Of a DNA stretch of 64,000 nt, positions 1 through 64,000 are shown one piece after another. Position 1 is the first letter of the stretch; each line of letters opens with the position of its first letter. Under the pieces are notes generated by a model, which worked only from the letters and a program-made list of their open reading frames with translations, had not been told where the DNA came from and made no database searches. The DNA lies in contig OX597818.1 in the NCBI GenBank assembly GCA_951406725.2, positions 137,454,001-137,518,000 on the forward strand. The letters run 5' to 3'. This DNA is from Octopus vulgaris (Eukaryota). Position numbers and translations under genes: made by a program.

Positions 1-1
1 G

Positions 2-49
<48 letters not shown>

Positions 50-380
50 ATGATAGACTGCGTGAGTGTGAAATAAATTAAAATCTCTCTCTCTTTCCCT
101 CTCACTCTTTTGGGGAGAGGGTTTCTGGAGAGAAATTGGATGCAGAAGAGGGGGGATAATAAGAATAGGACAGTGTGGGCAGCAAAGAGAGATATACGAG
201 GGATGTGAGCTAAGGAGAGCAAACTAAGAGAGAATTAGGAGAGTAAAAGATTAATATAGAAATGGTGGATATAGATAGGTAGGTAAACATATAACTAAAG
301 TTTGCGCGCGCGCGTGTGTGTGTGTACGAGTAGGACTTTGTATTCACACACACACACAAACACATATATGTGTATCCACA

Positions 381-669
381 GGCGCATCACCTAAAGCTCC
401 ACGTGGCTCCGGCAGGGGATGGTGGTGTTCCCTGCTGTACTCTTTCACCACAACTTTCTCTCACTCTTATTTCCTGTTTCTGTTGTACCTGTATTTCAAG
501 GGGCCGGCCTTGTCACTCTCTGTGTCACGCTGAATATCCCCGAGAACTACGTTAAGGGTACACGTGTCTGTGGAGTGCTCAGCCACTTACACGTTAATTT
601 CACGAGCAGGCTGTTCCGTTGATTCGGATCAACCGGAACCCTCGTCGTCGTAACCGACGGAGTGCTTCC
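381..669 (+). mobile_element. tRNA-derived SINE family A, 5'-deleted copy
   Basis: Near-identical to the 3' ~280 bp of the full family-A copies (e.g. 25168-25555), ending in ccgacggagtgcttcc. Most of the tRNA head is missing. Confidence 0.85.
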
Positions 670-686
670 TACTACTACATGTATAT

Positions 687-1481
687 ACAGGCTGTTCCAA
701 ACAACCGAACAATGCATGCTTGTAGTCGGTATTTATTAGAATGCATTTCATTTTCAAGACTTAATAGAACAGACAGGATTTGATGTTTTTATGAATACCT
801 GTTTTCAAACTGATGATCATTTTGGTCCAAGTGCTGCTGATAACGCGAACATCAAGGAACATTTCGTTTGGCATTTGCGCGTGTCTCCTGCAATGGCAAC
901 TCTGTATTCGCCGACGCTTGCCGAATTTGTACCGTATCATTTAAGTGTTCCGTAACAAAGTCGCGTGAAGGCGTGTAGCTCAGTCGTAAGGATATTCGCT
1001 TCACGATCGTATAGTCGTGAGATCAATTCCTGGCAGCATGATTTTATCGATTTTTTCTGATGGTAAGGTATTGCATGAAAAACTAACGTCAGAATTAAGT
1101 TTCTTAGGGTAACGTTAAGCTTCACCATGAGTTTGGTGAAAATCGATTGCAAGTTGCAAAAACTACAACAGAAAATGTGTTCCATATAAAAAGCTTAGAT
1201 TCTCGATCCCATGTCGAATTTATCGATTTTTTTCAAAACGGGGGGAACTTTTCAAAATTTTCGCTGCGTTAGTTTTGAATTATAAGATTGGGCTATATGT
1301 GTGTGTCAAGTTTCATCAGAATCGGTTGAAAGCTGTGGTCAGGGTGAGGGTACAACCTGACAGACACACAGACACACAGACACACAGACAGACAAACTGC
1401 CGTTTATATAGAGAGAGATGATAATGTGGAAGTGCCTCATCTTGCAGGAAATAAAACTCCACATTCCAAAGTCCGCTTGAA
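687..1481 (-). pseudogene. Tc1/mariner-superfamily transposase remnant, interrupted by a Helitron
   Basis: Minus strand reads FYFLQDEALPHY (QQDGAPPHY-like, ~1420-1460), resumes after the Helitron as FVTEHLNDT...QHLDQNDHQFEN, and ends in a TA|CAGGCTGTTCCAAA TIR-like end at 687. Confidence 0.55.
968..1418 (-). mobile_element. Non-autonomous Helitron-like element (3' end truncated or unclear)
   Basis: Minus-strand start A|TCTCTCTCTATATAAACGGCAGTTTGTCTGTCTG, a CTGT-type microsatellite, then ACCGATTCTGATGAAACTTG. This is typical of non-autonomous Helitron 5' regions. Confidence 0.55.
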
Positions 1482-1865
1482 TATTGTGTTGTCCGGAAAG
1501 TTCGTGCCGATTTATAGTAGCTTACCTTTCGACTTATTTTAGAACATGGTTGAGTCCATAAAATAGGATTTGACTACACTTCCATTTGGTGCACAGTTTA
1601 AGCTATCTTTTCGTGGAAGATGGTTTATGTTCCTATAACGTGTGTTAATTCTGTAACCCTTTAAAATGGAAGATAAGAAAGTTCATTTTCGGCACTTGAT
1701 GCTTTGGGAACCAGAAAAAAAATTGCTGCAGCTCGACTGAGATGTGTTACCCCACCCCACCATATTCACCAGATATTGCTCCTTCGGATTTCTACTTATT
1801 CAGGTCTCTGCAGAATAGTCTTAATGGTAAAAAATTCAATTCCTTGGATGACGTAAAAAGATACC
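1482..1865 (+). mobile_element. mariner internal-deletion derivative
   Basis: TA + TIR-like TTGTGTTGTCCGGAAAGTT. The N-terminus MEDKKVHFRHLML is fused to the C-terminal HPPYSPDIAPSDFYLFRSLQNSLNGKKF (mariner YSPDLAPSD motif). Confidence 0.85.
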
Positions 1866-2254
1866 ATCTACTTCAAATATACGTCTGACGGGATTGGTGG
1901 TAAGTTACAAAGGTGGATATTTTTGAAACTCTCTCCGAATCTGTTTCTGCACTTCGTACCTGAAAAAGAACCAGACTGATTATATATTTTATAGCCTTGA
2001 TTTACAAAATATCTTCAGATTGGCTTCGAAACACATGGAGTACGGAAAAATCATTTTTCATTCTTTTGCACCTATCAATGTATAAATATTTATATATATG
2101 TATATATGTATGTGTGCATATATAAACACACACACACACACAACATATATATATATTTATACACCCTAGCATATGCATACGTATATATATATATATGATG
2201 AAATGATCGATTTCACATACATGACATACATATGTTATTCTTCATACTATTGAC

Positions 2255-2352
<98 letters not shown>

Positions 2353-3136
2353 CATGCATTATATAAGATAATTTTCCCACCTTACCAGCCGGCTGGCTTC
2401 ATTCAAAAGCTAAAACGATATATAACTACATCCGATAGTCTGGTCGATCCCGTAATCAATAAATATTATATATGTATATATGTACATATACATATATAGT
2501 ATATTCGCCGGTTTGGGGTGTGAGTATGCATGACGAAATATCTAATTTTCGGATAATGGATAAATATATTGTATCGTTATGTATTACATAACTTCAAATA
2601 TTATCTCTATCGACGTCCAAAATTTTTATACATATTTGATGCAGACATACAGCTCTACATAACCATTGCCATACGAACGCTTATATATTTATTTGCTACA
2701 TATACATAGACATCGAGGCATGCATAAAAGTGTATATTTATGTCTGTATATATATATATACTCTCCTTTACTCTTTTACGTGTTTCAGTCATTTGACTGC
2801 GGCCATGCTGGAGCAACGCCTTTTAGTCGAGCAAATCGACCCCGGGACTTATTCTTTGCAAGCCCAGTACTTATTCTATCGGTCTCTTTTTTGCCGAACC
2901 GCTAAGTAACGGGGACGTAAACACACCAGCATCGGTTGTCAAGCAATGCTAGGGGGACAAACACAGATACAAACACACATACATATATATATATACGACA
3001 GGCTTCTTTCAGTTTCCGTCTACCAAATCCACTCACAAGGCATTGGTCGGCCCGGGGCTATAGCAGAAGCCACTTGCCCAAGATGCCACGCAGTGGGACT
3101 GAACCCGGAACCATGTGGTTGGTTAGCAAGCTACTT

Positions 3137-5373
3137 TATTTCAAAACATTTGCCATAAAGGCAGTACACAGATTAAGTTAGCTTTGCGGGCTGGACGAGG
3201 ACATTAATGAGGTGAATGATAATGAAAGAAAGATGATAAGGATGGGAGAAGACAGAAAGCGCCCGCCGACTTTTGCTTCTCTAAAACATTGTTCTTTTTA
3301 AAAAAGATTAACACAAAACGAGGTATTAAACCTCTTACAATTTTTCCAATTTTGGGCTTAGCAGTCCATTATTAATACAAAACGAGGTATTAATTCTCTT
3401 ACAATTTTTCAATTTTTGGACTTAAGTCCATTACTAATAATACATATCGTCCTCGAAATAGCTTGTGCCCGCGCCCTCCACCATCAACCACGCCTCCCTC
3501 AGAACGTAGTCAAGTTCCGAGTTCGCGTCGCCCGGGACCAAGTTATAGTCTTCATTGAGCTCCTTTAGCCCTAGCGTCACGTCGAACGCCACGGCCTCCA
3601 CAGCTACCTGCGGAGGCCATTCGGGGTCCTGTGTGAAGGCTAAAGGTGCTCCCTTGTAGTGCTCTTCCATCACTTTTTCAATTTCTCCTCCTCTATAGAA
3701 GAGGACCAATACATTCAGTTCTTTCGTTGGCGGCACAGTTTCCGCCAACGGTATTCCTTCTCTTGTCGGTGGCACAACCCCAACCGACGTAGTTCCGCGA
3801 CATTCCGGTGCCACACTGACAGCCGGCAACGTCCCGTTTTTCTTCCTCTTTTTCTTTTTTTTTCCCTTTTCAACTGAGGGAGGGTGCGTCTCCTCCGTGG
3901 CTGGAAGATTCGCCCTCCTCTCCTCATCCCTATTATCCTTTGGTGAGCACCCATTGTTGCTCACCTTCCTCTTTCGGCCTCTGCTTGAGGAGTCCTCTGC
4001 TTTCTCGGCCGTTATCGTTCCCTCTTCTAGAGGGGTTTTACTTAACTGTTCCGGGATCCTATTTTGTTCCCGAGGACAGTTCTTCTTTATGTGGCCGGAC
4101 TCCAAGCACCGATGACACTTAGGGGGGCGACCCTCAAGCATCACCGGGTACCTGCACCCGGCCATTTTCAAAAAATCTGGAAAAACCAGATTGGCTGATT
4201 GGGTCCACAGGGTCAAAACTGCTTTCGAGCCAACCCAAGCAGCCGCAGGAAGAACTTTTACATTGAGGAGCTTAGTTTCGCTGTCACCCAGACCCCGGCG
4301 GATAGTCTCCTCTATCCACTCGGGTTCTATGTCGGGTGGCAGTCCGCAGATCCAAGCTTTCATTAATTTCTTTTTTTTGTAAGTGGGCAGGAATAAGATT
4401 TCCTTACCCTCCAAGGGTTCGCTAGCAAATTTGCAAGCCTCTTCAGGGGTGTCAAACAGCAACCACACCGTTCCATATTTGACACCCCTGGAAATGAATT
4501 TAATTGTTGGCAAATACTCCTCCAACTCCTCCTCAATTGCCGTCTTTTCGAATAGGGCGATGGTGTCAAGTGCCTTGGAGTAGGTTCTCAACACCACCGT
4601 CCTATCTTCACGGTCCTTCAACCACTTTTTGGGTGGTATGATTTCCCACTCCAAAACTTTGTTATTTTTCATTGCCATGTTTTTAAAAAATATATTCAAA
4701 TTAGACTCAAAAGCAGGAAGAAAAAAGTTCAAAAGTCTAAATAAATTTGATAGATTTTTGAAAAAACAAAAAGGAGAAAGCACAACAGAAGGGAAGAAAT
4801 TAACGGAAAGTCGCAATAAAGAAAAAACAAAAAGGGGGGGGGGGGTAAATGAAGTTCAAAAGAAAGTTAATAAACAGAAAAAACACAGCAAAAATATTCT
4901 GCGGTACTCCCGGCCTGGGTTGAACCTGGAACGCCGCAACTGCAACACAACCTCCACAAAAATGGGTCCGAAAGGTAATCCAATAGTGGCTTATTTTTAT
5001 ACTTTTCTTGCGAAGTACTCTGACAAGGGAATAAATTCAGCAAACTCAAACACAGCACTGGTTACTGCCAACGGTAATTTTAACAGTAACTGTATTGAAT
5101 CCTGAGTATACGCCCCTCCACTGTTTTTTTTTTTTTTTTTTTTTCAATGAACACAAAAACGGCAGCCGCCTAGCGCAGGCGAAATTGTCTCAGAGTTGGA
5201 CACAACCTACTGAAATAATAATTGGCACGCAATAAATTATGCCCAACTCACAATAAACAAAATCACTTACCTCGACAACTTTCCGTTTTTGGTATTTTTT
5301 CTTTAGTTGGAAGGAGTTTGTTACTCACGTCCACTCTAGCTCAACAGGAAGCAACCGACTAACTGCGCATGTG
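3137..5373 (-). mobile_element. ORF1-only non-LTR retroelement (Tx1/L1-type, HAL1-like architecture)
   Basis: Perfect 17-bp TSD TGGTTAGCAAGCTACTT (3120-3136 and 5374-5390). One long ORF, ~695-nt 5' region, ~300-nt 3' UTR, AATAAA straddling the 3' junction, and no room for an ORF2. Confidence 0.85.
3434..4678 (-). CDS. Tx1/L1-type ORF1 (gag-like) nucleic-acid-binding protein, 414 aa from the first ATG
   Basis: Uninterrupted ORF. RRM-like segments (KAWICGLPPDIEPEWI), FPDFLKMAGCRYPVMLEGRPPK followed by the CCHC knuckle CHRCLESGHIKKNC, basic patches RGRKRK and KGKKKKKRKK, and an acidic C-terminal segment. Confidence 0.85.
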   Translation of the reverse strand: MAMKNNKVLEWEIIPPKKWLKDREDRTVVLRTYSKALDTIALFEKTAIEEELEEYLPTIKFISRGVKYGTVWLLFDTPEEACKFASEPLEGKEILFLPTYKKKKLMKAWICGLPPDIEPEWIEETIRRGLGDSETKLLNVKVLPAAAWVGSKAVLTLWTQSANLVFPDFLKMAGCRYPVMLEGRPPKCHRCLESGHIKKNCPREQNRIPEQLSKTPLEEGTITAEKAEDSSSRGRKRKVSNNGCSPKDNRDEERRANLPATEETHPPSVEKGKKKKKRKKNGTLPAVSVAPECRGTTSVGVVPPTREGIPLAETVPPTKELNVLVLFYRGGEIEKVMEEHYKGAPLAFTQDPEWPPQVAVEAVAFDVTLGLKELNEDYNLVPGDANSELDYVLREAWLMVEGAGTSYFEDDMYY

Positions 5374-5657
5374 TGGTTAGCAAGCTACTTACCACACAGC
5401 CACTCCTGCGCCTATATATATATACGGCAGCTGAAGAAGGGAAATGTTCCTTGTATTGTTTGTCTTGTACTCTGTTTTTTTCGTTGTTAAAAAAAGTCCG
5501 TTTCCTTGTTTAGTTTTATGTTTTCGTTTCTCGTTGTGTTCTACGTTTATTTGTGGTGTTCTGTACTCATATATGCATGTATATATACATATAGATGTAT
5601 GTATGTATATATATATATATGTATGTATGCATGCATATGTTTTATTTATTAAATTGT

Positions 5658-5720
<63 letters not shown>

Positions 5721-5750
5721 AATATCTATCTATCTATCTATCTATCTATC

Positions 5751-5788
<38 letters not shown>

Positions 5789-5790
5789 AT

Positions 5791-5824
<34 letters not shown>

Positions 5825-5857
5825 ACATATATAGATACACACACGCACGCACACATA

Positions 5858-5911
<54 letters not shown>

Positions 5912-6113
5912 ATAAATACATACAGACATACACGCATGCACATGCTTGCCTGTTTGCCTGTGTGTTTTGAAAATATACGCAGATTAAAATATTTACTGAA
6001 GCTTAAAAAAAAAAAATAAATGTATTAAAAAATGGAAAAACGTGCATGAACATATATTCTCCACAATGTACCGAGTACACTTTTGCGTCTGTTCCTAAAA
6101 TCATATGTGGTAA

Positions 6114-6186
<73 letters not shown>

Positions 6187-6258
6187 GTCTGTCTGTCTAT
6201 CTATCTATTTGTCTTTCCGTCTGTCTGACATAAGTGTACTCTGTGCACACACGTACAC

Positions 6259-6296
<38 letters not shown>

Positions 6297-6511
6297 CAGA
6301 GATCTATGATTTGTGTTTGGGTTAGCACAGATATGATTACTTAAGGTTTGTTGATATATATATATGATATCTATCTATCTATATATATATATACATATAT
6401 ATTTATGTATGTGTGTATATATACACACACATATATATATGTATGTATATATATACACATACATATATCTATACACATATGCATACATAAACATATATAT
6501 ATACATGCAAA

Positions 6512-6622
<111 letters not shown>

Positions 6623-6908
6623 AGATATATATAAAAGATATATACGTACGTAAATATATATGTGTGTGTGTCTGTGTTAGTGTCTGGCTGTGTATGTGAG
6701 TGTATATTGTGTGTATGTATGCATTATATGTGCTAATACGTGTTTGTTATTACAACATTGGAAATAATGGATTCACCACTGTGTATGTTGATAAGAAATT
6801 GTATCACAATAAAATTAACTGAGCATCGATTTCTCCATCTCCTGGGGGAAAAAGAAACAAGATATCGTATATTCAATCAGAAGTGCACTGATTTGGTATA
6901 TATGTATA

Positions 6909-6980
<72 letters not shown>

Positions 6981-7419
6981 CATATATATACATATATATA
7001 TATATGTATATATATGTGTGTCTGTGTCTGTGTGTATGTATGCATATGCACATATCTATACATATACGTAGATATATATTTTGTATATACACAAGCACAC
7101 ACGCACGTACACGTCCATAAATTTATATATCCATACTTAACTGCATATATGCATATATGACTACATATAAGTAGATATAGTAGTGTGTATATGCATATAT
7201 ATAAATATATGCTTACATATATATACAAATATATGCATATATATACATATATATATATATACCTATATAAATATACATACACTTATATAAATATATATAA
7301 ATACATACATACTGAACATGTATGTACGTATATATATGTAAGAATGCATGATATATGATTATGTATATGTGCGTATGTATGATATGTAAGATATGTATGT
7401 ATATTATTCTAAGTTAAGT

Positions 7420-7451
<32 letters not shown>

Positions 7452-7983
7452 TGTATGCATGTATGTATGTATGTATGTATGTATGTATGTATGTATGTAT
7501 GTATGTATGTATGTATGTATGCATGCATGTATATATGTATATATGTACTGGAATCACATCAAGCTAGATTAAGTTTGGATTTATTCATCTAGAAATTTAG
7601 AAATATAGAAATTTTTGAGATGAGATTAATCTCTGGTTAAGAGTATTTTTTTAATTATTTGATTAACATAGATGTGAACTGCGGCTTGTAACACCATCTC
7701 TAGTTGATGTGTTATATATAATAAATACATACAAACATATAAAATCGATGACTTACCTCGCTGTAACTTCAAAGTGACTGCCAATGCTGTTCTTGTTAAA
7801 AAATAGAATATTATTCATATATATATATATAAATGAGTAAATGTAATGACAGGCAAGTTAGGCAAGTCGATATACCAAAAATATTAGATGCATTTAATAC
7901 AAAATACTTACATATGTGTACATATAAAATGTTCGACTCACACAGAAGAAAGGGTTTGAGTAAGTGTTTTGCGAGTTTTACGA

Positions 7984-8077
7984 CTCCAACAGCTGTTTCT
8001 GGGGTCTTGGTGATCTAAAATACTGATTGTATCTTGATTCCATCATCGGATAACACCAGCCCCAGTCTTCAGGAAAG
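7984..8077 (-). ncRNA. Type I hammerhead ribozyme motif (Penelope-end fragment)
   Basis: Minus strand: TTTC-CTGAAGA-C-TGGGG...CCCCA-GAAA-CAGCTG (palindromic stem III)-TT-GGAG. Confidence 0.65.
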
Positions 8078-8094
8078 AAGTTTACACCTGTCTT

Positions 8095-8168
<74 letters not shown>

Positions 8169-8244
8169 ATATATATATATGTATGTATATATATGTATAT
8201 ATATATATATGTATATATATATGTATATATGTATATATATATGT

Positions 8245-8278
<34 letters not shown>

Positions 8279-8544
8279 ATAAAAGAAAAACAACTATTAT
8301 GTAATTCAAACAATGCTAGACGTAAATGACACCATATAGAAAAAATAAAATATATGATAAATCATTTATCTAGATCACAAAAAGTACATAATAATAAATA
8401 AACTGTATATAATTAGTAAATAGACTACGTACATTTCGTGGCTATATCTTCAATTCAAATTACAATTAAATTAAAATTTTATCGATCCCAAAACAATTCA
8501 ATTGTTTTCACTATTTAGCTATTGTATATCTATATCCTTAATAT

Positions 8545-9852
8545 AGTCGCGCCAACAGTGTGACTATGTGTTCAGGAAATCCCGTATCCTTCATGAGGTC
8601 TCACGCAGTCGAAGGCTTAGAGTAGTCGATGAAACACACGTAAAGTGGCATGTTACATTCCTTAACTTCTCGATCATCATCCTGATGTTGACTATCTGTT
8701 CCCTTGTTCCTCTACCCTTGACGAAGCCGGCTTGTTCCTCAGCGATGGCACTGGTTCGGCATTGAGAGGGGTGTCCGACATGGATGTGTTCTGTCTCCAT
8801 AACTGTACAACATCTATGCAGAAAACATTATAAGAGCGGTGAAGGAGAACTAAGACGGTGGTGTGCAGATTGGCAGAGAAAGGCAGTGCAATCTGAGATA
8901 CGCCGGTGACACAATCTTCATAAGTAACAGCAAGGACGAATTGCTGCAGATGATACGAAAAGTGAAAGACATGGGTGCACAAAGTGACCTATTCCTGCAT
9001 GTAAATAAGACAAAGATCTTGGTAGTGGAGAAGTACAGTGGAGAAGGTGACTTCACCGTAGACGGAGAGATGATTCAGGAAGTGGATGATTTTGTGTACT
9101 TGGGATCCACAATCAGCACCAGTGGAACAAGTACACCAGAGATACGGAGAAGGCTCGCGATAGCGAGGCAAGCGGTACAAGATATGGAGAACATCTGGAA
9201 GAGTCGTGGCGTGTCAATGCTGCTGAAGATAAGGCTACTTTTCGGGCTACCGCTTTCTCTATTGCGACGGACGGCTGCGAGTCGTGGATAATGTTGAAGG
9301 CAGATGAGAAAATGTGGTGTTACCGTAGAATCCTTAGAGTGTCGTGGACGGAGAGAAGGACGAACAACTGGGTACTAGAAAAGCTCAGCTGCGAGATGAC
9401 GCTTCGTCGAAACATCATGAAGCGGAAGCTACGGTTCTTTGGTCACGTCATGCGCCGGGATGGACTTGAGCGAACGAACATAACTGGCAAGGTGAACGGC
9501 AGATGTAAAAGAGGCAGACCACCCACCCACTTCTTGGCTGAAAGACATCGCAGCCACAGGATTGTCTTTATTCTCTGCCGCAACGTTCTGAGTTCAAATT
9601 CCGCCGAGGTCGACTTTGCCTTTCATCCTTTCGGGGTCGATTAAATAAGTACCAGTTACGCACTGGGTCGATATAATCGACTTAATGCCTTTGTCTGTCC
9701 TTGTTCGTCCCCTCTGTGTGTGACCCCTTGTGGGTAGTAAAGAAATATTTATTCTCAGCTGTCCATGGGGTAGAGGAGAGGAGAAGGTGGCAAGACATCG
9801 TGATGACCACAGCATCGCATTGTGCGACACCTGACTAGCATGATAATGATGA
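8545..9852 (+). mobile_element. 5'-truncated RTE-clade LINE with inverted 5' segment (~8560-8790 on minus) and (TGA)n tail
   Basis: Minus segment IAEEQAGFVKGRGTREQIVNIR. Plus segments NLRYAGDT...FVYLGS...EIRRRLAIAR and MWCYRRILRVSWTER...RFFGHVMR...GRP, with frameshifts. Tail tgataatgatga at ~9841-9852. Confidence 0.9.
9574..9747 (+). mobile_element. SINE family C, 5'-truncated, nested in the RTE 3' end
   Basis: Matches the 3' part of the full copy at 41883-42117. Confidence 0.85.
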
Positions 9853-9863
9853 CATCTATATAG

Positions 9864-9926
<63 letters not shown>

Positions 9927-9974
9927 CTTGTATCTATCTATCTATCTACTTGTATCTATCTATCTATCTGTCTG

Positions 9975-10013
<39 letters not shown>

Positions 10014-10070
10014 ATCTATCTATCTATCTTTCTATCTATCTATCTATCTATCAATCTATCTATATATCTG

Positions 10071-10141
<71 letters not shown>

Positions 10142-10336
10142 GTGTGCCTATCTGTCTGTCCCTCTGTTTGTATGTATGTATGTATGTATGTATGTATGTA
10201 TCTATGTATGTATGTATGTATGTATGCATATGAGTCTGTACGTGCACATTTATAAACATATAGAAAAGCACACACACACACACACGCACGACCCCCTCTC
10301 TCTCTCTCTTTCTCATGCTCACTTTCTCTGCAAAAG

Positions 10337-10404
<68 letters not shown>

Positions 10405-10405
10405 G

Positions 10406-10449
<44 letters not shown>

Positions 10450-10785
10450 TACACACGCACACACTTATTGATATGTGACACTATATGGTAAACTTTTGTG
10501 ACATTTACGCAATATTTCAACCGCAGATCTGATTTATTAACGCCCAACGCCCATTTATATGCTTGATTGAAGAGAATACAACATTTATCGAGGTGCTCTG
10601 AAATATTTACGCATCATATGAATTTGAGAAGAACCTGTAAAGTGACATCCTACACAATCTATTTGTTTACATGTGTCTTGCTCGCAACTTAAAGGGAGAA
10701 AATGTCTAGAGAAAAGAATCAATCACATGAAAACTATTCCACAGGTTTTTGTTGCAGTTCTCTTGTATTACGCTGTAGAAGGAGT

Positions 10786-11010
10786 TTACTCTTTTACTCT
10801 TTTACTTGTTTCAGTCATTTGACTGCGGCCATGCTGGAGCACCGCCTTTAATCGAGCAACTCGACCCCGGGACTTACTCTTTTGTAAGCCCAGTACTAAT
10901 TCTATCGGTCTCTTTTGCCGAACCGCTAAGTAACGGGGACATAAACACACCAGCATCGGTTGTCAAGCAATGCTAGGGGGACAAACACAGACACACAAAT
11001 ACACACATGC

Positions 11011-11082
<72 letters not shown>

Positions 11083-11375
11083 AATAATAGATGTTCGCCT
11101 GGGGCTAAATGCATCAGTAACACCCCCACCACCCCGCCCTGACCCTAGCCACATTCAGATGGCTGATCCCCCTTATGTTATATATATATATATATATATA
11201 TACATATATACGACGGGCTTCTTTCAGTTTCCGTCGACCAAATCCACTCACAAGGCTTTGGTCCGCCCGAGGCTATAGTAGAAGACACTTGCCCAAGGTG
11301 CCACGCAGTGGGACTGAACCCGTAACCATGTGGTTGGTAAACAAGCTACTTACCACACAGCAACTCCAGCGCCTA
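10786..11375 (-). mobile_element. SINE family B (tRNA head, internal microsatellite, GTAAAAGA-repeat tail)
   Basis: Minus strand has A-box-like TGGCTGTGTGG-type head and B-box GGTTCAGTCCC. A ~100-bp foreign insert lies in the internal (TA)n at 11080-11180. Confidence 0.88.
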
Positions 11376-11912
11376 TAAAATTTATAAAATTTATGTTCAT
11401 ATTTTCGCTTGTTTCAAATGAAAAGTTGTTTCAGGTTAAATTTATTAAATTATAAGATTCTGTATATACGGTAACCTTTTTTGCACAAAGCCTTAAAATT
11501 CGGGGGAATTGGGTAATTCAATTATATCGATCTCAGTGCTCAACTGGTACTTATTTTATCGACCTCAAAAGGACGAATGGCAAAGTCGGCCTTGGTAAAA
11601 TCTGAACTCAGAAGAAATGTCACAAAGCACTTTGTCTAGCACGGTAACGATTCCACCAGCTCCTTAAAGCAATTAAAGATATTAACAAACTTCAGAGCAT
11701 GTGTTAGATGACCTTCAAATGTTAACGCAAATGTTCCTATTTTACACCCTTTTCCTCTTGGCTTTTGCTGCAACAATGCTGTGTGTCCATATGTTTAAGG
11801 GGCCATTGGAATACGCTTTGTTTTCTGTGCTCTCATTCAGACTACCATCTGGTAATTTGCTTAATTTATGACCATCGTGAAATGTTTGTCATTCTACCTT
11901 ACGCAAACTATA

Positions 11913-12212
11913 TCTTTATATATAAAAGTGAAGTTGTGTGAGTGTCTGTCTCCTACGATTTAGATTCCTAATTACTCCCACAGTTTGCGGTGCAGTTTAA
12001 CCAAAAGCGGGTATCTTATAGTCGTGATTTATATCGAGCCCTTCTGGGTATTAGCGCGCGTCTACGATGAGTCTACGATTTTAAAAAAATTTAACATCAT
12101 TTTTCCCATTTTAATGCATTTTTTTGCTATTATATACGAGAAGTAACTCTCTAAAAATGCTTAAATAGTTATTTCCCTTACAAACCTGAACAACGCCGGG
12201 CAATACTGCTAG
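11913..12212 (+). mobile_element. Non-autonomous Helitron, complete
   Basis: A|TC 5' end, subterminal hairpin CCTG-AACAACGC-CGGG, CTAG|T 3' end, no TSD. Second copy at 48192. Confidence 0.85.
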
Positions 12213-12410
12213 TAATTTATAAAATTTCCAAGTTATACGCTTTCCATAAATAAATGTATTTGAAATTAAAGTTTAATATCTTACTCGTGATATCAATTAA
12301 GACTGAAATATGTACAGGCAACCGAATCTTACTATTGAAATAATTTTACGAAAGAAATTAAACGTTTTTTTTTCCTTTCCATATATAAAAATGTTAGGGC
12401 CTACTACTAC

Positions 12411-12473
<63 letters not shown>

Positions 12474-12799
12474 CATCATCATCATCATCATTATGTTAGT
12501 GTGTGTGTGTGTGCGTATGTGTGTACATCAAAATAAGTGGCGGGATGTCAACTAGTAATGCAATACGACCATTTCAAGCGGCCTGTAATCATTACATCAG
12601 TGTAAATACAGCACTAGCTTCAGCTGCGTGAAATATGGATTTTCAACAGACAAACTATATGAATATAATTTTTCTTAAAATATTTTAACAGAGCAAGACA
12701 ATAATACCAGACTGACTTGGTCCTTCAACTTAAGTACTTAATTCAACTGAATAGTAATTACTTTATATATATAAACCTCGCTAACATAAATATTTCAAT

Positions 12800-12870
12800 T
12801 AACCTGAAGATTTACTGTAACCATAACTCGAATTATTACGAATTGTACAGCCATGAAACGATCGTAGTGT
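12800..12870 (+). ncRNA. Type I hammerhead ribozyme motif, weak stem I
   Basis: CTGAAGA (12804-12810), stem II CTGTA/TACAG, then GAAA-CGATCG-TA (12855-12866). Confidence 0.55.
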
Positions 12871-12998
12871 TTTACTCTTTATCTTTTATTAAACTTTTAA
12901 TACTTTTGATATATATTTAAAATAATATTAATTAATTAATTTTATGTATTGGCTTACGTTTTTTCATTATTTGATTTGCCTAATAGTGGTTTTATCTC

Positions 12999-13576
12999 TA
13001 AACGTTTTTAAATTTTCACCTAATTTCTGAATTACTACTGCTTGGCGGTTTGAGTTCTGGCTGCTCTCTCTGGTGGACGAATGGCCTGTTAATGCCATTC
13101 CTAAATTGTTATATTTATATATTTTAGTCTTTGACTATTTTCTCTTTTCCACTAGGCCGCTGGTAGCGATAAATTTCTATTGAATTTTTTGCTACCCTAA
13201 ATTGATTAATTGATAATTTTCTGACTAATTCTGAGATTGAATCAGCAGTTTATATTTACTGCTGATGGATTGGCGCGAATACGTTGGTCTTGAAAATTTT
13301 AAGACAGATATTCCGGAGGCATTGATACAGACGCCTCGTGTATATTTGTCTCTCCCAGGTTTTTTACTGATGAAGTGTGACCTATGGTAGATTAGCTTAA
13401 TTTAATTTAATTAAGCTAGTTTATCATTAAAAACACAGAAACGATGCATCGTCTAAAATATGAATTAGGGTAAACGTTTTTAAATTTTCACCTAATTTCG
13501 GAATTACTACTGCTTGGCGGTTTGAGTTCTGGCTGCTCTCTCTGGTGGACGAATGGCCTGTTAAGGCCATTCCTAA

Positions 13577-13586
<10 letters not shown>
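12999..13586 (+). mobile_element. ~472-bp hammerhead-bearing unit with terminal direct repeat (Penelope pLTR or retrozyme-like)
   Basis: 12999-13114 is repeated at 13471-13586. The unit is homologous to 58721-59566 and abuts (TA)n. Confidence 0.8.
13362..13458 (+). ncRNA. Type I hammerhead ribozyme, intact core
   Basis: TTTTA-CTGATGA (13367-13373), long stem II, GAAA (13438-13441)-CGATGCATCG-TC^TAAAA. Predicted GUC cleavage after 13453. Confidence 0.85.
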
Positions 13587-13628
<42 letters not shown>

Positions 13629-13633
<5 letters not shown>

Positions 13634-13766
13634 TAGATAAACTTAGATATGTTTCGACCAAAGATTGGTCTAGGCCATGTCCAACTTAATAGCACCACCT
13701 GATAGGATTATTCGAATCCTGTTTAAGTCAAGTTTTGTTCAAGTAGTGAGTTCTTGTTGGGTGAGT

Positions 13767-13768
<2 letters not shown>
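13629..13768 (-). mobile_element. 3' end of a CR1-group LINE in (TA)n
   Basis: Encodes ...NKNSLLEQ, shares 3' UTR CAGGTGGT.CTATTAAGTT.GACATGGCCT with 18290-18643, and has a (TATCTAAGTT)2 tail. Confidence 0.65.
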
Positions 13769-13801
<33 letters not shown>

Positions 13802-13989
13802 ATATACAAAAGCACAGATATAGACACATAAACACGCATACAGAATTTTAAAAAAACACATTGATACAAGTATGTCCGTGTCTGAATAGTATTCAAACGT
13901 ATTTCTGCGCGCGTCGTCATGTGCGCGGGCGCCCCTGCGTGTATGTGTGCGTGACATATGCTAATAATTATTACTAATATATACTCCAG

Positions 13990-14108
13990 ACAATATTGCC
14001 GTCCAGCGAAGCGAACCTGAAATTAACCATTGGAGGAATTCCCAGAGTGACTGGTAACTAACAGCAGTTACGGACGTTAAATATTGATCAATGTGGTTAA
14101 TCGTAAAC

Positions 14109-14184
<76 letters not shown>

Positions 14185-14674
14185 GTTAAATTGGGAAACG
14201 GATAGAAAGAGATATTTTCGGTGTTGGTAGCAATAGAAATGACACTTGTGATGTTAGTGGCTGGGGTGGTGGTATTGATAGTGGTGGTAAATGTCTGGTT
14301 CTGGCGATAGTAGTATTGATGGTGACGGTGGTAAGGATCTTGTGAATAGAAGTGACGGGTGGTTTTGGTGCTAGTAGTGGTAGTGGTGATAACGGTAGCG
14401 ATCCAGAGGTTGATGGCTGTAGTGATGGTTGTGGTGGTGGTGGTGGTCGTCGTTTTAATGGAAGTGATGGTATTAGTAGTAGTGACAGTGGTGGTGGCGA
14501 CGGTAGCGGTGGTAGTGATAGAACTATTTGAAATATCTGCTGATTCAGAAGGGTTGTGTGTTTTTAATCTAAAGGTGTTCACTATCTGATCAATGGCGGA
14601 GATATGGAAATGACGAAATGCAAAAACGAGAGTTCGGAATCTCAGTGGGAAATGCTGTTTCAACAGCACATCGA
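13990..14674 (+). CDS. Candidate pair of host exons (13990-14053 and 14575-14674), product unknown
   Basis: ctccag|...CTG|gtaact and taaag|...CGA|gtaagt. Phases are compatible and the frame is open: TILPSSEANLKLTIGGIPRVTG-VHYLINGGDMEMTKCKNESSESQWEMLFQQHI. No homology recognised. Confidence 0.35.
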
Positions 14675-15250
14675 GTAAGTGACAAAGATAAGAACGATAT
14701 TGTTCAGCTTGTTTGGAATCTTGTTTGACATTTAGTTTTATAACGGTTACTAATTTGTTTGGAGGGAAATGGTGTGGCGTATTTTGGAAGCAACGGAAAA
14801 ACCGAGTCAGACATGTTTTCTGTCACAAGTCAATCATTTCTTTCTTTTATTTTTTTTGTCCTTCCGTCTGACATCTCATTTTCTTCCTTTTCGTCTTATC
14901 AACCATTCTTTCTTCTTCTTTCTCTTATTTGTTCTTTTTGGCTGTTTTTCTTTTACTCTTCGACTTACATTTCAGCCTTTCTCTGTTTATTTTCCGTTCT
15001 TCCTCATTCTTCGTCATATCCTTGACTTTTTCTATTCTTTCTATATTTATATTCTGCTTCTAGTTTTACTTTCACTATCAAATACTCCCCCTCCCTTTTC
15101 TCTCCCTGACAGCTTTTCAGTTTCCTTACACTCCCATTTTCAATGTTGCTCTCCTTCTTACTCTTCATACTACTCCGATAAACATAAAAGCGCATACGTC
15201 CATACAGCGCAAATAACTCTCTCTCACTCTTTCTTTCTTTCTCTCTCGTA

Positions 15251-15295
<45 letters not shown>

Positions 15296-15438
15296 GGGCA
15301 ATATTGTCTGGAGTATATATTAGTAAAAATTATTAGGAGTATGGAGACGTGTTCATCATCAAATTCGATTTTCTCTTCATTTACAATTAATGGTGGCAGT
15401 GATAGAACTATTTGAAATATCTTCCATTCCTCCATGCA

Positions 15439-15480
<42 letters not shown>

Positions 15481-15522
15481 CATTCACATACAGACATATG
15501 TATATATATATATGTATATATA

Positions 15523-15563
<41 letters not shown>

Positions 15564-15636
15564 ACATACATACATACATACATACATACATACATACACA
15601 TATATATGTATGTATGTATATATACATATATATATA

Positions 15637-15686
<50 letters not shown>

Positions 15687-16632
15687 GTGAGAGAGTGAGA
15701 GAGATAAAGATATAAAGACAAAGTGTCATAAATATTCATCTACCTGAATATACTCTCTATCCATCTATTCCTCCGTCCATCGAGCGAGCCATCCAACCAT
15801 CCATCTATCCAAGCATCTATCAGTCTATCTGTTTGTCTGTCTGTCTTTTTTTTCTTTCTTCTTTTTTTTTTGTTCCTTTTTCCCTTTTACGATCCCTTTT
15901 GATCGAAAACCTACGCCACCTTTTTTTTTTCTCACCCAAAAGAAAAGCTCTACCTCGTAACTTGTCCCATCTGTGTGCAGCCCTGTGTGGCCAATAAAGA
16001 AACTTATCTATCTATCTAACTATCTATACGTCTGTTTGCCTGTCTTCATAGGTACCTTTCTATATGTCCATTTATAGATTAGCTCCCTCTCTAGCTCTGC
16101 AAGATTTCAAACATTCTTATTATCTTTCATTAAGGCAGAGTTATTAACGCGATGGAGGAAATGTTTAGCGGACGAAATGCCGGAAAGAGGCTGTTGAGAA
16201 TAATTTGATCTTAACTCGTGAAGGTAGGAATAAAACAGGTACAATAGATACAATGTACAATAGATACAAAGTAAAAATAAAGGAAAATATATTTATGAAG
16301 AAATTATACAATGTCTTATCTCGATAGCTGTTTCAGTAAGCCATATGTTGCGTAATAATCATGTTTATCTGCATTACTACCTCTTGATCAGTGCGATTTG
16401 AATTTCTCTGATAGCCACTCTTGAAGCAGTGGACCTTGCCCTGAATGATGACCTTTGAACTCAGGTTCAAATTCTTTCGAACTTTACCTTGTTTTCTATA
16501 TTGAGCTTACTGAACCTTCATCTACTGACTATACATGTGTGTGCATGTATGCATATATATATATATATATATACACACGACACGAAATAATTTTTGTCTC
16601 TTTTTATGGAGACAATAGGGTGTATACGACTG

Positions 16633-16744
16633 CTGTCTTGCTGGTTGCTAACACATCGTTTCGGTTGATATACGGTCCAGCTTTAATCAGTTGTCTGGGG
16701 GAAATTTCGAACCTGGGTTCTCATTCCTAAGGTATTTTTCGATG

Positions 16745-16817
<73 letters not shown>

Positions 16818-16889
16818 GATGCAGGTCACTGTTTGGAATCGAACTTGGAATCTTAAGGTTAGTAGCACGTACTCTGAACCACTTTGCCC
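16633..16889 (-). mobile_element. tRNA-headed (AAT)n + hammerhead element, left arm, degenerate ribozyme
   Basis: B-box GTTCGATTCC (16844-16835), (AAT)n, then GAAAAATACCTTAGGAATGAGAAC...CTGATTA...CCGAAACGATGTGTT. Confidence 0.7.
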
Positions 16890-16891
16890 AC

Positions 16892-16967
16892 GGGCATATG
16901 GCATAGTGGTTAAGATTGCGGACTACTAACCTCAAGATTCGGTGTCCGATTCCAAGCAGTGATCTGA

Positions 16968-17015
<48 letters not shown>

Positions 17016-17064
17016 TTAATAATAATAATATAATGATGATGATGATGTTAATAATAATAGTAAT

Positions 17065-17099
<35 letters not shown>

Positions 17100-17115
17100 T
17101 AACAACAACAACAAC

Positions 17116-17179
<64 letters not shown>

Positions 17180-17241
17180 TAATGATGATGATGATGATGT
17201 TAATAATAATAGTAATAATAATAATAATAATGATGATGATG

Positions 17242-17307
<66 letters not shown>

Positions 17308-17480
17308 TCACCGAAAAATACCTTATGAATGAGAACACAGATTCGAAATTTCCCCAAGACACCTGATGAAGGCTGGAGGGTATATCAGCCGAAACATTGT
17401 GTTAACAACAAACAGGATGTGGACAAATATCCGTCAAATGTAAATAATGTACGTAATTCTTCATCTTTTAAATATAGAAA
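16892..17480 (+). mobile_element. tRNA-headed (AAT)n + hammerhead element, right arm
   Basis: A-box TGGCATAGTGG (16899-16909), B-box GTCCGATTCC (16944-16953), (AAT)n at 16967-17307, hammerhead at 17358-17403. Confidence 0.75.
17358..17403 (+). ncRNA. Minimal type I hammerhead ribozyme motif
   Basis: GACAC-CTGATGA-A-GGCTG(loop)CAGCC-GAAA-CATT-GTGTT. Stem III departs from the ACGT palindrome at one base. Confidence 0.7.
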
Positions 17481-17613
17481 GATATTGTTGTATTTCGGGA
17501 TAGTCTTTTTTTTTTCGCAAATAGTGAGTGCTCATTTGGCAAAAACAAAAGCATGCAAAAAAAGTTCATCCCGAAATATAACAATATATGTACATATGAA
17601 TATATACAATATT

Positions 17614-17694
<81 letters not shown>

Positions 17695-17706
17695 ATCAAT
17701 CAATCA

Positions 17707-17789
<83 letters not shown>

Positions 17790-17794
17790 ATCAT

Positions 17795-17861
<67 letters not shown>

Positions 17862-17865
<4 letters not shown>

Positions 17866-18140
17866 AGAGTTTACAAAAAAAAAGACGAAGACAGGTGGTG
17901 TACAAAACAAATAGATGTATTAGTATAACGCTCAGGAATAGAAAAATTCTTTTACGTTCGAGTCTACGCTCTTCTACAGAAAGGTACACAGAAAAAACAA
18001 GGAGAAAAAAAAATGTGTTTAATGGATAACGATCTATCATGGCGGCTAGTGCCGGACAGAGGGGTCAGGCAGGAAAAGGAAAGTAAGGGAGGTAACAAAG
18101 TAAAGATGACCCCAACAGAGAGGAGCCCCCAACACAAAGG
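17862..18140 (-). mobile_element. Penelope-like end fragment with variant hammerhead (CTGTAGA core, 17949-17984)
   Basis: Homologous in reverse complement to 34440-34631 and abuts (TA)n. Confidence 0.6.
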
Positions 18141-18289
18141 TGCGTGTGTGTATAAGAGAGTATGTATGTGCGTGTGAAAGTGGGCTGGTGGTCTGGACGT
18201 GTGTGTATATGTATGTGTAGGTGTGAAGATGTGGAGATGGGTGTGTGGGTGGGGTGTGGTGATGTGATGTGTAATGTTATATGGTGTAT

Positions 18290-18643
18290 GGCTTGGACCA
18301 CGTGCCATCCGTCCACAACAAAAATCTAAATCACATCTCATAACAACAATACGGCACAATTACTTCACAATTATTTCAATTATTTCAATTGGACCCGCTC
18401 TCTTCAACATTACACCAGGACACATCAAAACAGATACTGAGCACACAAAATTCAAGAAGTCTTTGGACAAATTCCTTCAAACAGTCCCGGACAAACCGTC
18501 CACACACGGGTATGTCTCCGTAAACAATAACTCTCTGCTCGAATGGGCCTTGGTGCCCAAATCCTGAATTGAAAGATTTCGCCAGGTGGTACTATTAAGT
18601 TAGACATGGCCTGGGCCAATACTTGCCAAAACCTTTCTAAGTT
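18290..18643 (+). mobile_element. 3' end of a CR1-group (CR1/Crack/Daphne-like) LINE
   Basis: Typical ORF2 C-terminus RHNYF...GPALFNITPGHIK...FKKSLDKFLQTVPDKP...GY...NSLLEW, plus 3' UTR and tail ...CTAAGTT. Confidence 0.75.
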
Positions 18644-18647
18644 ATAT

Positions 18648-18729
<82 letters not shown>

Positions 18730-18964
18730 ATGTATATATATAAATGGAAAGATGTATAAACAAATGATGTAACGTATACTGAATGTAAACACGAACGGGA
18801 GTCAAACAGAAAGTCCATAGTTCTTCATCAGTACTCTTCAGTTTCGCACCTTTGACGATAAGTCGGAGTGCTTCCTAATTGGCGATGCCCGAGGAATTAG
18901 GGACAAGAGCAAACAAAATGAAACAAAACAAGCAAAACGATAGTGTGATTTAGGATATAACCCT

Positions 18965-18999
<35 letters not shown>

Positions 19000-19025
19000 A
19001 GCACACACACATGCAAACACACACA

Positions 19026-19066
<41 letters not shown>

Positions 19067-19577
19067 ATGCATATATACGGTCACATTGCCCTTGCTAATG
19101 TTGTTACCATTGTTGTTGTTGTTATTGAAGCTGTTATGGTTGTGTTGTTTTGGCCGATGAAAATTTCACCAGACGTTTTAGCCTAAGATTTTGCGATGTA
19201 TATACTTCCGGAATGCGATGCTTTATTTCATTTCTTTAGCTTGGAAAGTTCCACATTACTACAGATCATGTTGCAGAGTGGAGGGTGTGTGCTGGGGCAT
19301 GAAGAGGTGGTCAGTAAACTCAACCAGATGACCTGACACATGTATCTATGTCTACGTTCCAATGTCAGCTCCAATGGTCTCGGCCGTGTCCATTTGATGG
19401 ATTCGAATTTCCCATGAGGTATCAAGAAGAGACTTTCACATTGAATTCATACCACTATTCAGAATGTTTGCCTCTCTCTAAACACATATCGCAATCGTTA
19501 TATCAACCGATCCTTCTCCTTCACTCCTTACACTTCCTCGTTTACATCCCCCTCTTCCTTTCTTTCTTTCTTTCATC

Positions 19578-19620
<43 letters not shown>

Positions 19621-20077
19621 TCATCCTTTCTTTCTTTCTTTCTTTCTTTCTTTCTCTCTTTATTTCTTTCTTTCTTTCTTTTCACCCTTTCATTCGTAAT
19701 CATCATTGTTTTCATCTACGCCATTTGTCTCCGTTGTCGTCGTTGTCGACGATGTCGTTTACATTGGCTTCCTTGTCATCAGCATATTCGTCATCAGCAT
19801 CGTCATTATCGTCCGAGTCAATGATACCTCCATTTTGGTATTGCGCTCCTCCTTCTTATCATCATGTCGTCGTCGCCATCCTCCTCCTCCTCCTCCTCAT
19901 CATCATCATCATACCATCACCACCCCTGCCACCACCATCAACTATGTCATAACTATGATAATGATCAGAATCCTCAACATTATTTTAGTCATTCCTCTTC
20001 TTCTTCTTCTTCTTCTTCTTCTCCTCCTCCTCCTCCTCCTTCTTCTTTTTCTTCTTCTGCCGCTGCTGCTGTCGCCG

Positions 20078-20122
<45 letters not shown>

Positions 20123-20553
20123 TTTCCTCCCCTTCTTCGTCCACCTCTTCCTGCTGCTGCTCCTCCTCCTCCTCGTCCGTCACCGACATCACCGCCATCG
20201 TCATCATCATCATCATCATCATCATAATCATCAAATAAAGCACGTTTATCGTTTAAAAATGAACTAACATAACTGGATGTTTTAATATTTAAACCAAACC
20301 ACGTAAAACAAATATGTTTTTTCGCAGTTGACGATCAGACAACAATTCTCTGTGTAGTGTGTAAATGATGATGATGATGGTGATGATGATGATAATAATA
20401 ATGGTAACAATAATATTTTCAATAATGAAACAAAACTATTTTTATAACATTGTTGAAATATTTATGTTTGTGATTAATAAAATTTTGACAACTCGTATTA
20501 AAGATGAGTTCAATAATGAAAAATGAGGCATTTCTTTAACGTATCAATATCTA

Positions 20554-20623
<70 letters not shown>

Positions 20624-21113
20624 TTTTATTTCATTTTGATTTTATTTCTTGGAGATTATAACAATATTATGATATAAATCAAAGCCGTAAAGTTTGCTGA
20701 TCAACCAAAATAGCTTTTAAAGCAAACAGAGCCAAAAAATAAAAAATAAAAAATAAAAAAAAATATCAGTTCCAAAAGAAGACTTGTGAAATCATAGAGA
20801 AAGAAGAGCGAGATGCGCTCTTAATAGATATTATGAAGATTAGTAGCCGAAACACTCGCATGTACGGTTTCATACTAGCATAATGTGTGGTGGTGGTGGT
20901 GGTGGTGGTCGTGGTGGATAGTGGAATGATAAGGCGCATTTAAGCTTTGAATGACAATTTCAATTGTATGTTACGTGAGGCAGAATATGCGATACTATAT
21001 CACGCCGGACAGTCGAGATTTTTCTCATTCTCATCTCATTCTCTTTTTACTCCATCCTCCTCACACAAACCCCCCCTTAACACTACTCACTACAACAAAC
21101 AGCATCCACACAC

Positions 21114-21157
<44 letters not shown>

Positions 21158-21973
21158 TCCTCTTTACCATTACAGATAATCGTAGTAATCGTGGACAGTT
21201 GAAATAAAGCACTGCCTCTTCTACGAAATCTTGTCGTATACAATTCTTTGAAAAGCCAAAAATCTTTTTTTACTACAAGTGTATCATTGGAGTCAATAGC
21301 TGTTATTTGGCGGGAAACACATTTCATTGTCTAACTTCCATCTTTTATTCATGTGTTCTCTTGCAATTCTAATAGTCCACCCTATTCTCTATTTACTATC
21401 CGTCGCAGGACTCGAGCATAACCTTGAGTTCTTTCTCTTCGTTTTGTCTGGGGGTTTTTCTTGTTTTGTGATTAAACTCTCTTGGTTTTATTGTAGTCGC
21501 TTATTTCTCTTGGAATTTTTGCATTGTTTCGTTATAGCGTTGCGTATCGTCTCCTTCTCGTATTGTTGTTATGGATATTGTCTCTCTGTTTCATTCTGTC
21601 ACTCTGTCTCTTTTATATGTGCGTGTATCTGTGTGCATCTGTCTGCTTATACATACGTGCATACATACATACATGCATACATACATACATACACACACAC
21701 ATGCATACATACATACATGTATATATACATATATGCATGCATTCATGCAAACATACATACATACATACATACATAGACGTACGTGTGTATAAACTTGCAT
21801 CCATATATGTAAGTATACATACACATACACGCACACACATATATATTGCATATATGTATATATATACACATATATATATGTGTACATATATATATGTATA
21901 TATATACATATATATATATACTTATGTATATATATATATACATATATATATATACATACAATATGTATTCCAT

Positions 21974-22029
<56 letters not shown>

Positions 22030-23104
22030 TACACGTATGTATACGTACACACACACACACATATATAAACGTGCATACATATATGTACACACGTAGAAGA
22101 ACTAGGGGAAAGATTAGGAATGAATGTCATGAGTATCTATATATATATAGTTATATAAATGGCTATGTATATGTAAATTTCTACACACATACACACACAC
22201 ACACACAACCACATGGACTCATACACAAGCACACACAGGTATACACACACGTATAAACAAACTCACCCATTTATATATGTATATGTAACTTGTTCGCTAG
22301 CTCGCACTCTCACCTATTAACACATAGCTTGCCTGAATGAACTGAGAGAAGTAGAAAAAAATATGCGGAGTGGGGTGGCGGAGATGCAGTTAGCTATATG
22401 TGTGGGGGACCGATCAGGAATGATTAAGTATTATACAAGTATTATAGGAAAATGGTTGCTTTTGTCGTTTCGTAGTTAATAAGTGCTGACTGACTCTCTG
22501 CCGAGTTTATCTGTAAGGAATCCAAGGAAACGAAACAAGGGGTTGAAGAATGAAGATTTGTAACAAAGGATATTATCCATGTTTCACAAATTTAATACCA
22601 CCACCTTTCAGCGCAAATCCAAATGCGAAGAAGGACAATGAAGCGAATGATAAATTCGAAACCGCCCCACCACAAAGAAAAAAGAAAAAAAAAAAGGAAA
22701 TGAAGAGAAAAACAATATGAAATGAAATAAAATGAAATAAAATAAAATAAAATAAAATAAAATAATGGTTAGGAAAGGAAAATAGGAGAAAATATCAAAT
22801 AAGAGAGTAGAAGGAAAAGGGAAAAATGTCTGGAGGCACACGTAACAATAATAAGGGAACAGTTGTGGTATTATCACTAACAATGAAGTGTGACAATATT
22901 AGCAACGATAACAAGAACTCTAGCAACGACACCAGCAATAACAACAGCAACACCAGCGTGGACAATTTTAGCGACAACGGGACTAACAATAACACCACCA
23001 TCAACAACAACAACAACAGTAATACTGTTCAAGTCAACACTTACGAAAATAACACTAACAGCAACATTGCTATTCGTAATAATTACGACTGCGAAAACAG
23101 TAGC

Positions 23105-23139
<35 letters not shown>

Positions 23140-23296
23140 TAGGTGTTGTTGTTGTTGTTGGTGGTGGTAGTAGTATTATTAGTAGTAGAAGGAGTAGTGT
23201 TCGCGTTGGTGGTAGTAGTAGTAATAATAATAGCAGTAGTAGGAAGAGTAGCAGTAGTGTTGGTGTTGGTGGTAGTAGTAGTACCGGTGTTTTCAT

Positions 23297-23338
<42 letters not shown>

Positions 23339-23860
23339 GTGCAGTACCTGCAGCAACAACGCAACATTACGTAATAAACATGTGAGTTTCGAACATAGAC
23401 CTCCACCAGCATCATCATCACCACCGGCGTCGTCTTCGTCATCATCTTCGCCATTCCTACCCCCACCGTACCACCACAAAAACTAAACCACTATCATCAT
23501 CGTCGTCACCGTCCTTGACTTCACCCCTCCTCCTCATATATTCTTCATCATCATCATCATATTCATCATCAGTTGTTTGAGATTAAGCAACAAAAGTAGG
23601 AGATAACCCAATTACCGCTAGAGCTCAGAGTAACCTCTGAAGTCCAGATTTAATAGAGATATACTCATGCTACTGCATGAGTATATCAAGCTCATATAGC
23701 TAATGGGGTGTATGTACTCCGATTGGAGTACATAAATAATACTATAGAGGATAGTAAGTTAACGAGGGCGTCTGTAAGCGGTTGCTCAGGCAGCTAGAAA
23801 AACATTAAATTTGCCCCGAATTACGTTCCATCGTCTAGAAACATGAAGGATACATTTGAT

Positions 23861-24500
23861 TAGTGCTACTCAAAGTGGTGGTCCATGGACCGGTGCCGGT
23901 CCGCGGCGAGTTTCCACAAAAGGAAGAAACATAAAATACTTACATGTTTGTTCCTTCTTGAGCCATGTCTGGCTCATAAGGGCCTGTTTCCCGGTTTCCT
24001 TAGCGTTTAGGTTCGGTTCCCCATCTGGACGGGACGCCGGTAAGTCGCAAGATGTGAGCTGTTAGAGGAACAATTGAGAGAAAGTTGTGGCGGAAAGAGT
24101 CAGCAGAAGTTCGCCATTACTTTCTGTCGGAGCCGCGTGGAGCTTAGGTGTTTCGCTCATAAACACACACATCGCCCGGTCTGAGATTCGAACCCTGATC
24201 ACTCGATTGCAAGTCACGCTGCTCCAACCACTAGGCCATGTGCCTCCACGAAATACTTATATGCTTAAGTATTATCGTATTATTATGTATTATTGTTTAT
24301 TGTATGCACAATACTTATGTTTTATTGTATTATTTGTTTACAAAATAAATACAAGGGAAAAAAAATTGCCAACTTTTATTAAAAACATTATATATATTGT
24401 TTCCCGTTTGAATTAATATTACTAACAAATATTACCGGACCATGGCACATTGGAAAAAAATACTGCCGGTACGCCACACCAGATAGTTTTAGAAGCACCG
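23861..24500. mobile_element. hAT (Charlie/MER5-like) MITE carrying a nested SINE
   Basis: TIRs TAGTGCTACTCAAAGT and AGTTTTAGAAGCACCG. 8-bp TSD CATTTGAT (23853-23860) / CATTAGAT (24501-24508). Confidence 0.75.
23947..24250 (-). mobile_element. tRNA-derived SINE with a family-A-like 5' half and a different 3' half (family D)
   Basis: Head GTGGAGGCACATGGCCTAGTGG...GTTCGAATC. TSD AAATACTTA(C/T)ATG at 23934-23946 and 24251-24263. Confidence 0.8.
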
Positions 24501-24519
24501 CATTAGATAAAATAGTCAT

Positions 24520-24903
24520 GGAAGCACTCCGTCGGTTACGACGATGAGGGTTCCGTTGATCCGAATCAACGGAACAGCCTGCTCGTGAAATTAACGTGTA
24601 AGTGGCTGAGCACTCCACAGACACGTGCACCCTTAACGTAGTTCTCGGGGATATTCAGCGTGACACAGAGAGTGACAAGGCCGGCCCCTTGAAATACAGG
24701 TACAACAGAGACAGGAAGTAAGAGTGAGAGAAAGTTGTGGCGAAAGATTACAGCAGGGATCACCACCATCCCCTGCCGGAGCCTCGTGGAGCTTTTAAGT
24801 GTTTTCGCTCAATAAACACTCACAACGCCCGGTCTGGGAATCGAAACCGCGATCCTATGACCGCGAGTCCGCTGCCCTAACCGCTGGGCCATTGCGCCTC
24901 CAC
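24520..24903 (-). mobile_element. SINE family A, full length
   Basis: A-box TGGCCCAGCGG and B-box TTCGATTCC. TSD ATAGTCAT at 24512-24519 and 24904-24911. Confidence 0.92.
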
Positions 24904-25167
24904 ATAGTCATAAGCACTCTATGTATGAGAAAATTATAGAATGGGCTTCACTGGGATGTCTTTGGAAATAGATTTTCTTGGTCAAAGATTAAGCAAGAGT
25001 TAAATATTGGGAATTACAGCAACAGTAGTAGTAGAAGCAACAAGAACAACAACAGCAACACCAACAACTGCAAAAGCAGATCATAGAACATCATATATGA
25101 ATATGAATATGTTAGAAAAATCAAAAGATATTAACTCATGCATTGTTACTATAATCAGTATCACTAT

Positions 25168-25555
25168 GTGGAGGCGCAATGGCCCAGTGGTTAGGGCAGC
25201 GGACTCGCGGTCATAGGATCGCGGTTTCGATTCTCAGACCGGGCGTTGTGAGTGTTTATTGAGCGAAAACACCTAAAAGCTCCACGAGACTCCGGCAGGG
25301 GATGGTGGTGATCCCTGCTGTACTCTTTCACCACAACTTTCTCTCACTCTCACTTCCTGTTTCGGTTGTACCTGTATTTCAAGGGGCCAGCCTTGTTACT
25401 CTCTGTGTCACGCTGAATATCCCCGAGAACTACGTTAAGGGTACACGTGTCTGTGGAGTGCTCAGCCACTTACACGTTAATTTCACGAGCAGGCTGTTCC
25501 GTTGATTCGGATCAACCGGAACCCTCATCGTCGTAACCGACGGAGTGCTTCCATC
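25168..25555 (+). mobile_element. SINE family A, full length
   Basis: TSD CAGTATCACTAT at 25156-25167 and 25556-25567. Confidence 0.92.
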
Positions 25556-25694
25556 CAGTATCACTATTCAAAGACACCTGAACGATTAATACCACCAGCA
25601 ATAACAACAAAAATCACAACTAGCGCAGCAGCAACTGAAATATCAACCGCTACTACAACATCAACAAAACTAATACTTTCTAGCAAAGACACAA

Positions 25695-26453
25695 GATCTG
25701 AAACTTTGGAGGAGGAGACGAGTCGATTACATCGACCCCAATGTTTCACTGGCACTTATTTTATTGACCCCAAAAGGATGAAGAGCAAAGTCAACTTCGG
25801 AGGTATGTGAACTCAAAAGCTGAAGACGGACGAAATATCACTGAGGATTCCGTCCGACGAGCTAACTATTTTTCTTCTACTACGGTGCAAGGCTTGAAAT
25901 TTGGCGAGAAGGGACTAGTCGATTATATCGACCCCGGTGTATCAATGGTAGTTATTTCGTCGACTCCGAAAGGATGAAAGCAAAGTCAACAGGGGTGGAA
26001 TTTGAACTCATAATGTAGCGACGGGTGAAATACCTATTTCTTTACTACCCACAAGGGGCTAAACACAGAGAGAGGACAAACAAGGACAGACAAACGGATT
26101 AAGTCGATTATATCGATCCCAGTGCGTAACTGGTACTTATTTAATCGACCCCGAAAGGATGAAAGGCAAAGTCAACAGGGGTGGAATTTGAACTCATAAT
26201 GTAGCGACGGGTGAAATACCTATTTCTTTATAACCTACAAGGGGCTAAACACAGAGAGGACAAACAAGGACAGACAAACGGATTAAGTCGATTATATCGA
26301 TCCCAGTGCGTAACTGGTACTTATTTGATCGACCCCGAAGGGATGAAAGGCAAAGTCGACCTCGGCGGAATTTGAACTCGGAACGTAGCGGCAGACGAAA
26401 TACTGCTAAGCATTTCGCCCGGCGTGCTAACTTTTCTGCCAGCTTACCGCCTT
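25695..26453 (-). mobile_element. SINE family C cluster with partial tandem array (186-bp period)
   Basis: Full head at 26453. Junctions AAAGAAATAGG|TATTTC at ~26220 and ~26033. Confidence 0.85.
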
Positions 26454-26895
26454 CAGTAACAACATCAACAAAAACAATGCAAACCACCACCACCACCACT
26501 TCAACAACAACAACAACCACAACAACAAAAACAACAACAGGAAGAGCAATAGTAACAGCAACAGTAATAACAACAGCCATAAATACAGTAGCTTTATAAG
26601 AAGTACTGGACTCAATTTGATAGACTAAACCCTTCAAGTCAGTGCTCCATCATGGCTGTAGTTCAAGGGCAAAAACAAAAAGAAGAATAAAAAAGAATGC
26701 CTATGCATGATTTTTTTTTGTTTTTGTTTTTGGCGGAGTAATAGAGGTAAATCCTGCAGTGGGTATTGAAACCGTGTGTACTGTTTTTGCTTAATTAAAT
26801 GATTGATTATTTGCCAACACAAAACAATGACGTAAATAATGGATTGTTTCTGGGGATTAGAAGACCGTAAATACTCGGCTTGTATGCTGCTGCTG

Positions 26896-26970
<75 letters not shown>

Positions 26971-27121
26971 TTGCTGCCACTACTACTATTACTACTATTA
27001 ACCTTCAACTGCTGTTGTTACTACTACTACTACTACTACTACTACTGCCACTTCTACTATTACTACTATTAACCTTCAACTGCTGTTGTTACTACTACTA
27101 CTACTACTACTACTACTGCTC

Positions 27122-27356
27122 CCTATTTCTGTATTACCCACAAGGGGCTAAACATAGAGGGAACAAACAAGGACAGACATAGGTATTAAGTCGATTACAT
27201 CGACCCCAGTGCGTAACTGGTACTTGATTTATCGACCCCTGAAGGATGAAAGGCAAAGTCGACCTCGGCGGAATTTGAACTCAGAACGTAACGGCAGACG
27301 AAATACCGCTAAGCATTTCGCCCGGCGTGCTAACGTTTCTGCCAGCTCGCCACCTT
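27122..27356 (-). mobile_element. SINE family C, full length
   Basis: Reverse complement of 41883-42117, with B-box GAGTTCAAATTCC. Confidence 0.88.
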
Positions 27357-27835
27357 ATACTACTACTACTACCACTACCACCACCACCACCATCTCCACT
27401 ACTACTACTACTACTACTACAACAACAACAACACACTTTCAAGAATATGCGCTTCAGAAAGGATTCTGAATAGCCAACTCTCTAACATTAAGAGTAAATA
27501 ATGCAGGATTTGATCGGAAAACCAAATTTTACTAGGAACGGTGGGAGAACCTGATTAGTTCCTCCATCCTGTATACCTTTAATAATCATCTCTAAATTTG
27601 CCATTAAAGCACAGGAGTCTTGAGAAGTATAGGTATAGATCATTTAAGCGAAATCCGTATTTAAATGGTACGTTATTTTATCGACGTGGAAAAACCGAAA
27701 TGAGAAGTTGACCTCGACTAAATTCGAACTCCAAACCCTGATGTTGCACATAAAACTATCATTTAGCATCTTACAAATTGTGCTAATCATTCTGTCTTTC
27801 TTGCAAGTCCTAAAAATATGATATGAATAGATATT

Positions 27836-28200
27836 CTTTTCTATTCTAGGCACAAAGCCCGAAATTTTGGGGTGTTGGGGCCAGTCGATTAGATCGACCC
27901 CAGTACGCAACCAGTACTTAATTAATCGACCCCGAAAGGCTGAAAGGCAAAGTCGACCTCTGTAGAATTTGAACTCAGAACGCAAAGACAGACGAAATAC
28001 TTATTTCTTTACTCCCCACAAGGGGATAAACACAGGACAAACAAGGACAGACAAACGGATTAAGTCGATTATATCGATCCCAGTGCATAACTGGTACTTA
28101 TTTAATCGACCCCGAAAGGATGAAAGGCAAAGTCGACCTGGGCGGAATTTGAACTCAGAACGTAGCGGCAGACGAAATTCCGCTAAGCATTTAGCCCGGG
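27836..28200 (-). mobile_element. SINE family C partial tandem dimer
   Basis: Same 3'-end-to-internal junction at ~28000. Confidence 0.8.
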
Positions 28201-28427
28201 ACACGAAATAGATATTGGACTGGAACTCTGCAGACGTCAGGATTACAGTGCACGTCTGGGAAAGAACTGTGGACTAGAGGTGATTGCTGTCAATGATGTA
28301 ATTCATCAGAGATTTTTTCCGTGGCCCCTTATTCTCCTAGAGGAGTTGTAAACAAAAAACAACTCATTCCTCCATCTTCTACGTACGTCGTGAGAATCCT
28401 CACGCGCCTCTTCCATAAGGTCCTATA

Positions 28428-28761
28428 GTGAAAGCGCGTGGCTTAGTGGTTAGGGCATTCGGCTCATGATTGTAAGATCGTGAGTTCGATTCCAAGCGAC
28501 GCGTTGTGTCCTTGAGCAAGACACTTTATTTCATGTTGCTCCAGTCCACTCAGCTGGCAAAAATGAGTTGTACCTGTATTTCAAAGGGCCGGCCTTGTCA
28601 CACTCAGTGTCACGCTGAATCTCCCTGAGAACTACGTTAAGGGTACACGTGTCTGTGGAGTGCTCAGCCACTTGCACGTTAATTTCACGAGCAGGCTGTT
28701 CTATTGATCGTATCAGCTGGGACCCTCGTCGTCGTTACCGACGGAGTGCTCCTTTTTTTTT
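28428..28761 (+). mobile_element. CORE-type SINE sharing the family-A 3' half (family E)
   Basis: tRNA head TGGCTTAGTGG/GTTCGATTCC, CORE-like TGTGTCCTTGAGCAAGACACTTTA...CAGTCCACTCAGCTG, then the family-A 3' half. TSD TAAGGTCCTATA at 28416-28427 and 28762-28773. Confidence 0.85.
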
Positions 28762-28949
28762 TAAGGTCCTATAAAAAGCACCCGTCATTACACTTTCTGG
28801 CTGAATTCCCAAACATGACTCTACAGATATTAACCAGCATCCCATTCAAGGTCTACTCTCAGGTCTCTTGCTGGTTGCATCGCCTTCAAGAATTTATCTT
28901 GTTATTTTTTCCTGCGACGTTTTAATTGCATATTCGTAGTACCGGAGCC

Positions 28950-29185
28950 GTTACCTCTTAATGCAAGGTAACGACTTAACCTGAAAAGAATCAAGATCTC
29001 TCTGCGCTTTGTCAAGTAGTGTTACTCCAGAAATCCCTCGGAGGGATCCCATTTCGACGGCTTGTATCTGCGATTGTACTCTTTCGGTCAATACCCAACA
29101 ATCATGACCATATGTGAAGATAGGCACGAAAACCGAAGTGAAGACAGGAAGTTTGGCTTTTTTACCAATCGTTCCTTTTGGGGTT
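28950..29185 (-). pseudogene. RTE-clade LINE ORF fragment
   Basis: KAKLPVFTSVFVPIFTYGHDCWVLTERVQSQIQAVEMGSLRGISGVTLLDK matches the post-RT region of RTE elements. Confidence 0.8.
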
Positions 29186-30148
29186 AAACTGGAGTCTGAC
29201 AATAAGAAACTAATTCAATAATACCTATTACATCATCCTTCGGAGGGAGAGACCAATCCAGTGCTTTCTGGTATCTCCTCAAAACGGCTGGCATTAATAA
29301 ACGTTAAATTCTATCAGTCTCTTACTTCGTTCTTCGAAGGCAATAAATCGCACCACTTGTAATTAACCGATGAAAATTCTTCCATGTCAAGTGAAGCGAG
29401 CTTAGATATTTATAATGATTTCTCAGAAAGGGAGTTTAGTCCTTTATTATTGGTCAAATATCTCTTTACGCTGATAATTCTTAATGTTCTTCTTTTACCC
29501 GTTTCATTTATTTTATTCTATTTTATACATATATTTATTTATTTATTAGTATTTTTGGTAACGATACTTGGTAGAATTACATTACTCGAATCTTAAATCT
29601 CGAGGCATATTGAGAGACAGAATACAAGAGTACAAGAGTACAAGATAGACAGATAAAACGAGAGAAAGAAAGCAAGAAAATCAGAAAGACACAAAACTGA
29701 CGAGAAGGAAACAAAGAAAGAAAGACAGAAAGGAAGAAAGAAAGAAGACAGAAACAAAGACAACAACATTTTTTCAGTTTCGGTAAAACGAAGAAAATTT
29801 ACTGGAAACGAAACAAGAAAAATTTAGGATAAAACTAATAACAATATAAGTCGGCGGTGGGGGGCATGTAGGAAGTGAGTGTTTATTTGTATTAGTTGTT
29901 ATTATATTTCCCTGTATTTGTTGGGTGGAAAGGTTTAAGGTTTCAGGGGATATAATTAAATAGATCTTCGAATAACGAGAAAGCAATTGTGACTGTAATA
30001 GCTGACTATTTTAGTGAGGATGTGGTCGCCATCTTGATATTATTATTGAAGTAGTCATCACTGACCCCTGAGTATGTCTTCCAATTCTCTCGTAGAATTT
30101 TGACTTGAGACCAATCTATCTAGATATCCCTCTGTCTCAACGACTGTG

Positions 30149-30273
<125 letters not shown>

Positions 30274-30274
30274 T

Positions 30275-30391
<117 letters not shown>

Positions 30392-30426
30392 ATATAACTA
30401 TTTAGCATTTCATATACATTATTTAT

Positions 30427-30497
<71 letters not shown>

Positions 30498-30640
30498 AAC
30501 AAGCACACACATATACAAAGTGGGAGTGGAGGATGTGAGAAAGGATGTGAGAATGAAAGAATGAGAGAAAGAGATAGATAAATATATAGATCTATTATTA
30601 GATCAATAGGCATATACTTATATATACATACATACATACA

Positions 30641-30797
<157 letters not shown>

Positions 30798-31405
30798 GGA
30801 GAGAAAAGTGACAAAAATTTTACAAGAAATACCACGTATGGTTTTGTGTGCGAGAAAGAGAGTGAGAGAGAGAGTGTCTGAGAGGCTATAAAAATATCCT
30901 TAAAACCTAGGAATAACAGAAAGAATATGAAGACAGCATGTTGATGTTTACTTTCCATTAACTACCCTTAACAGAGGTTTAGGGTAGAGTATTGTTTTTT
31001 ACGGTTTTATTGTTTCTTTTATTAATTCTATTTTTAACAATGGACGAATTCAGCTAGGTTTTTTTATATCTTCAATTAACGCATACACCACACACACAGG
31101 GATACGTGTGTGTATGTTTACGTTTCTGTATGTATGTATGTATGTATGTATGTATGTATGTATGTATGTATGTATGTATGTATTTATGTATGTATGTATG
31201 TACGTATGTATGTAAGTATGTATGTATGTATTCGTGAATATGTGAATATATGTATGTACGTGTGTACATGCATGTATTTATGTATGTGTGTGTATTTGTG
31301 TTTCTTTGTGTGAGTGAGTGTGTGTTGAGTGTGTGTGTATGAGATTGTGTGTGTGTGTGTATAGCTTTGACATGTATACACAAAGGCACATAACGCTATA
31401 TACTT

Positions 31406-31436
<31 letters not shown>

Positions 31437-31613
31437 CTTCCGTCCAATAACACAGATCAATACACTTACTCCCTCTCCCTCTCTCTTTCTCCCTCCATCT
31501 CTTTCTTTCACACGCGCGTGCGGAAGTATACTCTTAAACGAAAAAGCAACTTCATTCATATGAAGTTCCTTCCGTCAAGAATTCTCCTTATAGCTTCTGC
31601 ATCAAACGCCACT

Positions 31614-31685
<72 letters not shown>

Positions 31686-31734
31686 GTACCTATATATATA
31701 TACAGAGAGAGAGAGAGAGAGAGAGAGATCTCCC

Positions 31735-31809
<75 letters not shown>

Positions 31810-31893
31810 ATTCGAGACAAAACCACTATTTTAAAACCAAACAAGGAAAGACTTAATCAATACATAAAATTTTAATATAAATTAAATAAACCG

Positions 31894-31937
31894 CCACTAC
31901 AAATGTTTCATGTCTGCTACCGACAATCTTCAGGTGG
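31894..31937 (-). ncRNA. Minimal type I hammerhead ribozyme motif
   Basis: Minus strand: CCAC-CTGAAGA-T-TGTC(GGTAGCA)GACA-T-GAAA-CATTTG-TA^GTGG. It lies ~90 bp from (TA)n. Confidence 0.75.
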
Positions 31938-32880
31938 ATTTTCGATCTAAAAATATCAATATTTTAAAATATAATTTAAAATAATTTAAAATAATAAAAT
32001 AATAAAATTATCAATGAAAGAATAAAAATATAATCTATATATAATCTATATATAATCAATATATAATCTAAAATAATCTAAAATAAACCCTATAAACAAT
32101 TGAATATAAAAACCTATTATAAAAGTTCTCATATTTAAAAATGTACAAAAACCAAAAAACAACAAGCAAAAAACAAAAACCAAAAAACAAAAAACAAAAA
32201 ATAAACTATATATACACACACATGCTCATACACTCAACACATTACTTATTCATACTTCCTCACACACACATACAACACTCAATTCATAAACAATATACAT
32301 ATACCCGCTCACACATACATATACATACACATACATACAGAACACGATATATACCAATATATAAACACCCACACCCATACAGATAAATAAATTACGCAAA
32401 CAATCACACACACACACACACACACACACACATTCACACATACATAAACACTCAAAAGAAAACCGAACAATTCTTTGCACGTGGATATCAAACGTTTTAA
32501 AAAAATTATGAATGGAAATGAAATCCATACATACAAGTATAAATATAACTATACAACCCCTAACACAATACGCACAAATACACACACATATATACACACA
32601 CCCACAAACATAACCATATACACACTCACACATACATATACATACGTACAAGTCTCGATACAAACAAACTTTAATAAAACGACCATGATAAACGAAAACT
32701 CATATATATATTAATATATATATAAAAGAGTTTGTACACGCAGACGGGTGCAATCACACGCACATTCAAAACTTACATGTATACAAGTGCATAAATAATC
32801 ACACCCAATTACATAGCACTCATACACTCCCACAACTACACTTACACTTGTACACTCTCACACATACATACACACTCATA

Positions 32881-32944
<64 letters not shown>

Positions 32945-33066
32945 GATATATATATGTATCTATATATCCTTCTAAATTCGGTGCATGTCGACGTATCTAG
33001 CTGACCCTCTAATTATGATTATATTTATGATTATTGAACATTTTTTTATAAACATACATATATATA

Positions 33067-33252
33067 TAGGTGCAGGCGTGGTTGTATGGTAAGAAGCAAA
33101 TGTAATGAAATAAAGAAGCTTGCTTCCCAATCACGTGGTTTTGGTTTCAGTCCCACTGTGTGGCTCCTTGGGTAAGTGTCTTTTACTATAGTCACGAGCC
33201 GACCAAAGCCTTCTGAGTGGATTTGGTAGACGAAAGCTGAAAGAAGCCTGTC

Positions 33253-33315
<63 letters not shown>

Positions 33316-33750
33316 ATCCAAACATGAAAACACAAAGAGAAAACACAACAACCCGAGGATGTGGAACAAGTATAGTGTTATTGGACGCTCAGGAACGGAA
33401 AGAAATAAGGAGGATTTAACGTTTCGAGCGGAGCACTTCGTCAGGAACATAGAAAAAGGAAAGGTTCTAGGAAGGGATGACAGAGAAAGAAAGTCGCCAT
33501 ATGAGTACTTGCATATAGGTTTGTATTTACGAGTGAGCGTCTTTGTGCCTGTGTTTGTTCCCCTACTTCACCCCCACCGTTACCTGAAAACCGATGTTGG
33601 TGTGTGTTTATGTCCCCGGTTTATAGCGGTCCGGAAAAGGAAAGTACCGTGCTAACAAAGTATAGTCCTGGGGTCTATTTGCTCGACTAAAAAGTGGTGC
33701 TCCAGCATGGGCACAGAGAAATGACCGAAACAAGTAAAAGAATTAAAAAG
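33067..33750 (+). mobile_element. SINE family B, diverged, with a Penelope-end insert (33311-33500) in its internal (TA)n
   Basis: Family-B head and tail. The insert carries a minus-strand CTGACGA-AGTGC-TCC-GCTC-GAAA-CGTT motif at 33415-33448. Confidence 0.75.
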
Positions 33751-33804
33751 TGTAACAAAATATATATACATACATATATATATATACATATATACATATA
33801 TATA

Positions 33805-33860
<56 letters not shown>

Positions 33861-34289
33861 TATATACATATATATACATATATATAGGTCAGTTCACATT
33901 ACGCCGTAGCGGGCATTAAGATGGTTTATATATGAGAAAGAGATTACAAATGAATAAGAGATTATCATATTTACTTCATTATCCAACAGCTGTTTCTGTT
34001 ATATGATTCAGTGGACTCATAACCGAGTGTCAAAATAACAACTCTCATCAAGTTTCATCGGAAGTTCATAAGATAATCCTTTATTCCTTTCACATCTCTG
34101 TTTCTAATTACCGCTCTATACTCAGCTAACATTTCGTTCTGAAGCATACGTTTATTGAATTCTATACCAGGTTATTAGTTTCACAATATCTAAGTGTTAT
34201 ACATACATACATACATACATACATACATACATACATACATACATGCATACATACATACACACACACACACGTATATATATGTATATGTG

Positions 34290-34384
<95 letters not shown>

Positions 34385-34439
34385 GTTTCGTTTCCTTTCT
34401 TGTCTCCAAGTAAGTTTTTATATATATATATATTGTCCG

Positions 34440-34631
34440 AGTCAGTCGCCATGATAAATCGTTAGCCACTACACACATTTTTTCTCTCCTTGTTTTTTCT
34501 GTGTTCCTTCCTGTAGAAGAGCGTAGGCTCGAAACGCAAAAGACTTTTTCTCTTCCTGAGCGTTATACTAATACATCTGTTTGTTTTGTACGCCACCTGT
34601 CTTCGTTTTTTGTACTTCTCGTAAACTCTCT
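34440..34631 (+). mobile_element. Penelope-like end fragment with variant hammerhead (34506-34543)
   Basis: CTGTAGA-A-GAGC(GTAG)GCTC-GAAA-CGCA-AAAG. Flanked by (TA)n and homologous to 17862-18050. Confidence 0.6.
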
Positions 34632-34734
34632 CTATATATATATATATATATATACATACATATATACATACGTACATGCATATATATATACATATATATA
34701 TATATACATACATAGCGATAGACAGACAGAAACA

Positions 34735-34769
<35 letters not shown>

Positions 34770-35212
34770 TGTTATTCTCTTATTCTTTTGTGTCAGCCAT
34801 TTGACTGCAGTCATACTGGAGCATCGATTTGAAGTGTTTTTTGTTGAACAATTCGAACCGAGCACTTATTTTTTAAGCCTAGTATTTAATTGTATCGGTT
34901 TCTTTGCCGAACCGTTAAGTATACGGGACGTAAACACACCAACATCAGTTATCAAGCGATGATGGGTGGAACGAACACACACACAGAAACACGAACAAAT
35001 GGATTCACACACACACACACACACTCACACACATACACACATGTATATATATGTATACGACGGCCTTCTTTCAGTTTCCGTCTACCAAATCTACACTCAA
35101 AATTTGGTCAGCCCGAGGTTATAGTAGAAAGCATTGGCCTATGGCATTGGCCTATGGTGCCACGCAGTGGGACTCAAGCCAGAACCATGTGGTTGGGAAG
35201 CAAGCTTCTTAG
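34770..35212 (-). mobile_element. SINE family B, diverged
   Basis: Family-B body and most of the head. Confidence 0.75.
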
Positions 35213-35383
35213 CACACACACACACACGCACGTACGCACACATTCACACACACACGCACGTACGCACACATTCACACACACACTCATACGCACACACACA
35301 CATACACACATACATATCTGTTTCTCGGGCTCCCTACATATTCACGTTTTACCTCTGGATATTACTGGTTGTTATATCATATA

Positions 35384-35764
35384 GGAGCACTCCGTCGGTT
35401 ACGACGACGAGGGTCCCAGCTGATACGATCAACGGAACAGCTTGCTCGTGGAATTAACGTGCAAGTGGCTGAGCACTCCACAGACACGTGTACCCTTAAC
35501 GTAGTTCTCGAGGATATTCAGCGTGACACAGAGTGTGACAAGGCTGGCCCTTTGAAATACAGGTACAACCGAAACAGGAAGAAAGAGTGAGAGAAAGTTG
35601 TGGTGAAAGAGTACAGCAGGGTTCACCACCATCCCTGCCGGAGCCTTGTGAAGCTTTAGGTGTTTTCGCTCAATAAACACTCACAATGCCCGGTCTGGGA
35701 ATCGAAACCGCGATCCTACGACCGCAAGTCCGCTGCCCTAACCACTGGGCCATTGCGCCTCCAC
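35384..35764 (-). mobile_element. SINE family A, full length
   Basis: TSD TGTTATATCATA at 35370-35381 and 35765-35776. Confidence 0.92.
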
Positions 35765-35946
35765 TGTTATATCATAATCTATAGGATATAAAGCGAGAAA
35801 GACAGAAAGATGAAAGAGTCATCCGTATGATCTCAGAGTGAGTTCGATACACATTTCTGATGGTCGCATTGACATGAAACTCGAAAGGAAAGAATAAGAT
35901 TTCAGTTTATATAAACAATATGCTTTGCATCAGACATGGCCTACGG

Positions 35947-36165
35947 CAGTGCTTTTCAACCTTTTTGCTGGAGCGGAACCCCAAGAAAACATTTCACTGG
36001 CTCGAGGAACCCCTGTGCAATAATTTAATTGTCTTATGCACACATATCTGCACAGGAGAATTAAAAACTACTGTCGATTTTAGCATTTTTGTAACTTCTT
36101 ACGGAACCCCTGGACTATACTGGCGGAACCCTAAGGTTCCACGGAACCCTGATTGAAAACCACTG
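35947..36165. mobile_element. hAT MITE, 219 bp
   Basis: TIRs CAGTGCTTTTCAACC and GATTGAAAACCACTG, subterminal GGAACCC repeats, 8-bp TSD GCCTACGG/ACCTACGG. Confidence 0.88.
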
Positions 36166-36321
36166 ACCTACGGCATAGAATTTAGCTCTTTTTACGAGGA
36201 TAGATTCTGGGCAACTTGAGCAAGTAACTTCTTCTATAACTCCGGGCCTACCAAAGTCTTCTGAGGAGATTTGGTAGACAGAAATTCAAAGATGCCACAT
36301 GTGTATTCTGTTTGCGTCCGT

Positions 36322-36375
<54 letters not shown>

Positions 36376-36844
36376 GTGGATACTAGTGTCGATATTTTCG
36401 ACTGAAAACCTTCAAGACGGTACTTCTGCATGGTCACAATCAAATAACTGTAACAACTAAAAGATAAAAGCTATATGTTTGTGTGTGAGTGTATGTGTGT
36501 GTGTATAATTTATACTAATCTCTCGTCTTATGTTTTGCAAACAATTTGCACATGCAAATGCTACCTGTCGAAAGATCCTCATACCAGAAACCAGTAAGTA
36601 TATGGCGTCATCAGGATTGAATGCGCGCCGTTTCGAGGCCTACCTCTTGACGGCATCATTGCGCACCGGTCCCTTCACTGATATGAGGCCCGCTTGCCAA
36701 ATCAACTAGTTATCAAGTAAAGCTCAATATTTTTCTAGCCATCGCTCATCGTCTCTTTTTAACCAAATCCAGTGGCTAGCCTTTTCCACTGTAGTTTGGT
36801 TATCTGTTATGTATGTCTTTCTATTTCATTGTTATGCATATATA

Positions 36845-37190
36845 AAAAAGGGTAAAGACTCCTTTCGGTCATGAATGACAATGGGATTGCACCTACAAAG
36901 TTACCCTCCGATGTACAATTGCGGGCAAGGTTGCTTATGGAAACAGTCGCCCATGCATACCAGCCTCTCCTCTCCACTCCACGCCACTGATGATATCCAA
37001 GGGAAGAGCAAAGTCCGATACAACTTGGCACCAGTGACTTCGCAACACATTTCTACAGATGAGTGAATTGAAGCAACGTGAAAAAAAAGTGTCTTGCTCA
37101 AGAACACAACACACAGCCAAGTCCGGGAATCGAACTCACTACTTCATGATTGTGAGCACGACGCTCTAATCACTGAGACATGCGCCCTAT
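36845..37190 (-). mobile_element. CORE-type SINE with a distinct 3' half (family F)
   Basis: Minus: tRNA head (GTTCGATTCCC), CORE-like TGTGTTCTTGAGCAAGACACT, and a 3' part ending ...GACCGAAAGGAGTCTTTACCCTTT that is unrelated to family A/E. Confidence 0.7.
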
Positions 37191-37775
37191 TCACGTATGT
37201 CTATCTCCTTATTATTATCTATTTCGATTTCTGGCTTTATATTCCAAATACATACTCTTTATACTTTAACCCCTCACATATTACTCTCTCTGTCTCACTG
37301 TGTCTCTGTCTCTCTGCCTCTCTCTCTCACTCTTTCACATTCCTTATCTTTCCTTTTCTCTTCAATCGTTATCACTTTCTTCATTATAATGACATTTTAT
37401 TTACTCTCCTCACCTCTCTTTAGCTATCCTACTGAGGAAAAATACCCCTACTTCTCCAGTCCGCTCCACCTCACTCCACTACGCTCCTCACCGCTCCGCT
37501 CCTCATTTCTTCCCCCAATTACGCTCTTCTCTCTAATTAAATACATTAATCTATCCGCTATAATGATTGACTGCAACTTCCTGTTTGACCATTGTCCAGG
37601 CAACGGTCCACAGCCAGTGCACATGTCGTCCGTTTCCGAACGATGTCCAACAGCAACTCCAATCACAATAGAATAGACACTGGTCACACGTGATCGTTAA
37701 ACTAACAGACATTTACTGTGTGTTTGTACGTATGTTTGTGAATGTATATGCGCGCGCACGAACACAACATGTATA

Positions 37776-38050
37776 TGTATGTGTGTGTGTATGTATATAT
37801 TTATATATCTATATATACACATGTATATATTTATAAATATGTAAGCATATATATATGTGTGTGCGTGTATGTGTGTGTGTATGTATATATATATATCTAT
37901 ATATACACATGTATATATTTATAAATATGTAAGCATATATGTATATGTGTGTGTATGTGTGTGTGTATGTATATATATATCTATATATAAACATGTATAT
38001 ATGTATAAATATGTAAGCATATATATATATGTGTGTGTATGTGTGTGTGT
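37776..38050 (+). repeat. Three ~90-bp tandem units built from TA/TG microsatellite
   Basis: The marker TATAAATATGTAAGCATATAT recurs at ~37832, ~37920 and ~38004. Confidence 0.7.
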
Positions 38051-38150
38051 GTATGTGTGTGTGTATTTGTGTGTGTATATATATATATATACACACATAT
38101 ATGCATGTATGTATGTATGTATGTATGTAGGTAGGTAGGCACGTATGCAT

Positions 38151-38361
38151 ACTCTTTTACTCTTTTACTTGTTTCAGTCATTTGACTGCGGCCATGCTGG
38201 AGCACCGCCTTTAATCGAGCAACTCGACCCCGGGTCTTATTCTTTTGTAAGCCCAGTACTTATTTTATCGGTATCTTTTGCCGAACCGCTAAGTAACGGG
38301 GACATAAACACACCAGCATCGGTTGTCAAGCAATGCTAGGGGGACAAACACAGACACACAA

Positions 38362-38392
<31 letters not shown>

Positions 38393-38565
38393 CATATATT
38401 CGACGGGCTTCTTTCAGTTTCCGTCGACCAAATTCACTCACAAGGCTTTGGTCGGCCCGAGGCTATAGTAGAAGACACTTGCCCAAGGTGCCACGCAGTG
38501 GGACTGAACCCGGAACCATGTGGTTGGTAAACAAGCTACTTACCACACAGCCACTCCTGCGCCTA
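38151..38565 (-). mobile_element. SINE family B, full length
   Basis: Intact head (TAGGCGCAGGAGTGGCTGTGTGG), internal (TA)/(TG)n, GTAAAAGA tail. Confidence 0.92.
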
Positions 38566-38986
38566 TGGAGAGAGGACGCGTATTTCCATGCGGGAAAAAA
38601 TTTAGACTTTAATTTGCAGTTGGAAATACACCTGAATCTCAAAACGTATAGTCGTTTTAAAATCTTGTTATAGATTTATTCAAATGCCAAACCGGTTTCG
38701 ACAATTTTTTGATCATCACCGGTAAAAATAAATGAATAAATAAATAAATAAAGGGTCTAGCAGGGTTTAAAGTCACGAGGTAAAACTCGAAAAAAATACG
38801 TTTAAACGACCAAATGTTGAAATGAATAAAAAGACAGGAGTGGATATATTTAAGGTACCCTTGGCATGAAGGGTAGCTTGCGATCTACCTCTCGTTTGGA
38901 TAACTTACTACTACCGAGGTTCCCCTAGCAATGAAACAGATAGCCTGGATTTTATCTATTCCATTCCATAATTTTTGAATACATAC

Positions 38987-39041
<55 letters not shown>

Positions 39042-39586
39042 CATACATATATAACCTTCCGAGTTCTTTTACAAAACTTTGAAAAACTGAAGGACCGCTG
39101 CAATAGGTGTGTGAACTTGAGAGGTGAATATGTTTAAACATCCCCTTGTAAATACATACATACATATACATATATACATACACGCACACACGCACATATA
39201 TATATATATATATATATGAATGTTCCTATGTACTACTCCAAGTGTGGTACATATATGTGTGTTGTTTACGGTTTACGTCTGTCTATCTATCTATCTATCT
39301 ATCTATCTACCTATCTATCTCCGTGTATATATATATATATACAAATATACACATACTACTACCACTACTAGAAAATGCCTGCGGATAATGATTTGCGAGA
39401 TCTACTCTGTAGTGAGAATCTATGATCATTCGTCATCAGTCACCAGACATTCGATATATTCCTGAGTTTTGTTATTCTACCCCAGGGATGGGAAACTTGC
39501 CATCTTACAAAATCTTCCAGGTGGAATAATATGTAAAGTATTCTACCGCCATCGGTACTTCCTCCAGCACCAGAAGCAGCAGATTG

Positions 39587-41289
39587 AACCACCACCACCA
39601 CCACCACCACCACTAGCAGCAGTATCACGAACACCACCCACCACTACAACTACCACCACCACCAACAACAGCACCAGCACCACCACCACTGCCACCGCTA
39701 CCACTAGCAGCAGTATCACGAACACCACCTACCACTACAACTACCACCACCAACAACAACACCAGCACCACCACCACCTACCACTAGCAGCAGTATCACG
39801 AACACCACCACTACAACTACAACTACCACCAACAACAACAACACCACCACCACCACCACTAGCAGCAGTATCACGAACACCACCCACCACTACAACTACC
39901 ACCACCAACAACAACAACACCACCACCACCACCACCACCACCACTAGCAGCAGTATCACGAACACCACCAGCCACTGCAACTACCAACAACAACAACAAC
40001 AACACCAGCACCACCACCACCACTGCCACCGCTACCACTAATACAACCACTGCTACCACCACCACCACCACCACCACCACCACCACAGCACCACCACTGC
40101 CGCCACCACCAGCATACCACCACCACCACAGCAGCAAATATCATTCCTATGGCGATAACCATCAACAGCATCATCACCTTCATCGCCATTAATTCCGCCA
40201 TTGAAGCCATCACTAGTGCAACCATCTCCAACACCGCTACCACAACCATCGCTCCCATCACCAGCATCAGCATCACTATCGCTGTTATCAAACCCAATCG
40301 CCGCATCACCACCATCACCCCCATCAACACCATCACCACCGTCACTACCATCACAATCACAAATACCTTTACCACTGATACCAGTATAAGACCTCCGTGA
40401 TGGCGGAGTGTATATCATTATACATACCACCATCAATGGTATGATCGTAACATTTTTTTTTTTTTGCAACGGTTACCATTACCATCCGCGAGCATCTCCT
40501 ACTACAACATGTTACATTATCATTACCAGCGTCTCTAACACCATCATCGTCACCATTTTCCATAGCAACAGCGATGCTACAAACTCAATCTCATCCCTAC
40601 CACCATCACTACCCCCTTCCCACCATGACCACCATCACCAACACCCACCAATACCACTTTCATCATCACCGACCACACCGACCACTTTCATCATCACCGA
40701 CCACAATCAGGGTCACCGCCGCCGCCACCGCCACCGCCACCACCAACTTAATCGTCGTCACCACCACCACCACCACCACCACCACCACCACCACCACCAC
40801 CACCACCACCACCACCACCACCACCACACCACCACCACCACCACCACCACCACCACCACCACCACCACCACCACCACCACCACCACCACAACCACTACCA
40901 CAACCACCACCACCACCACTACCACCACCACCACCACCACCACCACCACCACCACCAGATCCACCACCACCACCAGATCCACCAATCCACCAATACCAAC
41001 AGCCCTACAATCAACACTACTACACAAACACTCCAATCACACCACCAACACTACCACCACAATTACAAGTGCCAACACCACCATCAACGATACCACATCT
41101 ACCACTATAACCATCAGCACCACAGTCATAATAAACCTTCACCACCACCACCACCACCACTACAACTATAACCAATACCACCGCCATTAACGATATCACA
41201 ACCACGGCTTACAACCATCAACACCACAATAACCATCGCCAACGCCCACACCATATTCAACCATCACTACCACCACCGCCACTACTACT

Positions 41290-41320
<31 letters not shown>

Positions 41321-41478
41321 CCACCACTACAACAATAACCAATACCACCGCCATCAACACCACAATAACCATCGCCAACGCCCACACCATATTCAACCAT
41401 CACTACCACCACCACCGCCACTACTACTACCAGCACCAGCAGCAGCAGCACCACCACCACCACCACCACCACCACCAA
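39587..41478 (+). repeat. Compound (CAC/CAA/CAT)n region with higher-order repeats
   Basis: CCACTAGCAGCAGTATCACGAACACCACC occurs five times (39610-39970), a long (CAC)n lies at 40758-40975, and a ~160-bp duplication lies at 41170-41478. Confidence 0.9.
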
Positions 41479-41882
41479 AACCAGGCATTCTAGGAAATCC
41501 CTGCCTCAGGGCTGGAAAGAAACAAGCTCAAGTATAATTATATATCAACGTCTTATATTTATCCAAGAAGCTCCACTTCTCCATCAAGTGTAAATTCTTC
41601 AAGAGTGTCTCAGAAATTTTCTTACCATTTTTTTTTTCTTTTTTTCATTCTTCTCATATCTTAGATTTGTATTTTCTATAATATTACATTTTTGTCTTTT
41701 GATATTTACAGAACCGATTTAGTTTTAAGAGATTTCCTTATTCCATTCTCTGGGTTGTTATTCTCTTATCCATTTACTGTAGCATTTCATAAACTGTGGA
41801 ATAATCCTTCACTTCTCTTTTCACTACTTTCCTCTACTATTCGCTTAATGTGTCTATCTACCTTCATACATATCTATCAACA

Positions 41883-42117
41883 AAGGCGGCGAGCTGGCAG
41901 AAACGTTAGCACGCCGGGCGAAATGCGCAGCCGTATTTCGTCTGTCGTTACGCTGTGAGTTCAAATTCCGCCGAGGTCGACTTTGCCTTTCATCCTTTCG
42001 GGGTCGATAAATTAAGTACCAGTTACGCACTGGGGTCGTTGGAATCGACTTAATACCTATGTCTGTCCTTGTTTGTCCCATCTATGTTTAGCCCCTTGTG
42101 GGTAATAAAGAAATAGG
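41883..42117 (+). mobile_element. SINE family C, full length
   Basis: Head GGCGGCGAGCTGGCAGAA, B-box GAGTTCAAATTCC, central GAGGTCGACTTTGCCTTTCATCCTTTCGGGGTCG, end AAAGAAATAGG. Confidence 0.9.
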
Positions 42118-42389
42118 TTGTCAAGTGGTAGTTTGTCACACACACACACACAATCCGTATATACATTTTATATATAAAGGCTCCATCTTTAAATTTCTCT
42201 GCATCACCATTTGAAATGTAGCTTTGTTTTTCACCCTGTTAACATGTCTATTTGCTTCCATTGCAGCCGGCATATACATATACGATCGAATGTCAATCGT
42301 TCCAGAGGTATGCTGATCAAGTCACCGTCGATTATCAGAGAAGACCTAGCCTGGTTTTAAAGTGGGGCGATACACATGCTAATTAACAC

Positions 42390-42540
42390 ATACCTGGGAC
42401 CTAAACCGGTGCTATTACTCCGGGCCAGAGTAGACGTGGGAACAATAGCGATTAGAGTTGCTCCGCACTCCACAGTACCTTGGAACTCCCGCACCAAGGT
42501 ACGATTACCGTATGCAGTTTAAAGTCTTACCAGGACTTAC
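42390..42540 (-). mobile_element. Old SINE fragment resembling the cephalopod Ceph-type domain
   Basis: ACTCCGGGCCAGAGTAGACGTGGGAACAAT...GCAGTTTAAAGTCTTACCAGGAC. The resemblance is from memory and unverified. Confidence 0.4.
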
Positions 42541-42714
42541 GTTGATATTGGTGTCATGTCATCTTCAAGTCTTACCCAGGCTATCGTTGAGCTATGAGAG
42601 TTCATTAGGAAGAGAGTACTTCTTGAGAACCTCACAGCTGTTTCATAGGTTGTTGTTCTTTTCGCTTTTAATTGTTAAGCTTACATATATTTTCCTTTCT
42701 ATTCTCTTCGTTTT

Positions 42715-43458
42715 TTTTTTCTTGTTTCAGTCATTTCACTGTGGCCGTGGAGGCGCAATGGCCCAGTGGTTAGGGCAGCGGACTCGCGGTCATAGGATCG
42801 CGGTTTCGATTCCCAGACCGGGCGTTGTGAGTGTTTATTGAGCGAAAACACCTAAAGCTCCACGAGGCTCCGGCAGGGGATGGTGGTGATCCCTGCTGTA
42901 CTCTTTCACCACAACTTTCTCTCACTCTTACTTCCTGTTTCTGTTGTACCTGTATTTCAAAGGGCCGGCCTTGTCACTCTCTGTGTCACACTGAATCTCC
43001 CCGAGAACTACGTTAAGGGTACACGTGTCTGTGGAGAGCTCAGCCACTTATACGTTAATTTCACGAGCAGGCTGTTCCGTTGATTCGGATCAACCGGAAC
43101 CCTCGTCGTCGTAACCGACGGAGTGCTTTCAATCACTGTGGCCATGCTGGAGCGCCGCCTTAAATGGCTTTTTTTGATCGAAGAAATCGAACCCAGGACT
43201 TATTCTTTGTACTTATTCTATAGGTCTCTTTGATGTTGGTGTGAAAACACACCAACATCGGTTGCAAAGCGATGGTGGGGGAACAAAAAAACAAACACAC
43301 ACACATATATACACGAGCTTCTTTCAGTTTCCGTTTACCAAATCCGCTCAAAAGGCTTTGGTTGACCCGAGGGTATAGTCGAAGACGCTTGCCCAAGGGC
43401 CACGTAGTGAAACTGAATCCGGTACTATGTGGGTATGGAAGCAAGCTTCTTACTACAC

Positions 43459-43460
<2 letters not shown>
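42715..43460 (-). mobile_element. SINE family B interrupted by a family-A copy
   Basis: Family-B sequence resumes exactly after the TSD at 43143. Confidence 0.8.
42747..43132 (+). mobile_element. SINE family A, nested in family B
   Basis: TSD TCACTGTGGCC at 42736-42746 and 43133-43143. Confidence 0.92.
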
Positions 43461-43518
<58 letters not shown>

Positions 43519-43712
43519 GTATGTATATATATATATATGCATATATGTGTGTGTGTATATATATATATATGTATGCATGTATGTATATATGTATGTATGT
43601 ACGTATGTATGTATGTATGCATGTATGTATGTATGTATGTATGTAGAGGGATTTTGAAGTGATATACAAATATTGTATATTGAGAACAACATGGTAGTCA
43701 GAAAGTTGGATG

Positions 43713-43780
<68 letters not shown>

Positions 43781-44524
43781 CACATTTCTAGCGCTTTCTT
43801 CCGTTATCGGATTTATCAAAAAAGTGGTTTACATTTTAAGTTTGCTTCCTCTTTTTATATAAAATTGAAACTGATGATGTTTTAGAAAGGAAGGGAGAGA
43901 GAAATTAGAAAGGAAGGTGCGGGGATGAAAGGGGAAGAGAGAGAGAGGGAGATGGAGAAGATAGAAAAAAACTTAGGAGTGGTTTGTCAGGAAGAGAAAA
44001 GAAAGAAGAGAAATGTTTGAGAATGAGGGGTGGTTAAGTAGGCGTGGATTTTGTATCAGTGTGGTCAGACTTGTTTGGTTAGAATTCAATACGTTGTTGT
44101 TTTTTTTTCCAGGTAGTAATCTTTTGGATGGGGTAGAAAGCCAGTTTTTCTATTCAAGTGATCAAAGTTTTTAATTGGTAAACCAGATGCTGTTTTTGAT
44201 TTTCTCCAGCAAGAAATATAATTACATTTCAAGGTCTTGTCTTTAGCTTTCATTTATGGAAAGTTAAGAGAATGGTTGTGTGGATGTGGTCAAATTTTTT
44301 TGATTAAAATACCTGGTGTCGTTTTTTAATTAGCCGTGTATGACTGTTTTTGAGAGAGTGATTTTAAAGTAAGTAACCCTTCCACAAAATTTAGGCCAAA
44401 ATTTTAGTGCCAAAATTTGAAATCGATATACTAAGGTACCCGACTGGTTTGATCTTGTTACCTCAAATCGATGATTCAATGAAAAGCGGCCTAAAAAGCG
44501 GCGTGTACTAGTTAGAATAACTGG

Positions 44525-45228
44525 TACTCCGTCGGTTACGACGACGAGGCTTTTACTTGATCTGATTAACGGTACAGCCTGCTCGTGAAATTAACATGCA
44601 AGTGGGTGAGAGCTCCATAGACACGCTTACCCTTAACGTGTGGAGGCGCAATGGCCCAGTGGTTAGGGCAGCGGACTCGCGGTCATAGGATCACGGTTTC
44701 GATTACCAGACCTGGCGTTGTGAGTGTTTATTGAGCGAAAACACCTAAAAAGCTCCACGAGGCTCCGGCAGGGGATGGTGGTGATCCCTGCTGTACTCTT
44801 TCACCACAACTTTCTCTCACTCTTACTTCCTGTTTCTGTTGTACCTGTATTTCAAGGGCCGGCCTTGTCACTCTCTGTGTCACGCTGAATATCCCCGAGA
44901 ACTACGTTAAGGGTACACGTGTCTGTGGAGTGCTCAGCCACTTACACGTTAATTTCACGAGCAGGCTGTTCCGTTGATTCGGATCCACCGGAACCGTCGT
45001 CGTCGTAACCGACGGAGTGCTTCCATACCCTTAGCGCAGTTCTCAGGAAGAGTCAACTTGACATAAAATGTGACAAGGCCAGACCTTTGAAATACAGGAA
45101 CTACTCACTTTTGCCAGTTGAGAAGACTGTAGCAACTTGAAATAAAGTGTCTTGCTGAAGGACACAGTTCGCCGATAAGAATCGAACTCACGATCATGAG
45201 CCGAATACACTAACCACTAAGCCACGTC
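44525..45228 (-). mobile_element. Older family-E CORE SINE interrupted by family A
   Basis: 3' part at 44525-44639. 5' part at 45026-45228 carries the CORE-like segment and tRNA head. Confidence 0.8.
44640..45025 (+). mobile_element. SINE family A, nested antisense in family E
   Basis: TSD TACCCTTA(A/G)CG at 44628-44638 and 45026-45036. Confidence 0.9.
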
Positions 45229-45422
45229 TTTCATTAGTCTGAATTATATGTGTACAAATGGAAATCTGTTTCTTTTCTTAAATTTCAGTTCTATTTTCTA
45301 AGAAAAGTTATATGCTAAGGCTACTGCTTTGGCTGCAACTGCTGCTGATGACCTACACCTGCTGCTGCAGTCGTTGCCACCAACATACGAGTCTAATCAC
45401 CACCACCACCACCACCACCACC

Positions 45423-45475
<53 letters not shown>

Positions 45476-45720
45476 AGTTACTTCATGTCTGTCTGTTGCT
45501 GGTTGTAATTAATTTCGCGACATCGTGACAGCTTCTCTAAAGAATTAAAACATCTCCTTAAGGGCCATTTGTTTCAATTACAGACAGAGTTGATAAGAGG
45601 AAATCTGCAGCGAAATTGAGATGAATAGAAAGAAGAAAGTGAGAGAGAGAGAGAGGGCGGAAGAGTGAGCAATTTAAAAGAATCTGAAAGACAAGATAAG
45701 GAGAGAAAAGGGAAAGAATA

Positions 45721-45763
<43 letters not shown>

Positions 45764-47070
45764 ATGTGATTTAGAAATAAAATATGGAGACTAGAGAAAG
45801 TAGAGCGCTTGAAAGAGGAGTAAAATATTTTTTAAGGAGAACATTTTCATTGCGATGTCACAATGTACACAAAGAGATTTTTGTGCAACAAAACAACCCT
45901 CCAATCAAAGCAAAAAAAAAACACAACGGAAAGACAGGAGTGGAAATATTACACACAAAGAGGAATGGAATACCAGATGGACACGGGTTGCATGTCTGTG
46001 GTGATAAATCGCTAATTAAAATAATTTTTATTTTTAATTTTTACCTTTGTTGTCTTTTTAGTAAAAGCATGTCTCAGCTTTGTTGTTAATAGTTCAAAAT
46101 ACCGCAAGATATTCACTGCCGATCGCCATTTTATTTCGATCTCATTTTGAAAATTAAAATGCACGTTGGATATTTGAAAAGCGCTATCATTATCACACAT
46201 TCTCTCCTACTCTCTTTCATTCTTCTCTCTCTCTCTCTCTCTCTCACTCTCACTCTCTTTGTTCTCTCACCCTGCCTCTCTGTTAAAATATATTTTCTTC
46301 TACTCACACGCTGAGATTACGCAAACAGCAGTGTACATGTTCTATTAGACGTTATGAACACAGTGAAAGGGACACGCAGGAATCCGAAGTGACATGACAT
46401 GATGGAAAATGACGCATATAGAAATGCATGTATACCGATATGCGATGATACACTAATTACACTCGCACACACAGAGACACACAGCTATAAAGGCACACAC
46501 AAAATATAGCATCGTATACAAGTAACCTGAAGCTCATTTACATACAAACAAACGTATATACATTCACACATAGCAGTTCAATAGGCGCACACACACCCGT
46601 CACAAACGTATTCATTGATACGAATAACCCTCTTTTAAACACACATATATCAAGCAAATTCGCATTCGTACACATGGGGACACACGTATAAACATGTGAA
46701 CACCCATATAACATATAAACAAAGAAAATAAGTTCACTAACGCACAAACAAAACTACGCAATCACGCATTCTTTGTCCGCGAAAGAATGGTTTCTTTCAC
46801 GACAATATCATATCTGAATGAAATATGTTACGCAATAAACAGAAATAAAATTCCTGAGAATCTTCGATAAAATGAGATCAAGTTGATTGAATCGAAAATA
46901 ATTCCCTCCGAAAATAATAAAAACAACAACCAACACACAAAAGGTTAATTAAAATCACGATTTAAAGATTATTCAGGGTCAGAGAGGCAGGTGACCTGAT
47001 CTTACAGAAGGGTCGCTTTGTGAACACATAATTCATTCTAACTATTACGGTTAATATTAATGTAATATTT

Positions 47071-47750
47071 AAGGCGGCGAGCTGGTAGAATCATCAACGC
47101 ACCGTGAGGAATGCTTAAACAGAATTTCTTTAGTCTCTGCATTTTGAGTTCAATTTCCACCGAGGTCGACTTGCAATTTTATTCTTTCAGGGTCGATAAA
47201 TCGAGTACCAGTTGGACATTTGGGTCGATGAAATCGATTTACCTTCTCCACGAAATTGCTGGCCTTGACAATATTAAGGCAGCGAACTGGCAGAATCGTT
47301 AGCACGCCGAGCGAAATGCTTACCGATATTTCGTCTGCCGTTACGTTGTGAGTTCAAATTCCGCCGAGGTCGACTTTGCCTTTCATCCTTTCGGGGTCGA
47401 TAAATTAAGTACCAGTTACGCACTGGGGTCGATGTAATAGACTTAATCCGCCTGTCTTTGTTTGTCTCCTCTGTGTTTAGCCCCTTGTGGGTACTAAAGA
47501 AATAGGTATTTTATCAGTCTTTATGTTCTGAGTTCAAATTCCGCCGAGATCGACTTTGCCTTTCATCCTTTCGGGGTCGATAAATTAAGTACCTGTTACG
47601 GACTGGGGTCGATATAATCGACTTAATCCGTCTGTCTTTGTTTGTCTCCTCTGTGTTTAGCCCCTTGTGGGTACTAAAGAAATAGGTATTTTATCAGTCT
47701 TTACGTTCTGAGTTCAAATTCTGCCGAGATCGACTTTACCTTTCATCATT
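47071..47750 (+). mobile_element. SINE family C cluster: diverged copy, full copy and 180-bp tandem extensions
   Basis: Heads at 47071 and 47276. Junctions AAAGAAATAGG|TATTT at 47506 and 47686. Confidence 0.88.
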
Positions 47751-48191
47751 TTTGGTGTACCATTGAGCATTTTCCAAAGTGACTGGCTTTGGAATTAATT
47801 AATGTAATATGAAGGAGTCAAACGAAAGTTATTCCCGTGGAACAGTCCATAAAAAACACTGCAATATTTAGCTCGAAAGATAGCGTTATGACTTCAAAGC
47901 TGGTCGTAGCTGATCTGATTTGTGTCTCAATGTTTGGAGACACATGTTGTATATTACGATCAATTCTATCCGTTGTCATGAAATAACTGATGTTGTGTCT
48001 ATATCTTTCTAATATTATTTTAATAATAACCTATGCATACTTATATTAGTTGTTAATCAATTAATTCTACTTAAACTTCCTGAAGCACACATTCAACCAC
48101 ATACGTGTGTATATATAATGAGAATAGTATAGTATACATACATATATATATATACATAATAGACATATTTGCGTGTATGAATATATGTAAA

Positions 48192-48587
48192 TCTTTATAT
48201 ATAAAAGTGAAGTTGTGTGTCTGTCTCCTACGATTTAGACTCCTAACTACTCCCACATTTTGCGGTGCAGTTTAACCAAAACCGGGTATCTTATAGTCGT
48301 GATTCATATCGAGCCCTTCTGGGTATTAGCGCGCGTCTACGATGAGTCTACGATTTAAAAAAAAATTACCATCATTTTTTTCCATTTTAATGCATTTTTT
48401 CGCTATTATATAAGGGAAGTAACTCTCTAAAAATGTCTACGATGAGTCAACGATTTTTAAAAAAAAATTACCATAATTTTTTTTTCCATTTTTAATGCAT
48501 TTTTTTGCTATTTTTTGGCTATAACTCTCTAAAAATGCTTATGTAGTTATTTCCCTTACAAACCCGAGCAACGCCGGGCGATACTGT
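48192..48587 (+). mobile_element. Non-autonomous Helitron (family of 11913-12212) with an internal ~100-bp duplication
   Basis: A|TCTTTATATATAAAAG start and CCCGAGCAACGCCGGG hairpin. Terminal CTAG is lost. Confidence 0.85.
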
Positions 48588-48771
48588 ATATAAAGGAGGT
48601 TAACTAAAATAAAAGTAGAAATATAAATATATAACATACTTCTGAGTACATCTAGCGTACCATCCTGATTTACAAAACGCCTTTCGGTAATGTTGTGCGG
48701 GGCAGTGTGTGATTGTGTGTGTGTTTATGATGTGTTGATCTATGTACGCATGTATGAATATATTTGTATGT

Positions 48772-48812
<41 letters not shown>

Positions 48813-49281
48813 TGTGTGTGTACTATATATATGTATGTATGCGCGCAAAGAGAGAGAGACTCAGAGAGATAGAAACGGAGAGAGACAGCTAGAGAAAGAC
48901 AAGATGACTCACTGACAGACAGACAGATCTATGTATCATTCTTAATGTATACACATTGCCATAATCCAGTTACTACAAGTATTTGACTGAGACAGCATTA
49001 TGAACTTGCAATGTTAAAAACTGTAAATATCAGAATGCAGACGAAAAATCATCCCAGCAGCAGTCAACGAGAACTATAGGTACATTTCATTATCATACAA
49101 TCATAAGTCTGATGACTATTTTAATTAAATAGTGTCTCAGTTGCATGCACTGGAGTATGTACCTACGTATGTATGTATGTATGTATGTATGTATGTATGT
49201 ATGTATGTATGTATGTATGTATGTATGTATGTATGCATGAATGCATGCATATATGTATATATATATGTATGTATGTATGTG

Positions 49282-49950
49282 GTGTCAGGTCACTTTCGAG
49301 TGCTACTGGCAACATGTAACCCAGTACAACCTGTTGCATGTTTGGGTCGTCGGCGACTAAACAGGCAACCCCATCAAGCTTGCTTGGTGAGGATGGTGTT
49401 TATTAACACTCTGCGGGATGAAAAACAAAACCCTTCAAGGGGTGGAGGAACTCTTGAGAGTCAACGGCCATCCAATAAATGTGCAGTTTTTTTTCTTAAG
49501 GCTTAAGGCTGTATCATGCGCGGGGACATAGAAATAATCGGACTGAATACCCGATCGCGCGGTTAAACAATTGGGAGTGAAGGACTCCTAGCCTTTGTTA
49601 GGGCATCCTTCTAGGAGAAGGTAACTCAGGTAACTCGGATAGCTCCGACATAAAACCTGCGGCTCAGTGGTTACCGATGATGTTGACTTGTTTTTCTTTT
49701 CGGATTATGACTGTTGTTGCTTAGTGAGTGGGATTGACTCAGTGCACAGCCTTTCCTCAGTTTAAAAATATCTTCTTGCACAGGCATTGCTCGATTACAA
49801 CATTGTTCATGATTGTTGAAGGTGATGTGAGTCTCAAATGAATGGCTGGCTGTAGCCTTAAGAAGCAAATAAAAGTCACATTCGATCACAGCACCAATAA
49901 CAGTTAAGTTACGTGCAATGGCCATACTCGATAACGAGGGGGCAGCCATC
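49282..49950 (+). mobile_element. Probable RTE-LINE 5' UTR fragment in (TATG)n
   Basis: GGCATCCTTCTAGGAGAAGGTAACTC...AAACC resembles RTE 5' UTR motifs. The block is GC-richer and bounded by microsatellite. Confidence 0.4.
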
Positions 49951-50139
49951 ATGTATGTATGTATGTATGTATGTATGTATGTATGTATGAGACTTCTATT
50001 TTTTTTAAATTATTATAAATCTTCCAGTGGAGGGAGTCGGTATCGAACAAAGATACAAGGCTCGCATATTTTTACTCTGCCATGTATGTGTGTATGCATG
50101 CATGCATGTATGTATGTATGTATGTATGTATGTATGTAT

Positions 50140-50593
50140 GTATGTATGTATGTATGTATGTATGTATGTATGTATGTATGTATGTTCTTATTCAGTTTTA
50201 TTTCAAGATTTCTTGCCAATAGAGAAAGAACTGGTTTCTAACCTAGATCCAAGCCGCCTTCATTGGAATTTCAACATCAACAACAGGGTATGTATGTATG
50301 TATGTATGAATGTATGTATGTATGTATGTATGTATGTATGTATGTATGTATGTATGTATGTATGTATCTATGTATGTATAAATATTTGTTTGTATGTATG
50401 TGCAGAGTTGTATATTTTATGTATGTATTCCCATGCATACAGTTGTACATCTATACATACTCATACATATTAAAATGACAAAATTCTGGAAAGTTTTGCA
50501 GATTTTTACAGTTCTAGTGACAGATTGAATATGTAGTCTTCGAATTAGCTTTCTTCGTATGTATGTATGTATGTATGTATGTATGTATGTATG

Positions 50594-50625
<32 letters not shown>

Positions 50626-50990
50626 CCATTATTCAGTTTTATTTCAAGATTTCTTGTCAATAGAGAAAGAGACGGTTTCTAACCTAGATTTAAGGCCCCA
50701 TCATTGGAATTTCAACATCAATAGGATATGTATGTATGTATATATGTATGTATGCATGTATGTATGTATGTATGTATGTATGTATGTATGTATGTATGCA
50801 TGTATGTATGTATGTATGTATGTATGTATGTATGTATGTATGCATGCATGCATGTATGTATATATGTTTTGTTTTATGTATGCATTCTCATGCTCATATA
50901 TACGTACATGATAAACTCCTGGAAAAGTTTACAGAGTTTTACAGTTCCAGTGAGGGCTGGATTCGTAGTCTTCGTATCAGCTTTCTCTTT
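50140..50990 (+). repeat. Diverged two-copy tandem unit (~440 bp) interleaved with (TATG)n
   Basis: TTATTCAGTTTTATTTCAAGATTTCTTG...CAACATCAA at ~50188 and ~50629. A second shared block lies at ~50475 and ~50908. Confidence 0.75.
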
Positions 50991-51090
50991 TCTGGTTGTG
51001 AAAAGCCTAATTTCTCAAGATTGATATATAGGCAGGGTGTTACATATCCCAGAGTCCCAATAATTACAGGCATATATGCATGCATATATA

Positions 51091-51123
<33 letters not shown>

Positions 51124-51202
51124 AAGAGAGCGAGAGAGAGAGAGAGTAATGTTGATATGTGGGCCAGTGTGTCATTGTGTGTGGGTATGCCTAAATGTAT
51201 GA

Positions 51203-51587
51203 GTGGAGCCGCAATGGCCCAGTGGTTAGCGCAGCGGACTCGCGGTCATAGGATCGCGGTTTCGATTCCCAGACCGGGCGTTGTGAGTGTTTATTGAGCG
51301 AAAACACCTAAAAGCTCCACGAGGCTCCGGCAGGGGATGGTGGTGGTCCCTGCTGTACTCTTTCACCACAACTTTCTCTCACTCTTACTTCCTGTTTCTG
51401 TTGTAACTGTACTTCAAAGGACCGGCTTTGTCACTCTCTGTGTCACGCTGAATATCCCCGAGAACTACGTTAAGGGTACATGTGTCTGTGGAGTACTCAG
51501 CCACTTACACGTTAATTTCACGAGCAGGCTGTTCCGCTGATTCGGATCAACCGGAACCCTCATCGTCGTAACCGACGGAGTGCTTCC
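51203..51587 (+). mobile_element. SINE family A, full length
   Basis: TSD AAATGTATG at 51193-51201 and 51588-51596. Confidence 0.9.
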
Positions 51588-51970
51588 AAATGTATGTTAG
51601 TATGCATCACTTCCCCCCTTGCCCTCTTCTGTTTACACTGTATGGTTTTTCACCTACTTCTCTTTTGCTATACCACATTGCTTACCCATAAGATGCAGGA
51701 CTGTAGTACATAAGATCATAAAACACACCATTTATTGTATTTCGTTTGTTGCTCATACGCTGTAAGACTGTTAATCACTTTGCAACAGCCACGTCAATCA
51801 GATTAAGAAACCGCATTCGGGTTGCAGAAACCAGCGTATGTTATATAAAGCTTAAAAAAAGAACTATATCGTTTTTTGAGTTTATTGGTAAATACAACAC
51901 ACGTACCACACTTACGTAGGCACGCACGCACTCGCAGACGTACACTCACACAAACACATGATTACTCTCC

Positions 51971-52017
<47 letters not shown>

Positions 52018-52475
52018 ACGTTGGCACGCACGCACTCGCACACGTACACTCACACAAACACATGATTACTCTCTTTCACACACACACTCACGCACACACA
52101 CACACATATTTCAATATTCTATTCTGTTCCTTAGACATACTACTATGTGCAGTTGATTTTGCGTTAAGTATAAATGTATCTCTCTGGTACTTAGGAACAA
52201 CACGGATATCTAGATAATTTCATAGATAGAACTAAGAACAAATATACAGTGAACCGAAAGTCATTGGTACATCCACTGTACCTATTCATGTATTTGATTA
52301 GCAATTGGCGTTGCAGACAAATTCTTCGGACACTTAATGGTTTTCCTGGTAAAATGCCTTTAAAGCATTTAGAATTAGCTGTCCGAAAATAGAGATTTCA
52401 TGTTCATACTTTCTCCTTAAAGAACCAGTAGTTCCTCGAAATTAAAAATGGTTCTTGCGGAAGAGACTTTGGCCA

Positions 52476-53170
52476 ATACATACATGCATACATACATACA
52501 TACATACATACATACATACATACATACATACATACGTACGTACATACATACATACATACGTACATACATACATGCATACATACATACATACATACATACA
52601 TACATGCATACATACAAACGTACATACATACATACATACATACATACATACATACATACATACGTACATACATGCATACATACATACATACATACATACA
52701 TACATACATACATACATACGCACATACATACATACATACATACAAACGTACATACATACATACATACATACATACATACGTACGTACATACATACATACA
52801 TACAAACTTACATACATACATACGTACATACATACATACGTACATACATACATACATACATACATACATGCATACATACATACATACGTACATACGTACA
52901 TACATACATACATACGTACATACATACATACATACAAACGTACATACATACATACATACATACATACATACATACAAACGTACATACATACATACAAACG
53001 TACATACATACATACATACATACATACATACATACATACATACATACATACATACACATACATACATACATACGTACATACATACATACGTACATACATA
53101 CATACATACATACATACATACATACATACATACATACATACATACATACATACATACGCATACACACACA
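52476..53170 (+). repeat. Long imperfect (TACA)n microsatellite
   Basis: ~700 bp of TACA with TACG, TGCA and AACG variants. Confidence 0.95.
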
Positions 53171-53748
53171 TATGCTCACACACATATACATATATAGCAT
53201 TTGAATATTCAAGGGTTTCTTTGTCTAGACGGTTTTGTCCGGCGCTGAAGCTTCACAACCAACCAACCAGTCAAGAATCTTCCGAAGCTATCAAGAATCT
53301 TCCGAAGCTCTCAAGTTTGCTTCAGCACAAAAATAACTATTTTTCCCGCTGGTCTAGACTAGTAACCGTGGCTCTCCACTCATTTCCAAGAGTTTTCGCT
53401 TTGGGTGAATTCCAGTGACACAGCCAAACAACGTATAACAAAATAAAATATAATTAGTCACAGAACACGATACGTTTAAAGGTTTCTTCAGTTCTTCGTG
53501 GATTATTCTACAGCAGAAGTTTGACTAAATAGCCGCAGACAATGATCCACAAATAGACAGTTCTAGCGCTTCAAAGTAAACTACACACAGGTTACATCCA
53601 AAAATTACAAAAAAAAAACCCCAATAATAAAACAAAGCAATAACTAATTTTACTAAATGCAAATACTTAAAAACCTAAATATTATAGATATTGGATTGGT
53701 CATATTCCTCTTCCGACGTTACTTCAAAGTTGAAATAATGTTTGGAAT

Positions 53749-54142
53749 GGATGGAATGGAAGCACTCCGTCGGTTCCGACGACGAGGGTTCCGGTTGATC
53801 CGAATCAACGGAACAGCCTGCTCGTGAAATTAACGCGTAAGTGGCTGAGCACTCCACAGACACGTGTACCCTTAACGTAGTTCTCGGGGATATTCAGCGT
53901 GACACAGAGAGTGACAAGGCCGGCCCTTTTGAAATACAGGTACAACAGAAGCAGGAAGTAAGAGTGAGAGAAAGTTGTGGTGAAAGAGTACAGCAGGGAT
54001 CACCACCATCCCCTGCCGGAGCCTCGTGGTGCTTTAGGTGTTTTCGCTCAATAAACACTCACAACGCCCGGTCTGGGAATCGAAACCGCGATCCTGTGAC
54101 CGCGAGTCCGCTGCCCTAACCACTGGGCCATTGCGCCTCCAC
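53749..54142 (-). mobile_element. SINE family A with a short (TTCCA)-type tail
   Basis: TSD AATGTTTGGAAT at 53737-53748 and 54144-54155. Confidence 0.92.
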
Positions 54143-54430
54143 GAATGTTTGGAATAGACTTAGAAGAGAAACAATTTGACATCGATTATTGTTATTACGA
54201 AACAGGTAGAATCGTTAGCAAGACGGGCAAAATGCTTTACAGCATTTCATCCGTTTTTACTTTCCAAGATCAAATTCCGCCGAGGTCGACTTCACTATTC
54301 ATCCTTTCGGAATCAAGAAAATAAGCACCAGTTGAGCACAAGGGTCGACGTAAATTCCCTTAACCCCATCCCCAAAATTGCTGGCGTTGTGCCGAAATTA
54401 GAAAACATTGTTGCTGTTATTATTATTATT

Positions 54431-54767
54431 GAGTGAGCGAGCAGTTCATGACATCAAAGTGACACTGGGGTAAAATATACAAAGCCCAATATACCCATCA
54501 TGACTACCCGTCTGATAAGGGTAAACCAGGCACATGCATCACAACCATATGTGCGTGACATGGTGATCTCATATCAAGATAAACAGCACATGACCTTGTA
54601 GGTGGGGCCCAGTTAGAATTTTCTTCAGGTTGAGTCGCCCATCCAGCTCAAAAGGTCCCTGAATAAGGGTTGTTTAAGGATGTTGAAAGAACCACCCATG
54701 TTTCCAGAGGTGAATTATTCAAACCCCAAAGAATCCCTCTCAACAAATGGCTATGATGCTCCCCCAC
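54431..54767 (-). mobile_element. (TAA)n-inserted element, short copy (possible R4/Dong-type 3' region)
   Basis: Flanked by (ATT)n on both sides and shares a fixed end ATT|GAGT with 55914-56675. Confidence 0.65.
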
Positions 54768-54786
54768 TTATTATTACTATTATTAT

Positions 54787-54942
54787 GAGTGGCTGTGTGG
54801 TAAGTGGCTTACTTACCAACCACATGATTCCGGGTTCAGTCCCACTGCGTGGCACCTTGAGGAAGTGTCTTCTACTATGGCCTCGGGCCGACCAAAGCCT
54901 TCTGAGTGGATTTGGTAGACGGAAACTGAAAAGAAGCCCGTC

Positions 54943-55001
<59 letters not shown>

Positions 55002-55222
55002 CGTGTAAGTGTTTCTGTGTTTGTGTTTGTTCCACCAACATCGCTTGACAACCGATGCTGGTGTGTTTATGTCTCCGTAACTTTGCGGTTCGGCAAAAGA
55101 GGCTGATAGAATATGTACTATGCTTACAAAGAATAAGTCCTGGGGTCGATTTGCTGGACTAAAGGCGGTGCTCCAGCATGGCCGCAGTCAAATGACTGAC
55201 TGAAACAAGTAAAAGTAAAAGA
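54787..55222 (+). mobile_element. SINE family B
   Basis: Head GAGTGGCTGTGTGG, internal (TA)(TG)n, tail GTAAAAGTAAAAGA. Confidence 0.9.
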
Positions 55223-55237
55223 TATTATTATTATTAC

Positions 55238-55306
<69 letters not shown>

Positions 55307-55333
55307 TATTATGATTGTTGTTGTTCTTCTTTT

Positions 55334-55364
<31 letters not shown>

Positions 55365-55391
55365 TTGTTGTTGTTATTATTATTATTATTA

Positions 55392-55464
<73 letters not shown>

Positions 55465-55913
55465 TCTTATTGTCCTTATTACGAAATCTGGCATAATCGT
55501 AACCACGGAGGAAAATGGCTTTTACGTTTTGAGTTCAAATTCCATCGATTTCATCATTCGCTTTTGTCTTTTCTGGGTCGATAAAATAAGTATCAGTTGA
55601 GCACTTGGCTCGATATGATCAATTTACCCCAACCACCGAAACTGCTGGCCTTGTGCCAAATTTTGAAATCAGTATTACTACGAATGCTGCGAGCTAGCAG
55701 AATGGTTAGCACAATGCTTCACAGCATTTTGTCTGTCTAAACGTTCGGATTTCAAATTTTGACAATGTCAGCTTTGCCATTCATCTTTTCAGAGTTGATG
55801 AAATAAGAACCAGTCAAGTACAGGGGCTGATGTAATCTTGTTAAAAAATCCCCTAAAAAAATTCCTAGCATTATTCCAAAATTTGATTCACTTTTATTAT
55901 TATTATTATTATT

Positions 55914-56675
55914 GAGTTAAAGAGCAGTGCATGCCATGAAAGTGATACTGGGGTAAAATATACGAAGCCCAGTATACCCATCATGACTACCCTTCTGATA
56001 AGAGTACACCAGACACATGCATCACAACCATATGTGCGCGACATGATGATCTCATATCAATATAAATAGCACATGACCTTAGGTGGGGCCCAGTTAGAAT
56101 TTTCTTCTGGTTGAGTAACCCATCCTACTCAAAAGGTCCCTGAGTAAGGGTTGTTTAAGGATGTTGGACGAAACACCCATGTTTCCAGAGGTGAATTATT
56201 CAAACCCCAAAGAATCCCTCTCAACACATGGCTATGATACTCCTCCACTGCTTCTGCTCGTGAGCAGAGATGCACATATCATCAGCCACTAAGGGACATG
56301 CTCAACTGGTTAAGGTCAAACAACTGACAAGCAAATCTGTGGTATTGAGCAGAATATTTGCTGTAGCCCATCTTTTATACCAAGACAAAACAATGTACAT
56401 GATAACACTTCCAATCAGTTAAGATCAGAAGCCATGAGAGCCACAGCCTGGTACTTGAGAGCCACTGCCTGGTACTTGAGAGCCACTGCCTGGTACTTGA
56501 GAGCCACTGCCTGGTACTTGAGAGCCACTGCCTGGTACTTGAGAGCCACTGCCTGGTACTTGAGAGCCACTGCCTGGTACTTGAGAGCCACTGCCTGGTA
56601 CTTGAGAGCCACTGCCTGGTACTTGAGAGCCACTGCCTGGTACTTGAGAGCCACTGCCTGGTACTTGAGAGCCAC
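55914..56675 (-). mobile_element. (TAA)n-inserted element, longer copy ending in a 21-bp tandem array
   Basis: The first ~335 bp align with 54431-54767. (ATT)n lies on both flanks. Confidence 0.7.
56436..56675 (+). repeat. Minisatellite (GAGAGCCACTGCCTGGTACTT) x ~11.4
   Basis: Nearly perfect 21-bp units with one substitution in the first unit. Confidence 0.97.
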
Positions 56676-56751
<76 letters not shown>

Positions 56752-56982
56752 GTTGTTGTTGTACAGGGCTAGTTATAACTGAATTCACTTGCAGTTTTAT
56801 GAAAGAGAGAGCTCCAATTACGCATAGATTAATGAAATATAACCTAAACTCAAACACATACACAACCAAAAATTTAGTCACACAGATATATGCACACTAA
56901 CACACAAACATCATTCGAAACATACTCAAAGATAGCTACAGCTACATATACGTATGTGTGTGTACGTATATTTGTATATATG

Positions 56983-57023
<41 letters not shown>

Positions 57024-57090
57024 ATAGTAATGCAATACGAGAGTATTGCTTTCCAGTAAAGGATAGCCCGTGAGGGTAAAATTATACATA

Positions 57091-57200
57091 TAAAAGTAAA
57101 TAAATGGCACAACGAAGTACCGATATTTACTGGAAAATAGCGAACGTAATAAATATTCCAGTAAATATCGGTACTTCGTTGTACCATTTATTTACTTTTA
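57091..57200. repeat. Inverted repeat, 45-bp arms, 20-nt loop
   Basis: 57091-57135 and 57156-57200 are reverse complements with one mismatch. Confidence 0.9.
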
Positions 57201-57218
57201 CGTATATATATTATTTTA

Positions 57219-57317
<99 letters not shown>

Positions 57318-57354
57318 TATTTTATGAATATATATGTATATATATTATTTTATG

Positions 57355-57397
<43 letters not shown>

Positions 57398-57894
57398 TAT
57401 ATATTCATTTAATTCGACACTCACATAAGTATATGTATATATACACACAGATAAATGCATACATACATATATATATATATGCTTGTTTAAATGCATAGAC
57501 ATGCACACACATGTTAATTTATATATGCATAAGCATATACATGTGTAAGAAGTGTCGGTGTATGTTTCTGTAAGCTTAAATTCAATTCCGTGTCGAGCCT
57601 AGATGAGTTAATCTGGTGCGATATGGGGACGAGGTAACAACAATGCAGAATCTGAGCTGCCGTCAGTGAAGGAAAAAAAATAACGAACAAAAACAAAAAA
57701 AACAAAAATCAAATGAATACATAAATGTGTGAAAGTTGAGACTTCACTTACAGGGCTCAGGTGTAGTGATGTTGTCTTTAATAACGGAGACTTGATTTTG
57801 GATATTCAGCTAATGAGGTAGACAACCCTGCACGTCAATCTATTTTCTGATGGGTTCGGTATCAGCTTGATTTGGAAAGGAAAAACATAATAAC

Positions 57895-57950
<56 letters not shown>

Positions 57951-57973
57951 TAATAATAATAATAATAATAATG

Positions 57974-58080
<107 letters not shown>

Positions 58081-58187
58081 TATTATTATAATTATAATAA
58101 TAATAATAGTAAGAAGAAGAAGAAGAAGAAGAAGAAATTGAGTAAACCTGAAGAAAACTGCAGTGGGTTAGTTGCATGGACATATGG

Positions 58188-58237
<50 letters not shown>

Positions 58238-58530
58238 CGGTGTGTATGGGCTGTGTGCATATAAATACGTACATGAATACATACATATATACAAATATAT
58301 ATGTACAGGTGTACATACATATATATAAATGCATATATGCGTATATATAAACAACGATGTAATGTATAAGTGTGCGTTTGTGTGCATGTATATAGATATA
58401 TTAACATACATATTCATACATCTACATGTGTGTATTTGCATATATGCATATGTATATATATATATATGTACATATATATATACATATAAATATACATATA
58501 TACATATATACATACATATATATACATGTA

Positions 58531-58577
<47 letters not shown>

Positions 58578-58668
58578 ATACACGCTCAAAGTAATACGTA
58601 TATATATATATTGCAAAAACATATTCTATAGAATTTTGTAACAGCCAACTACTTTACTAGCTAGCTAC

Positions 58669-58725
<57 letters not shown>

Positions 58726-58942
58726 TAAATATAAGGGTAGCAAAAAATTCTAGAAATATTTCTCCGCTACCAGCGGTCCAGTGAGAAAGAAAAGATAATC
58801 AAATACTATATAATATACATTCAAAAATATAAGGAATGGCCATAATAGGACATTCGACTCACTAGAGAGAGCAGCCAAACTCAAACCGCTAATAGTTATA
58901 ATTCTGAAATTGAAAGAGAAATAAAAACGTTTACCCTTTCAT

Positions 58943-59035
58943 CTCTGGACTATGCATAGTTTCGGCAAACTTTAGTAAACAAATTAATTAAATTAAATTA
59001 AATGTATTTACAACTGGCGTACCTCGTCAGCAGAG
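58943..59035 (-). ncRNA. Type I hammerhead ribozyme
   Basis: CTCTG-CTGACGA-extended stem II-GAAA-CTATGCATAG-TC^CAGAG. Confidence 0.85.
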
Positions 59036-59344
59036 AAGCCAAGGACGAACATATATCCACGAGGCGATGGTAAGGAAGCCTCAAGTCTATATGCTATAAA
59101 TTTTCAAAATTTACCGCAATCGCGCGGTCTACTCAGCAGCAAATATGAACTGCTGATTTAATTTCAAAATTAGCCAAAAAATCATTAATTAATAAATATA
59201 AGGGTAGCAAAATCTTCTAGAAAAAATTCTCCGCTACCTGCGGTCCAGTGGGAGAGAAAAGCGCGGTAGATTTTGAAAATTTATAGCATATAGACTTGAG
59301 GCTTCCTTACCATCGCATCGTGGATATATGTTCGTCCTTGGCTT

Positions 59345-59437
59345 CCCTGCTGACGAGGTACGTCAGTTGTAAATAAATTAAATTTAATCTAATTAATTTG
59401 TTTACTACAGTTTGCTGAAACTATGCATAGTCCAGAG
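59345..59437 (+). ncRNA. Type I hammerhead ribozyme
   Basis: CCCTG-CTGACGA (59350-59356)...GAAA (59417-59420)-CTATGCATAG-TC^CAGAG. Confidence 0.82.
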
Positions 59438-59557
59438 ATGAAAGGGTAAACGTTTTTATTTCTCTTTCAATTTCAGAATTATAACTATTAGCGGTTTGAG
59501 TTTGGCTGCTCTCTCTAGTGAGTCGAATGTTCTATTATGGCCATTCCTTATTTTTGA

Positions 59558-59648
<91 letters not shown>

Positions 59649-59651
59649 TAT

Positions 59652-60330
59652 TTCTACACTTCCATCTCACCGATACTTCTAAGCAAGGCTCTTATTCTTA
59701 TCTTTGCTATGAAGAACTACTCTGATTGAACAAAAAATGATGTGAACATCATCCCAGCAGCCAGGAAAAAAATTATTAGATTTAACGATAAGTTTTGAAC
59801 TAGAAAATTAGCTAAAAGTTTTTCGATATCACCATGGGATCTAATGACACTGCGCAAGTCATTGATCTCGTGAGGATATCCTTATTATATGGTATTAATG
59901 ATGAAATTCATAATCTTGAAGGTTGATTTTATATGGACTATACGTAATTCCAGCCATGTTTATGTTGGAATCAAGAACCAAGAACCAAGAAAAACCTCAT
60001 TAGATATCTTAAGATTGTTGGCTTGTCTATTACATTGGATGATAATTGTAAAATAGTCAACGTCCTAGGCATTACTTTAAAATTTAGAACAGGTCCCTTT
60101 AAACATCTCCATAATCCAAGCCAGCATATAAATTATGTTAATCGCTTCTCCACCCATTAAATAGCCGTCATACATTCCGTAGTAAAGTAGTAAACAGTGT
60201 ATTCTCCCGTATATCATTGTTCTCCACCAACCAGGACATTTTTTACCAAAACGCTAGCTGCTACAGAGGAGCTGTATCTATGACTGTTTATAAAGAGAAA
60301 ATAGTATATCTCCCTAAACATAGAGACGGC
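59652..60330 (+). pseudogene. Decayed Penelope-like (Naiad/Neptune-type) reverse transcriptase
   Basis: Across stops and frameshifts: FYTSISPILLSKAL, DVNIIPAARK, FDITMGSNDTAQVIDLV (FDVTMGS.DGAE.C.LVG-like), GLSIT, YVNRFSTH (Y..SNHP-like), RISLFSTNQDIF...YKEKIVY. Confidence 0.8.
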
Positions 60331-60566
60331 AATTACAATCATATACGGTCTGGAAGTAACAGGATTAATAAAATTAATGTAAGTTCCCTCGTGATCGGCT
60401 TAATCTTACTGTGAATAGCCATAAAATTTACGTAAAGGGCACAACCTAAAGGACTTACATAAAAAGTACAATCTAAGTAAGAATACAAAACACTATAAAT
60501 TGGCATAGCAATATCTCCGCAGTAAATAGCGTAATCACATGTTTAAGGATAATGATATTAATAATA

Positions 60567-60950
60567 GTGCAGGCGCAATGGCCCAGTGATTAGGGCAGCG
60601 GACTCGCGGTCATAGGATCGCGGTTTCGATTCCTAGACCGGGCGTTGTGAGTGTTTATTGAGCGAAAACACCTAAAGCTCCACGAGGCTCCGGCAGGGGA
60701 TGGTGGTGATCCCTGCTGTACTCTTTCACAACAACTTTCTCTCACTCTTACTTCCTGTTTCTGTTGTACCTGTATTTCAAGGGGCCGGCCTTGTCACTCT
60801 CTGTGTCACGTTGAATATCCCCGAGAACTACGTTAAGAGTACACGTGTCTGTTGAATGCTCAGCCACTTACACGTTAATTTCACGAGCAGGCTGTTCCGT
60901 TGATCGGATCAACCGGAATCCTCGTCGTCGTAACCGACGGAGAGCTTCCA
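60567..60950 (+). mobile_element. SINE family A
   Basis: Full-length match to the other copies. No TSD found. Confidence 0.9.
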
Positions 60951-61199
60951 TCCAACACGGTCATCTGAAATCTCTATGGCAGTTACACGCCGTTGATGTT
61001 CCTAAAGGTCCTTGTTGGCTCGGGTGATTACATCTCTCGTCCGTCATTCTTCATTATGTTGCGCACTATTTCTTCACAGTTAATTTTAACTGCGTTTATA
61101 ATTTAAAACTCGGAATATTCATTTCATCGCAGTTCCTAACGATTTTAGATTACACCAAATCAGAATTTATGGCTTATCAAAAATAAAAGGTCTCAGTAA

Positions 61200-61933
<734 letters not shown>

Positions 61934-62242
61934 ATATATATATATAGGTGCAGACGTGGTATGGGTGCTGGAAAGTGGTCAGTGCTAGTCTGTGCAGGGT
62001 GGTGTGATGTGGTGTTGTGGTGTTGGGTGTGGGATGCGAGGGACGGGCGTGGGGATGTGAGAATGAGGCGTGGGTTTGGGGTGAGGTTGTGGGGGTAGGG
62101 GCGGGGTATGAGGAAGAGGGATGTGCGGGCAGGGGTGGGGTATGTGGGAGTGGGATGTGTGGGTCGGTGGGGTGGTGGGTTTGGGATGTGTTGAGATGGT
62201 GGGGTTGGGGGTTGGGATGTGTATGAAGCGGGTAGCGGGAAG

Positions 62243-62310
<68 letters not shown>

Positions 62311-62311
<1 letters not shown>

Positions 62312-62708
62312 CTCTTTTACTCTTTTACTTGTTTCAGTCATTTAACTGTGGCCATGCTGGAGCACCGCCTTTAGTCGAGAAAATCGATCCCGGGACTTAT
62401 TCTTTGTAAGCCCAGTACTTATTCTATCGGTCTCCTTTGCCGAACCGCTAAGTTACGGGGACGTAAACACACCACCATCGGTTGTCAAGCAATGCTAGGG
62501 GGACAAACACACACACACACATATATATATATATACATATATACGACAGGCTTCTTTCAGTTTCCGTCTACCAAATCCACTCACAAGGCATTGGTCGGCC
62601 CGGGGCTATAGCAGAAGACACTTGCCCAAGATGCTACGCAGTGGGACTGAACCCGGAATCATGTGGTTGGTAAACAAGCTACTTACCACACAGCCACTCC
62701 TGCGCCTA
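62311..62708 (-). mobile_element. SINE family B, full length
   Basis: Intact copy showing the empty form of the site interrupted at 3120-3136. Confidence 0.92.
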
Positions 62709-62754
62709 TAAATCTATCTTTTTTTTTTGTTTTTTGTTTTTTTCATCCCCCAAA

Positions 62755-62795
<41 letters not shown>

Positions 62796-63779
62796 TTATG
62801 CATATAAATATATATAACACACACACACTCCGTATTCTACTAATCCATATTATTTTGGTCCCGTCCTTTTACCAGCCTCAACAATTATAATTGTTTGAAA
62901 TCATTGCATATTTCATTTTTTTTCCTCCAGACTAAGTCTGGAGCATTGTCTTATTTATTTATTTATTTACTCTTTGACTTTTTTGAAACTCGATTCTTGC
63001 GGCCACTTTGCTAAGTTTCTTACTCATATTGAAAACAAAAACTAATAAAAAAAAATATCCACAGAAATATCAACAAAACGAAGAAAGATATAAAAGAACC
63101 GACATCATTACTTGAAGAAAATGACTCACATCTTATTTCTTACGCCGTTTTGCAGAATCGTTTTTAAGGTAACAACAACTAGTATTAGGCTAAAACTCAA
63201 TATTAAAACAAAAAATACCATGTCGTTACGTTACTATTACATGCTTTTAACATCCTTTTGCAGTCTCGGACAGTTTTCGCAGTTTGCTTTGGCTTACGGC
63301 AACAAAATAAAAAATGAAAGTGAAACTAGAAATAGAAATAAAGGAGCGCGACGGAGAGGTAAGTTTAAAGTGAAAGAAGGAAGGAAGAAGAGGGATTAAC
63401 AAATAAATGCAAATAGGAAGAGAATGAATAAAAGAAGAAATGAATAAAATAAGCGATAATATAATACCTGATAAAAATAAAAAGACTAACAAGCAACCAA
63501 ATCTTTCAGGAGTCGAAACAGAATAGAAGAAATAAAAGAAGAACGAAAGGAAAGGGGGAAAGAAAGAATGAAAGAGTGAAAGGCAAGAGAATCGGGAAAG
63601 GTGGGCAAGAAAGAAAGAGAGTGAAAAGAGGAAACAGTCGTCCGTGTGTATGTAATCTGTAATGAGACAGTCAGCTTTCGGAGAGGTGTAGTGTTGGGGG
63701 TGCGCTGTGATCCAGTTGATTAGAAATGTTTAGTGATCCGATTTCCGACATGACTCACACTCACGCATAAGTATGCATG

Positions 63780-64000
<221 letters not shown>

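Follow-up and report, generated by a model that had tools for sequence, protein, structure and literature searches.

The window analysed here is a 64,000-nucleotide stretch of the Octopus vulgaris genome (contig OX597818.1, positions 137,454,001 to 137,518,000 of the forward strand). On its minus strand, a 2237-bp insert occupies positions 3137-5373 between identical 17-mers (3120-3136 and 5374-5390), and the identity of these flanks extends no further in either direction. The insert interrupts a SINE, whose 5' part (5391-5412, minus strand) carries an A-box-like motif at 5391-5402 and whose 3' part (2760-3136, minus strand) carries a B-box-like motif at 3095-3105, both boxes being visible by eye. 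The insertion would separate the two boxes and probably silence this SINE copy. No tRNA match was returned by ARAGORN for the whole window or by Rfam for the SINE copy at 62.7 kb. The SINE also carries CCTTGGG, a sequence noted for CORE/Ceph domains (PMC5786205). Comparison within the window reveals the empty target site in other SINE copies at 62668-62684, 11335-11351 and 38525-38541, with an additional empty site at 54818 on the opposite strand.

All parts of the insert described here lie on the minus strand. A single 414-amino acid ORF, hereafter ORF1, spans 3434-4678 and is preceded by a 5' UTR of about 700 nt (4679-5373). Two tandem copies of 62-71 bp, 87% alike in the window self-comparison, cover the end of the ORF and part of the 3' UTR (3307-3439). 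Downstream lie a bulged motif antisense to the first ~11 target bases (3175-3187, from a motif scan and shuffles) and a 3'-terminal hairpin of the form TGCC-loop-GGCA (3151-3163, from alignment and folding). An AATAAA crosses the 3' junction (3135-3140), its last two bases being derived from the target, and no poly(A) follows in the insert or its flank. On the opposite strand, a 155-amino acid ORF (4638-5105, plus strand) runs across the low-complexity 5' UTR and is probably spurious.

The sole Pfam match of ORF1 is a zinc knuckle at residues 187-202 (E 0.0077, under the curated cut-off), and Pfam finds no reverse transcriptase (RT) or endonuclease domain in the insert. The CCHC residues (188-201; 4076-4117) are also indicated by the protein's Atlas neighbours, which are of the CCHC/RRM type. 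An AlphaFold model of the N-terminal half (pLDDT 83) contains two RRMs at about residues 17-181 (4136-4630), and the best Foldseek matches of the model are the RRM pairs of hnRNP A1/A2B1 (E 5e-5, with a low TM of 0.3). The predicted architecture is therefore two RRMs followed by a CCHC knuckle. A protein search with ORF1 gave two matches, both Octopus sinensis models. ORF1 is homologous to the ORF1s of autonomous elements (24-34% identity over ~190 residues), and the insert thus encodes a LINE ORF1 homologue without an ORF2. The original prediction had described a 2237-bp insert holding one intact 414-amino acid CCHC-knuckle ORF, no RT or endonuclease, an AATAAA at the junction without poly(A), and empty sites at 11.3, 38.5 and 62.7 kb; each of these points is borne out, the knuckle match being weak.

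Genomic copies and the insertion site

Among 40 scored candidates, at least 31 full-length matches (94-100% identity, window copy included) are present in the source genome, and 9 further matches cover only bases 357-2237 of the element. All 30 of the best copies are 2.2 kb long and stop at one and the same base, where the SINE follows with no intervening poly(A) or ORF2. The exact 26-nt pattern of the 3' end, which holds no target bases, occurs 217 times genome-wide and is followed by A[AT]GTAG in 214 cases; each of the 30 first-listed loci continues into the SINE head. These observations confirm that the insert belongs to a multicopy ORF1-only family with fixed ends and did not arise as a one-off deletion. 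Insertion at random sites and an ORF normally continuing into ORF2 were the two outcomes that the original prediction had set against its non-autonomous, ORF1-keeping family and the possible targeting by it, and the copies display neither. Exact empty sites number at least 66,274 (~1e-5 of genome positions), compared with 469 filled sites of the tested form, or about 0.7% relative to the empty ones.

The element diverges by 0.29% (40 pairs) among the 19 best copies, a value biased towards youth because these copies were picked by similarity to the window element, whereas their host SINE segments diverge by 9.0% (171 pairs). This difference indicates that the insertions occurred independently. 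The outer flanks of the 19 copies are unique and unrelated, and a single element haplotype is found inside several host alleles. No overall preference for the host allele at target positions 11-13 is detectable (196/469 filled versus 27,671/66,274 empty sites), although the CTAAC allele hosts 20 of the 24 best-matching copies. All copies are co-oriented within one SINE family and most retain both SINE halves, features that also fit a composite unit in which SINE and insert retrotranspose together and share their site by descent. Such a unit is scarcely conceivable and is ruled out by the divergence contrast, since the host SINEs show 30 times the divergence of the inserts and are of different alleles. 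It is further contradicted by a host variant duplicated on both sides of the insertion at locus L010 and at window 33091-33119, and by the use of this one base by at least seven distinct families. The window case is a 15-bp insertion (33098-33112, plus strand) that resembles the 3' terminus of the lineage, occupies the equivalent position in another SINE copy and is flanked by a 7-bp duplication bearing its host's own variant. It represents an extreme 5'-truncated event.

The flanking 17-mers had been predicted to be a perfect 17-bp target-site duplication (TSD). Their identity stands, but only part of their length is duplicated target. With one truncated copy and five others of offset junction excluded, the informative cases are those whose host differs from the usual 17-mer. 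Positions 11, 13 and 15 provide 10 such cases, in 9 of which the 5' copy matches the element; at position 7, the single informative case matches the host. Other families start with their own target-like bases beyond the common first 8-9. Taken together with the duplication around 33098-33112, this inheritance of variants indicates a TSD of ~7-10 bp, the remainder being imitated by the 5' end of the element. In the window, the true TSD of at most 10 bp would correspond to 5381-5390 (5' copy) and 3127-3136 (3' copy, the conserved start of the target), and the target-like bases at 5374-5380, which are positions 11-17 of the apparent TSD, would belong to an element spanning 3137-5380. An apparently perfect TSD can thus be half element-encoded.

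A target-like 5' end that rebuilds a usable site would also explain the tandem stacks. At least five consecutive ORF1-only units occur at L067/L123 and pairs occur at L061-L063, L064 and L069, while ORF1-only copies and copies of the ORF2-bearing candidate helper described below are stacked directly at L045, L055 and L250. Dimers of a sister family and the element were considered as a unit that moves together and were rejected, as those at L004, L006 and L019 have different element haplotypes.

Several further observations concern the site and the element termini. The target region (window 5374-5397 and the empty sites) reads as an imperfect palindrome, with TGGTAAG...CTTACCA in the common allele, and might fold into a hairpin around the cut site. 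A GCGCATG-type motif starts several families (window 5362-5373; 5' ends at L061-L063 and L207); it resembles an NRF1 site and may be an internal Pol II promoter. At locus L126 (G000:C1:39263522), the usual site holds a 90-bp copy made of the first 45 and last 43 bases of the element; a mini-element family was dismissed, as the exact pattern gave one copy only. In most of 20 loci (L154-L173), the same SINE base holds a second SINE family, whose Tx1-like tail ends in AATAAAGAAAT and which lacks the antisense motif.

The ORF1-only lineage and its candidate helper

The ORF1s of sister families are ~65% identical in their N-terminal halves. The dN/dS comparison that the original prediction had called for gave ratios of 0.11-0.27 for residues 8-205 in all 15 pairs of six ORFs, and of 0.38-0.58 for the C-terminal half in 14 pairs (0.09 in the closest pair). 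These ratios indicate that ORF1 is under purifying selection. Values of dS between major families lie at 1.1-1.8, near saturation and therefore rough. The family was predicted to be young, which holds for the window family; the ORF1-only lineage itself, judged by dS above 1, is old and comprises several families. ORF1 is open in 14 of the 30 best full-length copies, and many of the breaks fall at homopolymer runs. A supposed subfamily frameshifted at residue 186 was discarded: its C6-to-C5 run change is present in diverged copies too, making slippage or assembly error as likely.

In an unrooted tree of 12 proteins, a long branch (100/100) separates six ORF1-only proteins from six autonomous ORF1s, and the tree tool flags long branches; the tree therefore names no donor. 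Some ORF1-only families are mosaics in which the first 356 nt or the 3' 614 nt have been swapped (L064-L069; L139, L143, L144, L150), and the ORF of L067 (105-1298) takes its N-terminal half from one family and its C-terminal half from another. Such mosaics may come from template switching in stacks.

Helper candidates were sought at a sample of 30 SINE sites where the base preceding the target is not T; two of them contained ORF2 remnants. Among 30 loci holding relatives of these remnants, 28 share the same terminal base, which lies no more than 22 nt from where the match stops; for the other two, the target lies at +192 in one and was not found in the other. A younger related family has open frames of 1140-1150 amino acids, and its two fetched copies are 5.4 kb long, 99.4% alike and inserted in the SINE head. 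It has two ORFs, the second of which (1133 amino acids) matches Exo_endo_phos, RVT_1 and zf-RVT in Pfam and has L1 ORF2p as its best solved structural relative (E 9e-67), consistent with an L1-group protein bearing APE, RT and a C-terminal zinc motif. Its ORF1 is frameshifted in the two fetched copies and open at 467 amino acids in 2 of 7 further copies, so that both ORFs are open in 2 of 9 checked copies, all of which have an open ORF2 frame. In 106 of 109 cases, the target directly follows the exact 3' end of this candidate helper, compared with the >20% of flanks taken as a target preference for Tx1 elements (PMC4494074). Its assignment to Tx1 is suggested by architecture and targeting; the 120 listed relatives of its RT, almost all of them unnamed, include no named Tx1 reference, a named match being from Argonauta. 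With 97% specificity for a short site, such a helper is relevant to work on site-specific gene insertion.

The original prediction had proposed a partner sharing the terminal ~150 nt. A partner at the same base does exist, and what it shares with the ORF1-only element is shorter: the last ~36 nt, which include the terminal hairpin and are 78% alike (BLAST alone gives E 0.085), and a short motif. The AATAAA across the junction is also the same in both. Apart from these and the distant ORF1, the two elements have no likeness. The window ORF1 is 29% identical to the helper ORF1 and 34% identical to that of another autonomous family; being no closer to the helper than to others, the ORF1-only element did not arise from it by a recent deletion. 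From the common site and 3' end, we infer that the helper mobilises the ORF1-only element in trans.

Mobilisation could instead depend on other Tx1-like families or on several helpers, the co-located element being merely a neighbour. The genome holds many autonomous families, and an earlier helper search with zf-RVT returned 30 loci of other families, only one of them at the SINE site. A target-like 5' end adjoins one copy of a different family at L081/L161, the SINE site is shared by a second ORF2-bearing family (L186, L250), and the window ORF1 is not closest to that of the candidate helper. Against this view, the combination of a GGCAAAT...GAAATA terminus with the antisense motif is restricted to families at the SINE site, other families ending at different targets, and we consider it very unlikely. 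The preferred conclusion, held with good confidence, is that an ORF1-only family fixed on one base of the SINE head is copied by TPRT with the ORF2 of the co-located full-length element.

The 3' end and the proposed mode of insertion

Every family at the SINE site carries AGCTA(A)CT, or a near variant, which is the reverse complement of target bases 2-8. In ORF1-only clusters the motif is present in 52/55, 9/9 and 3/3 ends, and in ORF2-bearing clusters it is present in 11/11 (young), 9/11 and 6/10 (older) and 2/2 ends; because the families are kin, these counts amount to one or two independent observations. None of nine ends of the second SINE, which occasionally lands at the site, has it. Exact antisense matches are 6-10 nt long. 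For 9 of the 11 representatives, the shuffle P does not exceed 0.026; P is 0.17 for the window family (6 nt exact, bulged motif) and 0.06 for one sister. Among 11 ends of other autonomous families, with junctions placed by eye, no motif antisense to the family's own target was found (P 0.27-1.0). In 11 of 11 representatives, motif and read-through tail are paired in the minimum-energy fold, enclosing the terminal stem region; the predicted tail-UTR pairing (7.6-10.8) overlaps that of three of 11 controls (7.1-8.4).

The motif lies at -42 to -50 in ORF1-only families and at -64 to -81 in ORF2-bearing families. It is retained where the 3' UTRs do not otherwise align, and the target sequence is constant across the families that bear it. 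One alignment, short and ambiguous, places the motif on opposite sides of a common pyrimidine tract, which hints at relocation or re-creation of the motif. An internal AATAAA is present in the ends of most other autonomous families and is absent from the families at the SINE site, where the target completes AATAAA.

In the proposed mechanism, Pol II transcription would be driven by the element's own 5' UTR, and the RNA would be packaged by the ORF1 protein that it encodes, a role put forward for HeT-A-type elements. No run recorded as RNA is listed among those containing the element. In four sequencing runs guessed to be RNA, contigs contain most of the element and two of them stop at 5383, near the inferred 5' end; these stops may correspond to a graph branch, contigs cannot show RNA ends, and the runs carry no weight in the argument. 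The transcript would read through into the SINE, use the AATAAA completed at the junction and gain ~10 or more target bases. The APE endonuclease of the helper would nick at the 3' edge of the A-box-like motif, making a 7-10-bp staggered cut, and the helper ORF2 would copy the passenger RNA by TPRT after recognition of the shared hairpin. The read-through tail, first folded onto the antisense motif, would anneal to the nicked DNA primer strand, and copying would begin precisely at the junction, leaving out any poly(A). After insertion, the target-like 5' end would restore a usable site. We lean slightly towards the steps of read-through, folding on the motif and annealing to the primer strand; tail annealing would explain the exact, tail-less 3' junction.

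It is also possible, if somewhat doubtful, that targeting is purely the work of the helper endonuclease, the antisense motif being an old relic of target capture or an ordinary stem for RT recognition, so that no read-through RNA would be needed. Target choice in Tx1 elements is described as set mainly by the endonuclease (PMC4494074), the second SINE reaches the same base without the motif, and the other site-specific autonomous families here lack a motif antisense to their own targets. Conversely, persistence of the motif at differing positions in otherwise unalignable 3' UTRs, together with the absence from SINE-site families of the internal AATAAA that most other families possess, argues against this view.

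The reading in which the read-through tail anneals to the primer strand has a stronger form, which we regard as rather unlikely. Here the RNA would carry both target strands, and its hairpin would swap partners with the DNA duplex, the tail pairing with the primer strand and the antisense motif or its cDNA with the other strand, thereby fixing both the RT start and the ~9-bp second cut. If this were true, part of the targeting of an APE-type LINE would be programmed by RNA, and copies landing elsewhere would be unable to propagate, as their poly(A) signal would lack the bases that the target supplies.

Relation to known systems

Tx1-clade elements target other transposons, snRNA genes and microsatellites (PMC4494074). 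Known cases include Tx1 in Tx1D, Tx1-Mar in Mariner-N4, Keno in U2 snRNA and Dewa in a tRNA spacer, with SINEU as a passenger (PMC4494074, PMC3706591). The helper resembles them as an APE-RT element at a fixed site in another repeat, and SINEU resembles the present passenger in sharing the target of an autonomous element; co-transcription with the target is also discussed for these systems. Unlike in those cases, the octopus elements insert into the promoter region of a SINE, as judged from boxes seen by eye, which offers at least 66,274 exact sites, and unlike SINEU the passenger encodes an ORF1. No antisense motif in the 3' UTR is mentioned in the parts of the Tx1 descriptions consulted (PMC4494074, PMC3706591).

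LINEs with ORF1 alone have been described in the Jockey, L1 and CR1 clades (PMC5786205), and new families can arise from ORF1-only telomeric lineages (bioRxiv 10.1101/2025.06.09.658640). HeT-A and other ORF1-only telomeric elements of Drosophila share with the octopus lineage the lack of ORF2, the head-to-tail stacks and the emergence of new families (bioRxiv 10.1101/2025.06.09.658640, PMC5786205). HeT-A depends on a co-targeted ORF2 family, a dependence that is likely to apply here as well; it belongs to the Jockey clade and resides at telomeres, whereas the present elements are of L1/Tx1 type, dispersed inside a SINE and flanked by a TSD. By analogy, the system would work like HeT-A with a helper, in an L1/Tx1-type lineage with a SINE target.

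HAL1 (half-L1) and Ag-Sponge are likewise non-autonomous LINE derivatives with ORF1 only and a helper-like 3' end (PMC5753468, PMC5786205). In contrast to HAL1, the octopus element has strict site specificity, no poly(A) tail (in 30 of the 30 best copies) and a predicted RRM-RRM-CCHC ORF1, and is thus not a HAL1 in the strict sense. HAL1 derives from a vertebrate-type L1 with a poly(A) tail.

Annealing of read-through RNA has been reported for R2Ol and R1Bm/SART1, in which target sequence at the RNA 3' end is reported to improve the accuracy of priming (PMC6795142, PMC7265360). Those systems involve the sense target sequence, while the present families have an additional antisense copy inside the 3' UTR. 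A study of octopus repeats lists 13 recently active L1-Tx1 families (PMC13282606), and the words "target", "ORF1" and "nested" do not occur in its main text. The parts of the system are known from HeT-A, HAL1 and Tx1 targeting; their combination, an ORF1-only element with a helper at a SINE site, was not found described in the full-text literature searched, and Repbase, Dfam or the supplements of PMC13282606 may hold these families.

The three levels form a nest of a SINE host, an autonomous LINE and several ORF1-only passengers. Because this nest offers young copies and open ORFs, two questions become testable, namely why non-autonomous LINEs retain their own ORF1 over long periods and what share RNA-DNA pairing has in the site choice of APE-type LINEs.

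Other families of this group also have apparent targets of their own. A bicistronic family that forms a head-to-tail array of five copies (L108-L111, G000:C2:73.04-73.07 Mb, and L116) targets a different repeat, with the flank AGGAAGCGACACC. Apparent fixed targets were also seen for autonomous families at L115, L117, L118 and L095 (GAAATTCGGCAAAG), at L094 and L100 (ATCTTCAGCTAGC), at L120 and L121 (the GTAAGGTTGGTAG region) and at L119 (an ATT microsatellite). Elements of this group with site specificity seem to be abundant in the genome.

Follow-up and report, generated by a model that had tools for sequence, protein, structure and literature searches.

The window that we analyzed, a microsatellite-rich stretch of 64,000 nt from the 2.8-Gb genome of Octopus vulgaris, carries a repeat near 13 kb whose first 22 bases lie at 12999 and recur at 13471. 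The initial annotation described this as a non-coding unit with a 472-bp period, and we agree: the unit is 34% GC, its longest stop-free stretch is 58 aa, and successive units overlap over 124 nt with 96.8% identity. The features of this locus are listed below, where positions with a plus sign are counted after the predicted ribozyme cut, and E1 and E2 are the two sites at which copies of the family end.

12999..13581, plus strand: subfamily A insertion, single arm, 1.24 units of 472 nt
13079-13110: internal copy of the E1 hairpin and end
13162..13210, plus strand: E2 hairpin, then the AT-rich E2 end (about +228), putative second RT start, internal here
13362..13458, plus strand: predicted type I hammerhead ribozyme
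13362-13366 with 13454-13458, plus strand: stem I, TTTTA/TAAAA
13367-13373, plus strand: hammerhead core CTGATGA
13374-13437, plus strand: long stem II, 64 nt, its basal pair an A·A mismatch
13401-13411, plus strand: stem II apical loop motif TTTAATTTAAT, kept in most subfamilies
13438-13441, plus strand: GAAA
13442-13451, plus strand: stem III, palindromic, CGATGCATCG
After C13453, plus strand: predicted cleavage site
13551..13581, plus strand: E1 hairpin, then the AT-rich E1 end (about +128), putative first RT start
13582..13629, no strand: (TA)24 microsatellite adjoining the insertion's 3' end

The insertion begins 18 nt past the predicted cut of an upstream unit that is absent (+18) and ends at E1, and both of its flanks are other repeats. 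The sequence at 12770-12998 (plus strand) belongs to a separate repeat family, whose hammerhead-like core consists of CTGAAGA, found at 12804, and GAAA-CGATCG-TA, found at 12855, and whose stem I is weak. Elsewhere, copies of that family have two arms that terminate in TA repeats. The 13-kb unit, which is joined to the 3' end of this repeat in place of its tail, probably inserted there. Right behind the TA tract, at 13630-13770, lies a different repeat that has deep contig coverage in sequencing runs and copies in several of the fetched loci.

The hammerhead had been called intact. Its core is complete, but at the foot of stem II nearly all subfamily A copies among the matches listed have an A·A mismatch (or one extra A per side); in subfamily B this pair is G-C. 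Stem II folds at -26.5 kcal/mol on the plus strand (z -7.5) and at -12.8 kcal/mol on the minus strand; it is far stabler on the plus strand, as expected from the G-U pairs that had been proposed for this strand, the predicted RNA strand. The fold z values are -4.2 for the E1 hairpin, -5.0 for the E2 hairpin, and -4.8 for the whole unit. The hammerhead fold lies above the minimum-energy fold by 2.3 kcal/mol at 13 kb and by 2.1 kcal/mol at 59 kb. Rfam returned no matches at gathering score over the whole window.

A diverged homolog of the unit lies near 59 kb, with 73.7% identity to the 13-kb unit over 471 nt. As described in the initial annotation, it has a period of 467 nt and keeps the hammerhead core while both outer stems are exchanged, to CTCTG/CAGAG in stem I and CTATGCATAG in stem III of the minus-strand hammerhead. 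The description fits the minus arm; however, the locus consists of two arms placed head to head, running from 59260 to 58718 on the minus strand and from 59263 to 59574 on the plus strand:

58718..59260, minus strand: subfamily B minus arm, 543 nt, 467-nt period, E2 end in (TA)n
59030-59024, minus strand: minus-arm hammerhead core, with the predicted cut after 58948
59263..59574, plus strand: subfamily B inverted plus arm, 312 nt, E1 end in (TA)n
59350-59356, plus strand: plus-arm hammerhead core, with the predicted cut after 59432

The plus-arm hammerhead has one stem I mismatch, C·A. The 13-kb and 59-kb units represent two subfamilies of the same non-coding family. At neither locus in the window does one strand hold two hammerheads, and thus neither locus alone is able to release a unit-length RNA.

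We compared 21 hammerhead variants, one per sequence signature, from six subfamilies. Among the 315 cells of the predicted structure, 95.9% were paired (98% in stem I and 100% in stem III); none of 500 shuffles equaled this value, and slid structures reached 33-47%. Both sides had changed in five of the six stem I pairs and in two stem III pairs, and stem III was self-complementary in every variant. These double-sided changes support the selection on ribozyme structure that had been suggested from the two loci of the window. The first stem II pair was unpaired in 10 of the 21 variants, and measures of pair count and pair type were not above shuffles (67/500 and 422/500, respectively). Thus, the covariation supports the structure and falls short of a formal test, the rows being related. 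A consensus fold of 11 monomers carried double-sided changes in 20 of its 100 pairs and contained a conserved domain of ~225 nt that encloses two hairpins, with an AT-rich stretch after each. RNAalifold misplaced the subfamily C hammerhead in this whole-unit alignment, and its pairs there were left out. The loop motif TTTAATTTAAT stays constant while the surrounding stem covaries. We identified no pairing partner for it; it may act in protein binding or in a tertiary contact.

The family is large. An exact motif near the 3' end has 5,458 matches in the genome and none in the control, the hammerhead pattern has 2,707 (2 for the reversed pattern), and the hammerhead pattern with the stem II loop motif has 3,668 (3 in the control). 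Because the genome matches far exceed those of the reversed-pattern controls, the hammerhead is not a product of chance. Narrower versions of the 3'-end motif gave 289 A-type and 584 B-type matches. The copies are dispersed over many contigs and fall into six subfamilies, four of which (A, B, C, and E) provided natural monomers of 467-495 nt; stem II is 55-68 nt long across the family. Contigs from the sequencing run of a second organism also cover the unit. Four presumed-RNA runs gave contigs over the unit, with one depth value per contig, and these are silent on ends, strand, level, and circles. Among the first-look candidates of two DNA searches, 2,158 in one and 2,242 in the other, we scored 39 and 40, respectively.

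To describe how copies end, we used 122 insertions: 42 consecutive ones on one contig, C1 (two of them fetched separately), and 80 more, taken as the following 40 entries from each of the B-type and A-type lists. Loci chosen for length or for an intact hammerhead were not pooled with these, and L210 and L276, seemingly one insertion duplicated with its flanks, were both counted. A 3' end was scored as E1 when it fell +120 to +150 after the predicted cut and as E2 when it fell at +215 to +250. Among 195 arms, 103 ended at E1, 84 at E2, and 8 elsewhere, so that 187 of the 195 ended at fixed sites. E1 and E2 are ~100 nt apart, each behind its own hairpin, and (TA)4 adjoins 174 of the 187 ends. 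We observed 70 head-to-head pairs, comprising 63 of E1 with E2, 1 of E2 with E2 (L291), none of E1 with E1, and 6 with one non-standard end. Thus, each arm used its own site in 63 of the 64 classifiable two-armed insertions (24/24 in the first set and 39/40 in the second). At least two tandem hammerheads, from which release of a unit-length RNA is possible, were present in 20 of the 122 insertions, and the longest arrays held nine pure units.

These patterns amount to a Penelope-type footprint: targets in TA repeats, 5' truncation, partial tandem copies, an inverted 5' copy, and a tail at one end. This footprint had been overlooked in the initial annotation and points to the likely mover. By analogy, E1 and E2 may be internal RT start sites of the kind seen in PMC11167929. 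The same data do not bear out the argument for a circle that was drawn from the different points of the unit at which the two loci of the window begin. These starts reflect variable 5' truncation, and the 3' ends fall at two fixed sites; a linear tandem transcript would give variable 5' starts and fixed 3' ends too, so they are no proof of a circle.

We consider it probable that the family is a non-coding, high-copy non-LTR retrozyme that is copied into TA microsatellites in trans by a Penelope-like RT/GIY-YIG protein. In such a pathway, multi-unit arrays would be transcribed on the hammerhead strand, and adjacent hammerheads, probably dimerized via their palindromic stem III, are predicted to cut. 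The resulting unit-length RNA would likely be ligated to a circle. Judging from the ends seen here and from PMC11167929, the Penelope protein may bind the conserved folded domain of ~225 nt and cut both strands of AT-rich DNA, and cDNA may start at the two fixed internal sites, E1 and E2, one per DNA end. The two cDNAs would stop at variable points and join head to head, which would give the tandem-plus-inverted insertions whose footprint we observe; in single-armed copies, such as the one at 13 kb, the second arm is missing. Long arms would come from repeated passage around a single circle, and in a minority of cases the arm would stop at the 5' end of the cut RNA.

We compared 101 units from 29 multi-unit insertions. 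Units differed at 1.4-1.5 sites within an insertion, at 1.7 between opposite arms, and at 13-27 between insertions. Twenty private variants were each fixed in every unit of the one insertion that carried them, and only one site varied within arrays, in two of them. This homogeneity fits rolling on one circle. Periodic variants occurred in four arrays (L145, L270, L194, and L009), the arms of L191 differed at 3 sites, and in subfamily A the smallest distance between insertions was 0, with identical units in different insertions. Homogeneous linear donors or later block duplications may be an alternative source of the arrays.

The 5' ends of 169 arms were analyzed after omission of arms with non-standard 3' ends (8/195) and of arms starting past +79. 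In the interval from +1 to +30, 33 arms stopped in 5,999 nt at risk (5.5 per 1,000 nt), a rate 2.5 times that at all other positions and the highest of 16 windows. The first set gave a ratio of 2.9 and the second one of 2.2 (p 0.002), and by subfamily the ratio was 2.0 for A-type (p 0.07), 2.0 for B-type (p 0.03), and 3.6 for C (p 0.004). The +1 to +30 window was fixed after inspection of the data, with junctions checked by eye; it replaced a sharp cluster at +7 to +19, which held 13 of 67 arms in the first set and only 6 of 128 in the second. The excess could also be explained by microhomology in T runs or by RT stalling at the fold. The first predicted cut was read through in 121 of 145 arms, and therefore the usual template was uncut or religated.

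This read-through counts in favor of a reading that we regard as rather unlikely, in which the unit is a non-autonomous Penelope passenger copied from linear tandem read-through RNA, the hammerhead is slow or protein dependent, no circle is formed, and arrays grow through template jumping and later unequal exchange. The arms that cross the cut site, the periodic variants inside four arrays, and the non-canonical base of stem II would all be in keeping with a linear template, and uncut RNA was the dominant substrate in vitro according to PMC11167929. However, stems I and III covary in all subfamilies, and there is a surplus of 5' ends right behind the cut. In addition, private variants are fixed in all units of both arms, whereas mosaic donors would yield mosaics.

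A Penelope ORF was joined to the unit in 0 of the 122 insertions, with flanks of a median of 1,585 nt and a minimum of 365 nt on the shorter side. This result favors an independent retrozyme over an ordinary pLTR, as had been proposed. Penelope protein hits were present in the flanks of nine of the 122 loci, and they lay downstream, in the wrong orientation, or behind microsatellites; two of the nine loci were read base by base, and the rest were judged by position, strand, and flank sequence. In L216, the unit precedes an RT frame by 1.5 kb, but another repeat and a TA tract lie in between, and the unit is a separate element with its own inverted end. The candidate link in L265 was likewise rejected as a separate element.

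The genome contains young Penelope-like families with open RT-EN frames of 781 and 753 aa. The 781-aa frame matches the GIY-YIG profile (PF01541) and scores 28.9 bits for RVT_1, slightly below the cut-off. One autonomous Penelope-like copy has the same arm pattern as the unit, with a tail on a single arm. The unit profile found no match in the 3' regions of 66 Penelope-like loci of about six families, a small part of the candidates; unit hits in L063, L091, L306, and L307, considered as helper homology, were separate unit insertions. The Penelope-like helper is thus deduced solely from the insertion footprint. This lack of a helper match in the 66 loci counts against the retrozyme reading, as do the unpaired stem II base in 10 of 21 variants, the read-through in 121 of 145 arms, the single E2+E2 insertion, the cleavage of only 1 of 9 retrozyme dimers tested elsewhere (10.64898/2026.07.22.740005), and the in vitro insertion of ribozyme mutants (PMC11167929).

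The units could instead derive from an autonomous Penelope-like element outside our sample, as its ordinary pseudo-LTRs or as truncated 3' ends. Every Penelope footprint is present, Xenopus retrozymes are homologous to pLTRs according to 10.64898/2026.07.22.740005, and we scored only 150 of 6,136 and 150 of 12,795 places with candidate endonuclease or RT sequences. We nevertheless find this explanation improbable, given that the ORF is joined in none of the 122 insertions, the nine flank hits are all separate, arrays reach nine pure units, and the 66 Penelope-like loci show no homology. Satellite DNA spread at the DNA level, or a structural RNA domesticated by the host, with a relic hammerhead, would account for tandem arrays and for the block duplications in some of them. 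This explanation is very improbable and largely refuted by the end patterns: the copies are scattered over numerous contigs, their 3' ends are fixed and their 5' ends variable, their arms stand head to head, and they target TA repeats; moreover, the 13-kb copy is flanked by other repeats.

If the family is a retrozyme moved in trans, it might record Penelope retrotransposition in vivo. We put forward tentatively, as a possibility short of probable, that a dimeric RT-endonuclease uses a ribozyme-made circle of 470 nt, takes one hairpin-marked site per DNA end, writes as many as nine identical units by rolling around the circle, and at times runs off a ribozyme-cut 5' end. If this is true, the 225-nt domain from E1 to E2 would suffice, without an ORF, as a transferable signal for Penelope-mediated insertion, and stem II, long and with a conserved loop, would be a new support for a hammerhead that lacks the usual closing pair.

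Elements of this kind are known. Animal non-LTR retrozymes have been defined, with circles in coral, mussel, and axolotl and with Penelope-like elements proposed as movers (Cervera & de la Pena 2020, PMC7229834); mussel retrozymes have about 5,000 copies and units of 350-390 nt (PMC7229834). The octopus family resembles them in its non-coding, low-GC tandem units with a type I hammerhead each, its thousands of copies, and the presence of Penelope-like elements. Its unit of 467-495 nt is longer than the 170-400 nt of PMC7229834 and within the 51-972 nt of 10.64898/2026.07.22.740005. In contrast to those retrozymes, stem II measures 55-68 nt, its loop is conserved, and the pair at its base is loose, and cleavage and circles are predictions here. 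Retrozymes have been tied to pLTRs in Xenopus by a study that also proposes Penelope-like elements as movers and saw cleavage in one of nine tested dimers (Li, Clavereau & Pollet 2026, 10.64898/2026.07.22.740005); the octopus unit, in contrast, is without homology to the sampled pLTRs. Two fixed ends and head-to-head arms do not appear in the retrozyme descriptions within the parts of PMC7229834 and 10.64898/2026.07.22.740005 used for comparison.

Penelope-like elements form partial tandems with an inverted 5'-truncated copy, are biased toward microsatellites, and have a tail of 30-40 bp, often at one end only (PMC8557442). The hammerheads of pLTRs have a palindromic helix III, an extra base after A9, and low activity, and the G10.1-C11.1 pair of stem II is highly conserved in Penelope hammerheads (PMC4209133). 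The octopus unit shares with EN+ Penelope-like elements and pLTRs the partial tandems, the inverted 5'-truncated copy, the tail at one end, the (TA)n targets, and the type I hammerhead with a palindromic helix III (PMC4209133, PMC8557442). Unlike EN+ elements, it has no ORF, a tail of ~100 rather than 30-40 nt, and arms of up to nine whole units. Chlamys MRC1 is alike in that non-autonomous Penelope passengers form multicopy head-to-tail insertions; the Chlamys non-autonomous elements, unlike the octopus unit, generally have an autonomous-like 3' end and mostly no canonical hammerhead (PMC8557442).

The closest mechanistic parallel is with PAc, Anolis Poseidon, in which the tail in vitro lies between two internal RT start sites, both strands are cut and extended, and targets are AT rich (Frangieh et al. 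2024, PMC11167929). Both systems would have two internal RT starts downstream of the hammerhead, AT-rich targets, and extension of both strands. In PAc, the start sites are separated by 30-40 nt and lie within the start of the ORF, close to an AC-rich stem-loop (PMC11167929), whereas the putative sites here are in a non-coding unit, 100 nt apart, with a hairpin before each and a near-strict allocation of one per arm. PAc ribozyme mutants inserted in vitro all the same (PMC11167929).

In the literature searched, which consisted of main texts with few subscription papers, we found neither a cephalopod retrozyme nor a one-site-per-arm rule, nor anything bearing on a mismatch at the 10.1-11.1 pair. 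Penelope-driven mobilization of animal retrozymes has been proposed before, from co-occurrence and phylogeny; what this family would add is a mechanistic insertion footprint, as read from the genome sequence. The papers compared here leave unsettled how Penelope-like elements produce insertions that are tandem and inverted, and which function their hammerheads have. In the octopus family, insertions number in the thousands, are short, young, and free of ORFs, and keep almost strictly to one site per arm; the arrays are homogeneous, and ends are measurably enriched at the predicted cut. These patterns give direct predictions for a PAc-type in vitro system and a minimal substrate.

Several further repeats were observed. 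Hammerhead-like motifs whose cores depart from the standard occur in the autonomous Penelope-like families (L306 at ~3620-3580 on the minus strand, L102 at 4765-4800, and L092 downstream of the ORF), with U3-A8 in two of them and a C at position 4 in another; the non-coding families, in contrast, retain the canonical core. U3-A8 is a hammerhead core variant on record (PMC4209133). In L102 (181-3882), of the 781-aa family, a 479-aa frame lies upstream of the RT frame and overlaps it in another reading frame. The 1-kb 3' region of L102 contains repeated TGACGT and ATTGG boxes, which we take to resemble an internal Pol II promoter. Unrelated hammerhead families with a palindromic stem III (CGATCG or CTCGAG) are present in L069 (120-570), L064, L094, and L104, those of L069 and L094 as head-to-head pairs. 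Within the window, a 473-aa open frame at 3434-4855 (minus strand) has a CCHC zinc-knuckle-like motif and presumably resembles a LINE ORF1. At 25917-26390 and 47341-47751, the window contains a SINE-like repeat in tandem copies of 180-184 nt that is frequent in the fetched loci.
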